This document shows, piece after piece, positions 1 to 52,345 of a stretch of 52,345 nucleotides of DNA; the first letter of the stretch is position 1, and every line of letters begins with the position of its first letter. The notes under the pieces are model-generated. The model ran no database searches, was not told the DNA's origin, and saw nothing but the letters and a program-made list of their open reading frames with translations. This DNA comes from Candidatus Thorarchaeota archaeon (lineage in GTDB: Archaea > Asgardarchaeota > Thorarchaeia > Thorarchaeales > Thorarchaeaceae): the NCBI GenBank assembly GCA_029858305.1, contig JAOUFI010000011.1, forward strand, positions 1 through 52,345, written 5' to 3'. A program made the translations under genes and the position numbers.

Positions 1-1
1 C

Positions 2-853
2 TGCAGACACGAGACCATCGGTCTTCCGAAACGATAGTGCATTCATCACTGCATTCATCATCTCCTCTGCTGTCTGAACATTAACAACTTCAGCAAGTCC
101 TGGGGGTTTTTGAGAAGTGGGCCCTAATACAAGTGTCACTGATGCTCCCCGGGAGGTTAGTTCTTCCGCTACTGCAATTCCCATTTTACCTGATGATGGA
201 TTTGTAACGAATCGGACTCTATCTATCCATCCTCTTGTGGGGCCGGCAGTCACCACAAAGTGCTTGCCTTCAAGATCTTTTGGTCCTAACCTGGCAATCA
301 CATGCTCAACAATTACATCAACTTCAGGAATCTTTGCCTTTGCTTCCTCTAGTCTTGGCGAAACTACTCCGACACCCATCGATTTGAGCTTCTCAATATT
401 CTCAATCACAGCTGGATGGTCATACATTGATTCATGCATTGCTGGTACTACTATGACAGGAATACGTGCACCGATAGCAGATGAAACTGTTGTTGTCACA
501 GGAGTGTCGTCAATACCCATGGCAACTTTGCCAATTGTATTCGCAGTCGCAGGTGCAATCAAAACCAGATCAACATGATCTTTATGCTTGCCGGCCAGAG
601 TAATATGCTCAATCTGTCCTGTCAATTTGGTGACCACAGGATTACCTGTTGCCCATTCAAGAAGGTACGGGTGAATGATCTTTTGTGCCATCTCACTCAT
701 AACTGGAAATATTTCTGCACCATGGCGCATGAGCTTTCTTGCAAGAGCTACACATTCGACCGCTGCCACACTACCAGTGACACATAGTGCAATAGTTTTC
801 CCCTCAAGAGCAGTACTGAGGCTTCCTTTGATTAGTTTGGACGTGTGTTCCAT
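2..853 (-). CDS. coaBC: Bifunctional phosphopantothenoylcysteine decarboxylase/synthetase CoaBC (3' end runs off window)
   Basis: Not in the ORF track. Manual translation from the ATG at 853 gives MEHTSKLIKGSLSTALEGKTIALCVTGSVAAVECVALARKLMRHGA...IAPATANTIGKVAMGIDDTPVTT...PAMH...VVTAGPTRGWIDRVRFVTNPSSGKMG, with the CoaC flavoprotein and CoaB motifs. It sits next to other CoA genes. Confidence 0.95.
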   Translation of the reverse strand, partial: MEHTSKLIKGSLSTALEGKTIALCVTGSVAAVECVALARKLMRHGAEIFPVMSEMAQKIIHPYLLEWATGNPVVTKLTGQIEHITLAGKHKDHVDLVLIAPATANTIGKVAMGIDDTPVTTTVSSAIGARIPVIVVPAMHESMYDHPAVIENIEKLKSMGVGVVSPRLEEAKAKIPEVDVIVEHVIARLGPKDLEGKHFVVTAGPTRGWIDRVRFVTNPSSGKMGIAVAEELTSRGASVTLVLGPTSQKPPGLAEVVNVQTAEEMMNAVMNALSFRKTDGLVSA

Positions 854-975
854 TAGACAAGACGCCCCTTATTCGTCTACGGTCACTTAATATGAACACT
901 AGTGGTCGGATAAGACTTGTGGGTAATACTCAATATGTTAATAGTCAGGAAGTTTATACCATTTTTAGCAGAGTA

Positions 976-1049
976 ACTCAGGTGGGCAAAGAATATATGA
1001 GGCAAAGCGAATGAGCCTGAGTATCGATTGCGGCGGTCCTAGTTGATAC
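976..1049 (+). promoter_or_regulatory. Candidate structured 5' leader of the 1099 gene
   Basis: TATA-like TTTATA at 953-958. Stems ACTCAGGT(976-983)/GCCTGAGT(1015-1022) and GTATCGATT(1021-1029)/AGTTGATAC(1041-1049). G-U pairs favour the + strand. Confidence 0.35.
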
Positions 1050-1098
1050 ACAGACAATGGACATTTGAATGACATAATTATCGGTAGGTGCGGAATAG

Positions 1099-1935
1099 TT
1101 GGCTGACACTTCTCGCGACATGGAAGCACTCCTCAAAGGATTTCAGGCCGAGAAGAAGACACGGTTCCAAGCCTATGAAAAGGTAGTATCCGCACTTGAC
1201 ACACCTACGCAGTCACTCTTTGTCACCGACAATGATAATGAGGTCGATACATTTCAGCGAGATTTCAATGAGTATCTAGTTTCAACTAAAAGAATGGAGG
1301 AAGGTTCTACAGAGCTTCCTTACTATATGGTGAGAATTGGATACGACGGTGATATGCTCGATGATATGTTTCGCATAGTTGTTTCTGATGAGTCCGAGAA
1401 TTTCAGTCCTGCAACACTCGACGTCAATGCACTCTATTCGAAACAAGCTATATTCCAGCACCTCTACCAAAGCATCACAAGAGACAAATTCATCATTTTC
1501 CACATCACCGAGTTTCCCCTCGCCTACTACTTTGAAACTGCCGTGGTCGTGGATGTTGAGGACCTATCAGATGTGATGGATCCATCAGTTCATGATGGTA
1601 CAATTATCCGATATCTAAATGATCTTCGTGAGCAAGGCACTGAGGAGCACAGGAAGACATACAGTTTCTTCTATCGAATTAGCACCTCACTCTTGATGGA
1701 GCTATCTAATGTCTTTCTCGTTGTTCCAACTGCAGGAATGAACAAGCATCTTGTAGTGACAAGTTGGCGTACACAGACTCTTCTTCTTGGTTTTAGTCCC
1801 TTGACTTGGTCATCAGGTAGCTTTAACGTGTATGACTTAAGTGGTCGGGACATTGATGCACGCTGGGCGTATCCCGCTCCGCCATCTGCAGATCCACGAG
1901 TTAAACAGTACACGAGTCTAGTGCCAATGAAATAG
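1099..1935 (+). CDS. Hypothetical protein (278 aa, acidic, predicted alpha/beta)
   Basis: Long ORF with a TTG start preceded by an AGGTG SD-like sequence; no family recognised. Confidence 0.8.
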   Translation: MADTSRDMEALLKGFQAEKKTRFQAYEKVVSALDTPTQSLFVTDNDNEVDTFQRDFNEYLVSTKRMEEGSTELPYYMVRIGYDGDMLDDMFRIVVSDESENFSPATLDVNALYSKQAIFQHLYQSITRDKFIIFHITEFPLAYYFETAVVVDVEDLSDVMDPSVHDGTIIRYLNDLREQGTEEHRKTYSFFYRISTSLLMELSNVFLVVPTAGMNKHLVVTSWRTQTLLLGFSPLTWSSGSFNVYDLSGRDIDARWAYPAPPSADPRVKQYTSLVPMK

Positions 1936-1967
1936 GTCAGTTTCCCATCCTAGAATTCATATATTAT

Positions 1968-1985
1968 GTATATACATGTATATAC
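1968..1985. repeat. Perfect 18-bp palindrome GTATATACATGTATATAC
   Basis: Self-complementary; followed by a T-tract (1993-1998) and a TATA-like TTTAATA (2011-2017) ahead of the pantoate kinase operon. Confidence 0.7.
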
Positions 1986-2049
1986 GTACTCTTTTTTATA
2001 TGAAGAAGCTTTAATACCCGACTATACCAATCGGGATTTGGCTGACAAC

Positions 2050-2982
2050 TTGAACAACAGAAAGAGCATACCTCGGGTTGCAAGTGCCTTTGTTCCTGGT
2101 CATATAACTGGATTCTTCCGAATTCACGATGACGCGACCAGTGCGCTCATGTGCGGATCCAGAGGAGCTGGCTTTTCTGTTGAGATAGGCACACTCACGT
2201 CTGTCAGTTTGACTGAGAATGAATTCCTAGAGATAACTACTATTTATAATAATGAGGAAATTGACGCTCAAGTAACAAGTATGGTGGTACATAGAATGGC
2301 TGAGGACTATGAGAGGAAATTCAAAGTGAATATTACTCACGAATCCTCTCTTCCGTCCGGAGCGGGCTATGGGGCCTCTGGCGCTGGAGCTCTTGGTGCC
2401 GCACTTGCTCTTGGCCATCTGCTAGATTCTTCAATGGACTATGATAAAGCTGCTAGCTATGCTCATGAGGCCGAGATAGTGAATCATACTGGGCTTGGCG
2501 ATGTACTAGCCCAAACTAAAGCTGGTCTTGAAATTCGAATTCGCCCTGGTGGTCCAGGAATTGGGAAGATTCAACATATAAACCATAAACAATCTCAACA
2601 CGTGGTCTTGGCAGGAGCTGCGGGGCTACGAACTCGTGATGTCCTAACTAATCCTGAGAGCCGTCAAAAAATCAATAATGTTGGTGACCAGCTTATTGAG
2701 AGAATCATTGATAATCCGGATTTAGCGACATTCATCAAATGTTCTAGGATATTCACAGAATCCATCGGACTTGCAACGAAGCGAGTTCTTCAAGCTCTTC
2801 ATACGCTGGATGATTCTGGTTTCACTCAGTCGAGTATGGTCATGCTTGGTGACTCAGTATTCTGCTTTTGTGATGAGCACGAATCGGAATCCATCATCAA
2901 TATTCTCTGTAGATATTGGGAACCTCATCAGGTTACTTTGACATCGATTTCAGATAAGGGTGGGAGGCTTGTTTCATGGTAA
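2050..2982 (+). CDS. Pantoate kinase (GHMP kinase family)
   Basis: AFVPGHITGFF, GSRGAG, GHMP motif LPSGAGYGASGA, AHEAEI...TGLGDV, SMVMLG. Start moved from 1966 to the TTG at 2050 because a TATA-like box lies at 2011. Confidence 0.92.
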   Translation: MNNRKSIPRVASAFVPGHITGFFRIHDDATSALMCGSRGAGFSVEIGTLTSVSLTENEFLEITTIYNNEEIDAQVTSMVVHRMAEDYERKFKVNITHESSLPSGAGYGASGAGALGAALALGHLLDSSMDYDKAASYAHEAEIVNHTGLGDVLAQTKAGLEIRIRPGGPGIGKIQHINHKQSQHVVLAGAAGLRTRDVLTNPESRQKINNVGDQLIERIIDNPDLATFIKCSRIFTESIGLATKRVLQALHTLDDSGFTQSSMVMLGDSVFCFCDEHESESIINILCRYWEPHQVTLTSISDKGGRLVSW

Positions 2983-3788
2983 ATCTTGAAATACCCGCAG
3001 ACCATCCTCGACGAATTTCGTTGGAAATACGTGACAAAATTATCGCAGGTCACTCTGAAAATATTGTAGCTACTGCAGGACTTCTTGCTCATGGTCGTGG
3101 AGAGGCCTTTGATTACCTCATAGGAGAAAAAACAACAGAGATAGCTGAAAACGCAATCAAAGTAGCTGTCGCTTCATTATTACTTGCTCAGCATCCTGTG
3201 ATAAGTGTTAACGGAAATGTATGTTCACTAGTTCCGAAGGAGTTAGTCGAGCTCTCCAAAATCACAAATGCCCCATTGGAGATTAATCTATTCTATTATC
3301 GAAGAGAGAGAGAGGATGCAATTCTTCAAGCCTTGAAATCTGCAGGAGCCTCGAAGGTACTTGGCACACATAATCGACCGTCTGCTACAATTCCAGAGCT
3401 CAGTAGTAACCGCCGCAAGGTTGATTCTGAGGGAATTGGCGCAGCTGATGTTGTGGTTGTCCCATTAGAGGACGGGGATCGAACAGAAGCCTTGAAAGCC
3501 ATTGGAAAAAAAGTTATCACAATTGATCTTAATCCAATGAGTCGTACTGCCGTTTTTGCTGATGTTACAGTTGTGGATAATGTTGTTCGGGCAATGCCTT
3601 TGATGATTAGGTATGCTTCTGAGATGAAAAGCAAACCAACTGATGAATTAAGAAAAATCGTTGAAAATTATAACAACGATGAGAATCTTAGCAAATCAAT
3701 ACATCTAATTAGGGCTAGACTAGAGGAACTATCACGAGATGTTAGTGTCCTCCGTAAAAAGAAGAAAGTCGGAAGGAACAAATCATGA
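2976..3788 (+). CDS. 4-phosphopantoate--beta-alanine ligase (phosphopantothenate synthetase, PPS)
   Basis: IPADHPR..SL, GLLAHGRGEAFDYLIGE, PVISVNGN, VPLEDGDRTEAL, IDLNPMSRT; overlaps pantoate kinase. Confidence 0.95.
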   Translation: MVNLEIPADHPRRISLEIRDKIIAGHSENIVATAGLLAHGRGEAFDYLIGEKTTEIAENAIKVAVASLLLAQHPVISVNGNVCSLVPKELVELSKITNAPLEINLFYYRREREDAILQALKSAGASKVLGTHNRPSATIPELSSNRRKVDSEGIGAADVVVVPLEDGDRTEALKAIGKKVITIDLNPMSRTAVFADVTVVDNVVRAMPLMIRYASEMKSKPTDELRKIVENYNNDENLSKSIHLIRARLEELSRDVSVLRKKKKVGRNKS

Positions 3789-4774
3789 AAATCGTTGTTG
3801 TGGGGTCTGGATCCATTGGTAGTTTATATGGCGCTTTCCTTAGTAGAATAGAAGGAAATGAAGTCATTCTTGTGGGACGAAATCCTCACGTGGCCGCAAT
3901 TCGTTCTAATGGGCTCATTATTCGTGGTATTATGGGCGAACATATCTTCCATCTTGATGCAGTAGATGATGTATCAGATGTCTCAGAAGCAGATTTGATT
4001 CTTCTCACAACAAAAACATATGATACAATCCCTGCAATTACTGCCGCTAAACATCTCGTTGAAAAAGGTGCTTACATCCTTCTCATTCAGAATGGTCTAG
4101 GGACTGAAGAGCTTGTAGCAGATGCAGTAAATTCAACACGAGTGTTGAGAGCCACAACCTGCATGGGAGCACTTCGTACAGAACCCGGTGTTGTCACAGC
4201 TACAGGCTGTGGACTAACAGAGATTGGCTCAAGATTTCCTGAAAACTACGAATTTGTAGAGCTTATGTCCAAGATGTTCAAAGAGTGTGGGTTTGATGTT
4301 CGTGCAAGTACGAATATTGAAGGCGTGGTCTGGACAAAGACATTGGTGAATTGTGGAATCAATCCTGTAGGCGCGTTGACAGGACTCACTAATGGTGCAG
4401 TCTACAAGAATCCTGAGCTAAGAGATCTCGTGATTAAATTGGTCAAAGAAGCCGTAGAAGTCGTCAAGGCGCTGGGGATTGAACTTACAACTGATGATCC
4501 TGTGCGCTATGCTTTAGGAACTGCAAAGGCGACTGGTAATAACATCAACTCTATGCTCCAAGACATAATGGCAAGAAAACGAACAGAGATTGATGCAATT
4601 ACAGGGGAAATCATTCGTCTTGGAAAAGAGCTAGGCATTGAAACACCATCGAATGAAGTTGTATATGCCCTAATCAAAGCAATTGAAGCCAAATATTTGG
4701 AAGACCCCCAGGGGACGCCAACTATCCAACATTTAGGTGTCAAAGAATTGGTTGATACACTCTCTACAACCTAA
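3785..4774 (+). CDS. panE: 2-dehydropantoate 2-reductase
   Basis: GSGSIG Rossmann motif, TKTYD, QNGLG, WTKTLVNCGINP, SMLQD...RTEIDAITG; ATGA overlap with PPS. Confidence 0.95.
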   Translation: MKIVVVGSGSIGSLYGAFLSRIEGNEVILVGRNPHVAAIRSNGLIIRGIMGEHIFHLDAVDDVSDVSEADLILLTTKTYDTIPAITAAKHLVEKGAYILLIQNGLGTEELVADAVNSTRVLRATTCMGALRTEPGVVTATGCGLTEIGSRFPENYEFVELMSKMFKECGFDVRASTNIEGVVWTKTLVNCGINPVGALTGLTNGAVYKNPELRDLVIKLVKEAVEVVKALGIELTTDDPVRYALGTAKATGNNINSMLQDIMARKRTEIDAITGEIIRLGKELGIETPSNEVVYALIKAIEAKYLEDPQGTPTIQHLGVKELVDTLSTT

Positions 4775-5453
4775 ACATTTGTTTCGCTATTTGATAGGAA
4801 GTAAGTGCAGATTTTTTCGCATTATACTTCATTGCATTCATATGTCCTGGAAGGCCAACATCAAACTCCATTTCTGAAACTCTTTTCAATGACTCTACAA
4901 GTTTTGCAGGATTACCTGTAGGGAAGTCCACTCTTCCAAAACTACCTCCTGGAAATAATGTGTCTCCTGTCAGAAGTATCCCTGTATTTTCAATCTCTAG
5001 TACAATGCTACCTTCGGAGTGCCCTGGTGTGTGGAACACAGACATCTTCACACCTCCAAAATCGAGAACGGATCCTTCATCCAGAATATTTTCTATTTTC
5101 AGTGGAGGTAAATCCGCCCCGAAGGTATCTCCCAATGTATTACTCATATCGCCTTTGTTTATTGGCTCAGCTTCCGCTCGATGAAGGTGAATTTTGGGTG
5201 AGCATGCTTCTAGTATGGGGATGACACCCCCAATATGATCTATATGAGAGTGTGTAAGTACAATGTCAGTTATGGATGAAAGAGAAGATCCCACATCATG
5301 CAGTTCTCTATCAAGTGCTGATGCATAGAGACCTGTACCTGTATCGACAAGAATATGGTGATCATCCGATTTGATGAAGGTGATATTTGAATCGAAGGAT
5401 CGGCTTACTAGGAAATATACTGATTTGCTAATTTGGTCAAACATAACAATCAC
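4764..5453 (-). CDS. MBL-fold metallo-hydrolase (glyoxalase II-like)
   Basis: THSHIDHIGG, HTPGHSEG, TGDTLF, PGH metal-binding motifs. Confidence 0.92.
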   Translation of the reverse strand: MIVMFDQISKSVYFLVSRSFDSNITFIKSDDHHILVDTGTGLYASALDRELHDVGSSLSSITDIVLTHSHIDHIGGVIPILEACSPKIHLHRAEAEPINKGDMSNTLGDTFGADLPPLKIENILDEGSVLDFGGVKMSVFHTPGHSEGSIVLEIENTGILLTGDTLFPGGSFGRVDFPTGNPAKLVESLKRVSEMEFDVGLPGHMNAMKYNAKKSALTSYQIAKQMFRL

Positions 5454-6574
5454 CTGAGATGGTCTAACAATCTATCCACGTCTGCAGATGTATTGTAGAA
5501 ATGAGGTGATACTCGTAAACGGCCATTGCGAACAGAACAATAAATCCTGTTTTTCATAAGTAGCTCATTTAGTTTCTCAACATCTGGAGGTTTGCAGGAT
5601 ACAGTTGCTGAGTTGTTATCCCTTCCAAAATCATAGTATGGGATATCAATCTCGGAAAGGCGTTTCCGAAGGTAATCTGCGACTGACAGAGCTGCTTTCT
5701 CTCTGTTCTGATTTGGGATTTGCAACAGAACCTTGAGTGACTCTAGGAATCCCACATATGACATCATTGCTGGGGATCCAACTTGGAATTTTCTCGCATC
5801 ACTCAATGGTTTTCTATCGAAGTATCCAAACTCCATGAGCTGTTCAACACCCCACCAACCAAGAAATCGCGGTTGCACTTTCTCCATTATGGAATTACTT
5901 ACGTACACAAAACCAGCGCCAATTGGACCCAACAACCATTTCGCGGCTTGCCCTGTAGCGAAATCGACTTTCAGCTTTGATAGGTCTGTGTCAAAACATC
6001 CTGCGGCTTGAATTATATCTACTAACAATAAAGCACCATTATCGTGAGTCATCTTAGTCAATGACTCTAGGTCTATACGAAAACCACTTCCAAATTGAAT
6101 TTGACTCACAGCGACAACACGTGTATTCTCATCTATCATTTCTGCAAAATCATCTAATGAAACTGCACCGTCAGTAGATTTGACCACTCTGAGTTCAGGT
6201 CCATACAACTTGCTGATATTTTGCCATGGTATGTAATTTGCAGGAAACTCAAGGTCGCAAAGAACTATGTTAGAGCCAGCAGGATACTCAATACTATGCC
6301 CGAAAGAATTGATTCCAGAACTAGTGCTCGGTACAAAGGCGTATTGACTGTAGTCTCCACCAAGAAGCTTTGCAAGATTGGTTCGTACCTCTTTGAACAG
6401 ATTCAATGTATCCTGAAAGCTACCGATTGCCTCTACGCTATTATCTAGATACTCCTTAATGGCATTGATTGTTGGCACAGGCTGAATGCCGGTTGAAGCA
6501 TTATTGAGATATGTCATCTGCTTTAATGAAGGCCACATATCAGAAATGAACTTGGTATCGATGAGGTTTGTCAT
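5450..6574 (-). CDS. PLP-dependent aminotransferase class V family enzyme
   Basis: YLNNASTG, DIIQAAG, KWLLGPIGAG (PLP lysine), LRVSPHFYN. No RxGxHC catalytic-cysteine motif, so probably not a true cysteine desulfurase. Confidence 0.9.
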   Translation of the reverse strand: MTNLIDTKFISDMWPSLKQMTYLNNASTGIQPVPTINAIKEYLDNSVEAIGSFQDTLNLFKEVRTNLAKLLGGDYSQYAFVPSTSSGINSFGHSIEYPAGSNIVLCDLEFPANYIPWQNISKLYGPELRVVKSTDGAVSLDDFAEMIDENTRVVAVSQIQFGSGFRIDLESLTKMTHDNGALLLVDIIQAAGCFDTDLSKLKVDFATGQAAKWLLGPIGAGFVYVSNSIMEKVQPRFLGWWGVEQLMEFGYFDRKPLSDARKFQVGSPAMMSYVGFLESLKVLLQIPNQNREKAALSVADYLRKRLSEIDIPYYDFGRDNNSATVSCKPPDVEKLNELLMKNRIYCSVRNGRLRVSPHFYNTSADVDRLLDHLR

Positions 6575-6655
6575 AACATAGCGTGAATTGAGCTATTTCT
6601 TGATAAAGTTCTCTGCGGACGAAGTCCCCCCAAGATTTAAGACTATCATCGCATT

Positions 6656-7534
6656 TTGTTAGACTCGGAGAGAGGTTTGTCGAGATTCAGGAGGTTTGGA
6701 TGGCGTTCAAAAACGCCAACAAAAGAAGAGCCATCTACAAAGGGTGAGATTGATACATTCGAAGACACTCCTAAGTTTTCCCCCGAGGCATCAACAACGA
6801 CACCCTCTATTTCTCCTCCTACGATGGAAGATCGAGTTCCAGCAGGTGTTTCCATGGGCCGCCTTATTGCATCATCTGAGGAAGTGACAATTGATAGAGA
6901 AAAAACTGAGGATTTTGCGAAGAGAGCTAAAATAAGTCCACAGACAGCTGCTGAGATTGTGCCTGGAAAAGTCCTAAAACGAGATGAAGAAGGACGGGTT
7001 CATATCAAGATCGTATTCTATGGCCCCTCTCTCTCTGGCAAGACGACAGCACTACGGTGGCTTTTTGCTAATGTGCGATCTCTTGCAAAAGGTAAGCTTG
7101 TTGAGATATCTGATGAATTAGGTCGTACCACATTCTTCGATTTTGTTCCAGTGTCTGCCAGTGAAAGAATGGTATTCGATGTATTCACCGTAGCTGGTCA
7201 GCGACGACATGCTGGCAGTCGAATTAAAGTACTACGCGATTGTGATGGATTAATCTTCATGGCTGATTCAACGCCAGAACAAATGAATGAGAATCTTGCA
7301 TCAATCCAAGAATTACGAATTGCTCTTGGTACTGATCGAATGGCAATGCTTCCCATCATAGTTTCTCTAAATAAAAGAGACCTCCCAAATGCACTTCCAG
7401 TGGATTATATGGTACAGATGTTGGATTTAGAGGGATATCCTGTTTTTGCTACAATTGCCACTGAAGGCAAGAATCTACTCAGAATGTTTCAGAGAGTGTT
7501 GCGCGACGCATTGATCTTCAAGGTTGGAATCTAA
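6656..7534 (+). CDS. MglA-family small GTPase with a long N-terminal extension
   Basis: KIVFYGPSLSGKTT (G1), GRTTFFDF (MglA-type switch I Arg), FTVAGQ (G3), NKRD (G4). Start codon uncertain. Confidence 0.88.
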   Translation: MLDSERGLSRFRRFGWRSKTPTKEEPSTKGEIDTFEDTPKFSPEASTTTPSISPPTMEDRVPAGVSMGRLIASSEEVTIDREKTEDFAKRAKISPQTAAEIVPGKVLKRDEEGRVHIKIVFYGPSLSGKTTALRWLFANVRSLAKGKLVEISDELGRTTFFDFVPVSASERMVFDVFTVAGQRRHAGSRIKVLRDCDGLIFMADSTPEQMNENLASIQELRIALGTDRMAMLPIIVSLNKRDLPNALPVDYMVQMLDLEGYPVFATIATEGKNLLRMFQRVLRDALIFKVGI

Positions 7535-8269
7535 TTATCTCTTAGTGATTGGGAGTTCACCCTTCTCAAGCTGATTGACAAGGCTAATCAGTTCTTCCTC
7601 TGCTTGCTCCATAATTAATCGCCCTTTTTCCGGTGTGGCTTTTCTAGGATCGCCATACATTGCTGATGGTAGTAGTTCCTCTCTTGATGTGCCTGAGATG
7701 ATCGTGAATCTAGTCACCACTCTGTGGACCTCTGCCTTTGCCATATTGACAAGGTCAGGACGGACGTGCATTACCTCTGAGGTCTCATCTTCAGCAGCAT
7801 GACCCATTGGTGTTTCTTCCGCAAGCTTACGCGCGGATTCAGCTAGCTCCTTCCACCAATTAACAATGATTACAGCTCTCTGTCCATTATCTGTAGCCGC
7901 CTTGGCAGCTAATGTCAGCACTGGGATATTCCCACCATGACCGTTCAGGACTACAAGATATCTGAAGCCATGTTTGAAAACGCCTTTCATTACTGAAGTG
8001 TAGAAATCCATGAGAGCGTTTGGTGCAATTGAGATTGTTCCTTCAAAGTTGTTGAAACTCCAGCTGTCTCCAAACGGAATTGTTGGCAGTACTAGTGCCT
8101 TGGTTCTCATCGCCACTTTCTCAGCGAGATATGTTGGTAGAATTGTATCCGTTGATAGTGGAAGATGCATGCCATGTGCTTCAAGGGCACCTGTCACCAT
8201 TACAGCAACCTCTGTTTTAGATGAGATGCCTGGAAAATTCTCGTGCGATAAGTTAGACCAGAGTGGCAT
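7535..8269 (-). CDS. Creatininase family protein
   Basis: GALEAHGMHLPLSTD, NGHGGN, GHAAEDETS, GDPRKATPEKG. Confidence 0.93.
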   Translation of the reverse strand: MPLWSNLSHENFPGISSKTEVAVMVTGALEAHGMHLPLSTDTILPTYLAEKVAMRTKALVLPTIPFGDSWSFNNFEGTISIAPNALMDFYTSVMKGVFKHGFRYLVVLNGHGGNIPVLTLAAKAATDNGQRAVIIVNWWKELAESARKLAEETPMGHAAEDETSEVMHVRPDLVNMAKAEVHRVVTRFTIISGTSREELLPSAMYGDPRKATPEKGRLIMEQAEEELISLVNQLEKGELPITKR

Positions 8270-8400
8270 AGGTTTTCACACAACAGTAAACGTACATTCT
8301 AATAAATAAGGCGAAAACAGTATCACAGAACTTGATTCAAGAACCGAAAAGATGAAAAACGGCTGAGGTAGTTCTCCGTTGCGGTCATTGCCGCACATCT

Positions 8401-8476
8401 AGCCCCGTGGTGTAGTGGTCAAGCATAGGCGGTTCTGGCCCGCCTGACCTAGGTTCAAATCCTGGCGGGGCTACCA
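8401..8476 (+). tRNA. tRNA-Gln, anticodon CUG, CCA encoded, no intron
   Basis: Acceptor stem AGCCCCG/CGGGGCT with the archaeal Gln A1-U72 pair, anticodon arm GGCGG-TT CTG GC-CCGCC, T-loop TTCAAAT, 3' ACCA. Confidence 0.96.
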
Positions 8477-8654
8477 TCTTCTACTGAGCACGCGAAATTG
8501 GCTTCTCTGGTGCAAAAATCATCAAAAAAGGCCGTTTTCCATAGGACGTAAAGGTAAGTTCGAAAAAAAGTTACAATCTTCGAAATATTCGCAAAAAGGC
8601 GCCTTTAGGCTGATAACAGTACATTTATAGGTAAAGCTGTTTCTGATGATAGTC

Positions 8655-8743
8655 GGAGAATGGTTCGTCATTTAAGCTCATTTTGAGTTACCTATTCCAA
8701 TCTGACCCCTCCCGGCGGATGAATACGGGGGCGAATCCTCTCC
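8655..8743 (+). ncRNA. Candidate ~90-100 nt structured small RNA (three-way junction, C-rich loop)
   Basis: TATA TTTATA at 8624-8629. Closing helix GGAGA/TCTCC plus GGTTCGTC/GGCGAATC, two internal hairpins, and a downstream pyrimidine tract CCTTTTCTTCTATTT. Confidence 0.55.
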
Positions 8744-8805
8744 ATCCTTTTCTTCTATTTCATGACAATCTTCTTATCCGAGTCAAGCAATTGAGAGAGT
8801 AGAGT

Positions 8806-9594
8806 GTGTCTTTTATGGAGCACGTTGAATTGGGTTGGAATGACTTTTGGGCTGAAATATTTAGAGTCAAGCATCGGAGGGCAATACAAGGAATTCAGTA
8901 TTACGACCGTTTAGTGGTTGATTTCTGTATACGTGTCATGAGTATTAAAAAGGATCATGAAATCTTGGATATTGCTTGCGGATCTGGAGATCAGTCCATC
9001 GAGTTTGCCAAGCAAGGAATCAAGGTCACCGCGTTTGATATCTCCGACACACTAATCGCGGTAGCAAAGGAAAGCGCTCGAAATTCAGGCGTTTCTGTGG
9101 ACTTTTCAGTTGGAGATATGCGTGCTATGTCTTTCACCCAACAGTTCAATGCTGCAGTATTGCTTAGTCATAGTTTTGGTTTCTTTAATCATGAGGTGAA
9201 CACAAAAGTTCTGAAAGACACTTTTGTTGCGTTGAAGAAAGGAGGAAAACTTCTGTTAGATCTCATGAATCCATATAACTTACCTCGATTTCAAAAGACA
9301 TGGACGGAACTCGAGGGAGGATATCTTCTGAGCGAGCCTCATCTAATGGATGCTCCTGCCGGTGTCCTAAGAGGTCGTCCTGCTGTCTTTGTAGATACTG
9401 TGGATGACCGTGTCGTGTTGATGGACGAGGATGCTCTCTCAAACAACGATATCCGTATGTACACTGCTCTCGAGATTCATGCAATGCTCACAGAGGCTGG
9501 ATTCAAAAAGGTCGAGTTCTATGGACAAAACACTCTTCCGCGAATGCAATATTCTGCATCCTCTGAAAGAATGGTTGTTGTCGCAACAAAGTAA
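8806..9594 (+). CDS. Class I SAM-dependent methyltransferase
   Basis: ILDIACGSG, AFDIS, GDMR, SFGFF, LKKGGKLLLD. Confidence 0.92.
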   Translation: MSFMEHVELGWNDFWAEIFRVKHRRAIQGIQYYDRLVVDFCIRVMSIKKDHEILDIACGSGDQSIEFAKQGIKVTAFDISDTLIAVAKESARNSGVSVDFSVGDMRAMSFTQQFNAAVLLSHSFGFFNHEVNTKVLKDTFVALKKGGKLLLDLMNPYNLPRFQKTWTELEGGYLLSEPHLMDAPAGVLRGRPAVFVDTVDDRVVLMDEDALSNNDIRMYTALEIHAMLTEAGFKKVEFYGQNTLPRMQYSASSERMVVVATK

Positions 9595-9621
9595 ATCGTT
9601 TCCATGACATAATCCTTTTAA

Positions 9622-9766
9622 GACTCCAAAATGGAGTTCGCCAAGCCACTGGTGAGGATTTCATCGGTGCCCCGACGAGTTCTCTCGCGACATATTCATG
9701 AGTTGGGGATAGGCTATCGATGTGCGATGCCCGCGGGGGAATCAGAATTTAGAATGGTGTAACGTC
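9622..9766 (+). promoter_or_regulatory. Promoter-proximal inverted repeat and structured leader of the EF-2-like gene
   Basis: TTTTAA at 9616-9621; inverted repeat GACTCCA-AAA-TGGAGTT (9622-9638); stems 9647-9655/9661-9669 and 9670-9676/9702-9708. Confidence 0.45.
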
Positions 9767-11980
9767 ATGGTCAAGATTAAGGAGCCAGATGCAATCAAGA
9801 GGCTTATCCTATCAGATGATTTTGAGCATAAGAGAATCATTTCAATCTCTGCGCACATAGATCACGGCAAGACTACCACATCGGACTATCTCATGCGCCG
9901 AGCAGGTCTCATGAGTGATGCTGCAACGGGACATGCTTTGATGACTGATAGTGATGCTGAAGAGCAAGAACGTGGAATCACTATATTCACTTCTGTCGTG
10001 CTATTGAACTTTGAGATCGAAGGAGAGGAATTTCTTGTTCAGCTATCAGACACACCGGGTCATCTGTCCTTTACTGGTGAAGTATCAAGGGCGCTTAGGG
10101 CTAGTGATGGCGCAGTAATTCTTGTGGATGCTCTTGAGGGAGTAATGACCCAAACTGAGACAAATATTCGCCTTGCAGTAGGCTCAGAAGCATGCAAGCC
10201 AGTGTTATTCATTAACAAGGTTGATCGACTCATCAACGAGCTCAAGCTACCTCCTGCAAAGGTCTACGAGAGAATTGATATCATTATCTCCAAGGTCAAC
10301 GAGTTGATCAAGAAAGTTGCTCCAAAGGAGTATGCTCTTAATTGGAGAGTTAGTTTCCAAGAGGGAAGTGTGGCCATTGGTAGCGCAAAGACTGGTTGGG
10401 CTTTCACAATGAAAACCCTAGAGAAGAAAGGTATCAAGCCACTCATCGTTTTTGAAAAATATAATGAGGGTAATGAGAAATGGCTGAGAGAAAACCTTCC
10501 GTTGGATGATGCGCTCCTTGAAATGATTGTGAAACATCTTCCAAATCCAAAAGAAGCTCAAAAATACAAAATTCCACGTATTTGGAGCGGCGATTTGAAT
10601 AGCCCTGCAGGACAGGCTCTTTTGAATTGCGACCGTAATGGTCCGCTCATTGGAAGTATCAATAAGATATTTATCGATCCAAAAAGCAAGAGACCGACCC
10701 TCATAGGTCGTGTTTTCTCAGGAACAATCAGGTCCGGGCAGGAAATTCGTCTTGTCAACATGAGACAGAATGCGAAAGTAAAGCGTCTGGGTGTTCAGGA
10801 GATTACAGATATCCTTGATATGGACGAGGTTCCAGCTGGTAATCTATTCTCCGTATTTGGATTTATGTGCCCAAGTGGAGAGTCATTCGTGGACCCTGGT
10901 TCCGATACGAAAGGTTTCGAAGCAATCGAATATGTATGTGAGCCGGTTGTCAGTCGAAGTATCAAGCCTATTGATCCTCAGGATATAGCAAAACTTGGTG
11001 AAGTTGTTTCAAAGTGGATTATGGCTGATCCTACTGCAAGATTTGTTCACGATAAGGAATCAATGGAGTATCGTCTCGATGGTATCGATCCACTGCAGAT
11101 TGAGATTTTGACCAAAAGAATTCATGAGCAAGTGCCTATCAAAGTTTCAGAACCTATCATCGTGTACCGTGAGAAGATGACCGAACGTGGAGAAGAGTTC
11201 CACACCAAGTCTCCGAATGGACATAATAAGATTCGAATGTTCCTTGAGCCCCTTGATGAAAAGACTGTCGACTTGATTCGTAGGAAGAAGATTACTGCTG
11301 AGATGAACGACAGAGAACGAGCTCAGATTCTCAGAGATGAGGCTGATTGGGATGCAAAAGAAGCACGAAAGATTCTGGATGTCTACGAATCGTGCATGCT
11401 CGTGGATGCAATGAGTGGGGTTCAACGATTTGAACGTATTTTTTCATACCTTCAGACTACATTCAGAGAGTTTGTCGATGCTGGTCCCTTGGCACATGAA
11501 CCTGTAATGGGTGTGAAAGTGACACTTACTGATGCTACTGTGCACAATGACCCTGCACATACAGGATATAACGAAGTAGCAACCATGGTGAGTGCCGGTC
11601 TAAACATGGGATTCCTAACTGGAAGACCTGGACTCTATGAACCTGTGCTTAATACAGATATCAAAACTCCCACTGATACACAGGGTCAGGTAATCAAGGT
11701 TCTAACAGGCCACCGCGGACAGATTGTGACCATTGAGGGCGAGGAAGACACTGTCACTGTCAAGGGAACACTTCCTACCGCAGAAACCATTGGTATTGCT
11801 GATGAGTTCAGAAGTGCAACTGCGGGCCGTAGTTTCTTTGGTTATCAGTTCCGTGGCTTTGATCAGCTACCTGGCAACTTACAGGAAGAGATGATTCTCG
11901 AAATTCGAAAGAGAAAGAGGATGCCTGAAGAGATGCCAAGCTTGAGTTCTTGGAACAGATGGATCTACAAGCGAACATAG
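9767..11980 (+). CDS. fusA: Translation elongation factor 2 family GTPase, probably the divergent aEF-2 paralog
   Basis: AHIDHGKTT, EQERGITI, DTPGH, NKVD, KSPNGHNK and a full five-domain length. The diphthamide loop reads HNDPAHTG rather than H-D--HRG. The ATG at 9767 is preferred over the GTG at 9722. Confidence 0.9.
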   Translation: MVKIKEPDAIKRLILSDDFEHKRIISISAHIDHGKTTTSDYLMRRAGLMSDAATGHALMTDSDAEEQERGITIFTSVVLLNFEIEGEEFLVQLSDTPGHLSFTGEVSRALRASDGAVILVDALEGVMTQTETNIRLAVGSEACKPVLFINKVDRLINELKLPPAKVYERIDIIISKVNELIKKVAPKEYALNWRVSFQEGSVAIGSAKTGWAFTMKTLEKKGIKPLIVFEKYNEGNEKWLRENLPLDDALLEMIVKHLPNPKEAQKYKIPRIWSGDLNSPAGQALLNCDRNGPLIGSINKIFIDPKSKRPTLIGRVFSGTIRSGQEIRLVNMRQNAKVKRLGVQEITDILDMDEVPAGNLFSVFGFMCPSGESFVDPGSDTKGFEAIEYVCEPVVSRSIKPIDPQDIAKLGEVVSKWIMADPTARFVHDKESMEYRLDGIDPLQIEILTKRIHEQVPIKVSEPIIVYREKMTERGEEFHTKSPNGHNKIRMFLEPLDEKTVDLIRRKKITAEMNDRERAQILRDEADWDAKEARKILDVYESCMLVDAMSGVQRFERIFSYLQTTFREFVDAGPLAHEPVMGVKVTLTDATVHNDPAHTGYNEVATMVSAGLNMGFLTGRPGLYEPVLNTDIKTPTDTQGQVIKVLTGHRGQIVTIEGEEDTVTVKGTLPTAETIGIADEFRSATAGRSFFGYQFRGFDQLPGNLQEEMILEIRKRKRMPEEMPSLSSWNRWIYKRT

Positions 11981-11996
11981 AACCAATCTACTATCA

Positions 11997-12038
11997 CAGG
12001 GGATGTTCAGAGAACATCTCCTGGTATCTCTCTTTTTT
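11997..12038 (+). terminator. Hairpin plus U-tract after the EF-2-like gene
   Basis: CAGGGGATGTTC-AGA-GAACATCTCCTG (12 bp), then TTTTTT at 12033-12038. Confidence 0.7.
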
Positions 12039-12104
12039 CATTGTTCACCATCTCAATTGGATAGACTTTTGACCAACGAGGTCATCTTGTTTTGCTGAAC
12101 AATC

Positions 12105-13436
12105 ATGACAATTGACCCAGTTGAAGTTCTTACAAAGCTTATTTCATTTGATACGCGAAACGATGGACCGAATAAGAAACCCGGCAAAGAATGTCCTGAA
12201 TACATCATCAGCCTCCTCAACGATTTTGGTTATCGGACTGAGTTATTGGAATCTGATGGTTATTACACAGCCTTTGGTAGAAGAGGTCAAGGTGGGTCCA
12301 AAATACTCTTCCTTGCACATTTCGATGTAGTTCCTTATGGTGATGGTTGGAAGAGCGATCCTCTGTCATTGAAAATTGATGGTGACATTGCATATGGACG
12401 TGGAACATGCGATGACAAAGGGAATATCGTTTCCCTACTTCTTCTTGCAGAAAGACTTGCAGAAACAGATCTTCCATGTACAGCAATGTTTGCGGCATCA
12501 GGCGATGAGGAGATCGGGGGTCGCAATGGTGCTGAGTTCCTCAAGAATTGGCTGATTAAACAAGGTCTCTTCCCTGATTTTGTAGTAATTGCTGATGGCA
12601 TCCATCAACAAATCATCCATAGACGACGAAACGCCCTCCCTACTTTTATCAAGGTTAAAGAGGAGATATCTAAAATTAAGGGCAAAGCCGAAACTGTTCG
12701 GTTCACCACTGAAACCTATGGTTCAGACACAAGACATAGTGCGTATCTAAGACCTGGTGTAGACCGTCACGCTATGTTAACTGCGTCGAAGTATCTGGAT
12801 ATGCATCCACAGGCCGTTGTAAAAGATATCCGTGGCGCATTTGTCAAGTCTAATGTTGTTCCTGACTGGGTAGAACTTGATGTTATTCATCCTCATGCCT
12901 CTGGTATCGAAAGCTCTTATGACATTGCCTTAACAAATCTCATGAGGAGTATCTTATCTATTTCACAAGCGGCTTTCCCTACAAGACATTCTGATAAAGG
13001 AAAGATAATCAATCCCAATCTCTTATCCAAAGAAGGCAACCTTTGGACATTATATTGTGATATTAGAGCGATGACAAATGATAACGACGCTGTTGAACAT
13101 TCGATTCAAGAGGCTGTGAGCGGGAAACTAGACTTGTTCTCATTAAGGGTGAATAGCGGTGCAGGTTTTGTTGATGTTGATCCTAATTCACGATTGATCC
13201 GTGCGATGAGATGGGCTCTTGAGAAAGAAGGCATTTTCTACAGCGTTATTGAAGGATTTGGTGGTTCGGACTCTCGATATTTTGCAGAACAAGGTGCTGA
13301 GCTCTTTGATTTTGGACCCCAAGGGGACAATACACATGGTCCAAACGAATGGGTATCACTCTCTTCTTTGAGAGAGAATGCCAATGCGTTTCACACGATG
13401 ATTGAGGTACTAACAAGAGAAAAGAGTCCTGTGTAA
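12105..13436 (+). CDS. M20/M25/M40 family metallopeptidase (DapE/ArgE-like)
   Basis: AHFDVVP, YGRGTCDDKG, DEEIGG, GGSDSRYF, HGPNE. Confidence 0.92.
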   Translation: MTIDPVEVLTKLISFDTRNDGPNKKPGKECPEYIISLLNDFGYRTELLESDGYYTAFGRRGQGGSKILFLAHFDVVPYGDGWKSDPLSLKIDGDIAYGRGTCDDKGNIVSLLLLAERLAETDLPCTAMFAASGDEEIGGRNGAEFLKNWLIKQGLFPDFVVIADGIHQQIIHRRRNALPTFIKVKEEISKIKGKAETVRFTTETYGSDTRHSAYLRPGVDRHAMLTASKYLDMHPQAVVKDIRGAFVKSNVVPDWVELDVIHPHASGIESSYDIALTNLMRSILSISQAAFPTRHSDKGKIINPNLLSKEGNLWTLYCDIRAMTNDNDAVEHSIQEAVSGKLDLFSLRVNSGAGFVDVDPNSRLIRAMRWALEKEGIFYSVIEGFGGSDSRYFAEQGAELFDFGPQGDNTHGPNEWVSLSSLRENANAFHTMIEVLTREKSPV

Positions 13437-13440
13437 GTTG

Positions 13441-16400
13441 TTACAAAGGACTCATTCCAACCTTCAACGTTAGATCGTCTATCTCCCATTCCTTAACATA
13501 GGAGTATTTCTTCCATGTTGGTTGCTTCTTAGGACCAACTAGTTCCATCGTCTGAGCTCGCGTTTCGTTAGTAAGATGAACCTTGAACATCTCCGCAAGT
13601 TCGACGGCCTCTTCGTCAGAGAAGTAAAGAACTAAGTCTATTGACTGTTCGACTTTGAGATCAAGTTCCTTTCGCATGACTTGAACTCGTCTAGTCACAT
13701 CTCGTACAAGACCCTCAGCTTCGAGTTCCTTGGTTCTTGTCACATCGACATAGAGCTTTCCTATTTTACTCTCCGCAAAGCTAAGATGGTCCGGTAGACT
13801 TTCCTCAAACTCTACATCTCCATCAACCAACTTGAGTTTCTTTCCGGCAACCACGACTTCTGCTTTCCCTCTCTCGAGATCTCTACGGAGCTTAACAGCG
13901 TCAACCTCCTGAAGTTTCAATACCAGTTGCTTCATCATGTCCTTGTACCTCGGACCAAGAGCTTTGTAGTTTGGCTTAATTGATAGTCGAGTGAATTCAG
14001 CCATAACATCTGTTCGTTGAACTTCAAAGTCTCGCGTGTTGAGATCATCGAGTAAAAGGTCCCTCAGGCTCTCAGCTCTCTTACTGGTTTCCTCATCCTC
14101 TGCAATAAGAACGACTTTTGCGACAGGATGTCTCAGCTTGACTCCTTTCTTGTTTCTCGCATGGCTTGATGCACTTCGAAGTTCTTGGAGAACTTCGAAA
14201 GTTTTCTCCATTTCTTGGTCTATCAGCTTGTCAACACTCATTGGCATATCTGTGAGGTTGATGGATTCTGGTAGATCCTCAGCAAACCTCACTAAGAAGT
14301 CTTTGTGAAGTTTTTCGCAGAGAAATGGTGTGAACGGATTGAGTGCTCTTAGAAAGGTCTGTAGTGTATAGTAGATGACATCGTACGCCATCACTTTCTT
14401 TGGATCTTCGCTATCTAGCCACACTCGTTTCTTAACCAACGGTAGGTATACTCTACTCAAATCCTCCGATATGAATTCAAGAAGAACACGTCCAGCCTGG
14501 TGCCAGAGATATTTGCCCATCTGCTCGTGATACTCCTTTATGACAGTCTGTAGTCTAGATAGAAGCCATTTATCCTCAAGATTCGCCTTTGGAAGAGTCT
14601 TCATCATCCTCTTCTCGTCGAACTTGAAATTATCCAAGTCCATGTAAGTTTCAGTGAAGAGGACTACATTCCATAAGACATCTAGCTTCTTTCGAGTGAG
14701 ATCTATTTCCTTTTTGTCATAGTTCATTCGGGACCACGAGGCTGACCGCGTTAGCACAAAGACTCTGAATGGATCTGCTCCTATGTCTGCAAGCGCATCC
14801 TCCGCCCACACAACATTCCCTCTTGATTTACTCATTTTTCCTCCTTCTGCATCTAGCACATGCTCTTGACTCACACAGGCCTTGAAGGGAGCCTTGTCAT
14901 GCATCACGACTGAGGTATAGAGTAAACTGTAGAACCAGCCCCTTGATTGGTCAACTGCCTCAGTGATAAAATCAAATGGAAAGAGTTGATTAAACAATGA
15001 TGGATCTTTAAGGTAGTCCACACTTGCCGTATGTGCAATTCCAGAATCAAGCCAGCAATCAGTGACGAATTGTTCACGATGCATTTCCCCACCGCATTTC
15101 TCACATAGGAGTACGACTTCATCAACCCAAGGTCGATGCATCTCGAATTCATCTGGAAACTTGATTGCATGCTCTTTCAGTTCCTTTCTAGAACCTATGA
15201 CAATCTCTTCTTTACAATCATCGCAAACCCATACTGGAAGTGGTGATCCCCATACTCTAGATCTTGAGATGCACCAGTCATCTGCATTCGCTACCCAATC
15301 TCCAAAACGGCCAGTCCCTGCCCACTCTGGTGTCCATTCGACCTTAGTATTCTCATCTACTAATCTCTCTCGTACTCCTGTCATCCTAAGGAACCATTGT
15401 GACTTATCTGCAAGATAGATGAGGGGTGTGTCACATCGCCAACAATGCGGATACTCGTGATCCAAGGTTTCTTCGTGCACAAGCAGACCTTTTTTCTCAA
15501 GCAACCTTGGCACCTCGGGATTTGTATCAAAGACAAGCCTACCTTCAAACATGGGTACTTCTGAAGTGAATTTACCTGTGTTATTCACAGGTGCCAAGAC
15601 TGGTACATCGAATTCTCGTCCCACATTGAAGTCGTCAGGTCCAAATCCCGGAGCTGTGTGCACCAGCCCTGTGCCATCTTCTACAGTTACATGCGTGCCT
15701 GTCACAACTGCATGCATATACTTCTCATTATGCACTTGATGGAATGGGACTTCCTCTTTGAATGGATGTTCGTATTTCCATCCTAGCATTTTCTTGCCAG
15801 GTAGTGACTCAACTATTTCATATGACTCCTTCTTTGCCTTATGCATCACTTCCACTACTAAATCCTCAACAAGCCACCAAGATTCTCCATCAACCTTGAC
15901 TTTGACATACTTGTATTTTGGATGTACTGAAACCATCTCATTCGAGATTAATGTGAACGGAGTTGTAGTCCAGATAACTAGATACTCATTCTCCTTTCCT
16001 ACAAGTTTGAATTTGACGTATATGGATGGGTCCGTTTTAACCATATATCCCTGAGAAACCTCATGACCTGAAAGAGCAGTGACGCAGCGAGGGCAGATCG
16101 GATTGACCCTATATCCTCTGCCCAAGAGACCGTTCTCATTAGCAAGCTTCAGGAAGTGCCAAACATGCTCAATATAGTCATCTTTTCTAGTCTGGTAGGC
16201 AGATGGATAATCTAGCCATAGTCCTAGTCGAATTGAATCATTAACCCATCTTTCTAGATAGAAATCAACTAGCTCTTTGCATTTCTGAACAAATACGTCC
16301 ATTCCAACATCTGATTCAATAAGTCCCTTCTCTGCAATTCCTTCGTTCTTTTCAACTTCAAGCTCAACTGGTAGGCCTTGCATGTCCCACCCACCACGTC

Positions 16401-16638
16401 GCCAGACATTATATCCGCGCATAGTCATGTACCTAAGTTGAGCGTCTTTCATAGCTCGTCCACGTGCGTGCCCTACGTGCATGAATCCGTTTGTTGTTGG
16501 GGGTCCCTCAAGGAAATTCCATCTTGGACCCTTGCTCCTGAACTCGAGTGTTTTATCGTAGATTTTTTGCTTCTTCCAGAAATCCAGAATCTCTTCCTCT
16601 AGGGCAAGTGGTTCGTATCGTTTCGACAGTAGGTTCAT
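13441..16638 (-). CDS. ileS: Isoleucine--tRNA ligase (archaeal/eukaryal type)
   Basis: EGPPTTNGFMHVGH, WTTTP editing motif, GTGLVHTAP, DWCISRSRVWG, DQSRGWFYS, KMSKS. Confidence 0.97.
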   Translation of the reverse strand: MNLLSKRYEPLALEEEILDFWKKQKIYDKTLEFRSKGPRWNFLEGPPTTNGFMHVGHARGRAMKDAQLRYMTMRGYNVWRRGGWDMQGLPVELEVEKNEGIAEKGLIESDVGMDVFVQKCKELVDFYLERWVNDSIRLGLWLDYPSAYQTRKDDYIEHVWHFLKLANENGLLGRGYRVNPICPRCVTALSGHEVSQGYMVKTDPSIYVKFKLVGKENEYLVIWTTTPFTLISNEMVSVHPKYKYVKVKVDGESWWLVEDLVVEVMHKAKKESYEIVESLPGKKMLGWKYEHPFKEEVPFHQVHNEKYMHAVVTGTHVTVEDGTGLVHTAPGFGPDDFNVGREFDVPVLAPVNNTGKFTSEVPMFEGRLVFDTNPEVPRLLEKKGLLVHEETLDHEYPHCWRCDTPLIYLADKSQWFLRMTGVRERLVDENTKVEWTPEWAGTGRFGDWVANADDWCISRSRVWGSPLPVWVCDDCKEEIVIGSRKELKEHAIKFPDEFEMHRPWVDEVVLLCEKCGGEMHREQFVTDCWLDSGIAHTASVDYLKDPSLFNQLFPFDFITEAVDQSRGWFYSLLYTSVVMHDKAPFKACVSQEHVLDAEGGKMSKSRGNVVWAEDALADIGADPFRVFVLTRSASWSRMNYDKKEIDLTRKKLDVLWNVVLFTETYMDLDNFKFDEKRMMKTLPKANLEDKWLLSRLQTVIKEYHEQMGKYLWHQAGRVLLEFISEDLSRVYLPLVKKRVWLDSEDPKKVMAYDVIYYTLQTFLRALNPFTPFLCEKLHKDFLVRFAEDLPESINLTDMPMSVDKLIDQEMEKTFEVLQELRSASSHARNKKGVKLRHPVAKVVLIAEDEETSKRAESLRDLLLDDLNTRDFEVQRTDVMAEFTRLSIKPNYKALGPRYKDMMKQLVLKLQEVDAVKLRRDLERGKAEVVVAGKKLKLVDGDVEFEESLPDHLSFAESKIGKLYVDVTRTKELEAEGLVRDVTRRVQVMRKELDLKVEQSIDLVLYFSDEEAVELAEMFKVHLTNETRAQTMELVGPKKQPTWKKYSYVKEWEIDDLTLKVGMSPL

Positions 16639-16922
16639 CTTAATGTCCTCTCAGGATGTTTGGTAGTGTTATAATCAGAAAGTGATTTTCTGCCCCCATC
16701 ATCAGATGAGAACCTTTCATGGTTCTGACTAGGTGTTTGCTCTACATGCCTAGTCGATTTGGCAATCCATCCTTTCTCACCTGTACGGGCTCTCTGGATT
16801 TTCATCTTAGACTTAGTTAAAAATCTTAGGCTAGACAAATTTGACCACCCTATAGGCCCAACCAAGATTTAATTGGTCCCTTCGATAGGTTGTCTAGTGG
16901 ATATCAAATTGAGGTGTTTTGA

Positions 16923-17594
16923 ATGAGCTCTCTTGAAGAAAGATCACTCGACAAATTAGCTGATATGGTTCTCCAAGTTCTATGGCAAGATTTACTAGAG
17001 GTGTGGCAAGCAATCCGAAACAAGATGGACTCTGAAGGGCCAGATGAGGTGAAATCCGCGTTTGAGGGTGCTGTTTCAAGATTCATGAAAGGTCCGTTAA
17101 GTAATCATATCGAAGTCCGCTGGGGTATGAACCTTTGTGTTCACTGTAACGATGATAATATTGAAAAAAATGGGATTGCTTACGTGAAGCCAAATGGCGA
17201 TGGTCTAGAGTTCAATCAATGTCTCAATTGCAGAATAGGAATTCTCTACAATCTTGTCACTGCAACAGCTACACTTGATACATACACTATTGGTCTTGGA
17301 AAACCCGGGCAGTTCAATGGTGTGTCCATATTTTGGAACGCTATCGTGCCGGACTCGATGAAGAAGTTCCTTCCTACATATGAATTGATTCAAGACGGTC
17401 AGTGGTTAGGTACAATTTCATTTGACGATGCATTAACGACAAGATTCTTGCCATTTATTTCTATGACTGAATCTACACTGCGTGATGATGTGGCTCCTTG
17501 GACAACAGAGATTCCTGGTATTGTCCGGGCTGCAGTTGATTCATTCTTATCAGTAGCCAAGTTTCAAGTCGAGGCCGCGTTAGCATTGAGGTGA
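16923..17594 (+). CDS. Hypothetical protein with CxxC...CxxC
   Basis: 223-aa ORF with a GAGGTG SD; CVHC and CLNC may bind Zn. Confidence 0.8.
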   Translation: MSSLEERSLDKLADMVLQVLWQDLLEVWQAIRNKMDSEGPDEVKSAFEGAVSRFMKGPLSNHIEVRWGMNLCVHCNDDNIEKNGIAYVKPNGDGLEFNQCLNCRIGILYNLVTATATLDTYTIGLGKPGQFNGVSIFWNAIVPDSMKKFLPTYELIQDGQWLGTISFDDALTTRFLPFISMTESTLRDDVAPWTTEIPGIVRAAVDSFLSVAKFQVEAALALR

Positions 17595-17616
17595 AGCCAT
17601 CCTTGGAGGAGTAGAA

Positions 17617-17934
17617 GTGGTAGAGAAGCTAGTACGAGATAAGATTCCTGATATTCTCAAAGAAAAGGGGCTTAATCCCGAAGTTCGTACTGTCAGGTCT
17701 AGCGAGTTGGATAACTTCCTCCGAGCGAAGATTGTTGAGGAGGCTCAAGAGCTACTCGAATCAGGGGACTCCGAGGAAATTGTGGATATTCTTGAGGCTG
17801 TTGATGCTCTTCTTGAACTTCGTAAGGCTGATAGAGCGATGCTAGATCTCCAACGTGAAACGAAGAAGCTATATCGAGGAGGATTCAAGCAGGGGTATGT
17901 TCTCACTCAGGAATCCGATCTTGATACAATCTAG
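17617..17934 (+). CDS. Nucleoside triphosphate pyrophosphohydrolase (MazG/HisE-like all-alpha house-cleaning enzyme)
   Basis: KLVRDKIP, KIVEEAQE, EEIVDILE, RGGF. Confidence 0.88.
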   Translation: MVEKLVRDKIPDILKEKGLNPEVRTVRSSELDNFLRAKIVEEAQELLESGDSEEIVDILEAVDALLELRKADRAMLDLQRETKKLYRGGFKQGYVLTQESDLDTI

Positions 17935-18036
17935 CTCACTCTACATACTCTGAAACATCTGACAAAGGTTATATTCTCTATTCCGCGTCATCATTCATTA
18001 GATACCACCCTGCTTAGTGGTGGTAATATTTAGATT

Positions 18037-19698
18037 ATGGAGCTAACAAACATGGCTACAGATGATATTAAACCGGTACCAGAATCACCAGTCCGACATG
18101 ATGATGGTGATATCTCTAGGTACCGTGTCGAGAGGTATCCAGTAAAGGAGCTCCCCTATACAACTCAGTCTATCTGTCCTGAGTGTTTCCTTTCTGATGA
18201 CGAAGTTCATGTCATTGATGCAACACTGTATGAAGATAACGGCAAGGTCATGTACAAAAAGACTTGTGAGAAGCACGGGGAGTTTATTGATGTTTATTGG
18301 GGCGATGTAGATCTATTTCGAAAAGCACAGACTTGGTGGTACAAATCTGTAGGTTTAGATAATCCACGAACCGAAACCGTGAAAGGCTGTCCTGAGGACT
18401 GTGGCCAATGTCCAGAACACAAGTCACATACAGCTTTAGCCTTGGTGGATGTGACCAACCGATGTAACCTCCGATGTCCAATTTGCTTTGCAGTTGCAGC
18501 TGAAGGCGGTACGGTCTATGAACCCGATCCACAAGAGGTCTTTGACATGCTCAAAAACCTTCGAAGTAACTTACCTGTTCCAGCTCCTGCAGTCCAGTTT
18601 GCAGGTGGTGAACCTACAGTAAGTAAGAATCTACCTCAGTATATCAAATGGGCAAAGCAACTAGGCTTCAGACATGTTCAGATTGCTAGTAATGTGATTC
18701 GAATCGGAAAGAGCAAAGAATACCTGCAAGAGTTACGCGATGCTGGTCTATCTACTATCTACATGCAATTTGATGGTGTAACTTCCGCACCGTATCTTGC
18801 TGCACGTGGAACTGATCTCCTACCATTAAAGAAACAAGCCATTCAAAATGCTCGAGAAGTCGGAATGGAATCTCTTGTTTTAGTACCCACAGTAGTACGT
18901 GGTGTCAATGACGACCAACTTGGGGATATTATCCAATTTGCAGTAGACAACCGCGATGTCATCCGATGTGTGAATTTCCAACCAGTGAGTATTACTGGTC
19001 GTATTGACCATAAGGCTCGTCATGAGATGAGAATCACTATTCCTGATGCTATTCATCTCATCGAAAAGCAGACGGGAGGAAAGATACCAGCCAGTGAGTG
19101 GTATCCTGTTCCATCAATGATGCCAGTAGGTCGAGCACTTGGTCTAATCAAGGGTGGTCCTGAACTGGAACTCAGCTCACACTTTGCATGTGGAATGTCT
19201 ACGTTCATCTTCATCGACGAGGATGGCAGCTACAAACCAATTACCGAAGTCATTGATGTTGACAAGTTTCTCGTGCTCCTTGAAGAGATTGCCAATCTAT
19301 ACGCTGATCAGAAGACAGCAGCAGGTGCACGTGCAAAAGCAAAGCTAGCTGCAGGTGCCAGACATATCAAGAAGAAGGGTATTCTAAAGGACCTCCTCAG
19401 TGCGTTCCTCAACCGTGGTGACTACGATTCTCTTGCTCAGTTTATGCGTCGTGTCATCATGCTAGGAATGATGCACTTCCAGGATCCCTACAATTTCGAT
19501 CTTGAACGTATCCAGCACTGTGATGTAAATTACGCAGTACCTGATGGTAGAATCATCCCATTCTGCACAATGAATACAATTCACAGATCACGTGTGGAGG
19601 AGAAATTCTCAAAGCCTATCGAGGAGTGGCGAAAGGGTCACAAACCAACTCAGGTAGAAGAGGACAGTATTAGCAAACCATATAAAAGTGGCCAGTAG
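18037..19698 (+). CDS. tes: Tetraether lipid synthase Tes / GDGT-MAS (radical SAM)
   Basis: N-terminal SICPEC...CEKHG metal site, GCPEDCGQCPEH, CNLRCPICF, RCVNFQPVS, HFACG, MHFQDPYNFD...C...PDGRIIPFC. Confidence 0.9.
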   Translation: MELTNMATDDIKPVPESPVRHDDGDISRYRVERYPVKELPYTTQSICPECFLSDDEVHVIDATLYEDNGKVMYKKTCEKHGEFIDVYWGDVDLFRKAQTWWYKSVGLDNPRTETVKGCPEDCGQCPEHKSHTALALVDVTNRCNLRCPICFAVAAEGGTVYEPDPQEVFDMLKNLRSNLPVPAPAVQFAGGEPTVSKNLPQYIKWAKQLGFRHVQIASNVIRIGKSKEYLQELRDAGLSTIYMQFDGVTSAPYLAARGTDLLPLKKQAIQNAREVGMESLVLVPTVVRGVNDDQLGDIIQFAVDNRDVIRCVNFQPVSITGRIDHKARHEMRITIPDAIHLIEKQTGGKIPASEWYPVPSMMPVGRALGLIKGGPELELSSHFACGMSTFIFIDEDGSYKPITEVIDVDKFLVLLEEIANLYADQKTAAGARAKAKLAAGARHIKKKGILKDLLSAFLNRGDYDSLAQFMRRVIMLGMMHFQDPYNFDLERIQHCDVNYAVPDGRIIPFCTMNTIHRSRVEEKFSKPIEEWRKGHKPTQVEEDSISKPYKSGQ

Positions 19699-19711
19699 AA
19701 ATTTGCTTAGT

Positions 19712-19757
19712 GGTGTGTGGTGTCTATTTCAAGAGCCTCACACCTCATCTCCTTTTT
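19712..19757 (+). terminator. Imperfect hairpin plus U-tract after tes
   Basis: GGTGTG(19712-19717)/CACACC(19739-19744), TTTTT at 19753-19757. Confidence 0.5.
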
Positions 19758-19821
19758 GAATCCTGATTGAAACCGCTTAATTTACATCAGTTTCTGGGAA
19801 GAATATCTTCAGCACATGATT

Positions 19822-20127
19822 CTACATTTTGAGTTCTCTTTTTATATCCCGAATGAGAAAAACAAGATATATTGAAAGAGATAGAATTGAAATCACATAT
19901 GCGATTTGGTCAATAAGCGTGAAGGCTGCATACAATCCTGGAAATGCTACTATGAAAAAACTTAGCATAAGACCAATGAAAAAAGTGAGACAGTATGAAG
20001 TAGTATAGCTTCCTCTCCTTCTTGAATACCATTCTTCCTTGTATAAAACCCAGGTAAGGAGTATGATGACAAGAGCGACTCCAACGAAGCCTTGTGCGCC
20101 AATGATGGGGCTTTCCAACTCTTGCAT
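19822..20127 (-). CDS. Small integral membrane protein (about 3 TM), hypothetical
   Basis: Three hydrophobic segments; purine-rich SD-like sequence upstream. Confidence 0.7.
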   Translation of the reverse strand: MQELESPIIGAQGFVGVALVIILLTWVLYKEEWYSRRRGSYTTSYCLTFFIGLMLSFFIVAFPGLYAAFTLIDQIAYVISILSLSIYLVFLIRDIKRELKM

Positions 20128-20516
20128 TTCGTTTCTTTCCTACTCTTCTCTAGTAAAACCAATTTGGTTAATCTCACAGCTTCTTTGGTTAATGAGCCTA
20201 ATTCTCGAACAAGTAGACAATTCGATTTAGTTTTTCTACCTGTTTTTACACCTCTCAAGTATCTAATCTCTAGTTATAGTGTGGTTATATTTTACAGGCA
20301 CTCTTTAGTTTCAGATTAATAAGATGAAAGAATAGGAAATTCGGCCATAGATATTATCCTGTCTGAAATGCCTTCTATGTCGATTTTTCACTATTATTTC
20401 ACCTTCTATAAGCAGATTTGTTTCATATACCTAGAAACTTAAACATTTTATAAACAGCCAAAGAGAATTCCTACACATAAGGAAAGTTTAATAAGCCACC
20501 TCGTTTTATGACTAAT

Positions 20517-20676
20517 GTACGGAGGGTCATGGGCACGACAACCCTCTATACAAGAAGCATAGGCGAGTGTGTGGGCTAGTTTTTCGTTACATGCCCTCAA
20601 TTACGAAACTCCCCCCTCCTACCACGATTTCCCGCATGCTCGCCACCTTTTACTAAGATGTCTAGTGATTGGAGGT
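20517..20676 (+). ncRNA. Candidate structured RNA with its own promoter
   Basis: Purine-rich BRE-like sequence plus TTTAATAA (20487-20494). 14-bp helix 20562-20575/20631-20644 with three G-U pairs, a 5' hairpin, an inner hairpin and complementary loops. GC-rich island in AT-rich DNA. Confidence 0.65.
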
Positions 20677-20766
20677 AAGCCTGATCATCTTGATTCATTT
20701 TCTGATTCTTCTACACAAGTAAACTAATATCGTTTCTATCCGTAATCCAAATAGTGTAAAGTTTCT

Positions 20767-21093
20767 ATGAGGGTGAGTCTAGCTGGAATGAGAGCAATTA
20801 GGATTCCACGACTACGTCTGTTGGTATTTGGTATAGGGTGGATTCTGTTTACTATCATACTTGAGTTTGTCAATCAAATTGTTGTACAAATTGTTATAGA
20901 TAATGTTTCTAATGATTATCCATATTTACCATATGCACCTTCATTTCTTCACGCAGTTTATGAAACGACAGGAAACTTGGGAGTAACTATCATAAAATTA
21001 TGGTTGAGCCGTGGAGTATTCTACGGTATCGGAGTTATAATCATTCTATATTGGTGTTATGCGGCAGTACGCCAGTTTAATGAAGAGCGATAA
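20767..21093 (+). CDS. Small membrane protein (about 2 TM), hypothetical
   Basis: Hydrophobic segments near both termini; AT-rich. Confidence 0.6.
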   Translation: MRVSLAGMRAIRIPRLRLLVFGIGWILFTIILEFVNQIVVQIVIDNVSNDYPYLPYAPSFLHAVYETTGNLGVTIIKLWLSRGVFYGIGVIIILYWCYAAVRQFNEER

Positions 21094-21141
21094 TCCTCCT
21101 GCCTCGCCACCTTTTTCTTGATTATCAATTCAGTACTTCTG

Positions 21142-22353
21142 CTACTCTTTATTCACAAAGTCGAAGAATTCGATAATTTCTTGGACATGATCACCTGGAA
21201 TAATGATGTGGTGATTGGCCAAAGACTCTTCAAGGAAATAATCTACAGGTTCATCCATCGCCACTCGGATTTGCGTTCTGCATGCATTCTCGTTAACAAG
21301 ATTATCAATAATGGTACCACCAGAAACCCAGTATTCACTCAAGTCCTCTCCAAACACCTTCAGGATAGTAACCTCAGAAAGAGGCAATTTACCACGCACA
21401 CCAATACTCATTCCTGTCTCAAAGTGATTTGTGATTTCATAGCCATCAGTAATGCTTGTGGATATTGTGCAATGAGCAAAGACCGCCGTGTTGAGTTCTT
21501 GATTCACACTCGCAACATTTGCCATGAATGTTGGAGAACCGGTGAGTAATCTTGCAAGAAGCATTGTGAATGTCGCTGGAATATCTCCCTCACAGCCTGC
21601 CACGAAACCTTCCATGTCATTAAGGTGCGAAAGAGAGTAACACCCTGAGATACCAGTTTCTTGCAGAAGTGAAAAGCACTGGACTGTCATCGCAGCCAAT
21701 TTCTTACTTTTGGCAAGTTCTACTAATCTCTGTGCAACAATTCCAGCTTTTTCGATTTCATTATCAGAAACGCTTTGACAATTAGCATTGGCCTTGAATG
21801 TATCAACATGCTCTAGAAACTCCTTGCTAATTTTTTCAGGAAGCCGCTTTGTCAGTTCATCTATCTGAATATCTTCAATGTCCAATCCCCACCTCTCTTT
21901 TACCCTTTGAGAATTCACATACGATGCAATCAACCAAGATGATGGTTCGCCAATAACTCCCAGTTTATTCTCTCTTAGTTGTTCTAAAATACCTAAATAT
22001 TTGGACCATCTTCTTAGTAGTGCATACAGCTGTGGCAATGGCATGTGTACAATTCTTGAAGCTATTCCTTTCCTCTGTAGGTACGAGCGTATCTCCATCG
22101 CAGCTGGAAGCGAATTTCGTTCATCATAACTGAGTAATATGATCGGTGGTTTGAGGTCCTCTGTTTCAAGAAATTTTGATACGTCGTTCTCAGTACCCCC
22201 AGTGCCAATGAAAATGTATGTAGGCTCACTTGGAGTAATCTTGCTAGTAGTAGTATGTATATTCACAGTTTCCTGTTCCAGTTCCTTCAAGACCTCTCTG
22301 CTGAGACCCTCGGGGGAAACGGATGAAAAAAATGGGACTATGTTAATAGGCAT
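21142..22353 (-). CDS. L-fucose/L-arabinose isomerase-like protein
   Basis: GTGGTE, NSLPAAME, CF...GC, AGCEGD, AHCT, CRTQ, LANHH, typical of the FucI-related C-terminal family. Confidence 0.8.
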   Translation of the reverse strand: MPINIVPFFSSVSPEGLSREVLKELEQETVNIHTTTSKITPSEPTYIFIGTGGTENDVSKFLETEDLKPPIILLSYDERNSLPAAMEIRSYLQRKGIASRIVHMPLPQLYALLRRWSKYLGILEQLRENKLGVIGEPSSWLIASYVNSQRVKERWGLDIEDIQIDELTKRLPEKISKEFLEHVDTFKANANCQSVSDNEIEKAGIVAQRLVELAKSKKLAAMTVQCFSLLQETGISGCYSLSHLNDMEGFVAGCEGDIPATFTMLLARLLTGSPTFMANVASVNQELNTAVFAHCTISTSITDGYEITNHFETGMSIGVRGKLPLSEVTILKVFGEDLSEYWVSGGTIIDNLVNENACRTQIRVAMDEPVDYFLEESLANHHIIIPGDHVQEIIEFFDFVNKE

Positions 22354-22477
22354 AATTTGATACTTGGAGCATTCTGCTATATGACTTTGGGATACTCCGA
22401 CGATGGACTACGCTTTAGGGAAACCCTATGCAATGGTTAATTAATGCAGACCGACAGTGCAACTAAGTTGATGCCCA

Positions 22478-23392
22478 ATGTCTCTTCGTGGTGAATTAGA
22501 TATATTTCATGTTGATGCCTTCACAGACAAGCCTTTCGGAGGTAATCCTGCGTCAGTTGTTTTGGGTGCTGATCGATTAGATGATGAGATGCTATACAAA
22601 ATAGCTCGCGAGATGAACACGCGAGAAACTGTTTTTGTTATGAAATCTGAGGTCGCCTCCTTTCGGTTCAGATATTTTACACCAAAAATTGAGATAGGCT
22701 TCTCAGGTCACCCTACTATCTCAGCCTATCATGCTCTTCTTAGAGAAGGCTTGATTGAAGCTGTAAAGGACATCACGATGACTAGCTTAGAAACAAAAGC
22801 CGGAATCTTAAATATTGAAATAGTAAAGAATGAATCAGCTGGTCGCCACGAAATTCAAATCACACATAGAAAACCGAGTTTCTTAGAAACCTATGATCCA
22901 AAGGATTATCTTGCTGCTCTTGGTCTTTCTTTAGCTGACTTTCAATCTCCAAATCCAATTCAGACTGTTAGTACTGGAACACCTCATCTGATTTTGCCTG
23001 TTTCTACCATGAGGTCACTTGATAGGATAAAGCCAGATTGGGAGAAACTCAAAGAACTTCAAAAGGATTCGGACTATGTATCACTAAGTGTTTTCACAAG
23101 ACAGACAAGAGAACCCACCTCTGATGCTCAAGTTCGCCATTTCGCACCTGCGCTGGGTGTTTACGAAGATCCCGTATCAGGTTCAGCGGCAGGAAGCCTA
23201 GCTAGCTATTTGATACGCTATGGTTTCATGGAAGTGACTTATCCGGTAACGAGTATCGTTATTGAACAGGGTCACTATGTAGGTCGTCCAGGACTCATAT
23301 TCGTTGAGGTGCGCGGTGATAAAGAGGGAATCGAGCAAGTCAAGGTCAGCGGCACTGGAGTTGTCATCTTCAAAGGAAAACTTTTCATTTAA
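22478..23392 (+). CDS. PhzF-family isomerase/epimerase
   Basis: VDAFTDKPFGGNPA, ETVF, RYFTP..E..FSGH, EDPVSGSA, EQG..VGRPG. Confidence 0.93.
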   Translation: MSLRGELDIFHVDAFTDKPFGGNPASVVLGADRLDDEMLYKIAREMNTRETVFVMKSEVASFRFRYFTPKIEIGFSGHPTISAYHALLREGLIEAVKDITMTSLETKAGILNIEIVKNESAGRHEIQITHRKPSFLETYDPKDYLAALGLSLADFQSPNPIQTVSTGTPHLILPVSTMRSLDRIKPDWEKLKELQKDSDYVSLSVFTRQTREPTSDAQVRHFAPALGVYEDPVSGSAAGSLASYLIRYGFMEVTYPVTSIVIEQGHYVGRPGLIFVEVRGDKEGIEQVKVSGTGVVIFKGKLFI

Positions 23393-23477
23393 ACAATCGA
23401 ATTCCGTTTGAGCTGGAAAACTGCTTTGCTCCAAACACTTATTTCAGCAAGCAAACGCAATTTTTTAATGAGCCCCT

Positions 23478-24869
23478 ATGCTAGAAACAATGACCACGGC
23501 TATTGAAAGCCTTCGTGACAAAGATGTGTCTTTTGCTGATATTCGCCATGAATCTCATGCTTCTACACAAATTAACGTAACCAATGGAATTATTCGAAGA
23601 TTCGGTAGAGCAACGAAATCTGGAACAGTGGCAAGAGCACTTGTTGGTGAATGCTGGGGAATGTCCTCAACATCTGAATCATTATCCAGTAATGTTTGCA
23701 AGAATTTGGTTTCAGAGGCAGTAAGGAGCGCAAAAGCTAATGCCCGTTTCTCAAGGAAGTCTCTTGACCTTTCGGATGTGCAACCTATTGAGAAAACAGT
23801 TTGGCAGAAGTGCCAACTAGATCCCGCTAAAGTTTCAACAGATGAAAAACTAGAGCTTGTCATGTCCCTAGACAAAGCTCAAAAAATTGATGATCGCATT
23901 GTCAATACAAACTCAGTATACAACGACTCCAAAATCGTATTTCAACTTGTGAACACAGTTGGGTCTAAGTTAGAATGGGATGAGCTTAGAATCACATCGG
24001 TTGTACAGTCAGTTGCCCGAGAAGGCAATCGCATGCAATTCGATTATGGGGTCAAGGGGGGAAGTGCAGGATACGAATTGCTGAAGTCAATCAATCCTGA
24101 AGAATTCGGTGGAAATTGTGCCAAGGGTGCTATTGAGCTATTAAGTGCTGAAAAACCGCCCTCCGGATCTATGACAGTAATTTCAGATGGTGATATTTCA
24201 GGTCTCATCGCGCATGAAGTATGCGGTCATGCAAGTGAGGCTGATGAGGTGGTCAAGAAACGATCATTCCTCACAGACATGGTCGGAGTACAAGTCGGCA
24301 CCGATCAAGTAACACTTGTAGATGATGGCACTTTAGAAGGTGTTTCAGGAAGAATACCTTTTGATTCTGAAGGCACTCCCTCTTCACGTACTATAATCAT
24401 TAAAAATGGAGTATATGAAGGATATCTACATACTCTTGAAACTGCATCCTTGATGGGCGTGTTACCGACAGGAAATGGGCGATCCCAAGACTATAATCGT
24501 CGTGTATTCGCTCGGATGACGAACACATTCTTTGATTCTGGCGACTGGAAGAATGAAGAAATAATCTCTGAAACGAAGGAAGGTCTGTATGTATTGAAGA
24601 CCTTGTCTGGAATGGAAGATGTAGTAGGTGGCGGTGTACAATGTTCTGCACTCAAGGGCTACATCATTAAGAATGGCGAGCTAACACAGCTTGTTCGTAG
24701 TATGACTCTCGCTGGAAAGGTTCTAGACATACTAAAGACCGTGGATGCTGTTGGTGACACCCTTCATTTTTCAGGTGGGGGAGCTTGTGGAAAAGGCGAA
24801 GAAGACTTCATCTCTGTATCACATGGAGGTCCACATATGCGAGCAGAGATGGTAGTTGGAGGTGGATAG
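23478..24869 (+). CDS. tldD: TldD-family metalloprotease
   Basis: Intact HEVCGHASEAD, FDSEG, TGNGR, RMTNT, and the C-terminal CGK. Confidence 0.93.
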   Translation: MLETMTTAIESLRDKDVSFADIRHESHASTQINVTNGIIRRFGRATKSGTVARALVGECWGMSSTSESLSSNVCKNLVSEAVRSAKANARFSRKSLDLSDVQPIEKTVWQKCQLDPAKVSTDEKLELVMSLDKAQKIDDRIVNTNSVYNDSKIVFQLVNTVGSKLEWDELRITSVVQSVAREGNRMQFDYGVKGGSAGYELLKSINPEEFGGNCAKGAIELLSAEKPPSGSMTVISDGDISGLIAHEVCGHASEADEVVKKRSFLTDMVGVQVGTDQVTLVDDGTLEGVSGRIPFDSEGTPSSRTIIIKNGVYEGYLHTLETASLMGVLPTGNGRSQDYNRRVFARMTNTFFDSGDWKNEEIISETKEGLYVLKTLSGMEDVVGGGVQCSALKGYIIKNGELTQLVRSMTLAGKVLDILKTVDAVGDTLHFSGGGACGKGEEDFISVSHGGPHMRAEMVVGGG

Positions 24870-24870
24870 A

Positions 24871-26232
24871 ATGAACATTGCCGATATTGCTGATAAGATT
24901 CTGTCAGTATCTGAAAAAAGCGGTGCAACTCAGGCAGAAGTCTATGCAATCCGTGTAAGGACTGCAAGTACGTATATCGATGATAATATTCCCAAGATTG
25001 GCGGGTCGATGATTGAAACTGGTTTTGGATTAAAGTACATTATTGGCAAGAAGATTGGGTTTTCTAGTTCCACACTCGCTCAAGAAAAACCTCAAGATCT
25101 TGTCGAACGAGCCATATCGCTTGCTAGAGTGAATAATGAGGATGAGAAGTTTGTATCATTACCCGAACCGAAAAAGGTGTCTGACTCAGCAGACAGGTTC
25201 CATGACAGTTCTACAGCATCAGCAGATAGTACCATCTTGATGGAGAAGGCTATGGAAGTAGTCCAGGGGGCATCCTGTGACAACGTTACAGTACCAAATG
25301 GTTCTCTACGAACAAGTTCAGCCACTTTCCATATACGAAACTCACTGGGAGTTGATGTGGGCTCAAAGGGAACCATTGCATTTGGTTTCTTCACAGCTAA
25401 ATCTGAAGATAATGGTAGTGTGGGTGAGGGGGTTCAACGATGCTGGAGCAGAGAAATCAACTCTATAGATTATCATGGTCTTGGTCAAATGTTGAAAGAG
25501 CAAGCGCTAAGTATGTTAAAGGCCAAACCATTCAAAGAAAAATGGGAAGACTCAGTTGCTGTTCTAGCGCCAAGTGAAGGAACAGAAATGGTCTATAATC
25601 TAATTGGATTTGCTGTATCCGGGGAAAATGTGAATAAAAGGTCCAGTCCTTGGTCAGATAAAATGGGAGAAAAAGTCGCCAGCGAGAATATCACAGTCAT
25701 CGATAATGGTCTTTCTGAGAGAGGTCTCCTCAGCAGTATTGTAGATGATGAAGGTGTTCCAACTCAGAAAACGACAATTTTAGAGAATGGTATCCTGCGA
25801 TCATATATATTTGATAGTTACAACGCCAACCAGCTTGAATTGCAATCCACAGGCAATGGAATCCGCAGAACAGCTCGAGAACTTGCTGGAAGATTTTCCT
25901 CACCTGCGGTCTGTGCAGGAACGACAATGGAAGTAAGACCAGGGACAAAATCTGTTGATGATATCATTGGCGAGATAAAACAAGGTATCTATGTTGAGCA
26001 TTTCGCATGGCCAATTGTGGATGCCATGTCTGGTAACTTTTCAAATGAGATAAGGAATGCTCGTATAATCGAAAATGGTGAATTGGGCAATCCTATCAAA
26101 TATGCACTCTGGGTGGGCAATCTGTATGAATCAATAAAAGGTAGTGTTCTGGTTGCTAATAATCCCGAGATTCATGATAAAAGAGTAATGCCCACTATAG
26201 CATTTCCAAATACTGAAATCGTCGGTCAATAA
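24871..26232 (+). CDS. pmbA: PmbA/TldE-family protein
   Basis: DDEGVP, STGN, SGNFS; no HExxxH; directly follows tldD. ATG at 24871. Confidence 0.9.
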   Translation: MNIADIADKILSVSEKSGATQAEVYAIRVRTASTYIDDNIPKIGGSMIETGFGLKYIIGKKIGFSSSTLAQEKPQDLVERAISLARVNNEDEKFVSLPEPKKVSDSADRFHDSSTASADSTILMEKAMEVVQGASCDNVTVPNGSLRTSSATFHIRNSLGVDVGSKGTIAFGFFTAKSEDNGSVGEGVQRCWSREINSIDYHGLGQMLKEQALSMLKAKPFKEKWEDSVAVLAPSEGTEMVYNLIGFAVSGENVNKRSSPWSDKMGEKVASENITVIDNGLSERGLLSSIVDDEGVPTQKTTILENGILRSYIFDSYNANQLELQSTGNGIRRTARELAGRFSSPAVCAGTTMEVRPGTKSVDDIIGEIKQGIYVEHFAWPIVDAMSGNFSNEIRNARIIENGELGNPIKYALWVGNLYESIKGSVLVANNPEIHDKRVMPTIAFPNTEIVGQ

Positions 26233-26374
26233 CTGCAATTCGCAATGGGAATATTGTCCATTACTAACAATCACCCTTGATTCGTTAATCTTTGAACATT
26301 TCATCGACGATTTCAGAAACGCTAAAAAGGTAGGTCTATGCCTCACCATATATCGCTACAGGAGAGGTATTTAC

Positions 26375-27454
26375 TTGTCATTTGAAGAGATTATCAAAAC
26401 AGAGATTGCAGCTGTGAATAGAGCTCTTGAGGACTTTCTTGACTCAAGAATTGAGAACGCAAAGAAACTTGGACCATCTCATGTTCAATATTATACCTAC
26501 ATCAAGGAGTACATGATGAGAGGTGGCAAGCGATTTAGACCTATCGCAGTTGTTATTGCATACAAGGCTATTGGCGGTGACCTTCCTCCAGAGAGTTATT
26601 ACAGAACTGCCTGTTCTGTTGAAATTCTACACAATGCATCTCTTCTTCATGATGACCTGATTGATCATGATGAAACTCGCCGAGGCGGCCCAACTTTTCA
26701 TGCCCGATATCGAGAATGGTACAAGAAGAGTGTTTCTCCTAATCTAGAGAAGGCAAGCCATTTTGGAATGACTGCTGCCATTCTTGGGGGTGACACGTTA
26801 ATGAATCTAGGCTCTGTGGCGATAACAGAATCAAAGCTAGATTCGGATATTGGAATAGCCTGCCTAGTAAACTATCAGAAGAGTTTCAGTGAGCTTGTAG
26901 AAGGTGTCCTCCTCGAGATGACAATGGTCAAGGATCGAAAGGCCACTCCTGAGATGTACCTTGAGATGATCAGGATGAAAACAGCTGTTCTCCTTGAGAA
27001 GTCTTTATTGATTGGTGGATCTATGGCGAGAGGATCTGAATCTCAGATGAGGGCTCTTAGTGAATATGGAGTAAAGATTGGTCAAGCATTTCAAATACAA
27101 GATGATATTCTGGGCTCTTTTGGAGATGAATCAGTCACAGGGAAAGCATCGGATGGCGATATTCGTGAAGGCAAAAAGACCATGCTTGTAATCGAAGCAT
27201 TGCGATTAGGTACGGCTAAACAAAAGAAGATCTTGAACGAGTTACTCGGTAGCGATAAGATTACAGACGAAGAAGTCGAGAAGGTTCGTGCAACATTTCG
27301 CGAGGCTGGTGCCCTTGAGTCCGCAGAAAAGATAATGAGTCGTCTTCTTCATGAGGGACAGGCGGCTCTTGATAAGGCAAATCCTCCATTCAAAGAACCG
27401 TATAAGCGTTTTCTACTTGATATGTCCGAATTCTTAGTAAAGAGAGACTACTGA
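26375..27454 (+). CDS. Polyprenyl diphosphate synthase (geranylgeranyl diphosphate synthase-like)
   Basis: GGKRFRP, LHDDLIDHDETRRG (FARM), KTA, FQIQDD (SARM), GK..GDIREGK. Confidence 0.93.
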   Translation: MSFEEIIKTEIAAVNRALEDFLDSRIENAKKLGPSHVQYYTYIKEYMMRGGKRFRPIAVVIAYKAIGGDLPPESYYRTACSVEILHNASLLHDDLIDHDETRRGGPTFHARYREWYKKSVSPNLEKASHFGMTAAILGGDTLMNLGSVAITESKLDSDIGIACLVNYQKSFSELVEGVLLEMTMVKDRKATPEMYLEMIRMKTAVLLEKSLLIGGSMARGSESQMRALSEYGVKIGQAFQIQDDILGSFGDESVTGKASDGDIREGKKTMLVIEALRLGTAKQKKILNELLGSDKITDEEVEKVRATFREAGALESAEKIMSRLLHEGQAALDKANPPFKEPYKRFLLDMSEFLVKRDY

Positions 27455-28110
27455 GGCGGATACGCTCGATAACCCGATTCAATCACTCTCAGACTTAAGA
27501 GGAGCGCCTCTTCTCCCTTATTTTCGAGGATTCTCTCCATGTCTTTGTAGACATTTGGAAATTGCTTGCGAATGTAGTCTAAGAAGTCATCTCTTGAATC
27601 AGCCAGTGCCCTATGCATTGCTTCAATATGCTCTATGAGTGTTGGCTCTCCAATTCTTCTCTTCTTTTGTTTTCGTTCCGATATACCCTTCTCTAGAGAT
27701 TTGATAACACTCTCTGCGAGAGCTTTGGATTCACTGACTACTTTTTCACCCTTCGACCGGCTTCGATCCTTTTTCTCTGACATCTTTTCCCTTGCTTGCT
27801 CCAGGAATTCTTTGACCTCTTCAGGTGTCATGGCTGGCTCATCAATGTCCGTTTCGATTACTAGCCGTTTCCAAGCTCTCTTCCCTTGGAATTCCACTGG
27901 GACAACATACCCCTTCGCCTGCATGTTTTTCAAATGCTTTCGAAACATATCTTCTGTCATCAAAGATGTGGCTGCTGATAGTACTAAGAATTTCTGATAT
28001 AGAACGGCTTCAAAATCAATTATCGACCAACCAAAAGACCTTACTATCGCTATCTCAATCTCTCTATCAAGTTCATCCGATTGCATACCTAAAGACATCC
28101 ATAACCCCAC
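27448..28110 (-). CDS. Hypothetical protein, possible N-terminal winged-helix domain
   Basis: 220-aa charged ORF; FRKHLKNMQAKGYV...KRAWKR resembles a recognition helix plus wing (weak). Confidence 0.7.
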   Translation of the reverse strand: MGLWMSLGMQSDELDREIEIAIVRSFGWSIIDFEAVLYQKFLVLSAATSLMTEDMFRKHLKNMQAKGYVVPVEFQGKRAWKRLVIETDIDEPAMTPEEVKEFLEQAREKMSEKKDRSRSKGEKVVSESKALAESVIKSLEKGISERKQKKRRIGEPTLIEHIEAMHRALADSRDDFLDYIRKQFPNVYKDMERILENKGEEALLLSLRVIESGYRAYPPQ

Positions 28111-28315
28111 CGATGTCTCATGAATCTGTAGTTAACTAATGTTCAACGCATAAGAAGATTTGCGACACCGATTTTCCAACAGTGTTGATGCGAAATCGAA
28201 CAAGTTTTCTTTTTTTCCAAGTTAGAATGAGAAATCTGAATTAGCAAAGGAAGCAGAGTGTCAATGAGTGCAGATTGTCAACCCAACTCTCATTCACCCT
28301 GCTCTTCTTTGCTTT

Positions 28316-30781
28316 TTACACGCTCTTCTTCTTCATAAATATGACTGCGATTACAATTGCCACAGCAGCCACTCCGCCTATTCCAACTAGTAACAGAGGA
28401 TCGATGACAAAAGGTTCACCTTGGTCGGTAGTTGTGGTAGTTACAGGTTCGAGTGGGTCCGTAGTTATCATGAATGAATTTCCACCTATCTCGAACCGGC
28501 CTCCAAACATATCATATACCACACCGTACCATGATACGACCGTACCCTTCAGGTAGGGCCCAACAGTTGCTTCGATTGTGACAGTCTTGAAAACCATTGA
28601 TGTGTTCTGCCACCCATCACCAGCATTGAAGAAAAGTGTTCCAGAGGTGAAGTATCGGAAGTCCCCTCTATTGATTGGAAACATCCCAGTTACATTTGTC
28701 CCGGTATAGCCTACGGCAATCTCGGATGATAACCAACCTGCATATATCAATCCTCCCACACCAAAGAGCGTCGATTTGATGGAAACGGTTGAATTGAAAT
28801 TATGAAGATTGAAAGCTGTAAGAACATATCCTAGATCACCGCATTGTATGCTTTTATTCAGAAGAATTGAAGATCCTGAAGGTATTGTGACCATCTCATT
28901 AACAGTGTCAATTGTGACTTCTAGCATCCTAAAGACCGTTGTATTGAATTCCAATCCTTGACCTATATTATTCGTAATATTAAGTGATAGAGTATAGTTA
29001 TCTAATGGATCAAGAATGCGTGGTACTGGACTAGTAATCTCCAGAGTCAGTCCAAGAGCATCAGCTGTTTGTGCATCTAATGCAGCTCTCATAGCTCTTG
29101 TTGGGTTTGCCCGGCTTATTGCGATTTCAGCGTCCCTAAGGTACAAATCTGCCAACAGAGTCTGGTTATCTGATACAGAAACCAATTCGATAGCGTCTTT
29201 GGCATTAGCAATCTCTGTTTCTGCATCCACCATGAGCTCAAGGTATCTGTCAACCCATACTTTTTGTCCATAGATTACATTGCTCACAAAGTCTCTAATG
29301 ACAACACGTCTATTCAAGATGGCATCCACAACATCAGTGTCTGCAAGTCTTCCATCTGGCCCAGAAGGTGTATCGACAAAAACAATGTTTACTACCTTGC
29401 CAACAAATTCTGGGGAATGATCATCGCTGGCCGCATAGAACGGACGTGTGAACCCCTCATCCCAGAGGCCATGGGTATATCCAGAGTTATCTACTTCAAT
29501 TGCATCATACCCATATGTGTCCCATTTTGTGTATGCATCCATATATTGCTCGCCAATCGTCGGATGACATAGTGCGATCATGGCTCCCTGGGCATGTGCT
29601 CCAGCAATCATCTCGGCCTGAGTATATGCATAGATGTTTGTGGTCAGTGGAAATGCTAGGGAATGTTGCCCATGTGATAGCTCTGCCCCAATGAATAGTT
29701 CTATGTCAAGTCCATTGCTTTCAGTTATCTCTCGGCAAGCTAAAGCTCCTGCAATTCCTTCTTTTCCAGAAGGAGTTGAATCTTCGTAAACATGATCTGA
29801 TATTACCATGAAATCTAGTCCTCTTGTGTAGCCCGACCAGACCATTTCCATTGGAGTTCCTTGACCATCACTATATGTTGTATGATCATGAATAAGACCA
29901 GTGAATGAATCATAGTTGTCTAGCTCTGCCGGAGACAATGATGGCCCTGGTCCAATAGTGATAATTGCCATATCTGGGACTTCCACATGCCTGGGTGCAA
30001 TACCTGCAAACCAATCAAAGATATTCAATGAGAATTGCCAGAGATCGTCTTTCTCCACCTGCCAAGTAGTTGCCCATCTATATTGGAGAAATGATGCCAA
30101 GCATCCTACCGCAGCGACTTTACCCGACCCAGCTCCTGAAACAGCAGCCACGGGATTCCCCTGAAATTCGATGACAGTAGTTGCAGGACTTTCAACGGCT
30201 AGAGTACAGCCTTTTAATTTGTAATCTAAATTCGAGTGGATAGAGCTTACGTCTTGGGTTAGATGGTGTGGTGTCATAGTTTGTGCAATACCTAGCCAAC
30301 TATCCATATTGAAAGTGATACCATAGGTTTCCGAAACGGCATTAAGATTGACTGATGAAAAATGCCAAGTTGGTGAATTGTCAGTACCAATCAGCAATAA
30401 GTCGCCGCCTGCTTGCACAAAGTTGTGAACTGCTGTGACCTCTGCAGGAGTCAGTGCAACCATGGGAAATATGAGGATTAGAGCATCTACCCCACTTAAA
30501 ATACCAGAATCGAGTGCTTGGTCGAAATTCATCTCACAATCATATCCGTACTCTTCAAGTATCCATGCTAGATATGACGCATTTCCTGGTGTCATTGATG
30601 AGCTACCCAAAGCTGTATGGGCATCATCAAAAAGGATAGTATATCCTAGCTGACTAATAGTGTTCACATCTTGCTGAGCTACTTCAGAAGTAGTTGCGAT
30701 TGGTCTACTAACTAGCGTCATTGGCGATGCTAGGATTATCACTGATATGACTACAAGTACAAGTCTTACACTATCTCGCAT
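28316..30781 (-). CDS. Secreted, C-terminally anchored PHP-family metallophosphoesterase with an N-terminal GldG/DUF4350-like domain
   Basis: Signal peptide; ILFDDAH...FVQAGGDLLLIG domain; PHP motifs HDHTTYSDG, SDH, GAE, CHP, SDDH; Thr linker, TM helix, KKK tail. Confidence 0.85.
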   Translation of the reverse strand: MRDSVRLVLVVISVIILASPMTLVSRPIATTSEVAQQDVNTISQLGYTILFDDAHTALGSSSMTPGNASYLAWILEEYGYDCEMNFDQALDSGILSGVDALILIFPMVALTPAEVTAVHNFVQAGGDLLLIGTDNSPTWHFSSVNLNAVSETYGITFNMDSWLGIAQTMTPHHLTQDVSSIHSNLDYKLKGCTLAVESPATTVIEFQGNPVAAVSGAGSGKVAAVGCLASFLQYRWATTWQVEKDDLWQFSLNIFDWFAGIAPRHVEVPDMAIITIGPGPSLSPAELDNYDSFTGLIHDHTTYSDGQGTPMEMVWSGYTRGLDFMVISDHVYEDSTPSGKEGIAGALACREITESNGLDIELFIGAELSHGQHSLAFPLTTNIYAYTQAEMIAGAHAQGAMIALCHPTIGEQYMDAYTKWDTYGYDAIEVDNSGYTHGLWDEGFTRPFYAASDDHSPEFVGKVVNIVFVDTPSGPDGRLADTDVVDAILNRRVVIRDFVSNVIYGQKVWVDRYLELMVDAETEIANAKDAIELVSVSDNQTLLADLYLRDAEIAISRANPTRAMRAALDAQTADALGLTLEITSPVPRILDPLDNYTLSLNITNNIGQGLEFNTTVFRMLEVTIDTVNEMVTIPSGSSILLNKSIQCGDLGYVLTAFNLHNFNSTVSIKSTLFGVGGLIYAGWLSSEIAVGYTGTNVTGMFPINRGDFRYFTSGTLFFNAGDGWQNTSMVFKTVTIEATVGPYLKGTVVSWYGVVYDMFGGRFEIGGNSFMITTDPLEPVTTTTTDQGEPFVIDPLLLVGIGGVAAVAIVIAVIFMKKKSV

Positions 30782-30936
30782 TCTCTCACCGGCTTTCAGG
30801 ATTGAGTCGCTAGAGTAGCTGCGGTAATAAATCTGTCTTCTTACAAATGAACGTTAAATCTAAGAAATCAATTCCAATATGAATTCGAGTTGTAAATCGA
30901 ATTGAAATAAAAAAAAAGAGGGGGAGGTAGATTGCT

Positions 30937-32811
30937 CTACCTTCTCTTTAGAACTACAACAAGAATGATAACAACAAGAACCACGCCAGCGATTCCAATC
31001 AGGAGCAGAGGATCGATAGTGAAACCTGGTTGTGTTGGAGCCCATGGGTTCATTGCGTATGCCATACCAAACTCGAATGTCTGATATACAAAGTCGTCGC
31101 CAGTCAGTGGAACGGTGTAGTATTCTGTTGTGGTCATTGGTTGGTAATCACCGTATGGCGATGCACCAGATACAACAATAACACCTGTACCTGCTTCACC
31201 TGCTTTGATTTCCAGGGTAACAGCAACGAACTTGCCTTCTTCACCATCAAGGTGAGCCAATGGTGGTACTAGGTCAGAGTCAGTGATAGTGGCTGATCCT
31301 CCGTAGTAAACGAGTGGGTAGACGTTCTCGATGGTTGTGTTCTCAAGTGCAACAACACCCTCACCCACTGAACCAGTAGTACTTCCATAGAGTGAGGTTG
31401 GACCATGCATGAGTACTGCATCAACTCCGTCAACGATATCTGCGACAAATGGATTTGTGCTCGTACCGTTAGCAACAACTCGGTATGAGGCGTTGCAGTT
31501 GGAGTAGGCATCACTGATTGATAATGCCTCTGGATAGACATGTGAACCAACAGCATCGAGTATCAATGATGCATTGTTGTTAATGTAGGCATAACCAGCG
31601 TAGTCCGAGTCTGATCCGACCCAGAGGAACTTGTTTCCTTTGTTAAACCACCCTGCAACATCAGAAATCTCATCAGGTGTGAATCCATTTGTAGTGCCAT
31701 AGATAGCACCGATGACGAGACCTCTTGCACGCTTAAGTAGAGTGTCATTAAGACCACCCCATGCCCAAACAACTTGGTAGCCCATACCATTCAGATTGGT
31801 TTCTAGTAATGCATCCTCAGCTGCAAAGATGGTGTCTTTGTATTGACCATGACCCATATCAAAGACAATCAAGGCTCCTGTGGCTATTTCCATTCCGACA
31901 TCAAATGCTTGGTAGACAAGGTTGTAACCATTCAGTGGAACGGTGTAGTATTCTGCTGTTGTCATTGGTTGGTAGTCACCGTATGGTGATGCACCAGATA
32001 CAACAATAACACCAGTTTCATCATCTCCAGCATTTACTTCAATGGATACAGCAACGAACTTGCCTTCTTCACCATCATTGTGAGCCAATGGTGGTACTAG
32101 GTCAGAGTCAGTGATAGTGGCTGATCCTCCGTAGTAAACGAGTGGGTAGACGTTCTCGATGGTTGTGTTCTCAAGTGCAACAACACCAGTACCCTGTGTA
32201 CCAGTAGTGCTTCCATAGAGTGAGGTTGGACCATGCATGAGTACTGCATCCACGTCCTTTACTATATCAGCTACATATGGATCGGTGCTTGTACCGTTTG
32301 CAACAACTCGGTATGAGGCGTTGCAGTTGGAGTAGGCATCACTGATTGATAATGCCTCAGGATAGACATGTGAGCCAACAGCCTCAAGGACCATTGAAGC
32401 ATTATTGTTAATGTAGGCATAACCAGCATAGTCTGAGTCTGATCCGACCCAGAGGAACTTATTACCAGCATTGAACCAATCGTCAATAGCAGTCACTTCT
32501 GCAGTTGTAAAGCCGTTTGTGGTTCCATAAATGGCACCTAGAACGAGTCCTGTAGCATCCTCAAGAATGGTATCATTGATACCACCCCATGCCCAGATTA
32601 CATTAAAGCCCATCGTTGTCAGGTTTGCTTCCAACATAGCATCTTCAGCTGCAAAGATAGTGTCTTTGTACTGACCATGACTCATATCAAAAACAATAGT
32701 TGGTGTGATAAGGTCAGGTGCAGCCGCTGCCCTTGTTGGAACAATACCGACGCTGATGAAATAGGGTGCGAAAAGAGCAGCAATGATTAACATTGTTGTT
32801 ATTTTCCGCAT
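30937..32811 (-). CDS. Cell-surface protein with two tandem ~276-aa GldG/GATase-like domains and a C-terminal anchor
   Basis: Signal peptide MRKITTMLII (ATG at 32811); duplicated IVFDMxHGQY...SGASPYGDYQP domains; PGF-TM-KRR tail. Confidence 0.85.
   Translation of the reverse strand: MRKITTMLIIAALFAPYFISVGIVPTRAAAAPDLITPTIVFDMSHGQYKDTIFAAEDAMLEANLTTMGFNVIWAWGGINDTILEDATGLVLGAIYGTTNGFTTAEVTAIDDWFNAGNKFLWVGSDSDYAGYAYINNNASMVLEAVGSHVYPEALSISDAYSNCNASYRVVANGTSTDPYVADIVKDVDAVLMHGPTSLYGSTTGTQGTGVVALENTTIENVYPLVYYGGSATITDSDLVPPLAHNDGEEGKFVAVSIEVNAGDDETGVIVVSGASPYGDYQPMTTAEYYTVPLNGYNLVYQAFDVGMEIATGALIVFDMGHGQYKDTIFAAEDALLETNLNGMGYQVVWAWGGLNDTLLKRARGLVIGAIYGTTNGFTPDEISDVAGWFNKGNKFLWVGSDSDYAGYAYINNNASLILDAVGSHVYPEALSISDAYSNCNASYRVVANGTSTNPFVADIVDGVDAVLMHGPTSLYGSTTGSVGEGVVALENTTIENVYPLVYYGGSATITDSDLVPPLAHLDGEEGKFVAVTLEIKAGEAGTGVIVVSGASPYGDYQPMTTTEYYTVPLTGDDFVYQTFEFGMAYAMNPWAPTQPGFTIDPLLLIGIAGVVLVVIILVVVLKRR
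31075..32700. repeat. Intragenic tandem duplication, period 828 bp
   Basis: 31252-31359 is identical to 32080-32187 (108 bp); further near-identical blocks occur at the same offset. Outer boundaries are approximate. Confidence 0.95.
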
Positions 32812-33176
32812 GCGTAAATCTGTTCTCAACTTGAATTTATCCTCCTTCAATACAATTGCACGAATGCAATTGAGAAGACATGAGTTTCCTAGGTGTAGAG
32901 TATTTAGACTTTTAGGCTCGTTTTAATATTAATATCAATCAATCTTTTGCTTTAATATATACAACTATCCATCTAACAGATTATCTATATATTTGACAAA
33001 TGATATCAGAATTTCTATAAATTTAATCACTTTCAACATGTCGTATCAGAAGGTTTTCCTGTGACAAAGCTTTAATATCCGCCAAAAGTCTGTCGAATCT
33101 TAGCGGACATTAACAAGAGATTTGAAAAGGCACCATGTATATTATGGGAGCTGATTCAAAGTTCAATTCAATATAG

Positions 33177-34613
33177 GTGATCCTGATGACCACGGGAGAA
33201 TTTGAAACCGGAAGAAACATGACACAAATCATTGTCGCTATTGCAATAATCGGTATTGTTGGAGTTGCTGGAGTCGTCATAATCCTCAATCCTTTTGGAG
33301 GCACCGAACCTGGTCAAACTCTCACTGTTTTGACAAGACATGACGTAGCAATTATGACTGCCTATGAAACAGCTTTTCTAGCTTCGGATATTGCAGCTGA
33401 ATATCATATCACGGATATTGTTTGGAAATCTCAGGATGGTGGTTTCTGGGATGATGTAATTGCTGCTGGAGGAGTCGATGTCCTATGGGGTGGCGGTCCA
33501 ACATTATTCGATCAGATGCAGCGTGATGGAAATCTAGAAGCTCTAAATAGCACGAAAATGCTAGAAATACTTGATAGAGTTCCGGATGAGATTGCCGGTG
33601 CGGATATGAAACGTGAGGATGCAAATAGTGATGTCGTCTGGGTAGCTGCAGCGATTTCAACATTCGGATTTACAGTAAATCATGCATTCCTAGATGCAAA
33701 CAGTCTACCCACACCAAATAACTGGACACACCTTGCTCAGCCACTATGGGGTAGTCTTTTGCCTACAGCAACCATTGCGATGGGTAATGCTCCTAAGACA
33801 ACATCAAACACTAGAATCTACGAAATCATCACTCAAGGTATGGGCTGGACCAATGGCTGGATAACACTTGCTAGAATGGCTGGGAGTGCTCGTCTATATC
33901 AGGGCTCTGTGGAAACACAAGCTGCTGTTGAAAATCAGGAGGTTGGAGTTGCTATGTCAATCGACTTCTACGGCTACTCTACACAAGCCAATAATCCTGA
34001 CTGCGAGTATATCTTACCTGAGAATGAATCTATCGTCAATGGTGATCCTATTGCCATTGTAAAAGACACTCCTAAGATGGCACTCGCTGAAGCCTTCCTA
34101 GACTACGTATTGTCAGCTGAAGGTCAAGCAGTCTGGTTCACCCCAGGTGTCAACCGAATGCCAGTTCTGGAGTCTGCATTCCAAACCCCTGTCGGACTTA
34201 CCAAAGCAGACCTTTACGAGTTCTTCAATCAAACCAAGTCGAATGTTGGTGTTGATTTCAATGATACTTTATCACTCGAAATTAACACTGCTTTTACAGC
34301 CTACTTCGAGGCTGTTTTCAATGATGCCCACGACAATCTAGTACTGTGTTGGGATGCTCTGGTAACTGCATATTTTGACACTCACATTACACTGGAGCAA
34401 CTGAATACATGGGCTATTATGATGGGGACACCTGTGAATGCTACCTATGAATCAACATCGAGACAATTCACAGTAGATTTCGCGAGAGTAATCAATAACG
34501 ACATGATTTACGATAGTGGCTTTTACTATGATATGCAGACTGCTTGGACTGCAGCTGCAAATGCACAGTATTTAGCAACACTAGCCGATCTCAATGCATT
34601 TCTATCAGCATAA
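33177..34613 (+). CDS. ABC transporter substrate-binding protein (AfuA/PgtC-like Fe3+/sugar-phosphate class)
   Basis: N-terminal TM anchor, DVLWGGG, IDFYG, NGDPIAI, FLDYVLSAEGQ, NRMP. The true start may be 33186 or 33219. Confidence 0.9.
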   Translation: MILMTTGEFETGRNMTQIIVAIAIIGIVGVAGVVIILNPFGGTEPGQTLTVLTRHDVAIMTAYETAFLASDIAAEYHITDIVWKSQDGGFWDDVIAAGGVDVLWGGGPTLFDQMQRDGNLEALNSTKMLEILDRVPDEIAGADMKREDANSDVVWVAAAISTFGFTVNHAFLDANSLPTPNNWTHLAQPLWGSLLPTATIAMGNAPKTTSNTRIYEIITQGMGWTNGWITLARMAGSARLYQGSVETQAAVENQEVGVAMSIDFYGYSTQANNPDCEYILPENESIVNGDPIAIVKDTPKMALAEAFLDYVLSAEGQAVWFTPGVNRMPVLESAFQTPVGLTKADLYEFFNQTKSNVGVDFNDTLSLEINTAFTAYFEAVFNDAHDNLVLCWDALVTAYFDTHITLEQLNTWAIMMGTPVNATYESTSRQFTVDFARVINNDMIYDSGFYYDMQTAWTAAANAQYLATLADLNAFLSA

Positions 34614-34635
34614 ATGACCTAAAGAGTATAGGGAT

Positions 34636-36684
34636 GTGTCTATTGTGGAAACGAGCACCATAGAAGAACAAATCGAGTTACAAGATTTGGACCTTGAGGA
34701 AGCTGGTTTTCCATTATCTGACATCCCTATACAGATTCTTTTTGCCTTATGGGGTGGTATCCTTTGGATTCTCAATAAGCTCTATTCACTTTTTAGATGG
34801 TTCTTCGATAAACTTCAGCGAATCTATAGCTTTTTCAGAAGTCCCGGTCAGAATACGAGAATTCTTACTGTTCGTTTCCGAGCTGCTGCTGAACAACTAT
34901 TGCATGAAATGGACCGACTGAGCTGGATTCAACTAATAGCAATAATAGTAGTCTTCGGCTTGTTCCTTATTGCCCCACTAGCAAGTGTAGTTACGGGATC
35001 TTTTATTACAGAATCTGGTGTTTCGTTGGACTTAATCATTCAACTATTCAGTAATCCTGCATACGTACCGCAGTGGCAACCGAGTAATTTCAATTGGATT
35101 CGTCCTACTGGAGCAGGCAATGTTGAGATTTGGGGAATAGATCTTGGAGTGATTCTGAACTCTGTCTATGTTGCGGTCGCAGTGACTATAATATCAGTTA
35201 TCCTTGGAACAACTTTTGCATTTATAATCGCAAGGTACGAGTTCCCCGGAAAAGGGATTCTACGAACACTTCTTCTATTTCCAATGCTATCAACTCCATT
35301 CATTGGAGCAATAGGTATCAAATGGTTCCTTAATGCTAATGGATTTCTCAATAACTGGGCAGATGCAATCTTTGGAGTCTTTGGATTAGAATGGACAAGA
35401 TTCGAATTTCACGGATTAATGGCAATCATCATTGTTCAAGGATTTTCGCTGTTTTCGCTTGTCTATCTGAATGCATATTCATCCTTCATGAGTATAGATC
35501 CCTCTTTAGAGGAACAGGCTGAGAATCTAGGCGCAACTGGTTTTCGGCTATTTCGATCAGTCACCTTACCTCTTGCAATGCCCGGAATTCAAGCTGGTGC
35601 AATTCTCACTTTTATTCTGAGCATAGAAGATTTGGGCACTCCTATTGTCTATGCTGAAGACCTACAAGCTCAGAAGGTTCTAGCATTCCAAGTCTATGAT
35701 AGTATTGTGGGCGAATCCGGAAGTATCGATCCGCTTGGCCCCGCGATAGGAATGATACTCCTCGTCTTTGCACTTAGTGGTTTCTTTGCAATTCGAAAGT
35801 ATGCGTCACTTAGAAGCTATGCTTCAGGTAGCAAGGGTGGACAGTGGAATCCACGTACAAGAACTCTACGCAGAAAGACCACGATCTTGATGTACTTGAT
35901 TATCATTCCTGTACTGCTCTTTGCGTTGATTCCGCAAATTAGTGTTGTTTTGTTATCCGTGGTTCAATATCGTTCAAGTGCTCTCTTTCCACCATTAACA
36001 TTGGAGAACTATGGTATCTTGTGGAATCAGGATATTCAGAATGCCATTCTTAACACCTTAAAATATGCAGGAGTTGCCACATTCGGAATTGTTCTTCTAG
36101 GTGTTTCTGCCGCTTATATCATATCTAGACGTAACATTCCTGGACGAACTGCTATCGATATGCTCGTCACATCGCCAATTGCCCTTCCAGGAATTGTCAT
36201 CGCTACAGGATATTTCACACTCTTTTATAACACACCATTCTTCCCGATGGGTGCGCCTGCATTTATCATTACAATGTCCTACATGGTTCGGAAGTTCCCA
36301 TTTACCGTGAGGGCTGCCTATGCGGGATTGCAGCAAACGCCAATCGCCTTAGAAGAGGCATCACTCAATGTGGGTGCTAGTCGGAATAAAACATTCAGTA
36401 GCATTGTTGTTCCGTTAATTGGTGTAAGTGTGCTTGCTGGGGCACTTTTATCCTTCGTCTACTGTGTGAGTGAAGTCAGCACTAGTCTACTACTTGGCGG
36501 TGCAAATTACAATGAAGCTCCTCTTACGTACTGGATTCGTGATGTAAATCAGGGTCTCCCTCCCATATTCGGGGCAGGTCCGGCAGCTGCACTTGGTGTT
36601 ATAATGATGGCTTTACAGATGATTGTGATAACCCTGACGAACGCGGTTCTAAAGACAAGAGCATCTGCTATGACAGGTATCTAG
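34636..36684 (+). CDS. ABC transporter permease (two fused TM domains, FbpB/AfuB-like)
   Basis: Two EAA loops: LEEQAENLGA and LEEASLNVGA. Confidence 0.93.
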   Translation: MSIVETSTIEEQIELQDLDLEEAGFPLSDIPIQILFALWGGILWILNKLYSLFRWFFDKLQRIYSFFRSPGQNTRILTVRFRAAAEQLLHEMDRLSWIQLIAIIVVFGLFLIAPLASVVTGSFITESGVSLDLIIQLFSNPAYVPQWQPSNFNWIRPTGAGNVEIWGIDLGVILNSVYVAVAVTIISVILGTTFAFIIARYEFPGKGILRTLLLFPMLSTPFIGAIGIKWFLNANGFLNNWADAIFGVFGLEWTRFEFHGLMAIIIVQGFSLFSLVYLNAYSSFMSIDPSLEEQAENLGATGFRLFRSVTLPLAMPGIQAGAILTFILSIEDLGTPIVYAEDLQAQKVLAFQVYDSIVGESGSIDPLGPAIGMILLVFALSGFFAIRKYASLRSYASGSKGGQWNPRTRTLRRKTTILMYLIIIPVLLFALIPQISVVLLSVVQYRSSALFPPLTLENYGILWNQDIQNAILNTLKYAGVATFGIVLLGVSAAYIISRRNIPGRTAIDMLVTSPIALPGIVIATGYFTLFYNTPFFPMGAPAFIITMSYMVRKFPFTVRAAYAGLQQTPIALEEASLNVGASRNKTFSSIVVPLIGVSVLAGALLSFVYCVSEVSTSLLLGGANYNEAPLTYWIRDVNQGLPPIFGAGPAAALGVIMMALQMIVITLTNAVLKTRASAMTGI

Positions 36685-37836
36685 GTGAATAAAGAAATGG
36701 TAACGATCACGCTCAAAAACTTGCGAAAGACTTTCGGAGATGTTATAGCTACTGATGATGTCAATATGGTTCTGGAAGATGGCAAGCTATCAACACTTCT
36801 CGGACCATCAGGGTGCGGCAAGACCACACTTTTGCGCTTGATTGCTGGTTTTTATGTACCTGATCGAGGAGAGATTTTCTTTGATGATCGTAACGTCACC
36901 GATCTTCCTCCTAACAAGCGAAAGACTGGTATGTGTTTCCAATCCTATGCATTATGGCCGCACATGACTGTGTTTGATAACATTGCATATGGTCTCAAAA
37001 TTAAACGCGTTCAAGGTCAGCGATACACTAAGAACGCAATCCACAAACGTGTACATGATTCACTTGAACTTGTACAAATGAGTGGACTTGGGGAGCGTAC
37101 TCCACACCAATTGTCTGGTGGACAGCAACAACGTGTGGCTCTTGCAAGAGCTCTGGTCATTGAACCTGATGTTCTCCTTCTTGACGAACCATTGTCTAAC
37201 CTAGATGCAAAATTAAGACATGAGATGCGTGAGGAGATACTCCGAATCCAAAGCGAACTTGGAATCACTACAGTATATGTCACTCATGACCAGATTGAAG
37301 CTTTGAGTATCTCGGATATGGTCGCAGTTATGGACGAGGGGTATGTCCAACAATATGCGCCGCCTCGAGAGATTTATGACAGCCCACAAACACTGTTTGT
37401 GGCTGATTTCATTGGCAAGTGTACGTTTCTTGACGGAGAGATTTCTGCTATAGGCGATAAGCTCAGTGTACGTCTCCCTGATGGTCAGATAGTCAAAGGA
37501 ATCTCACCACTGTCAGGTTATCCATTCGAAATCAATGAGCCAGTGCGTTGTGCTGTTAGACCTGAGGATCTTCATAATAATGCAACAAGCTCGGAGGATA
37601 ATTTAATTTCGGGCATTGTAAAACAAGTCATTTTTGTCGGTAGCAATATCGAAGTTCACTTTAATGTGGGTGAAGTATCTGCAACATCATTATTACCTCC
37701 TGAGGCTAAATTGGAGCCCAACTCCCTCGTGAAGCTCTATGCTCCTCCATCACAAATGATGGTGCTTCCTATGGGTGGCGTTGATGCACTAAGAAAAATA
37801 CCTGGTCATCCACTTTACGCCAGTACGGAAACCTAG
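36685..37836 (+). CDS. ABC transporter ATP-binding protein with a TOBE domain
   Basis: GPSGCGKT, LSGGQQQR, LLLDEPLSNLD, VTHDQ. Confidence 0.96.
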   Translation: MNKEMVTITLKNLRKTFGDVIATDDVNMVLEDGKLSTLLGPSGCGKTTLLRLIAGFYVPDRGEIFFDDRNVTDLPPNKRKTGMCFQSYALWPHMTVFDNIAYGLKIKRVQGQRYTKNAIHKRVHDSLELVQMSGLGERTPHQLSGGQQQRVALARALVIEPDVLLLDEPLSNLDAKLRHEMREEILRIQSELGITTVYVTHDQIEALSISDMVAVMDEGYVQQYAPPREIYDSPQTLFVADFIGKCTFLDGEISAIGDKLSVRLPDGQIVKGISPLSGYPFEINEPVRCAVRPEDLHNNATSSEDNLISGIVKQVIFVGSNIEVHFNVGEVSATSLLPPEAKLEPNSLVKLYAPPSQMMVLPMGGVDALRKIPGHPLYASTET

Positions 37837-39887
37837 GTGTCTCTTGAGTGCCGAATATTTACAGCAACACCTCGCTTGAAGATAAGCATCTCCTCTCCTG
37901 AGAGTAGTGCTCTTCCTACACCAAGAAGATTCATTTCACTGTCCACAACAAGGCACTCTTCTCCAGCTATGAGTCTAGAATCTGCCGTGACAACGAACTT
38001 GGCTAACGCAGATCTCCCCTTTGCTACAAACTCGCGAACTTCATCTTCAATCCTAACGATGTACCTGCTATCAATACCTAAATTGAGAAGTTCTATGCCG
38101 CCTTGAAATGTTGGAGTAAGTAAACCATTGGTTGGAACCATAGTGAAAAGAATGTGGCCATCCTGACTCACATAGCGAATCTTACCAGTGGACTTTGAAA
38201 TTTTGGCTGTTAGGTTTCCTTTATCTGCTAAAACAGCCGCCTCTTCTCCCCATTGGTACCTGAGTATTACTCTTAGCTTTCTCTGTATCCAGTCATTTTC
38301 TTTAATTTCTGCACTCTCAACATTTTCGAGTGCCTCAGACGCAGTGGAGGCGACCATCACGTCAGTCATTTCTGATAGCCGAGCAAGAATCGAATTAGTT
38401 GGACTCTCCCTACTAAACCAGATTATCTTCTTGAACTTCATACTTTTCAGAAATTCAAGGAGTCTATTCTCAACAATTTGCAAGGTATTTGAATCGACCT
38501 TTTTTGGAAAGATGCATTGCTGGGCAGGATGAACATGTTCAAGCTCCCATGGAACAACCCCCATCGGTGTTAGAAATAAGACAATGAGATTCTGAGGAGG
38601 TTTCTTTCTTACAAAATCGATGATTGTACTTGCAGACTCAGAAAACGGCCTTCCTCCACTATCCGGAAAGATGAGTATATTATCTGTTTCCCAATATGGA
38701 TATCTATCCATTATTCTGTTGTGAAATCTCACTATTTCAGGACGATTTACTGTTTCTGGTCCAGTGTAGAAGATTGAGGATGTCTTTGCCATTGGGTCCT
38801 GTTGATATAATAGGTTCATCTCTTCTAGCATCGTTTCAAAAGCTTCAAGGAGAGCTGGGTGACTTCTTGCTCTAAGAGATGTTAGTTCGAATAGTTTGTT
38901 ATCTGATATTGCTTGTCTAACTCTTCTAATCTCAGCTGCAGAGACATAAAGATTATGGCGCATGAGCGCGGCATCTCTTTCATCCTTTGAAAGTGCCTTC
39001 AAGTCATCTGCTGTTGTTGTACTACATACAGGACATTCACAAGGCAATTCAGAAAGTCCTTCCAAGTGCACAGTCCCTGATGTTAGTAGCATCCTTCCTG
39101 ACTCTGCAAATTTCGCATAAGAAGCGGAGTCAAATAGATCGCAACCTAGAAGAGCGGCTTGAGCGAAAAGCATGGGATGGCCACATCCGAAAAGGTGGAC
39201 AGGTCTATCTGGTGGGAGATATTTCTTGCATGCTTGAATAATTCTTACGATGTCTGTATATCTGTACATCTCCATAAAGGGTACCACACCACCTATTGGA
39301 TACACATCAAAATTCAGCTTTCCCATCTGCTGTGCTGATTTCTCTCTAAGATTTGTATACATTCCTCCCTGTATGGTGCCTGCTAGCATCATTTCACCCT
39401 TGATTCCTACAGACATCTTTGCTCGCTCAAGGGACAGGTCGACGTCTCTCTCCACTTGTTCATATCCAACATCAGGAGCAGAAAAAACATCAAGTATTGT
39501 GCCGATATCAGTTCTAATTTCTTTCTGAAATTCTACAATTGATATAGGATCTATCTCCTCCTTTGGAAGATCATGAAAATACATCTGGAATGTTCCAGAG
39601 TCTGTCATAATCGGACAATCAATATCCAAAAGTGCATGCACACCATTAGCTAGTGCTATCTCTCTAAATTTTTCATGTGAGTTAATGATGTATGAGTTTG
39701 TTATCACCATCTGGAATCCAAATTCTGAAATCATCTCATTAGCTCGAATAATTGCCTTTCCAGGATGGATTACTGGCATCAATAATGGAGTTCTTACTGC
39801 GCCGTGTTTGGTTTGTAATTTGCCTAGTCTTGCTAGTCCTTCCCGTGCTCTGATTTCGAATTGCGCCATAGGATGTCTTTTGGTCAC
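37833..39887 (-). CDS. tgtA: Archaeosine tRNA-guanine(15) transglycosylase with a PUA domain
   Basis: TPLLMPV, ITNSYII, MTDSGTFQ, VHLFGCGHP, FDSASY, CECPVC...HN zinc site, C-terminal PUA. The start may be the ATG at 39869. Confidence 0.95.
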   Translation of the reverse strand: MTKRHPMAQFEIRAREGLARLGKLQTKHGAVRTPLLMPVIHPGKAIIRANEMISEFGFQMVITNSYIINSHEKFREIALANGVHALLDIDCPIMTDSGTFQMYFHDLPKEEIDPISIVEFQKEIRTDIGTILDVFSAPDVGYEQVERDVDLSLERAKMSVGIKGEMMLAGTIQGGMYTNLREKSAQQMGKLNFDVYPIGGVVPFMEMYRYTDIVRIIQACKKYLPPDRPVHLFGCGHPMLFAQAALLGCDLFDSASYAKFAESGRMLLTSGTVHLEGLSELPCECPVCSTTTADDLKALSKDERDAALMRHNLYVSAAEIRRVRQAISDNKLFELTSLRARSHPALLEAFETMLEEMNLLYQQDPMAKTSSIFYTGPETVNRPEIVRFHNRIMDRYPYWETDNILIFPDSGGRPFSESASTIIDFVRKKPPQNLIVLFLTPMGVVPWELEHVHPAQQCIFPKKVDSNTLQIVENRLLEFLKSMKFKKIIWFSRESPTNSILARLSEMTDVMVASTASEALENVESAEIKENDWIQRKLRVILRYQWGEEAAVLADKGNLTAKISKSTGKIRYVSQDGHILFTMVPTNGLLTPTFQGGIELLNLGIDSRYIVRIEDEVREFVAKGRSALAKFVVTADSRLIAGEECLVVDSEMNLLGVGRALLSGEEMLIFKRGVAVNIRHSRDT

Positions 39888-39982
39888 TAGAAAGGAGAGT
39901 CAAGAATCTTTCTCTAGGTCTCGAAAAATTAGACATCGAACATATCACACTCTTTAAGACGAAAATATTCATCTCATGCATA

Positions 39983-41296
39983 ATGGTCGATGCTTCTGCA
40001 CTTCTTGTACAAAGAAGAAAGTATGATGAACCCAATCTACTCGGCGAGTTTGAATCACTTGCAATCACAGCAGGATACAAGGTTCTCGGAAACTTCGATG
40101 TAGTGAGTGCTCCATCTGCGAAATATGGAATCAGAAGTGGAAAGGCAGAGGAAATCAAGATTTGGATTGAAGTCAATGAACCTGATGTTGTCCTTTTTTC
40201 ACCTGTCCTAAAATCAAGTCAAATCTTTAGGTTGATGGAGCTGTGGGATATTGAGGTTCGAGACCGTAATCAAGTGATTCTCGAAATTTTTGACAAACAT
40301 GCGAGAACACAGCAGGCAAAGTTGCAGATAGAACAAGCACGGCTAAGTTATGAGTTACCTTTTGAGAGACACCAGATTCGCATGAGGCTTCAGAAAGAGC
40401 ATACCGGAGATCGTCCTGTAGCTGAACAGATCGGTGCGGGTGAGGATCTCCTGAACCTTCGAATTCAAGATTTAAAACGAAGAATCGCAGGGATATCAGA
40501 TAAGCTCGAAAAAATATCTGAATCGCAGGCATTAATGAAGAAAAAGCGCACAAATGAGGGATTTATAGAGATTGCGTTAACTGGCTACACAAATGCTGGA
40601 AAGAGCACACTTCACGACGCTCTTACAGGATCCAATGTTGAAATAGCAGATGAACTCTTCACAACATTATCAACAAAAGCAACTGAGCTTAACATGCCTG
40701 GACGACATATTGTCCTCACTGACTCTGTTGGATTCATCAGCGATCTTCCTCCTGCATTATTAAAGGCCTTTAATACCACTCTCATGGAAGTAGGCGATGC
40801 TGACATCATCATTCTGGTTGTGGATGCCTCGGATTCATTAAAAGAGATGAATAGGAAGATCCATGCATGTCTCGATACATTCAACGAGATTGGCGCAAAT
40901 GGTATACCAATCATCGCTGCAATGAATAAGATTGACCTTATTGATGAGTCGTTGTTAGAGCAAAAAAGAGAACTTCTTGAGGGCATTTCATCATATATCA
41001 TTCCCATTTCTGCTAAGAACAAAACGAATCTTGATGTTCTTCTAAGAACAATAGAACAAGCACTACCTCATCTTTGGAGATACGCTATTGCATTGCCTTA
41101 TGGCGATGAAGGGATGTCGCTCTTGTCTTGGTTACATGAAGCTGCTGTGGTCGAATCTGAATCATATTCGGAGGACTCTATTCACGTAGTTGCTCTTCTT
41201 GGTCTTGAAGCTGAGCAGAAAATATCCAGATTATTGCCGGTCGCCAGCCTTCATAGAATAGTTGCGAATTCAGAGAGTCACTCATTTCTTTCATGA
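39983..41296 (+). CDS. hflX: GTPase HflX
   Basis: DRNQVILEIFDKHA..AKLQIE, GYTNAGKST, LFTTL, DSVGFI, NKID, ISA. Confidence 0.95.
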   Translation: MVDASALLVQRRKYDEPNLLGEFESLAITAGYKVLGNFDVVSAPSAKYGIRSGKAEEIKIWIEVNEPDVVLFSPVLKSSQIFRLMELWDIEVRDRNQVILEIFDKHARTQQAKLQIEQARLSYELPFERHQIRMRLQKEHTGDRPVAEQIGAGEDLLNLRIQDLKRRIAGISDKLEKISESQALMKKKRTNEGFIEIALTGYTNAGKSTLHDALTGSNVEIADELFTTLSTKATELNMPGRHIVLTDSVGFISDLPPALLKAFNTTLMEVGDADIIILVVDASDSLKEMNRKIHACLDTFNEIGANGIPIIAAMNKIDLIDESLLEQKRELLEGISSYIIPISAKNKTNLDVLLRTIEQALPHLWRYAIALPYGDEGMSLLSWLHEAAVVESESYSEDSIHVVALLGLEAEQKISRLLPVASLHRIVANSESHSFLS

Positions 41297-41499
41297 GATA
41301 AATGATTCATTTTCATCCAGCGAACACACAACCAATCTCAGATAATCACTTCTGGAAGTCCTAGATTCATTCAATTAAAGAAACATGTAACAAACAATGA
41401 TTGATTCTGACTGATTTCGACAAAAGCAATTAAGGGACAAGTGTTTTGCTCTGATTATTCAAAATATGGGAGAATTCTATCCTGTCGATAACGAAACTC

Positions 41500-42414
41500 A
41501 TGCAGATATTAGAATCCGGAAGTTTTGTAGTTACATGTGAGATTGGCTGTCCTCGAGGAGCAGATAAGGCGATTGTTCTGAAACGAACCCATCTAGTTTC
41601 AGACTATTGCGATGCAATCAACATAGCTGACAACGCTCTCGGCATCCCTTCCATGAGCAGCACAGCATGTGCTCGATTTGTTTTAGATGCTGGAGCCGAA
41701 CCTATAATGCATCTAACGACGCGTGATAGGAATAGTATCTCTATTGAGAGTGAGTTATACGGTGCATATGCACTTGGTGTTCGTAATGTGCTTTTCATTA
41801 CTGGCGATGATGTGCTTCTTGGCTCACACCCCTATGCAAAAACTGTATATGATCTAGATTCAACTCAGGCACTTAAATTGGCAAGTCACCTTATGAGCGG
41901 TACTAACTTGCTTAATGAACCATTAGAAGGTATTCCCAAGTTTTTCCTTGGATCAACTTTCAATCCAAATGCTACTCCACTAGAGATTCAGGTGCAGCGC
42001 GCAGAAAAGAAGCGAGATGCTGGAGCAAGATTCTTCCAGACGCAAGCAATCTTTGAAACTACTGGATTAGAAGCCTTCATGGATCTAGCAAAAGATCTTG
42101 AATTAAGAGTACTTGCTGGGGTCATACCTTTGAAGGGTCCAAAAAGAGCATCCTTCATGAAGAACAATGTTCCCGGAATCAATGTTCCTGAGGAGCTTAT
42201 CCTGCGGCTTGAAGATGCTGGCAAGGGTCTTAAGGATGACGAGATGTTGGAAGCCATGCGCGCAGAGGGTCTTCTCATAGCGGTAGAAACAATCAAGGCT
42301 ATTCGACGAATAAAAGGTATACAAGGTGTGCATCTAATGGGCGTAGGTTGGGAAGAGAGCATCCCTGCAATAGTAAAGAGCGCAGGTCTTTATCCTAGAC
42401 CAAAAGTGAGGTGA
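41500..42414 (+). CDS. Methylenetetrahydrofolate reductase family flavoprotein (MetF-like)
   Basis: VVTCEIGCPRG, DAINIADN, HLTTRDRN, ITGD, KRDAGARFFQTQ, GVHLM. An in-frame CTG at 41482 is a possible start. Confidence 0.9.
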   Translation: MQILESGSFVVTCEIGCPRGADKAIVLKRTHLVSDYCDAINIADNALGIPSMSSTACARFVLDAGAEPIMHLTTRDRNSISIESELYGAYALGVRNVLFITGDDVLLGSHPYAKTVYDLDSTQALKLASHLMSGTNLLNEPLEGIPKFFLGSTFNPNATPLEIQVQRAEKKRDAGARFFQTQAIFETTGLEAFMDLAKDLELRVLAGVIPLKGPKRASFMKNNVPGINVPEELILRLEDAGKGLKDDEMLEAMRAEGLLIAVETIKAIRRIKGIQGVHLMGVGWEESIPAIVKSAGLYPRPKVR

Positions 42415-42421
42415 AGATGGA

Positions 42422-43339
42422 TTGTTTGTCTTTAAAAAAGAACAACAAATATTCGATTTCGGTGGAATTTCAGTTGGTGGACATCCTGGCGAAAATCCTA
42501 CAGTCTTGATTGGGGGACTCTTCTTTAAGGGGCAACCCATTGTCGAGGATACTAAAAAAGGGACATTCGATAAGAGTCTGGCATTAGAATGGATTGATAC
42601 TGCAACTTCAATGGTTGAAAAAACAGGTCATCCATTAATGATTCAAGCTTATGGAAGAACACCTGAAGCAATAGTGAATCATCTAACTTGGCTTTCTGAA
42701 CATTTCAAGGGACCAATTTTATTTGAATCAATAAATGCCGCTGCAAGACAGAGAGCCATAGAATTCTGCGACGAGATTGGTATTCATGAACGTGTGATTT
42801 ACAATTCCATCAATCTGTCGATGAAAGAGGAAGAAAAAGAGGCTTTGAAGAATAGCTCACTCGACATGGCAGTCGTTTTGGGTTGGTCTCCTCGTGCAAC
42901 ATCACTCCCAGACCGATTGAAGACCATCATTGAAATGGTTGATGTGGCTCGAGAAATTGGAGTGAAAAAGATCCTAATCGACCCAGCTACATTGCCTGTT
43001 GGAGCTGGTTATGGTCTAGAATATAGGACAACAATTGCAGTAAAGTCTGAGCTTGGTCTTCCTACATGCCTCGGTCCTCATAATGCTCCTTCTGCATGGC
43101 GTTTTATCAAACAACCTGATTTTAATGATGAATCGATACAGACTTCTTCGGTGGTTGCATCCACTGTGGCAGCTCAACTCTTTGCAACAGATGCGATCAT
43201 GTATGGCTCAATGATTAGGACAAAAGAGGTTTTTATTGCAGTTTCGCTGATATCAAATGCCATAGCGACCGCAATAGCTGAAGCAAACAGTGTCCTTGGA
43301 ATCGACAGGCTGTTTTTCGATCCACCAACACATCAATAG
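42422..43339 (+). CDS. MtrH-like pterin-binding methyltransferase (divergent copy)
   Basis: MFVFKKEQ..F..I.VGG.PGENPTVLIG..F, IYNSIN, LGLPT..GPHN, YG. Confidence 0.85.
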   Translation: MFVFKKEQQIFDFGGISVGGHPGENPTVLIGGLFFKGQPIVEDTKKGTFDKSLALEWIDTATSMVEKTGHPLMIQAYGRTPEAIVNHLTWLSEHFKGPILFESINAAARQRAIEFCDEIGIHERVIYNSINLSMKEEEKEALKNSSLDMAVVLGWSPRATSLPDRLKTIIEMVDVAREIGVKKILIDPATLPVGAGYGLEYRTTIAVKSELGLPTCLGPHNAPSAWRFIKQPDFNDESIQTSSVVASTVAAQLFATDAIMYGSMIRTKEVFIAVSLISNAIATAIAEANSVLGIDRLFFDPPTHQ

Positions 43340-43351
43340 GAGGTCATACTA

Positions 43352-44038
43352 ATGAATAATCAGCATGAATGGCCACCAGTTCCTGGGGACTTTGATGTAA
43401 ATGATTCTTCTCACTCTGTGGCTATCTGCACATTAGGCAAAAGAATTGAGATCTTAGGAAAATATGCAATTGCAGGCTCATGCAAGACCGAGAATATTGG
43501 GATAGAGCGTGTAATCATAAATGTGATATCGAATCCAAATATCCGTTTTCTCATTCTCACGGGTCCTGAGGTGCCTGGGCATTTGACGGGTAGGACTCTA
43601 CGTGCGCTATTTCATAACGGAGTTGATCCTGATACACGGAAAATAATCAATGCTGAAGGTGCAATACCCTACATCGAGAATGTGCCACTTGAAGGAATCC
43701 AACGTTTCAGAGAACAGATAGAGCTTGTAGATATGATCAACATACTTGATTCAACAGTGATTCAAGAGAAAGCTGCACTTTTGGCTGAAGATAATCCTGG
43801 ACCCTACCCAAAAGAAGCAATTTGGATTGAGTTTAAGGCTGCATCTCGAAAAACACGACAGGCAAGTGTAAGTGCTAATATCATCATGCTTCCTGAATAT
43901 GGTGTGCTACTAGAACATACCAGTTCCCTTGTAACAAAACAGGAAGCTCATGCAACTATCTCTGACCATCCCTCACCAATCACTATTGAAGTGAGAAGTA
44001 GTGATACAGGCACTCTATTGGTAGTTAAGGAGGAATAG
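43352..44038 (+). CDS. mtrA: MtrA-like corrinoid protein without a membrane anchor
   Basis: WPPVPGDF, CTLG, CKTENIGIERVIINVISNPNIRFLIL, EVPGHLTG (His77 cobamide ligand), GAIPYIEN; no hydrophobic C-terminal helix. Confidence 0.9.
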   Translation: MNNQHEWPPVPGDFDVNDSSHSVAICTLGKRIEILGKYAIAGSCKTENIGIERVIINVISNPNIRFLILTGPEVPGHLTGRTLRALFHNGVDPDTRKIINAEGAIPYIENVPLEGIQRFREQIELVDMINILDSTVIQEKAALLAEDNPGPYPKEAIWIEFKAASRKTRQASVSANIIMLPEYGVLLEHTSSLVTKQEAHATISDHPSPITIEVRSSDTGTLLVVKEE

Positions 44039-44043
44039 AATTT

Positions 44044-44979
44044 TTGTTTGTATTTGAGAAAGAACAAATAATCCATAACATCGGTGGTATCAAGATTGGT
44101 GGAAATCTTGGAGAGGTGCCCACAGTCCTTGCTGGAACTATCTTCTATGGCGGACACAAGATTGTTGAAGATGTACGGAAAGGCATTTTTGACAAGGATA
44201 AAGCAAGAACGCTATTACTCAAACAAGATGAGATGTCTGAAATGACAGGCAACCCTGCCCTCGTGCAGATTTTCTCCGAATCTAAAGATGCAATGCTCCG
44301 CTACATAGATTTTGTTACAGATCTTTCAAATGCTCCTTTCTTAATAGACTCAACTGAGCCAACCGTGAGAATTGAAGGTTTGAGACATGCTGAAGAGATA
44401 GGTCTCTCTGATCAAGCAATCTATAACTCAATCAATGTATCTGCAACATCAGAGGAGATTGAAGCACTTAGGGAGTTACATCATGAATGTGCGATTGTAC
44501 TGGCTTTTAATCCTCAAGATTCAACAATTGCGGGTAGAAGAGCTGTTCTTGATGAGCCTGTTTTGGAGAGAAATCAAGGGCTTCTGAATCTGTGTCAGGA
44601 TATCGGTGTGACAAAACCCCTCATAGATACAGCAGTAACAGCTATGGGTGCTGGAGCAGGTTCAGCAGCAGCTTTTACATTAGTTGCAAAGACAGTATAT
44701 GGCTTGCCCACAGGATCCGGAGTGCACAACGCTCCTTCGTCTTGGACTTGGTTAAGAAAATACAAGAAGACGGATCGTGAAGCATTTTACGCAGCTGATA
44801 TCGCATCAAATATTATTGTACAGATGCTAGGCGCTGATTTCGTGCTCTATGGACCAATTGAGAACGCCAACCGTGTATTCCCTGTTGTTGCCATGGCTGA
44901 CGTTTTCGTGGCGGAATCTGGATACTTGGAATTTGGTATTGAGCCCGATGCCAATCATCCATTCAAGAAATTGCTATGA
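44044..44979 (+). CDS. mtrH: Tetrahydromethanopterin S-methyltransferase subunit H family protein
   Basis: MFVFEKEQ, PTVLAGTIFYGGHKIV, PFLIDST, IYNSIN, PLIDTA, GLPTGSGVHN, GADFVLYGPIENA..VFP. Confidence 0.92.
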   Translation: MFVFEKEQIIHNIGGIKIGGNLGEVPTVLAGTIFYGGHKIVEDVRKGIFDKDKARTLLLKQDEMSEMTGNPALVQIFSESKDAMLRYIDFVTDLSNAPFLIDSTEPTVRIEGLRHAEEIGLSDQAIYNSINVSATSEEIEALRELHHECAIVLAFNPQDSTIAGRRAVLDEPVLERNQGLLNLCQDIGVTKPLIDTAVTAMGAGAGSAAAFTLVAKTVYGLPTGSGVHNAPSSWTWLRKYKKTDREAFYAADIASNIIVQMLGADFVLYGPIENANRVFPVVAMADVFVAESGYLEFGIEPDANHPFKKLL

Positions 44980-44982
44980 GAG

Positions 44983-46386
44983 GTGAAGACTCCCATGCAA
45001 AGAGTTCTAAGGCCAAGGGCAATCGGACTGTCTTCTCTTAGAATGGGTCATTACTTTACAGTAGCTTCTGTTGAATTAGGAAACACAACAACAAAATGCA
45101 TACTTGTCACAACAAATTTGGAGACCGCAGAAATATTTGAGATTGAGAAAGAAGTGCGAATGACTCGTGATGTGCGCCTTCCAAGATCAGATGAAACTGT
45201 CTTTGGTGAAACTGTGTTTGGCGTTCCATTGACACGGGACTCTGTCAGTGAATTAGTTTCGAGCGTTTTAATCTCAGTCACATCTAGAGCTGGAATAGAT
45301 ATTGAAAGAGACCTTCACTTTGTCGTTCGATCCACAGGAGTCACTGCAAGTTTTGCGAGTCCTTCCGAGGTTGGAACTATTGTTCAAGCACTTGCTGATG
45401 GATGCATTAATGCTGGTATTCCTCCCAGAAAAATGACTGCAGCAATATCATCTGAAAATCTCCCCCCTGACCTTCATGATTTCACTTGGCTTAAGAAAGT
45501 CTATTTTGATGGTGCCATTGCTTCATCACTACCTCCTGCAAATACGGAGATTGTAGCAAACGAGATGGAGGGTGAGCTTGTAACTGCTGGTATCAAGGGT
45601 GCTGCAAAGGGCACAGCAATTGATTTCAGGAACCCTGTGATGACTCTGGATTTTGGAACAACTCTGGCCGGACGTATTACCGATAATGGATTTCCATATG
45701 CTAAAACGATTGGTTCTTTTGCAGGTTTGGCTGGCGCGATTCCCGATGCACTTGCTCGCGGATCTGGATTGGTTCAGCCTACAATTGGATGTGTACTTGA
45801 TCTTCCAAGAAGCAGTAGATCGCAGCGTACTGATGTCAACGCTGAGTGGTTAGAAAAAGTGCAGAGAGTAATCAAAATAGAACGTGTTCCTCGTAACGCA
45901 ACTCGATTTGGGACTGTCCCGGTCAATACCGCGGCGGCAAAAGAATCTAATGTTGTTTTGATTGGTGTAGATGCTGACCTACTGATTTTGGAAAAGCTTG
46001 GATTCATGTTCTTAGAACAAGAGAATGAAATGCAGCTACTTGCTCTAATTGATCGACTACAAGCATGGATAGTGCAACGTATTGTGAGTATTGCTGAATC
46101 AGAAAATCTACTGCTCGATGCGACTTCATTGGGGCTAACAGGTAGAGCTATCACGACTGGCATGAAACCAAAAATCATCTCTGAAGGTCTTCGTTTGAAT
46201 AATGGAGAACTTTGGACCACCTCACACCAGCTTGTATTTGTCGAGGATGGTCTTGCGATGGGAGCTGCCGTAGCCGCTAGATGCATGAACTCCATGGGTA
46301 CAACCCGGCATCCAATGGGCGGCCGGAGAGGTGACCGATGCATCATGGCGGAGAGGATGAGGCTTCAGGGTAAGAAGTTGAAATGA
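44983..46386 (+). CDS. Methanogenesis marker protein 14 family (ASKHA-fold ATPase-like)
   Basis: VASVELGNTTTKCIL, MTRDVR.P, DLHFVVRSTGV, ANEMEGELVTAGIK, RNP..LDFGTTLAGR, DGLAMGAAVAARCMNSMG...GG.RG..CI. Confidence 0.85.
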   Translation: MKTPMQRVLRPRAIGLSSLRMGHYFTVASVELGNTTTKCILVTTNLETAEIFEIEKEVRMTRDVRLPRSDETVFGETVFGVPLTRDSVSELVSSVLISVTSRAGIDIERDLHFVVRSTGVTASFASPSEVGTIVQALADGCINAGIPPRKMTAAISSENLPPDLHDFTWLKKVYFDGAIASSLPPANTEIVANEMEGELVTAGIKGAAKGTAIDFRNPVMTLDFGTTLAGRITDNGFPYAKTIGSFAGLAGAIPDALARGSGLVQPTIGCVLDLPRSSRSQRTDVNAEWLEKVQRVIKIERVPRNATRFGTVPVNTAAAKESNVVLIGVDADLLILEKLGFMFLEQENEMQLLALIDRLQAWIVQRIVSIAESENLLLDATSLGLTGRAITTGMKPKIISEGLRLNNGELWTTSHQLVFVEDGLAMGAAVAARCMNSMGTTRHPMGGRRGDRCIMAERMRLQGKKLK

Positions 46387-46472
46387 ATCTATATCATCCT
46401 TGATCTACTATCATGTTGTTATGTGAGAGTCTTTATCTTGGCGCTATTACTGGACCAGATAGGTCGATAACA

Positions 46473-47252
46473 TTGTTAGTGTATCCAATCAAGACTCGCA
46501 TCATTACAGGGAATGACAATTTACTTGATGTGTTATTAGAGGGGCTTGCTTCTACAGGTATGGAAATACAAGACAATGACATCATTACTGTCGCTGAGAC
46601 CCCTCTTGGCACAACAGAGGGTAGAGTTGTGAAGCTAACAGATGTTCAAGTTTCGCAAGAAGCCACAAAACTTGCTGAGAAGTACGAGCTGCTTCCTGAA
46701 GTGGCTCAACTTATCATCGAAGAGGCTGATGATATTTTGGGAGGCATTCCTCATGTGGTTCTCACAATAAAGAACAATACACTGATGGCAAACGCTGGTA
46801 TTGATAAATCAAATGTACCTCCAGGATTTGCATCGTTACTTCCTCTAGACGCTCGTGTGAGTGCAGAGAAACTACGTGATGAGGTCATGAAACGTCTTGG
46901 GAAGGTCATCGGTGTCATGGTCATTGATAGTAGAACGCAACCATTAAGGCTCGGCAATATTGGTATGGCCTTGGGTGTTGCTGGATTTAGACCAGTTGCT
47001 GATGATCGAGGGAGAAAGGATCTTTTTGGGAATGAGTTACGAATCACGCGTAGAGCCATTGCTGATAATTTGGCATCTGCATGCACTGCAGTAATGGGTG
47101 AATCAAACGAATCAGTACCCGCTGCCTTGATTCGTGACGCTCCTGTAGAGTTTGTTAATCAATCATTTGACTCCTCCGAGATGTGGATATCTCCTTCAGA
47201 ATGTATGTACATGGCTATCTTTGACCAATGGCGACGTGGGAATACAAGCTGA
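46473..47252 (+). CDS. cofE: Coenzyme F420-0:L-glutamate ligase family protein
   Basis: ANAGIDKSN, DSRTQPLRLG, DDRGRKDLFGNEL..T..AIAD, MGE...P..IR. TTG at 46473 is preferred over 46413. Confidence 0.88.
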   Translation: MLVYPIKTRIITGNDNLLDVLLEGLASTGMEIQDNDIITVAETPLGTTEGRVVKLTDVQVSQEATKLAEKYELLPEVAQLIIEEADDILGGIPHVVLTIKNNTLMANAGIDKSNVPPGFASLLPLDARVSAEKLRDEVMKRLGKVIGVMVIDSRTQPLRLGNIGMALGVAGFRPVADDRGRKDLFGNELRITRRAIADNLASACTAVMGESNESVPAALIRDAPVEFVNQSFDSSEMWISPSECMYMAIFDQWRRGNTS

Positions 47253-47388
47253 CAATCTTATTTAGTCAGGGGTTCATGAAATAGATATCAATCATCGACA
47301 TTTGGTTGAGTCCATCTTTGGAAGAAACAAATGATTCCAGAAGATGAGAAATCTATTCGGTGGAGTATTGGCAGGAGTCTGAGGACAT

Positions 47389-48741
47389 TTGGCGAAAAAG
47401 CAAGTTCTGATTGATGTAACAACCGCGGGAGCATCAGGCGATATGTTCCTATCTGCCTTGATAGATCTCATCGGAGAAGATGATGCCCTTCTACCTGTTG
47501 CTGCAAGCTTACTTATCTATGACCCATCTTTTAGATTAGCCGTCGTTTCTAAATCACATTCAGGACATACAGGTAGGAACTTGCAGATCACAAAGAATCC
47601 TGCTATCCGGCTTAATCCAAACTCGATGATGGAAGTCTTAATGGCAGTTGCTGAAGAAGTTGAATTAACTTCTGCTGCAAAGAATCTGGCAAAGGATACG
47701 CTTACAATCATTCTTGAAGCAGAGAGCAGAGCGCATAACAAACCGATATCTGACTTGCAACTACATGAGACTGGTTCTATTGACACAGTACTAGATATCG
47801 TGGGCACAGCTTATCTCCTAGAACGAGCAGGATTACTTGAGGATGCTGAATTCGTCGCAACCCGGGTTGCTGTAGGTAGTGGTACAGTAGCAACCGAACA
47901 TGGTGATCTTGAGGTTCCTGTACCAGCTGTAGCAGAAATTCTTGTCGCTCATGACATGCTCTTTCATAACGGCGACGCTAAAACTGAAGTGTTGACTCCA
48001 ACAGGAGCTGCTCTCATTGCAGCCATCACCAAAGTCTTTGTAGATACTTACGATGATTTTGTTGAACAGAATCAAGGGATTGGATTTGGCTCGCGTGATC
48101 TGGGAAAAATTCCGAATATGATGCGTATAGTGGTCGGTGAACTTATCGTTCAAGAAGGTAAGAAACCAGTTTCGCCTCCTAAAGAAGAAACAAAGAAAAC
48201 AGCAACAAAGGAAGAAAAGCTGGTTGCAGATTCGAAATCAAAGGCTGGGGAGCGAATGGATGTGCTTGATGAGTGGAATGCCGATGAAGTTATTGTCATT
48301 GAAACAAATGTTGATGACGTGGATGGCGAGATCCTAGGCAATCTCTTTGACACCCTACTCGAAGAAGGTCTTGCATATGATGTTATCATTATACCCGCTT
48401 TTGGCAAGAAGAATAGACCGTGTTATCTTGTGAAGGTCATCGCTACTAAGGCGGGTCTCAAAAGTATTGCTGAAATTTTGATACGACATCTTGGAACAAT
48501 TGGAATTCGATACACATCCTGGCAACGATTGAAAGCCGCTCGTGAAACTATTGTCTGTCGGCTAGAGATTGATGATAAAGAATACATGATACGCGTCAAA
48601 ATATCACGCACAACCGATGGTAGTATCATAAGCATTAAACCAGAAGCTGATGATATGGAGCGTGTATCTCGCGAAACAGGTATTCCAATCCGTGAACTCA
48701 AGCCAAGGATCGCGATGCAGGCGCATGCAGTCACTGAGTAG
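47389..48741 (+). CDS. larC: LarC-family nickel insertion protein (fused C1+C2)
   Basis: GASGDMFLSALIDL, AE..AH, LHETG..D...DIVG, EHG.L.VPVPA, TPTGAAL, IETNVDD, KKNRP, KPEADD. Confidence 0.9.
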   Translation: MAKKQVLIDVTTAGASGDMFLSALIDLIGEDDALLPVAASLLIYDPSFRLAVVSKSHSGHTGRNLQITKNPAIRLNPNSMMEVLMAVAEEVELTSAAKNLAKDTLTIILEAESRAHNKPISDLQLHETGSIDTVLDIVGTAYLLERAGLLEDAEFVATRVAVGSGTVATEHGDLEVPVPAVAEILVAHDMLFHNGDAKTEVLTPTGAALIAAITKVFVDTYDDFVEQNQGIGFGSRDLGKIPNMMRIVVGELIVQEGKKPVSPPKEETKKTATKEEKLVADSKSKAGERMDVLDEWNADEVIVIETNVDDVDGEILGNLFDTLLEEGLAYDVIIIPAFGKKNRPCYLVKVIATKAGLKSIAEILIRHLGTIGIRYTSWQRLKAARETIVCRLEIDDKEYMIRVKISRTTDGSIISIKPEADDMERVSRETGIPIRELKPRIAMQAHAVTE

Positions 48742-51010
48742 TCAGTAACATCTGTTCTTTGTTGTTCTCCTCCATACGTTCAAGGTACTGAGATGGTATC
48801 AGGTTCTCAAAGGCGCGTTGGCATAGCTCCGCATACGCCTTTGGGTCATATCTGGTCGATTCATCAAAGAGCTCTAGTGCCTTTACTCTCCGTAGTGGAT
48901 TTGTTGAGTCTGCATCAACCATGACATATCTGACCCGTTGCCCTGCGTGAAGCTCTTGTCCAGCCTTGACAAGCTGTTGAGCCACGACTGCAGCTCGTGA
49001 CACAGCACGATACTCATCTGGGTTTCTAGTCAGGTTTGCGTTCAGAATGAGGTCTCTTAGATCAACATCATAGTCATAGAGTTTCTCCATGTAACCGCGG
49101 CAGACCTCGTATACTTCGGGTATACGTTGTAAAAATCCAGCCTTGTCATTAGCTTGGGCGAGTGTCTTGATCATGGCCATCTGGCAATCTCCAACATAGA
49201 GACAGGTATCCCGTCTTCGGGTTTCTATCCCTCGCGTCTTGATCTCTCCATTCCTGTAGACCCCGTAGTACCTATTGAGCGGCGCAATTGATGGATGCAG
49301 TCGTGATGATGGGATAACCATCCATTTGTAGACTCCTTTTGGTGACATCTTAATATTGACTCTCTTGGACACACGTTCACAGAACTTCACAACAGTTTCG
49401 TATTCCACTATTCCCTCGCTTGCCCTCAACCATACTGAGTCTACTATACCGTGCAGCATCTCAAAACTCATCTCTTCAGCAATCTCTTGGGTTTCAAGCA
49501 TGACCTCTCTTGCAAGTGCAGTTACTGCAGTATGTGCTTCTACTCTTCCAAACTTTGCGTTCTTGAATCCCAGATATCCGAAACATGAAACCAGTACGCC
49601 CTTCAGAGTGTTCTGTATGAACTCGTACTTCTTGGTATCCTGCCCTTCCTCTATCAGTTTCTTGAAGTCGGTCCGTCTATTGACAAGCATCTCTAGTGAT
49701 TTGGATACTATTCCTCGCCTGTATGTACATATCTTAAAGCTCTGCTGGGGAATCTTGATACAATATTGGTAGGCATACGGGCACTTTGTCCTTGTACAGA
49801 TTGTCTCTGGGCTGATGTTTCTCGTGACCATGAGCGTTGGGTACATTGACGAGAAGTCACACTCTGCAACATCCTCGTAGATGTCTGGTTTCGGTTGGAA
49901 GATGAGACCCCCTCTGTCTATAGATGTTAATTCAGTGATTGACTTCAAGAACTCTGGGTTCCGTTTGACTGGAGGTATGAGAATATCCATCTTGTAGGCA
50001 TTATAGAACTGCACGGCTGCGTTCACCGCACCGATTGACATTCGTGAAACCCTTTGCGGTCGACCCAAAGCAAGCCGACAGCTCTCTACGACCCCCTCTA
50101 ATCCCATCGGGGCGTAGAAGTGCATTCCTGTCTTTCCCCGGTCAATGTGAATTCTTCCATTCAGTATGACTTGTGTTCCTGATCTAAACATGATTCGATT
50201 ATACTGCCAGAACGACTGTGGTTCTCGGTAGACCACATTCAATGGTGTTCCATCTCGAGACAATTGCAGCTGCAACCCATTGACCTTGGACCGAATGCTG
50301 AGGTATCGGAAGAGGCTATCATCTCCTCCCCTGCTTATTATTACATCTGGGTCTATCTCGTCGATGACTGCTTGGAAGCGTCTGAGAATCTCCCCCTCAT
50401 CCTCATCCTCGATATGTACAGTTCCTTCACTACAATAGACCTCAATGCATTGGATTCTATCCTCCATTTTTGGAAAGATCTGCTCTGTGGCAATGAGTAC
50501 CTCAAAATCCATCATCTCAAGCTCTGGAATATCATACTCAGGGTCCTCACGCTTGTCGAGGCATCTGATACTGATGACCTCATCTCCTCTCACCTCAAAC
50601 TCGACACGCCCAAAAGCGAACATTTCATTGGCTATGAAGAACTGCTGAACAGGGTCAATATCTGCATGAAATACTGTAGCTCCAGGTAATCGCTCTAGGT
50701 CCTTCGCTACATCCTGTAATGCATCGGGTGTAGTGAACACTTGAAGGACCGGAGTCTTTTCCTCATCGTAGACACTTGTGAACCTGTGTACAATTATTGC
50801 GTCAACAGCCTTCGGGTGCTCAAGGACGGCTCGCAGGATGTCCGCTTCAGTCCAGTCCCTACTTCTGATAATATCAGTACTGACAAAGACTGAGGGGTTG
50901 AATCCATGATAGGTGTAGCCCCTTGTCTTTCCCTCTGTCTTAATCCAGAGGGTCAGTGCCTCTCTCTCTTGGTCCACGCAAGCATCCAGAAGCCATCCGG
51001 TCTTGCTCAT
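48731..51010 (-). CDS. polB2: Family B DNA polymerase, PolB2 (Dpo2) subfamily
   Basis: Motif A DFSSMYP, motif B LKGVLVSCFGY, motif C HGIVDS (instead of YGDTDS), KTRGIETRRRD; exonuclease motifs eroded. Confidence 0.9.
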   Translation of the reverse strand: MSKTGWLLDACVDQEREALTLWIKTEGKTRGYTYHGFNPSVFVSTDIIRSRDWTEADILRAVLEHPKAVDAIIVHRFTSVYDEEKTPVLQVFTTPDALQDVAKDLERLPGATVFHADIDPVQQFFIANEMFAFGRVEFEVRGDEVISIRCLDKREDPEYDIPELEMMDFEVLIATEQIFPKMEDRIQCIEVYCSEGTVHIEDEDEGEILRRFQAVIDEIDPDVIISRGGDDSLFRYLSIRSKVNGLQLQLSRDGTPLNVVYREPQSFWQYNRIMFRSGTQVILNGRIHIDRGKTGMHFYAPMGLEGVVESCRLALGRPQRVSRMSIGAVNAAVQFYNAYKMDILIPPVKRNPEFLKSITELTSIDRGGLIFQPKPDIYEDVAECDFSSMYPTLMVTRNISPETICTRTKCPYAYQYCIKIPQQSFKICTYRRGIVSKSLEMLVNRRTDFKKLIEEGQDTKKYEFIQNTLKGVLVSCFGYLGFKNAKFGRVEAHTAVTALAREVMLETQEIAEEMSFEMLHGIVDSVWLRASEGIVEYETVVKFCERVSKRVNIKMSPKGVYKWMVIPSSRLHPSIAPLNRYYGVYRNGEIKTRGIETRRRDTCLYVGDCQMAMIKTLAQANDKAGFLQRIPEVYEVCRGYMEKLYDYDVDLRDLILNANLTRNPDEYRAVSRAAVVAQQLVKAGQELHAGQRVRYVMVDADSTNPLRRVKALELFDESTRYDPKAYAELCQRAFENLIPSQYLERMEENNKEQMLLTTQ

Positions 51011-51285
51011 CAGGGGACGCTCTCCTCCAATAGTTGTTCAAGAGCTTGGATTCTCTTTCCAATCGAGTCAATCTCTTCCTGCATCCTGAGGATTGCAGAG
51101 AGGAAGATGACTTCTGTAATGCGTGGTGTTGGAACCATCGTGCCTGCGTCTGCAAGACTTCTTGCATAATTGAATATCCTATCGAAGACCTCTCTCTGGG
51201 CTGGCCTGAGTGTTCGTCTGAACTCTTTCCAACGAGCCTCTTCAATCCTTATTGCATCTCTGAATGTACGGACTGTACGACCCAT
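51010..51285 (-). CDS. Small alpha-helical PolB2-associated protein
   Basis: MGRTV.TFR...W..FRR.LR...FD; its stop overlaps the polB2 ATG. This pairing is typical of polB2 loci. Confidence 0.85.
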   Translation of the reverse strand: MGRTVRTFRDAIRIEEARWKEFRRTLRPAQREVFDRIFNYARSLADAGTMVPTPRITEVIFLSAILRMQEEIDSIGKRIQALEQLLEESVP

Positions 51286-51464
51286 GTCTGCATCCTCTTG
51301 ATTATCTGTCTGGATTTGACTCGTCCAGCATTACATAGTATCCTCGGTGATTGTGGGTTTTACTAGTGAGACCCGTACGTCCAAGCGGATACTGACGAGG
51401 GGGACGGTTTCCCGAAAGTAAACTCTAAAACTCCTCACTCCAAGATGCATCTGGTGGTTGGGTA

Positions 51465-51941
51465 TTGGCCTATAAAGTCATAATTCGTTGTTCAAATGCT
51501 GAGGATATCATCAGGCTACTCCAAGAAGAACATGGTGCTGATTATTCTCGTATATGGCGGATAGATGGTCGCACAATTGGAGTGTTCTCATTTGAGTGGA
51601 CCGGAGTTTTTGCAGGTTATGTTAGCCTGATTACTCTTGATCATGATAAGATTTTGGAAAAGTGTGAAGTGACCATAATAGGCTCTGGAGGTGGCATACC
51701 CTCTCTCGATTCAGTCGTTGGTTCTGATGACCCTGGAAAACGTGCTGTAAAAGATTTGGCCAATCTAGCTAATGAACGTGGTTGGGAGATTAGTATAGAG
51801 ATGGCAAAGATAAAATCTCGAGGTACCCAATGCCCCAATTGCGGCTCAGCTTATGTCTATTCCAAGGAGAAGATTAAAGCAGATGGTTCAGTCGTCTGCC
51901 AGAATTGTGGAAAACGATTCATAATTTTGAAGAAAGACTAA
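51465..51941 (+). CDS. Hypothetical protein with a C-terminal zinc ribbon
   Basis: CPNC-x17-CQNC; TTG start after a GGTGG-like SD. Confidence 0.8.
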   Translation: MAYKVIIRCSNAEDIIRLLQEEHGADYSRIWRIDGRTIGVFSFEWTGVFAGYVSLITLDHDKILEKCEVTIIGSGGGIPSLDSVVGSDDPGKRAVKDLANLANERGWEISIEMAKIKSRGTQCPNCGSAYVYSKEKIKADGSVVCQNCGKRFIILKKD

Positions 51942-52105
51942 TGGTTTAGATTTGTACCACTTGCTCTTGAAAAATGAAACAGAGCTATGAGGTCCTGCAG
52001 TCAATTTTTCATCTTCTATTCAATCGGCATAGACTCAAATAGTGGAAAACTCATTAGCGCGATAGTGTCCAGAGAGAGGATACTAAATCACTCAGGGTGC
52101 ATAAG

Positions 52106-52345
52106 ATGGTCACTGCGCTGTTCAAGGTTGTATTAATGGGAGATGGAAGTGTCGGGAAGACCAGTCTCCGCAGGACCTACATGGGGGAAGGTTTCCGAGC
52201 CAACTACATGATCACTATTGGTGCTGATTTTGCTGTCAAGAAGATGCAACTTGAGGGTGGTCATGATGTTAGCATTCAGATTTGGGATCTCGCAGGCCAG
52301 GAACACTTCAAGAGTGTACGTTCCACTTTCTATAGAGGCGCACAG
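52106..52345 (+). CDS. Rab-like small GTPase (3' end runs off window)
   Basis: Not in the ORF track. Manual translation: MVTALFKVVLMGDGSVGKTSLRRTYMGEGFRANYMITIGADFAVKKMQLEGGHDVSIQIWDLAGQEHFKSVRSTFYRGAQ. Confidence 0.95.
   Translation, partial: MVTALFKVVLMGDGSVGKTSLRRTYMGEGFRANYMITIGADFAVKKMQLEGGHDVSIQIWDLAGQEHFKSVRSTFYRGAQ

Follow-up and report, generated by a model that had tools for sequence, protein, structure and literature searches.

Introduction

C-rich base-pairing sRNAs of the Firmicutes that carry the 'UCCC motif', such as RsaE/RoxS, and the trans-acting sRNAs sRNA41 and sRNA162 of the archaeon Methanosarcina mazei, which pair with 5′ regions containing the Shine-Dalgarno (SD) sequence, are the described systems against which the RNA reported here is best set. 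RsaE/RoxS may offer the closest analogy for a possible mode of action: it is a small independent gene with a promoter and a terminator, as the Thorarchaeota RNA, with a putative terminator, may also be, and both have at least two unpaired C-rich motifs complementary to G-rich SD regions. The Thorarchaeota RNA differs in having no homology to RsaE/RoxS in sequence or structure, no Rfam match, an archaeal promoter, one to seven paralogs per genome, a long terminal clamp helix, about 55 invariant nucleotides rather than short seeds, and an optional self-complementary leader. The M. mazei sRNAs share the archaeal setting and the masking of ribosome-binding sites that is proposed here, but they belong to another phylum, have no detectable similarity to this RNA, are single-copy and act on specific targets, whereas the core of the Thorarchaeota RNA is invariant across the order.

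Among known organisms, Asgard archaea stand closest to eukaryotes, and most of them are uncultured. To our knowledge, almost nothing is known of their non-coding RNAs, and annotation pipelines detect only families already in Rfam. The locus described here lies in a stretch of 52,345 nt (the window; contig JAOUFI010000011.1 of assembly GCA_029858305.1, Candidatus Thorarchaeota archaeon), in which an earlier note had proposed an unannotated ncRNA or conformational switch with its own promoter.

Results

Re-reading of the sequence confirmed every motif of the earlier note at the place where it had been put, all on the plus strand. The element opens with a leader hairpin, hairpin 1 (20521–20547; GGAGGGU at 20521–27 with ACCCUCU at 20541–47; predicted at −11.8 kcal/mol), whose loop holds GGGCA (20531–35). 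An A-rich linker (20548–20561), unpaired in the fold and differing in sequence among orthologs, leads to the 5′ strand of a 14-bp clamp helix, P1 (GGCGAGTGTGTGGG, 20562–75), which pairs with a 3′ strand at 20631–44 (CCCGCATGCTCGCC). Between the two strands the alignment defines a near-invariant interior of about 55 nt (20576–20630), composed of a junction, the predicted P2 hairpin (20582–20608; UUUCGU at 20582–87 with ACGAAA at 20603–08) and a C-rich tract (CUCCCCCCUCCUACCACGA, 20609–20627). The P2 loop is UACAUGCCCUCAAUU, within which UGCCC occupies 20592–96 and UGCCCUCA occupies 20592–99. A conserved ACC tail and then a T run, a putative terminator, close the element (20645–20651); CACC is invariant in 48 of 48 type-A genes (those with the leader), it is followed by pyrimidine-rich sequence in relatives, and the tRNA genes of the same genome have pyrimidine-rich trailers alike.

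The assignment of the RNA to the plus strand by G-U pairs also held, as three such pairs are present in the 14-bp helix and would become A-C mismatches if read on the other strand. Only the plus strand beats shuffled sequences in folding: the RNA from 20517 to 20651 folds at −42.2 kcal/mol (z −3.10, equalled by 0 of 200 shuffles), while the minus strand of the same interval has a z of +0.45 and was equalled by 132 of 200. In the pseudoknot-free ensemble the probability of being unpaired is 0.93 for the C tract and 0.86 for the P2 loop, and the tract at 20611–19 (CCCCCCTCC) is unpaired in the computed fold, as the note had it. There are two unpaired C-rich motifs, AUGCCCUCA in the P2 loop and CUCCCCCCUCCUACCAC in the tract, both invariant across the family, and the latter includes CCUCCU, the anti-SD hexamer of the organism's own 16S rRNA. 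An H-type pseudoknot between GGGC (20572–75) and GCCC (20593–96) was rejected because the G positions vary, covarying with the 3′ strand of P1. Taken together, positions of about 20517–20651 appear to form the gene of a structured RNA that is non-coding and about 130 nt long.

Upstream, a purine-rich BRE-like sequence (AAGGAAAG, 20479–86) and a TATA box (TTTAATAA, 20487–94) are present as claimed and are conserved in orthologs. Across an alignment of 20 orthologous loci, (C/G)TTTAATA(A/G) falls in the same column in 17 of the 19 rows that reach the region; locus L018 reads ACTTAATAA instead, L020 has no clear box and L019 ends before the region. When distinct upstream regions are compared, 20 of 59 from type-A genes have a strict YTTWAWA box at −90 to −55 relative to P1; type-B genes, which are without any leader, have it at −35 to −26 in 22 of 28 regions. 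Given the usual archaeal spacing from TATA box to start, about 23–27 nt, transcription of the window copy is inferred to begin at 20517–20521, and type-B transcripts are predicted to start at the clamp helix itself. The TATA box conserved at fixed distances argues for a separate archaeal promoter driving the RNA gene. Contigs of 84–195 nt with relatives' copies were present in four of four metatranscriptome runs from four studies, which hints at expression of the family; these contigs record presence in RNA libraries, where DNA carry-over is possible, and carry no ends, strand or level.

Among the genomes searched, the RNA appears to be a multi-copy family confined to the Thorarchaeota order. 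Within the genus, all 24 genomes searched by BLAST have one to seven matches. Within the family, a covariance model (R1), whose match in the window spans 20562–20647 (110.6 bits), placed one to seven copies in 25 of 26 genomes, and it also matched the single genome of the sister family (1/1). In 25 other Asgard families, represented by 123 genomes, the same model had no match. When 185,579 species genomes were scanned with a pattern, at least 119 loci were recovered, and among the matches listed the titles read Thorarchaeota, Promethearchaeota or 'uncultured archaeon', with the exception of one Hermodarchaeota label. The several paralogs of a genome have a common core, the core of types B and C is the same as that of type A, and the 5′ hairpin is optional. 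The conserved functional unit is the 86-nt clamp plus interior, with hairpin 1 excluded.

The proposal of an unannotated ncRNA is upheld by the conserved promoter, the covarying helix and the order-wide family, and by the outcome of the Rfam comparison, in which the element matched no known family. Searched with the 4227 models of Rfam 15 at the gathering threshold, the whole window gave a tRNA at 8401–8473 as its sole match, and at E ≤ 10 the interval 20300–20850 gave a single chance match to IsrR, outside the element. A literature search that drew on full text, listings and the opening lines of abstracts returned no description of the family, and supplements could hold unnamed candidates; within that range of sources, the family appears to be undescribed to date.

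Within the family, the clamp varies freely and the interior barely at all. Among 48 type-A relatives, 12 of the 14 P1 pairs have compensatory changes in both strands, with pairing in 96.9% of cells; none of 500 shuffles matched the observed values and slid registers reached at most 60.7% paired. It should be noted that RNAalifold run on types A and B mixed gave no more than 6 pairs, owing to misalignment of the two types by MAFFT, and P1 was then tested on type A alone. For 123 distinct elements, the duplex between an element's own flanks has a median of −29.5 kcal/mol, compared to −18.6 when the 3′ flank is taken from another element. These observations show covariation in the 14-bp helix and indicate that P1 is a true RNA helix kept by compensatory mutations. 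Conversely, the same 48 sequences, drawn from many genera, have 34 invariant columns and another 18 conserved at 90% or more, mostly in the interior, which is invariant across 14 genera. The P2 stem has zero variation in type A and so yields no covariation evidence, its 8 'unpaired' cells being a one-column MAFFT offset in AACAAUG variants.

The genomic slots of the element are conserved, yet specific to each paralog lineage, with neighbours that include radical SAM and PhzF-like genes, a PAS histidine kinase, an H+-pyrophosphatase and an LRR protein. In the window, the upstream syntenic neighbour is a radical SAM protein with an HMPTM-type zinc ribbon (18037–19698, plus strand; Pfam PF04055, PF23545) and the downstream one a PhzF-like protein (22478–23392, plus strand; PF02567), with two extra ORFs between the RNA and the PhzF-like gene. 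Across the 120 element instances in loci L043–L161, the radical SAM family lies upstream on the same strand in 43, and the PhzF-like family starts 45–191 nt 3′ of the element, on the same strand, in 30. The position of the window copy at this conserved site argues against a mobile element. One paralog lineage has a 129-aa ORF upstream, for which Pfam gives no family.

Two pairings between the leader and the interior had been suggested, and they fared differently. The kissing loop between GGGCA and UGCCC cannot covary because UGCCC is invariant, and comparison supports it weakly: a complement to the loop of at least 5 nt is present in 36 of 60 distinct leaders and in 640 of 1424 control windows, a weak excess. 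The case is better for the 5′ GGAGGG pairing with the C tract, as perfect tract complements of at least 6 nt occur in 30 of 60 distinct leaders compared to 158 of 1424 control windows (11%), an enrichment that is overstated since the sequences are related and half of the type-A leaders are without such a complement. The complements fall in several registers (GUAGGAG, GGUAGG, GGAGGG and UGGUAGGA) and gather close to the putative transcription start. In the window copy, the 5′ strand of hairpin 1 is complementary also to CCCUCC at 20614–19, and this duplex (GGAGGG:CCCUCC, −12.7 kcal/mol) is comparable in energy to hairpin 1. The hairpin itself has a compensated stem among orthologs (e.g., GGGUUUG/CAAACC and GGGUUUU/AAAAC) and its loop keeps GGG(C/U)A. 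A cruder and noisier test of whole-leader duplex energy gave a median z of −0.76, with an empirical p ≤ 0.05 in 25% of leaders. The 'conformational switch' of the earlier note is a possible reading of these pairings.

The host genome uses GGAGG-type SD sites. Its 16S rRNA ends in GGAUCACCUCCU (terminal ..CACCUCCU), and GGAGG, GAGGT and GGTGA peak at −15 to −9 of 2177 ORF starts, with GGAGG reaching 18–35 counts per position at −15 to −12 against a background of about 0–5. The search for targets in the same genome gave none that stood out: exact complements of at least 12 nt number about 12 outside the family's own genes, where about 16 are expected by chance, and the best duplexes with ribosome-binding sites form a mixed list, including alternative starts. 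In the region of the rRNA operon the longest complementary k-mers are 8-mers, of which there are three compared to about 5 expected, with none at 9 nt or above, and snoRNA-like rRNA pairing was rejected on these counts. Archaeal H/ACA guides resemble the element in having a hairpin with a large internal loop directly followed by an ANA-like 3′ triplet (here ACC), but inspection of the element reveals neither K-turn nor K-loop GA motifs, its triplet reads ACC, its pocket stays the same in all paralogs where a guide would vary, and both an Rfam match and an rRNA complement of at least 9 nt are absent. SECIS elements and C/D and H/ACA guides were rejected by inspection (no boxes, no K-turn), as was an HDV-like or hatchet ribozyme topology, since P1 is a plain hairpin closure and not a nested double pseudoknot.

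Discussion

Our leading reading, offered tentatively as plausible rather than probable, is that this RNA gene of about 130 nt belongs to a Thorarchaeota-order family that acts in trans through pairing of its CCCUC-type motifs with SD-like sequences, and that its leader can mask these motifs. Under such a mechanism, the motifs would pair with G-rich, SD-like sequences (GGAGG, GAGGG) and this pairing would mask or titrate ribosome-binding sites. The type-A leader, with its GGAGGG and GGGCA, could either form its own hairpin or fold back on the tract and loop, and the two conformations might correspond to an open and a masked state of the RNA. The type-B genes, being leaderless, count against the leader-masking component.

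For the function, which we infer, a second reading is nearly as likely as pairing with SD-like sequences, even if on its own account it falls on the unlikely side: the interior may be the core of an RNP, serving as a binding platform or tertiary fold for a conserved Thorarchaeota protein, with P1 holding its shape, the paralogs being copies of one RNP RNA and the likeness to the anti-SD being a protein decoy or incidental. Near-invariance over about 55 nt, including the non-C-rich UAGUUUUUCGU, UUACGAAAC and UACCACGA, exceeds what a pairing seed needs and suggests a protein partner or tertiary fold, and an invariant interior within a variable clamp is the pattern of protein-bound or catalytic RNAs. 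The presence of the same core in all paralogs of a genome, and searches that gave no convincing RNA target, are likewise consistent with an RNP. Candidate partners would presumably include a KH-type binder of poly(C) or the anti-SD (e.g., Dim2/Pno1) or an Sm-like protein on UAGUUUUUCG. Against an RNP, no protein gene consistently adjoins the RNA, the neighbours change with the paralog lineage, and Ro60/TROVE, the sole candidate partner checked, was not found in the 28 Thorarchaeota-order genomes searched. Ro60 is the partner of Y RNAs, which resemble this RNA in that they are 85–135 nt long, have 5′ and 3′ ends in a long stem around a pyrimidine-rich internal loop, end in a U-rich 3′ sequence and occur as multiple paralogs per genome. 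Y RNAs, however, keep their stem and vary in the loop, the reverse of the Thorarchaeota RNA; the Rfam Y_RNA model found no match, and none of the 28 Thorarchaeota-order genomes, the organism's own among them, gave a match to TROVE/Ro60 (PF05731), which turned up in 2 of 123 other Asgard genomes. With no TROVE gene in those 28 genomes, a Y RNA was rejected.

We also entertain, as a doubtful conjecture, an Asgard-specific RNP or regulatory RNA that would act on the SD/anti-SD step itself. With CCUCCU its core would mimic the 3′ end of 16S rRNA, and with GGAGG its leader would mimic the SD, giving a bistable 'pro-RNA' with an intramolecular SD:anti-SD helix. Processing or a partner would open this RNA, which could then tune ribosome-mRNA docking, or a small-subunit maturation factor, cell-wide. 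We know of no such device described in archaea.

It is improbable that the interior is a new ribozyme, an aptamer or a tRNA-like substrate, from which RNase P would free the leader by cleavage at the first G of P1. The extreme conservation of its unpaired nucleotides would fit such a role, as would a layout like that of the genome's own tRNA genes (the terminal helix opens with a 5′ G about 30 nt after a TATA box and is followed by ACC and a pyrimidine-rich trailer) and the leader that precedes the type-A helix. The RNA nevertheless has no cloverleaf and a clamp of at least 14 bp, and its tail is ACC followed by U or C, not CCA, which is encoded by 22 of 24 tRNA genes of the genome. The homolog in the sister family ends in ..CACC-AAA, without the ACC of the tail. 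Ribozyme, riboswitch and tRNA families gave no match even at E ≤ 10, and both the Rfam tRNA model and ARAGORN, whose only call in the window was a tRNA-Gln at 8401–8476, were negative at the locus.

A cis-acting, riboswitch-like leader, in which CCUCC would sequester the SD of the downstream gene, is very improbable. The closely spaced PhzF-like genes on the same strand speak for it, as do the smaller lineages that lie before an H+-pyrophosphatase (4 instances) or an HD-domain gene (3), but the downstream genes have no common function and occur on either strand, with opposite-strand examples encoding a methyltransferase (5), an MFS transporter (4), a 402-aa protein (3) and a 220-aa protein (2). 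In the window the PhzF gene is 1.8 kb off, past an opposite-strand gene, and the RNA is still fully conserved; a conserved pyrimidine/T tract 3′ of the helix also counts against a leader of the downstream gene.

It is hardly credible that the element is no RNA gene and represents a miniature mobile element bounded by terminal inverted repeats, a small protein-coding ORF or a structure that arose by chance, since its multiple copies, the MAG contigs that stop within it and a 21-codon frame from the ATG at 20591 are outweighed by chromosomal slots kept across genera, by 'inverted repeat' pairing preserved through G-U pairs and compensatory changes, by indels of 1, 2 and 5 nt that shift the frame while third codon positions are invariant, and by the way short-read assembly breaks contigs at exact repeats of 50–70 nt. 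A MITE or IS end was rejected on the same flanking genes in many genomes and on repeat arms that covary with G-U pairs, and a TnpB/IscB guide RNA or other mobile element on the conserved housekeeping-type neighbours and on 0 matches among viral contigs.

This RNA family defines its lineage, its core is conserved to a degree like that of rRNA and it has an anti-SD sequence on an exposed strand; it is useful as a marker of the Thorarchaeota. It is also a testable orphan, as its 86 nt have a defined clamp, its motifs are invariant and nature supplies forms that bear or lack the leader. Should the RNA prove to regulate translation initiation, control in this SD-using group would gain a new layer; should it prove to be the core of an RNP, it would point to an undiscovered RNA-protein machine.

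Structure of the RNA in the window

Reading of 20200–20950 recovered every motif that the earlier note had placed there. On the + strand, a BRE-like AAGGAAAG (20479–86) and a TATA box TTTAATAA (20487–94) are followed by a leader hairpin (hairpin 1, GGAGGGT/ACCCTCT, 20521–27/20541–47) with GGGCA in its loop (20531–35), a 14-bp clamp helix with three G-U pairs (P1, GGCGAGTGTGTGGG/CCCGCATGCTCGCC, 20562–75/20631–44), an inner hairpin (P2, TTTCGT/ACGAAA, 20582–87/20603–08) carrying TGCCC (20592–96), and the C-rich CCCCCCTCC (20611–19). The + strand RNA of 20517–20651 folds at −42.2 kcal/mol (z = −3.10), with none of 200 shuffles as stable, against z = +0.45 for its reverse complement. Fold prediction reproduces the structure previously drawn without any difference, with the C tract (20609–20627) and the inner loop unpaired at probabilities of 0.93 and 0.86 in the pseudoknot-free ensemble. 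The C tract CUCCCCCCUCCUACCAC includes the anti-Shine-Dalgarno hexamer CCUCCU, and CCCUC is common to the tract and the loop AUGCCCUCA.

At gathering score, Rfam 15 has no match at the RNA locus, the sole match in the whole window being a tRNA (8401–8473), and at E ≤ 10 no family was found for the RNA across 20300–20850. ARAGORN identified only a tRNA-Gln gene in the window (8401–8476) and none at the RNA locus. The titles and abstract openings returned by a full-text literature search hold no description of the family. A reading as Y RNA fails, as TROVE/Ro60 was not found in the 28 Thorarchaeota-order genomes searched.

Gene layouts and covariation

The conserved core, an 86-nt clamp and interior, is common to three gene layouts. 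In type A, that of the window, a TATA box stands about 75 nt upstream of P1, followed by a leader of 30–45 nt that is usually a hairpin, and then by GGCGAG..P1..CUCGCC, ACC and a pyrimidine run. A strict YTTWAWA box stands at −90..−55 of P1 in 20 of 59 type A upstream regions, and others have variant boxes, such as TTTATTAGG, closer to P1. Type B genes have no leader; a box, CTTAATAGG, occurs at −35..−26 of P1 in 22 of 28 distinct upstream regions, so that transcription is expected to start at the clamp (GUGGUCAG.../...CUGACCAC-ACC). The type C clamp is GGUGGUAAGGG.../...CCCUGCCACC.

Across 20 orthologous loci the interior GGGCUAGUUUUUCGUUACAUGCCCUCAAUUACGAAACUCCCCCCUCCUACCACGA(U)UUCCC is invariant and P1 has compensatory variants (..GUGUGUGGG/CCCGCAUGC..; ..GCGUGUGGG/CCCAUAUGC..; GGCGGGUGCGUGGG/CCCAUGGACCCGCC). 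When 48 distinct type A elements are aligned by plain MAFFT, with no structure imposed, 12 of the 14 P1 pairs change on both sides and 96.9% of P1 cells are standard pairs. Over the whole structure 95.2% of cells are paired, compared to 86.9% in shuffles, and none of 500 shuffles reaches any of five pairing measures, although these counts are not probabilities as the sequences are related; the distinct compensated helices are nevertheless numerous. Sliding the 3' partner by 1–3 columns leaves at best 60.7% of cells paired. For 123 distinct elements, with every type represented, the flank duplex has a median of −29.5 kcal/mol, versus −18.6 kcal/mol with the 3' flank of another element. P1 is a genuine RNA helix. 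P2 (UUUCGU/ACGAAA) is invariant in type A, and covariation is therefore uninformative on it; in type B it has two uncompensated mismatches mid-stem, with the hairpin top and loop kept. The sister-family copy retains GUUUUUCGU, UGCCCUCAA and ACGAAACUCCCCCCUCCUA, and its clamp GGUGAAGGGUUGGG/CCCAACCCUCACC is completely different in sequence and fully compensated.

Distribution and expression

A BLAST search with a 261-nt query matched 26 of 41 related genomes (1–7 matches per positive genome), including all 24 other genomes of the genus and the only genome representing a second family in the order; the 15 genomes taken from the phylum's other families gave no match. Identity across species is 91–98% over 20552–20654, and the flanks diverge. 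The covariance model built from 48 type A sequences was applied to 151 genomes sampled from the whole phylum. Within the window's family (14 genera) it matched 25 of 26 genomes, and it also matched the one sister-family genome, with 1–7 matches each; the 123 genomes from 25 other families had none. Its match in the window is 20562–20647 (110.6 bits). The only miss within the family was a 99% complete genome (G062), with the stricter large-search filters in use. Given the missing Rfam match, the covariation in P1 and relatives across the order, what had been called an unannotated ncRNA belongs, close to certainly, to a genuine, undescribed and order-specific ncRNA family.

A pattern scan of one genome per species (185,579 species) located at least 119 loci, titled, among the matches listed, Candidatus Thorarchaeota, with some Promethearchaeota or 'uncultured archaeon' and a single Hermodarchaeota. 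The element and flanks of this last locus (L062) are near-identical to those of a Thorarchaeota locus (L056), which suggests a binning or labelling issue and not occurrence in a second class. The window's own genome has three copies: that of the window and one each on contigs C119 and C138. In the C138 paralog (~1985–2112, +; L022) a hairpin of ~30 nt, CAAUCAGCAAGACUUCCUUGCUGAUGGGGAA, is inserted in the otherwise invariant C tract, and this copy may be either a variant or in decay. MAG contigs often start or stop within the element (for instance G004:C7:5–76, G002:C13:5–75, L066, L076, L110), a pattern to be expected where a 50–70-nt exact repeat breaks short-read assembly, so that MAG copy numbers are probably underestimates.

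By word matching, six RNA-library runs contain the conserved core. All four runs examined, from four studies, contained contigs of 84–195 nt spanning 20555/57–20633/49, some reaching into a relative's 5' hairpin; such contigs show that the sequence occurs in RNA libraries, but not its strand, ends or level, and they may stem from contaminating DNA.

Pairing between leader and core

As UGCCC and the C tract are invariant, complements kept in independent leaders were tested instead of covariation. A perfect tract complement of at least 6 nt occurs in 30 of 60 distinct type A leaders, compared to 158 of 1424 control windows from the same loci, in the registers GUAGGAG, GGUAGG, GGAGGG, GUAGGA, UGGUAGGA and GUGGUA; the complements cluster at −54..−39 or −28..−20 of P1, close to the inferred transcript 5' end. 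The proposed alternative pairing of GGAGGG with the C tract gains from this enrichment, which is a lead rather than proof as the leaders are related. The proposed GGGCA/UGCCC kissing loop fared less clearly: a loop complement of at least 5 nt occurs in 36 of 60 leaders, but already in 640 of 1424 control windows. Both complements are in nested order in 17 leaders. Whole-leader duplex energy, a cruder test, gave a weak signal (median −20.65 vs −16.1 kcal/mol, with a z of −0.76 in the median and an empirical p ≤ 0.05 for 25% of leaders). In the window, GGAGGG:CCCUCC (−12.7 kcal/mol) and GGGCA:UGCCC plus 3 bp (−10.5 kcal/mol) have energies similar to hairpin 1 (−11.8 kcal/mol), making two states energetically plausible. 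In type B, GGUAGGG within the P1 5' strand is complementary to CCUACC.

Possible functions

The 55 invariant nucleotides far exceed what a pairing seed needs, which is the main argument against trans-pairing, the leading though tentative explanation, and for a protein-bound RNP core, a reading nearly as likely. A ribozyme, aptamer or tRNA-like substrate is unlikely. The tRNA genes of the window's genome resemble the RNA gene in their TATA-like boxes ~30 nt upstream, terminal helix and pyrimidine-rich trailers; however, 22 of 24 encode CCA (ARAGORN), whereas the RNA terminates with ACC and then U or C, and ACC is missing from its sister-family copy.

Among 120 element instances surveyed in loci L043–L161, 43 are preceded, in the same orientation, by a gene for a radical-SAM protein of ~550 aa bearing an HMPTM-type zinc ribbon (18037–19698 in the window), 30 have a PhzF-like gene beginning 45–191 nt downstream, and 16, of type B, lie 77–93 nt beyond a PAS histidine-kinase gene. 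Smaller groups have an H+-pyrophosphatase or HD-domain gene next downstream, and further instances are opposed by opposite-strand genes (methyltransferase, MFS transporter and others). In the window, two extra ORFs separate the RNA from the PhzF-like gene (22478–23392), encoding a hydrophobic 108-aa protein (20767–21093, +) and a 403-aa protein (21142–22353, −), both without a Pfam family; in numerous relatives the PhzF gene lies within 45–75 nt of the RNA. In the lineage preceding the H+-pyrophosphatase, a conserved 129-aa ORF, also without a Pfam family, stops a few bases before P1 (L069:5947–6336, −); in L055 (1012–1185, +) it is truncated and its 5' part continues straight into the RNA. 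Paralog lineages have no neighbouring protein in common. The flanking genes recur across many genomes, so that the paralogs must be old, with a separate conserved chromosomal slot for each. A cis leader is very improbable, since these differing slots rule out dedication to a single gene. An artefact or mobile element is scarcely credible: the old, conserved slots rule out mobility, including the MITE that the earlier note had considered, and the pattern was not found in the viral contig collection.

The 16S rRNA of the window's genome ends in ..GGAUCACCUCCU, and the genome has Shine-Dalgarno sites: over 2177 long-ORF starts, GGAGG peaks at −15..−12 (18–35 counts per position, compared to about 0–5 elsewhere), with GAGGT and GGTGA peaks immediately downstream. 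The rRNA operon region holds no k-mer of at least 9 nt complementary to the RNA, exact complements of at least 12 nt occur in the rest of the genome about as often as chance predicts, and the top-ranking duplexes at ribosome-binding sites are a mixed set. With its two C-rich motifs exposed on a scaffold held by the clamp, the RNA shares the design of the C-rich sRNAs of Firmicutes (RsaE/RoxS). In the leading explanation, still a tentative one, the exposed CCCUC/CCUCCU motifs would pair in trans with G-rich, Shine-Dalgarno-like sequences, and the type A leader would serve as a self-masking arm.
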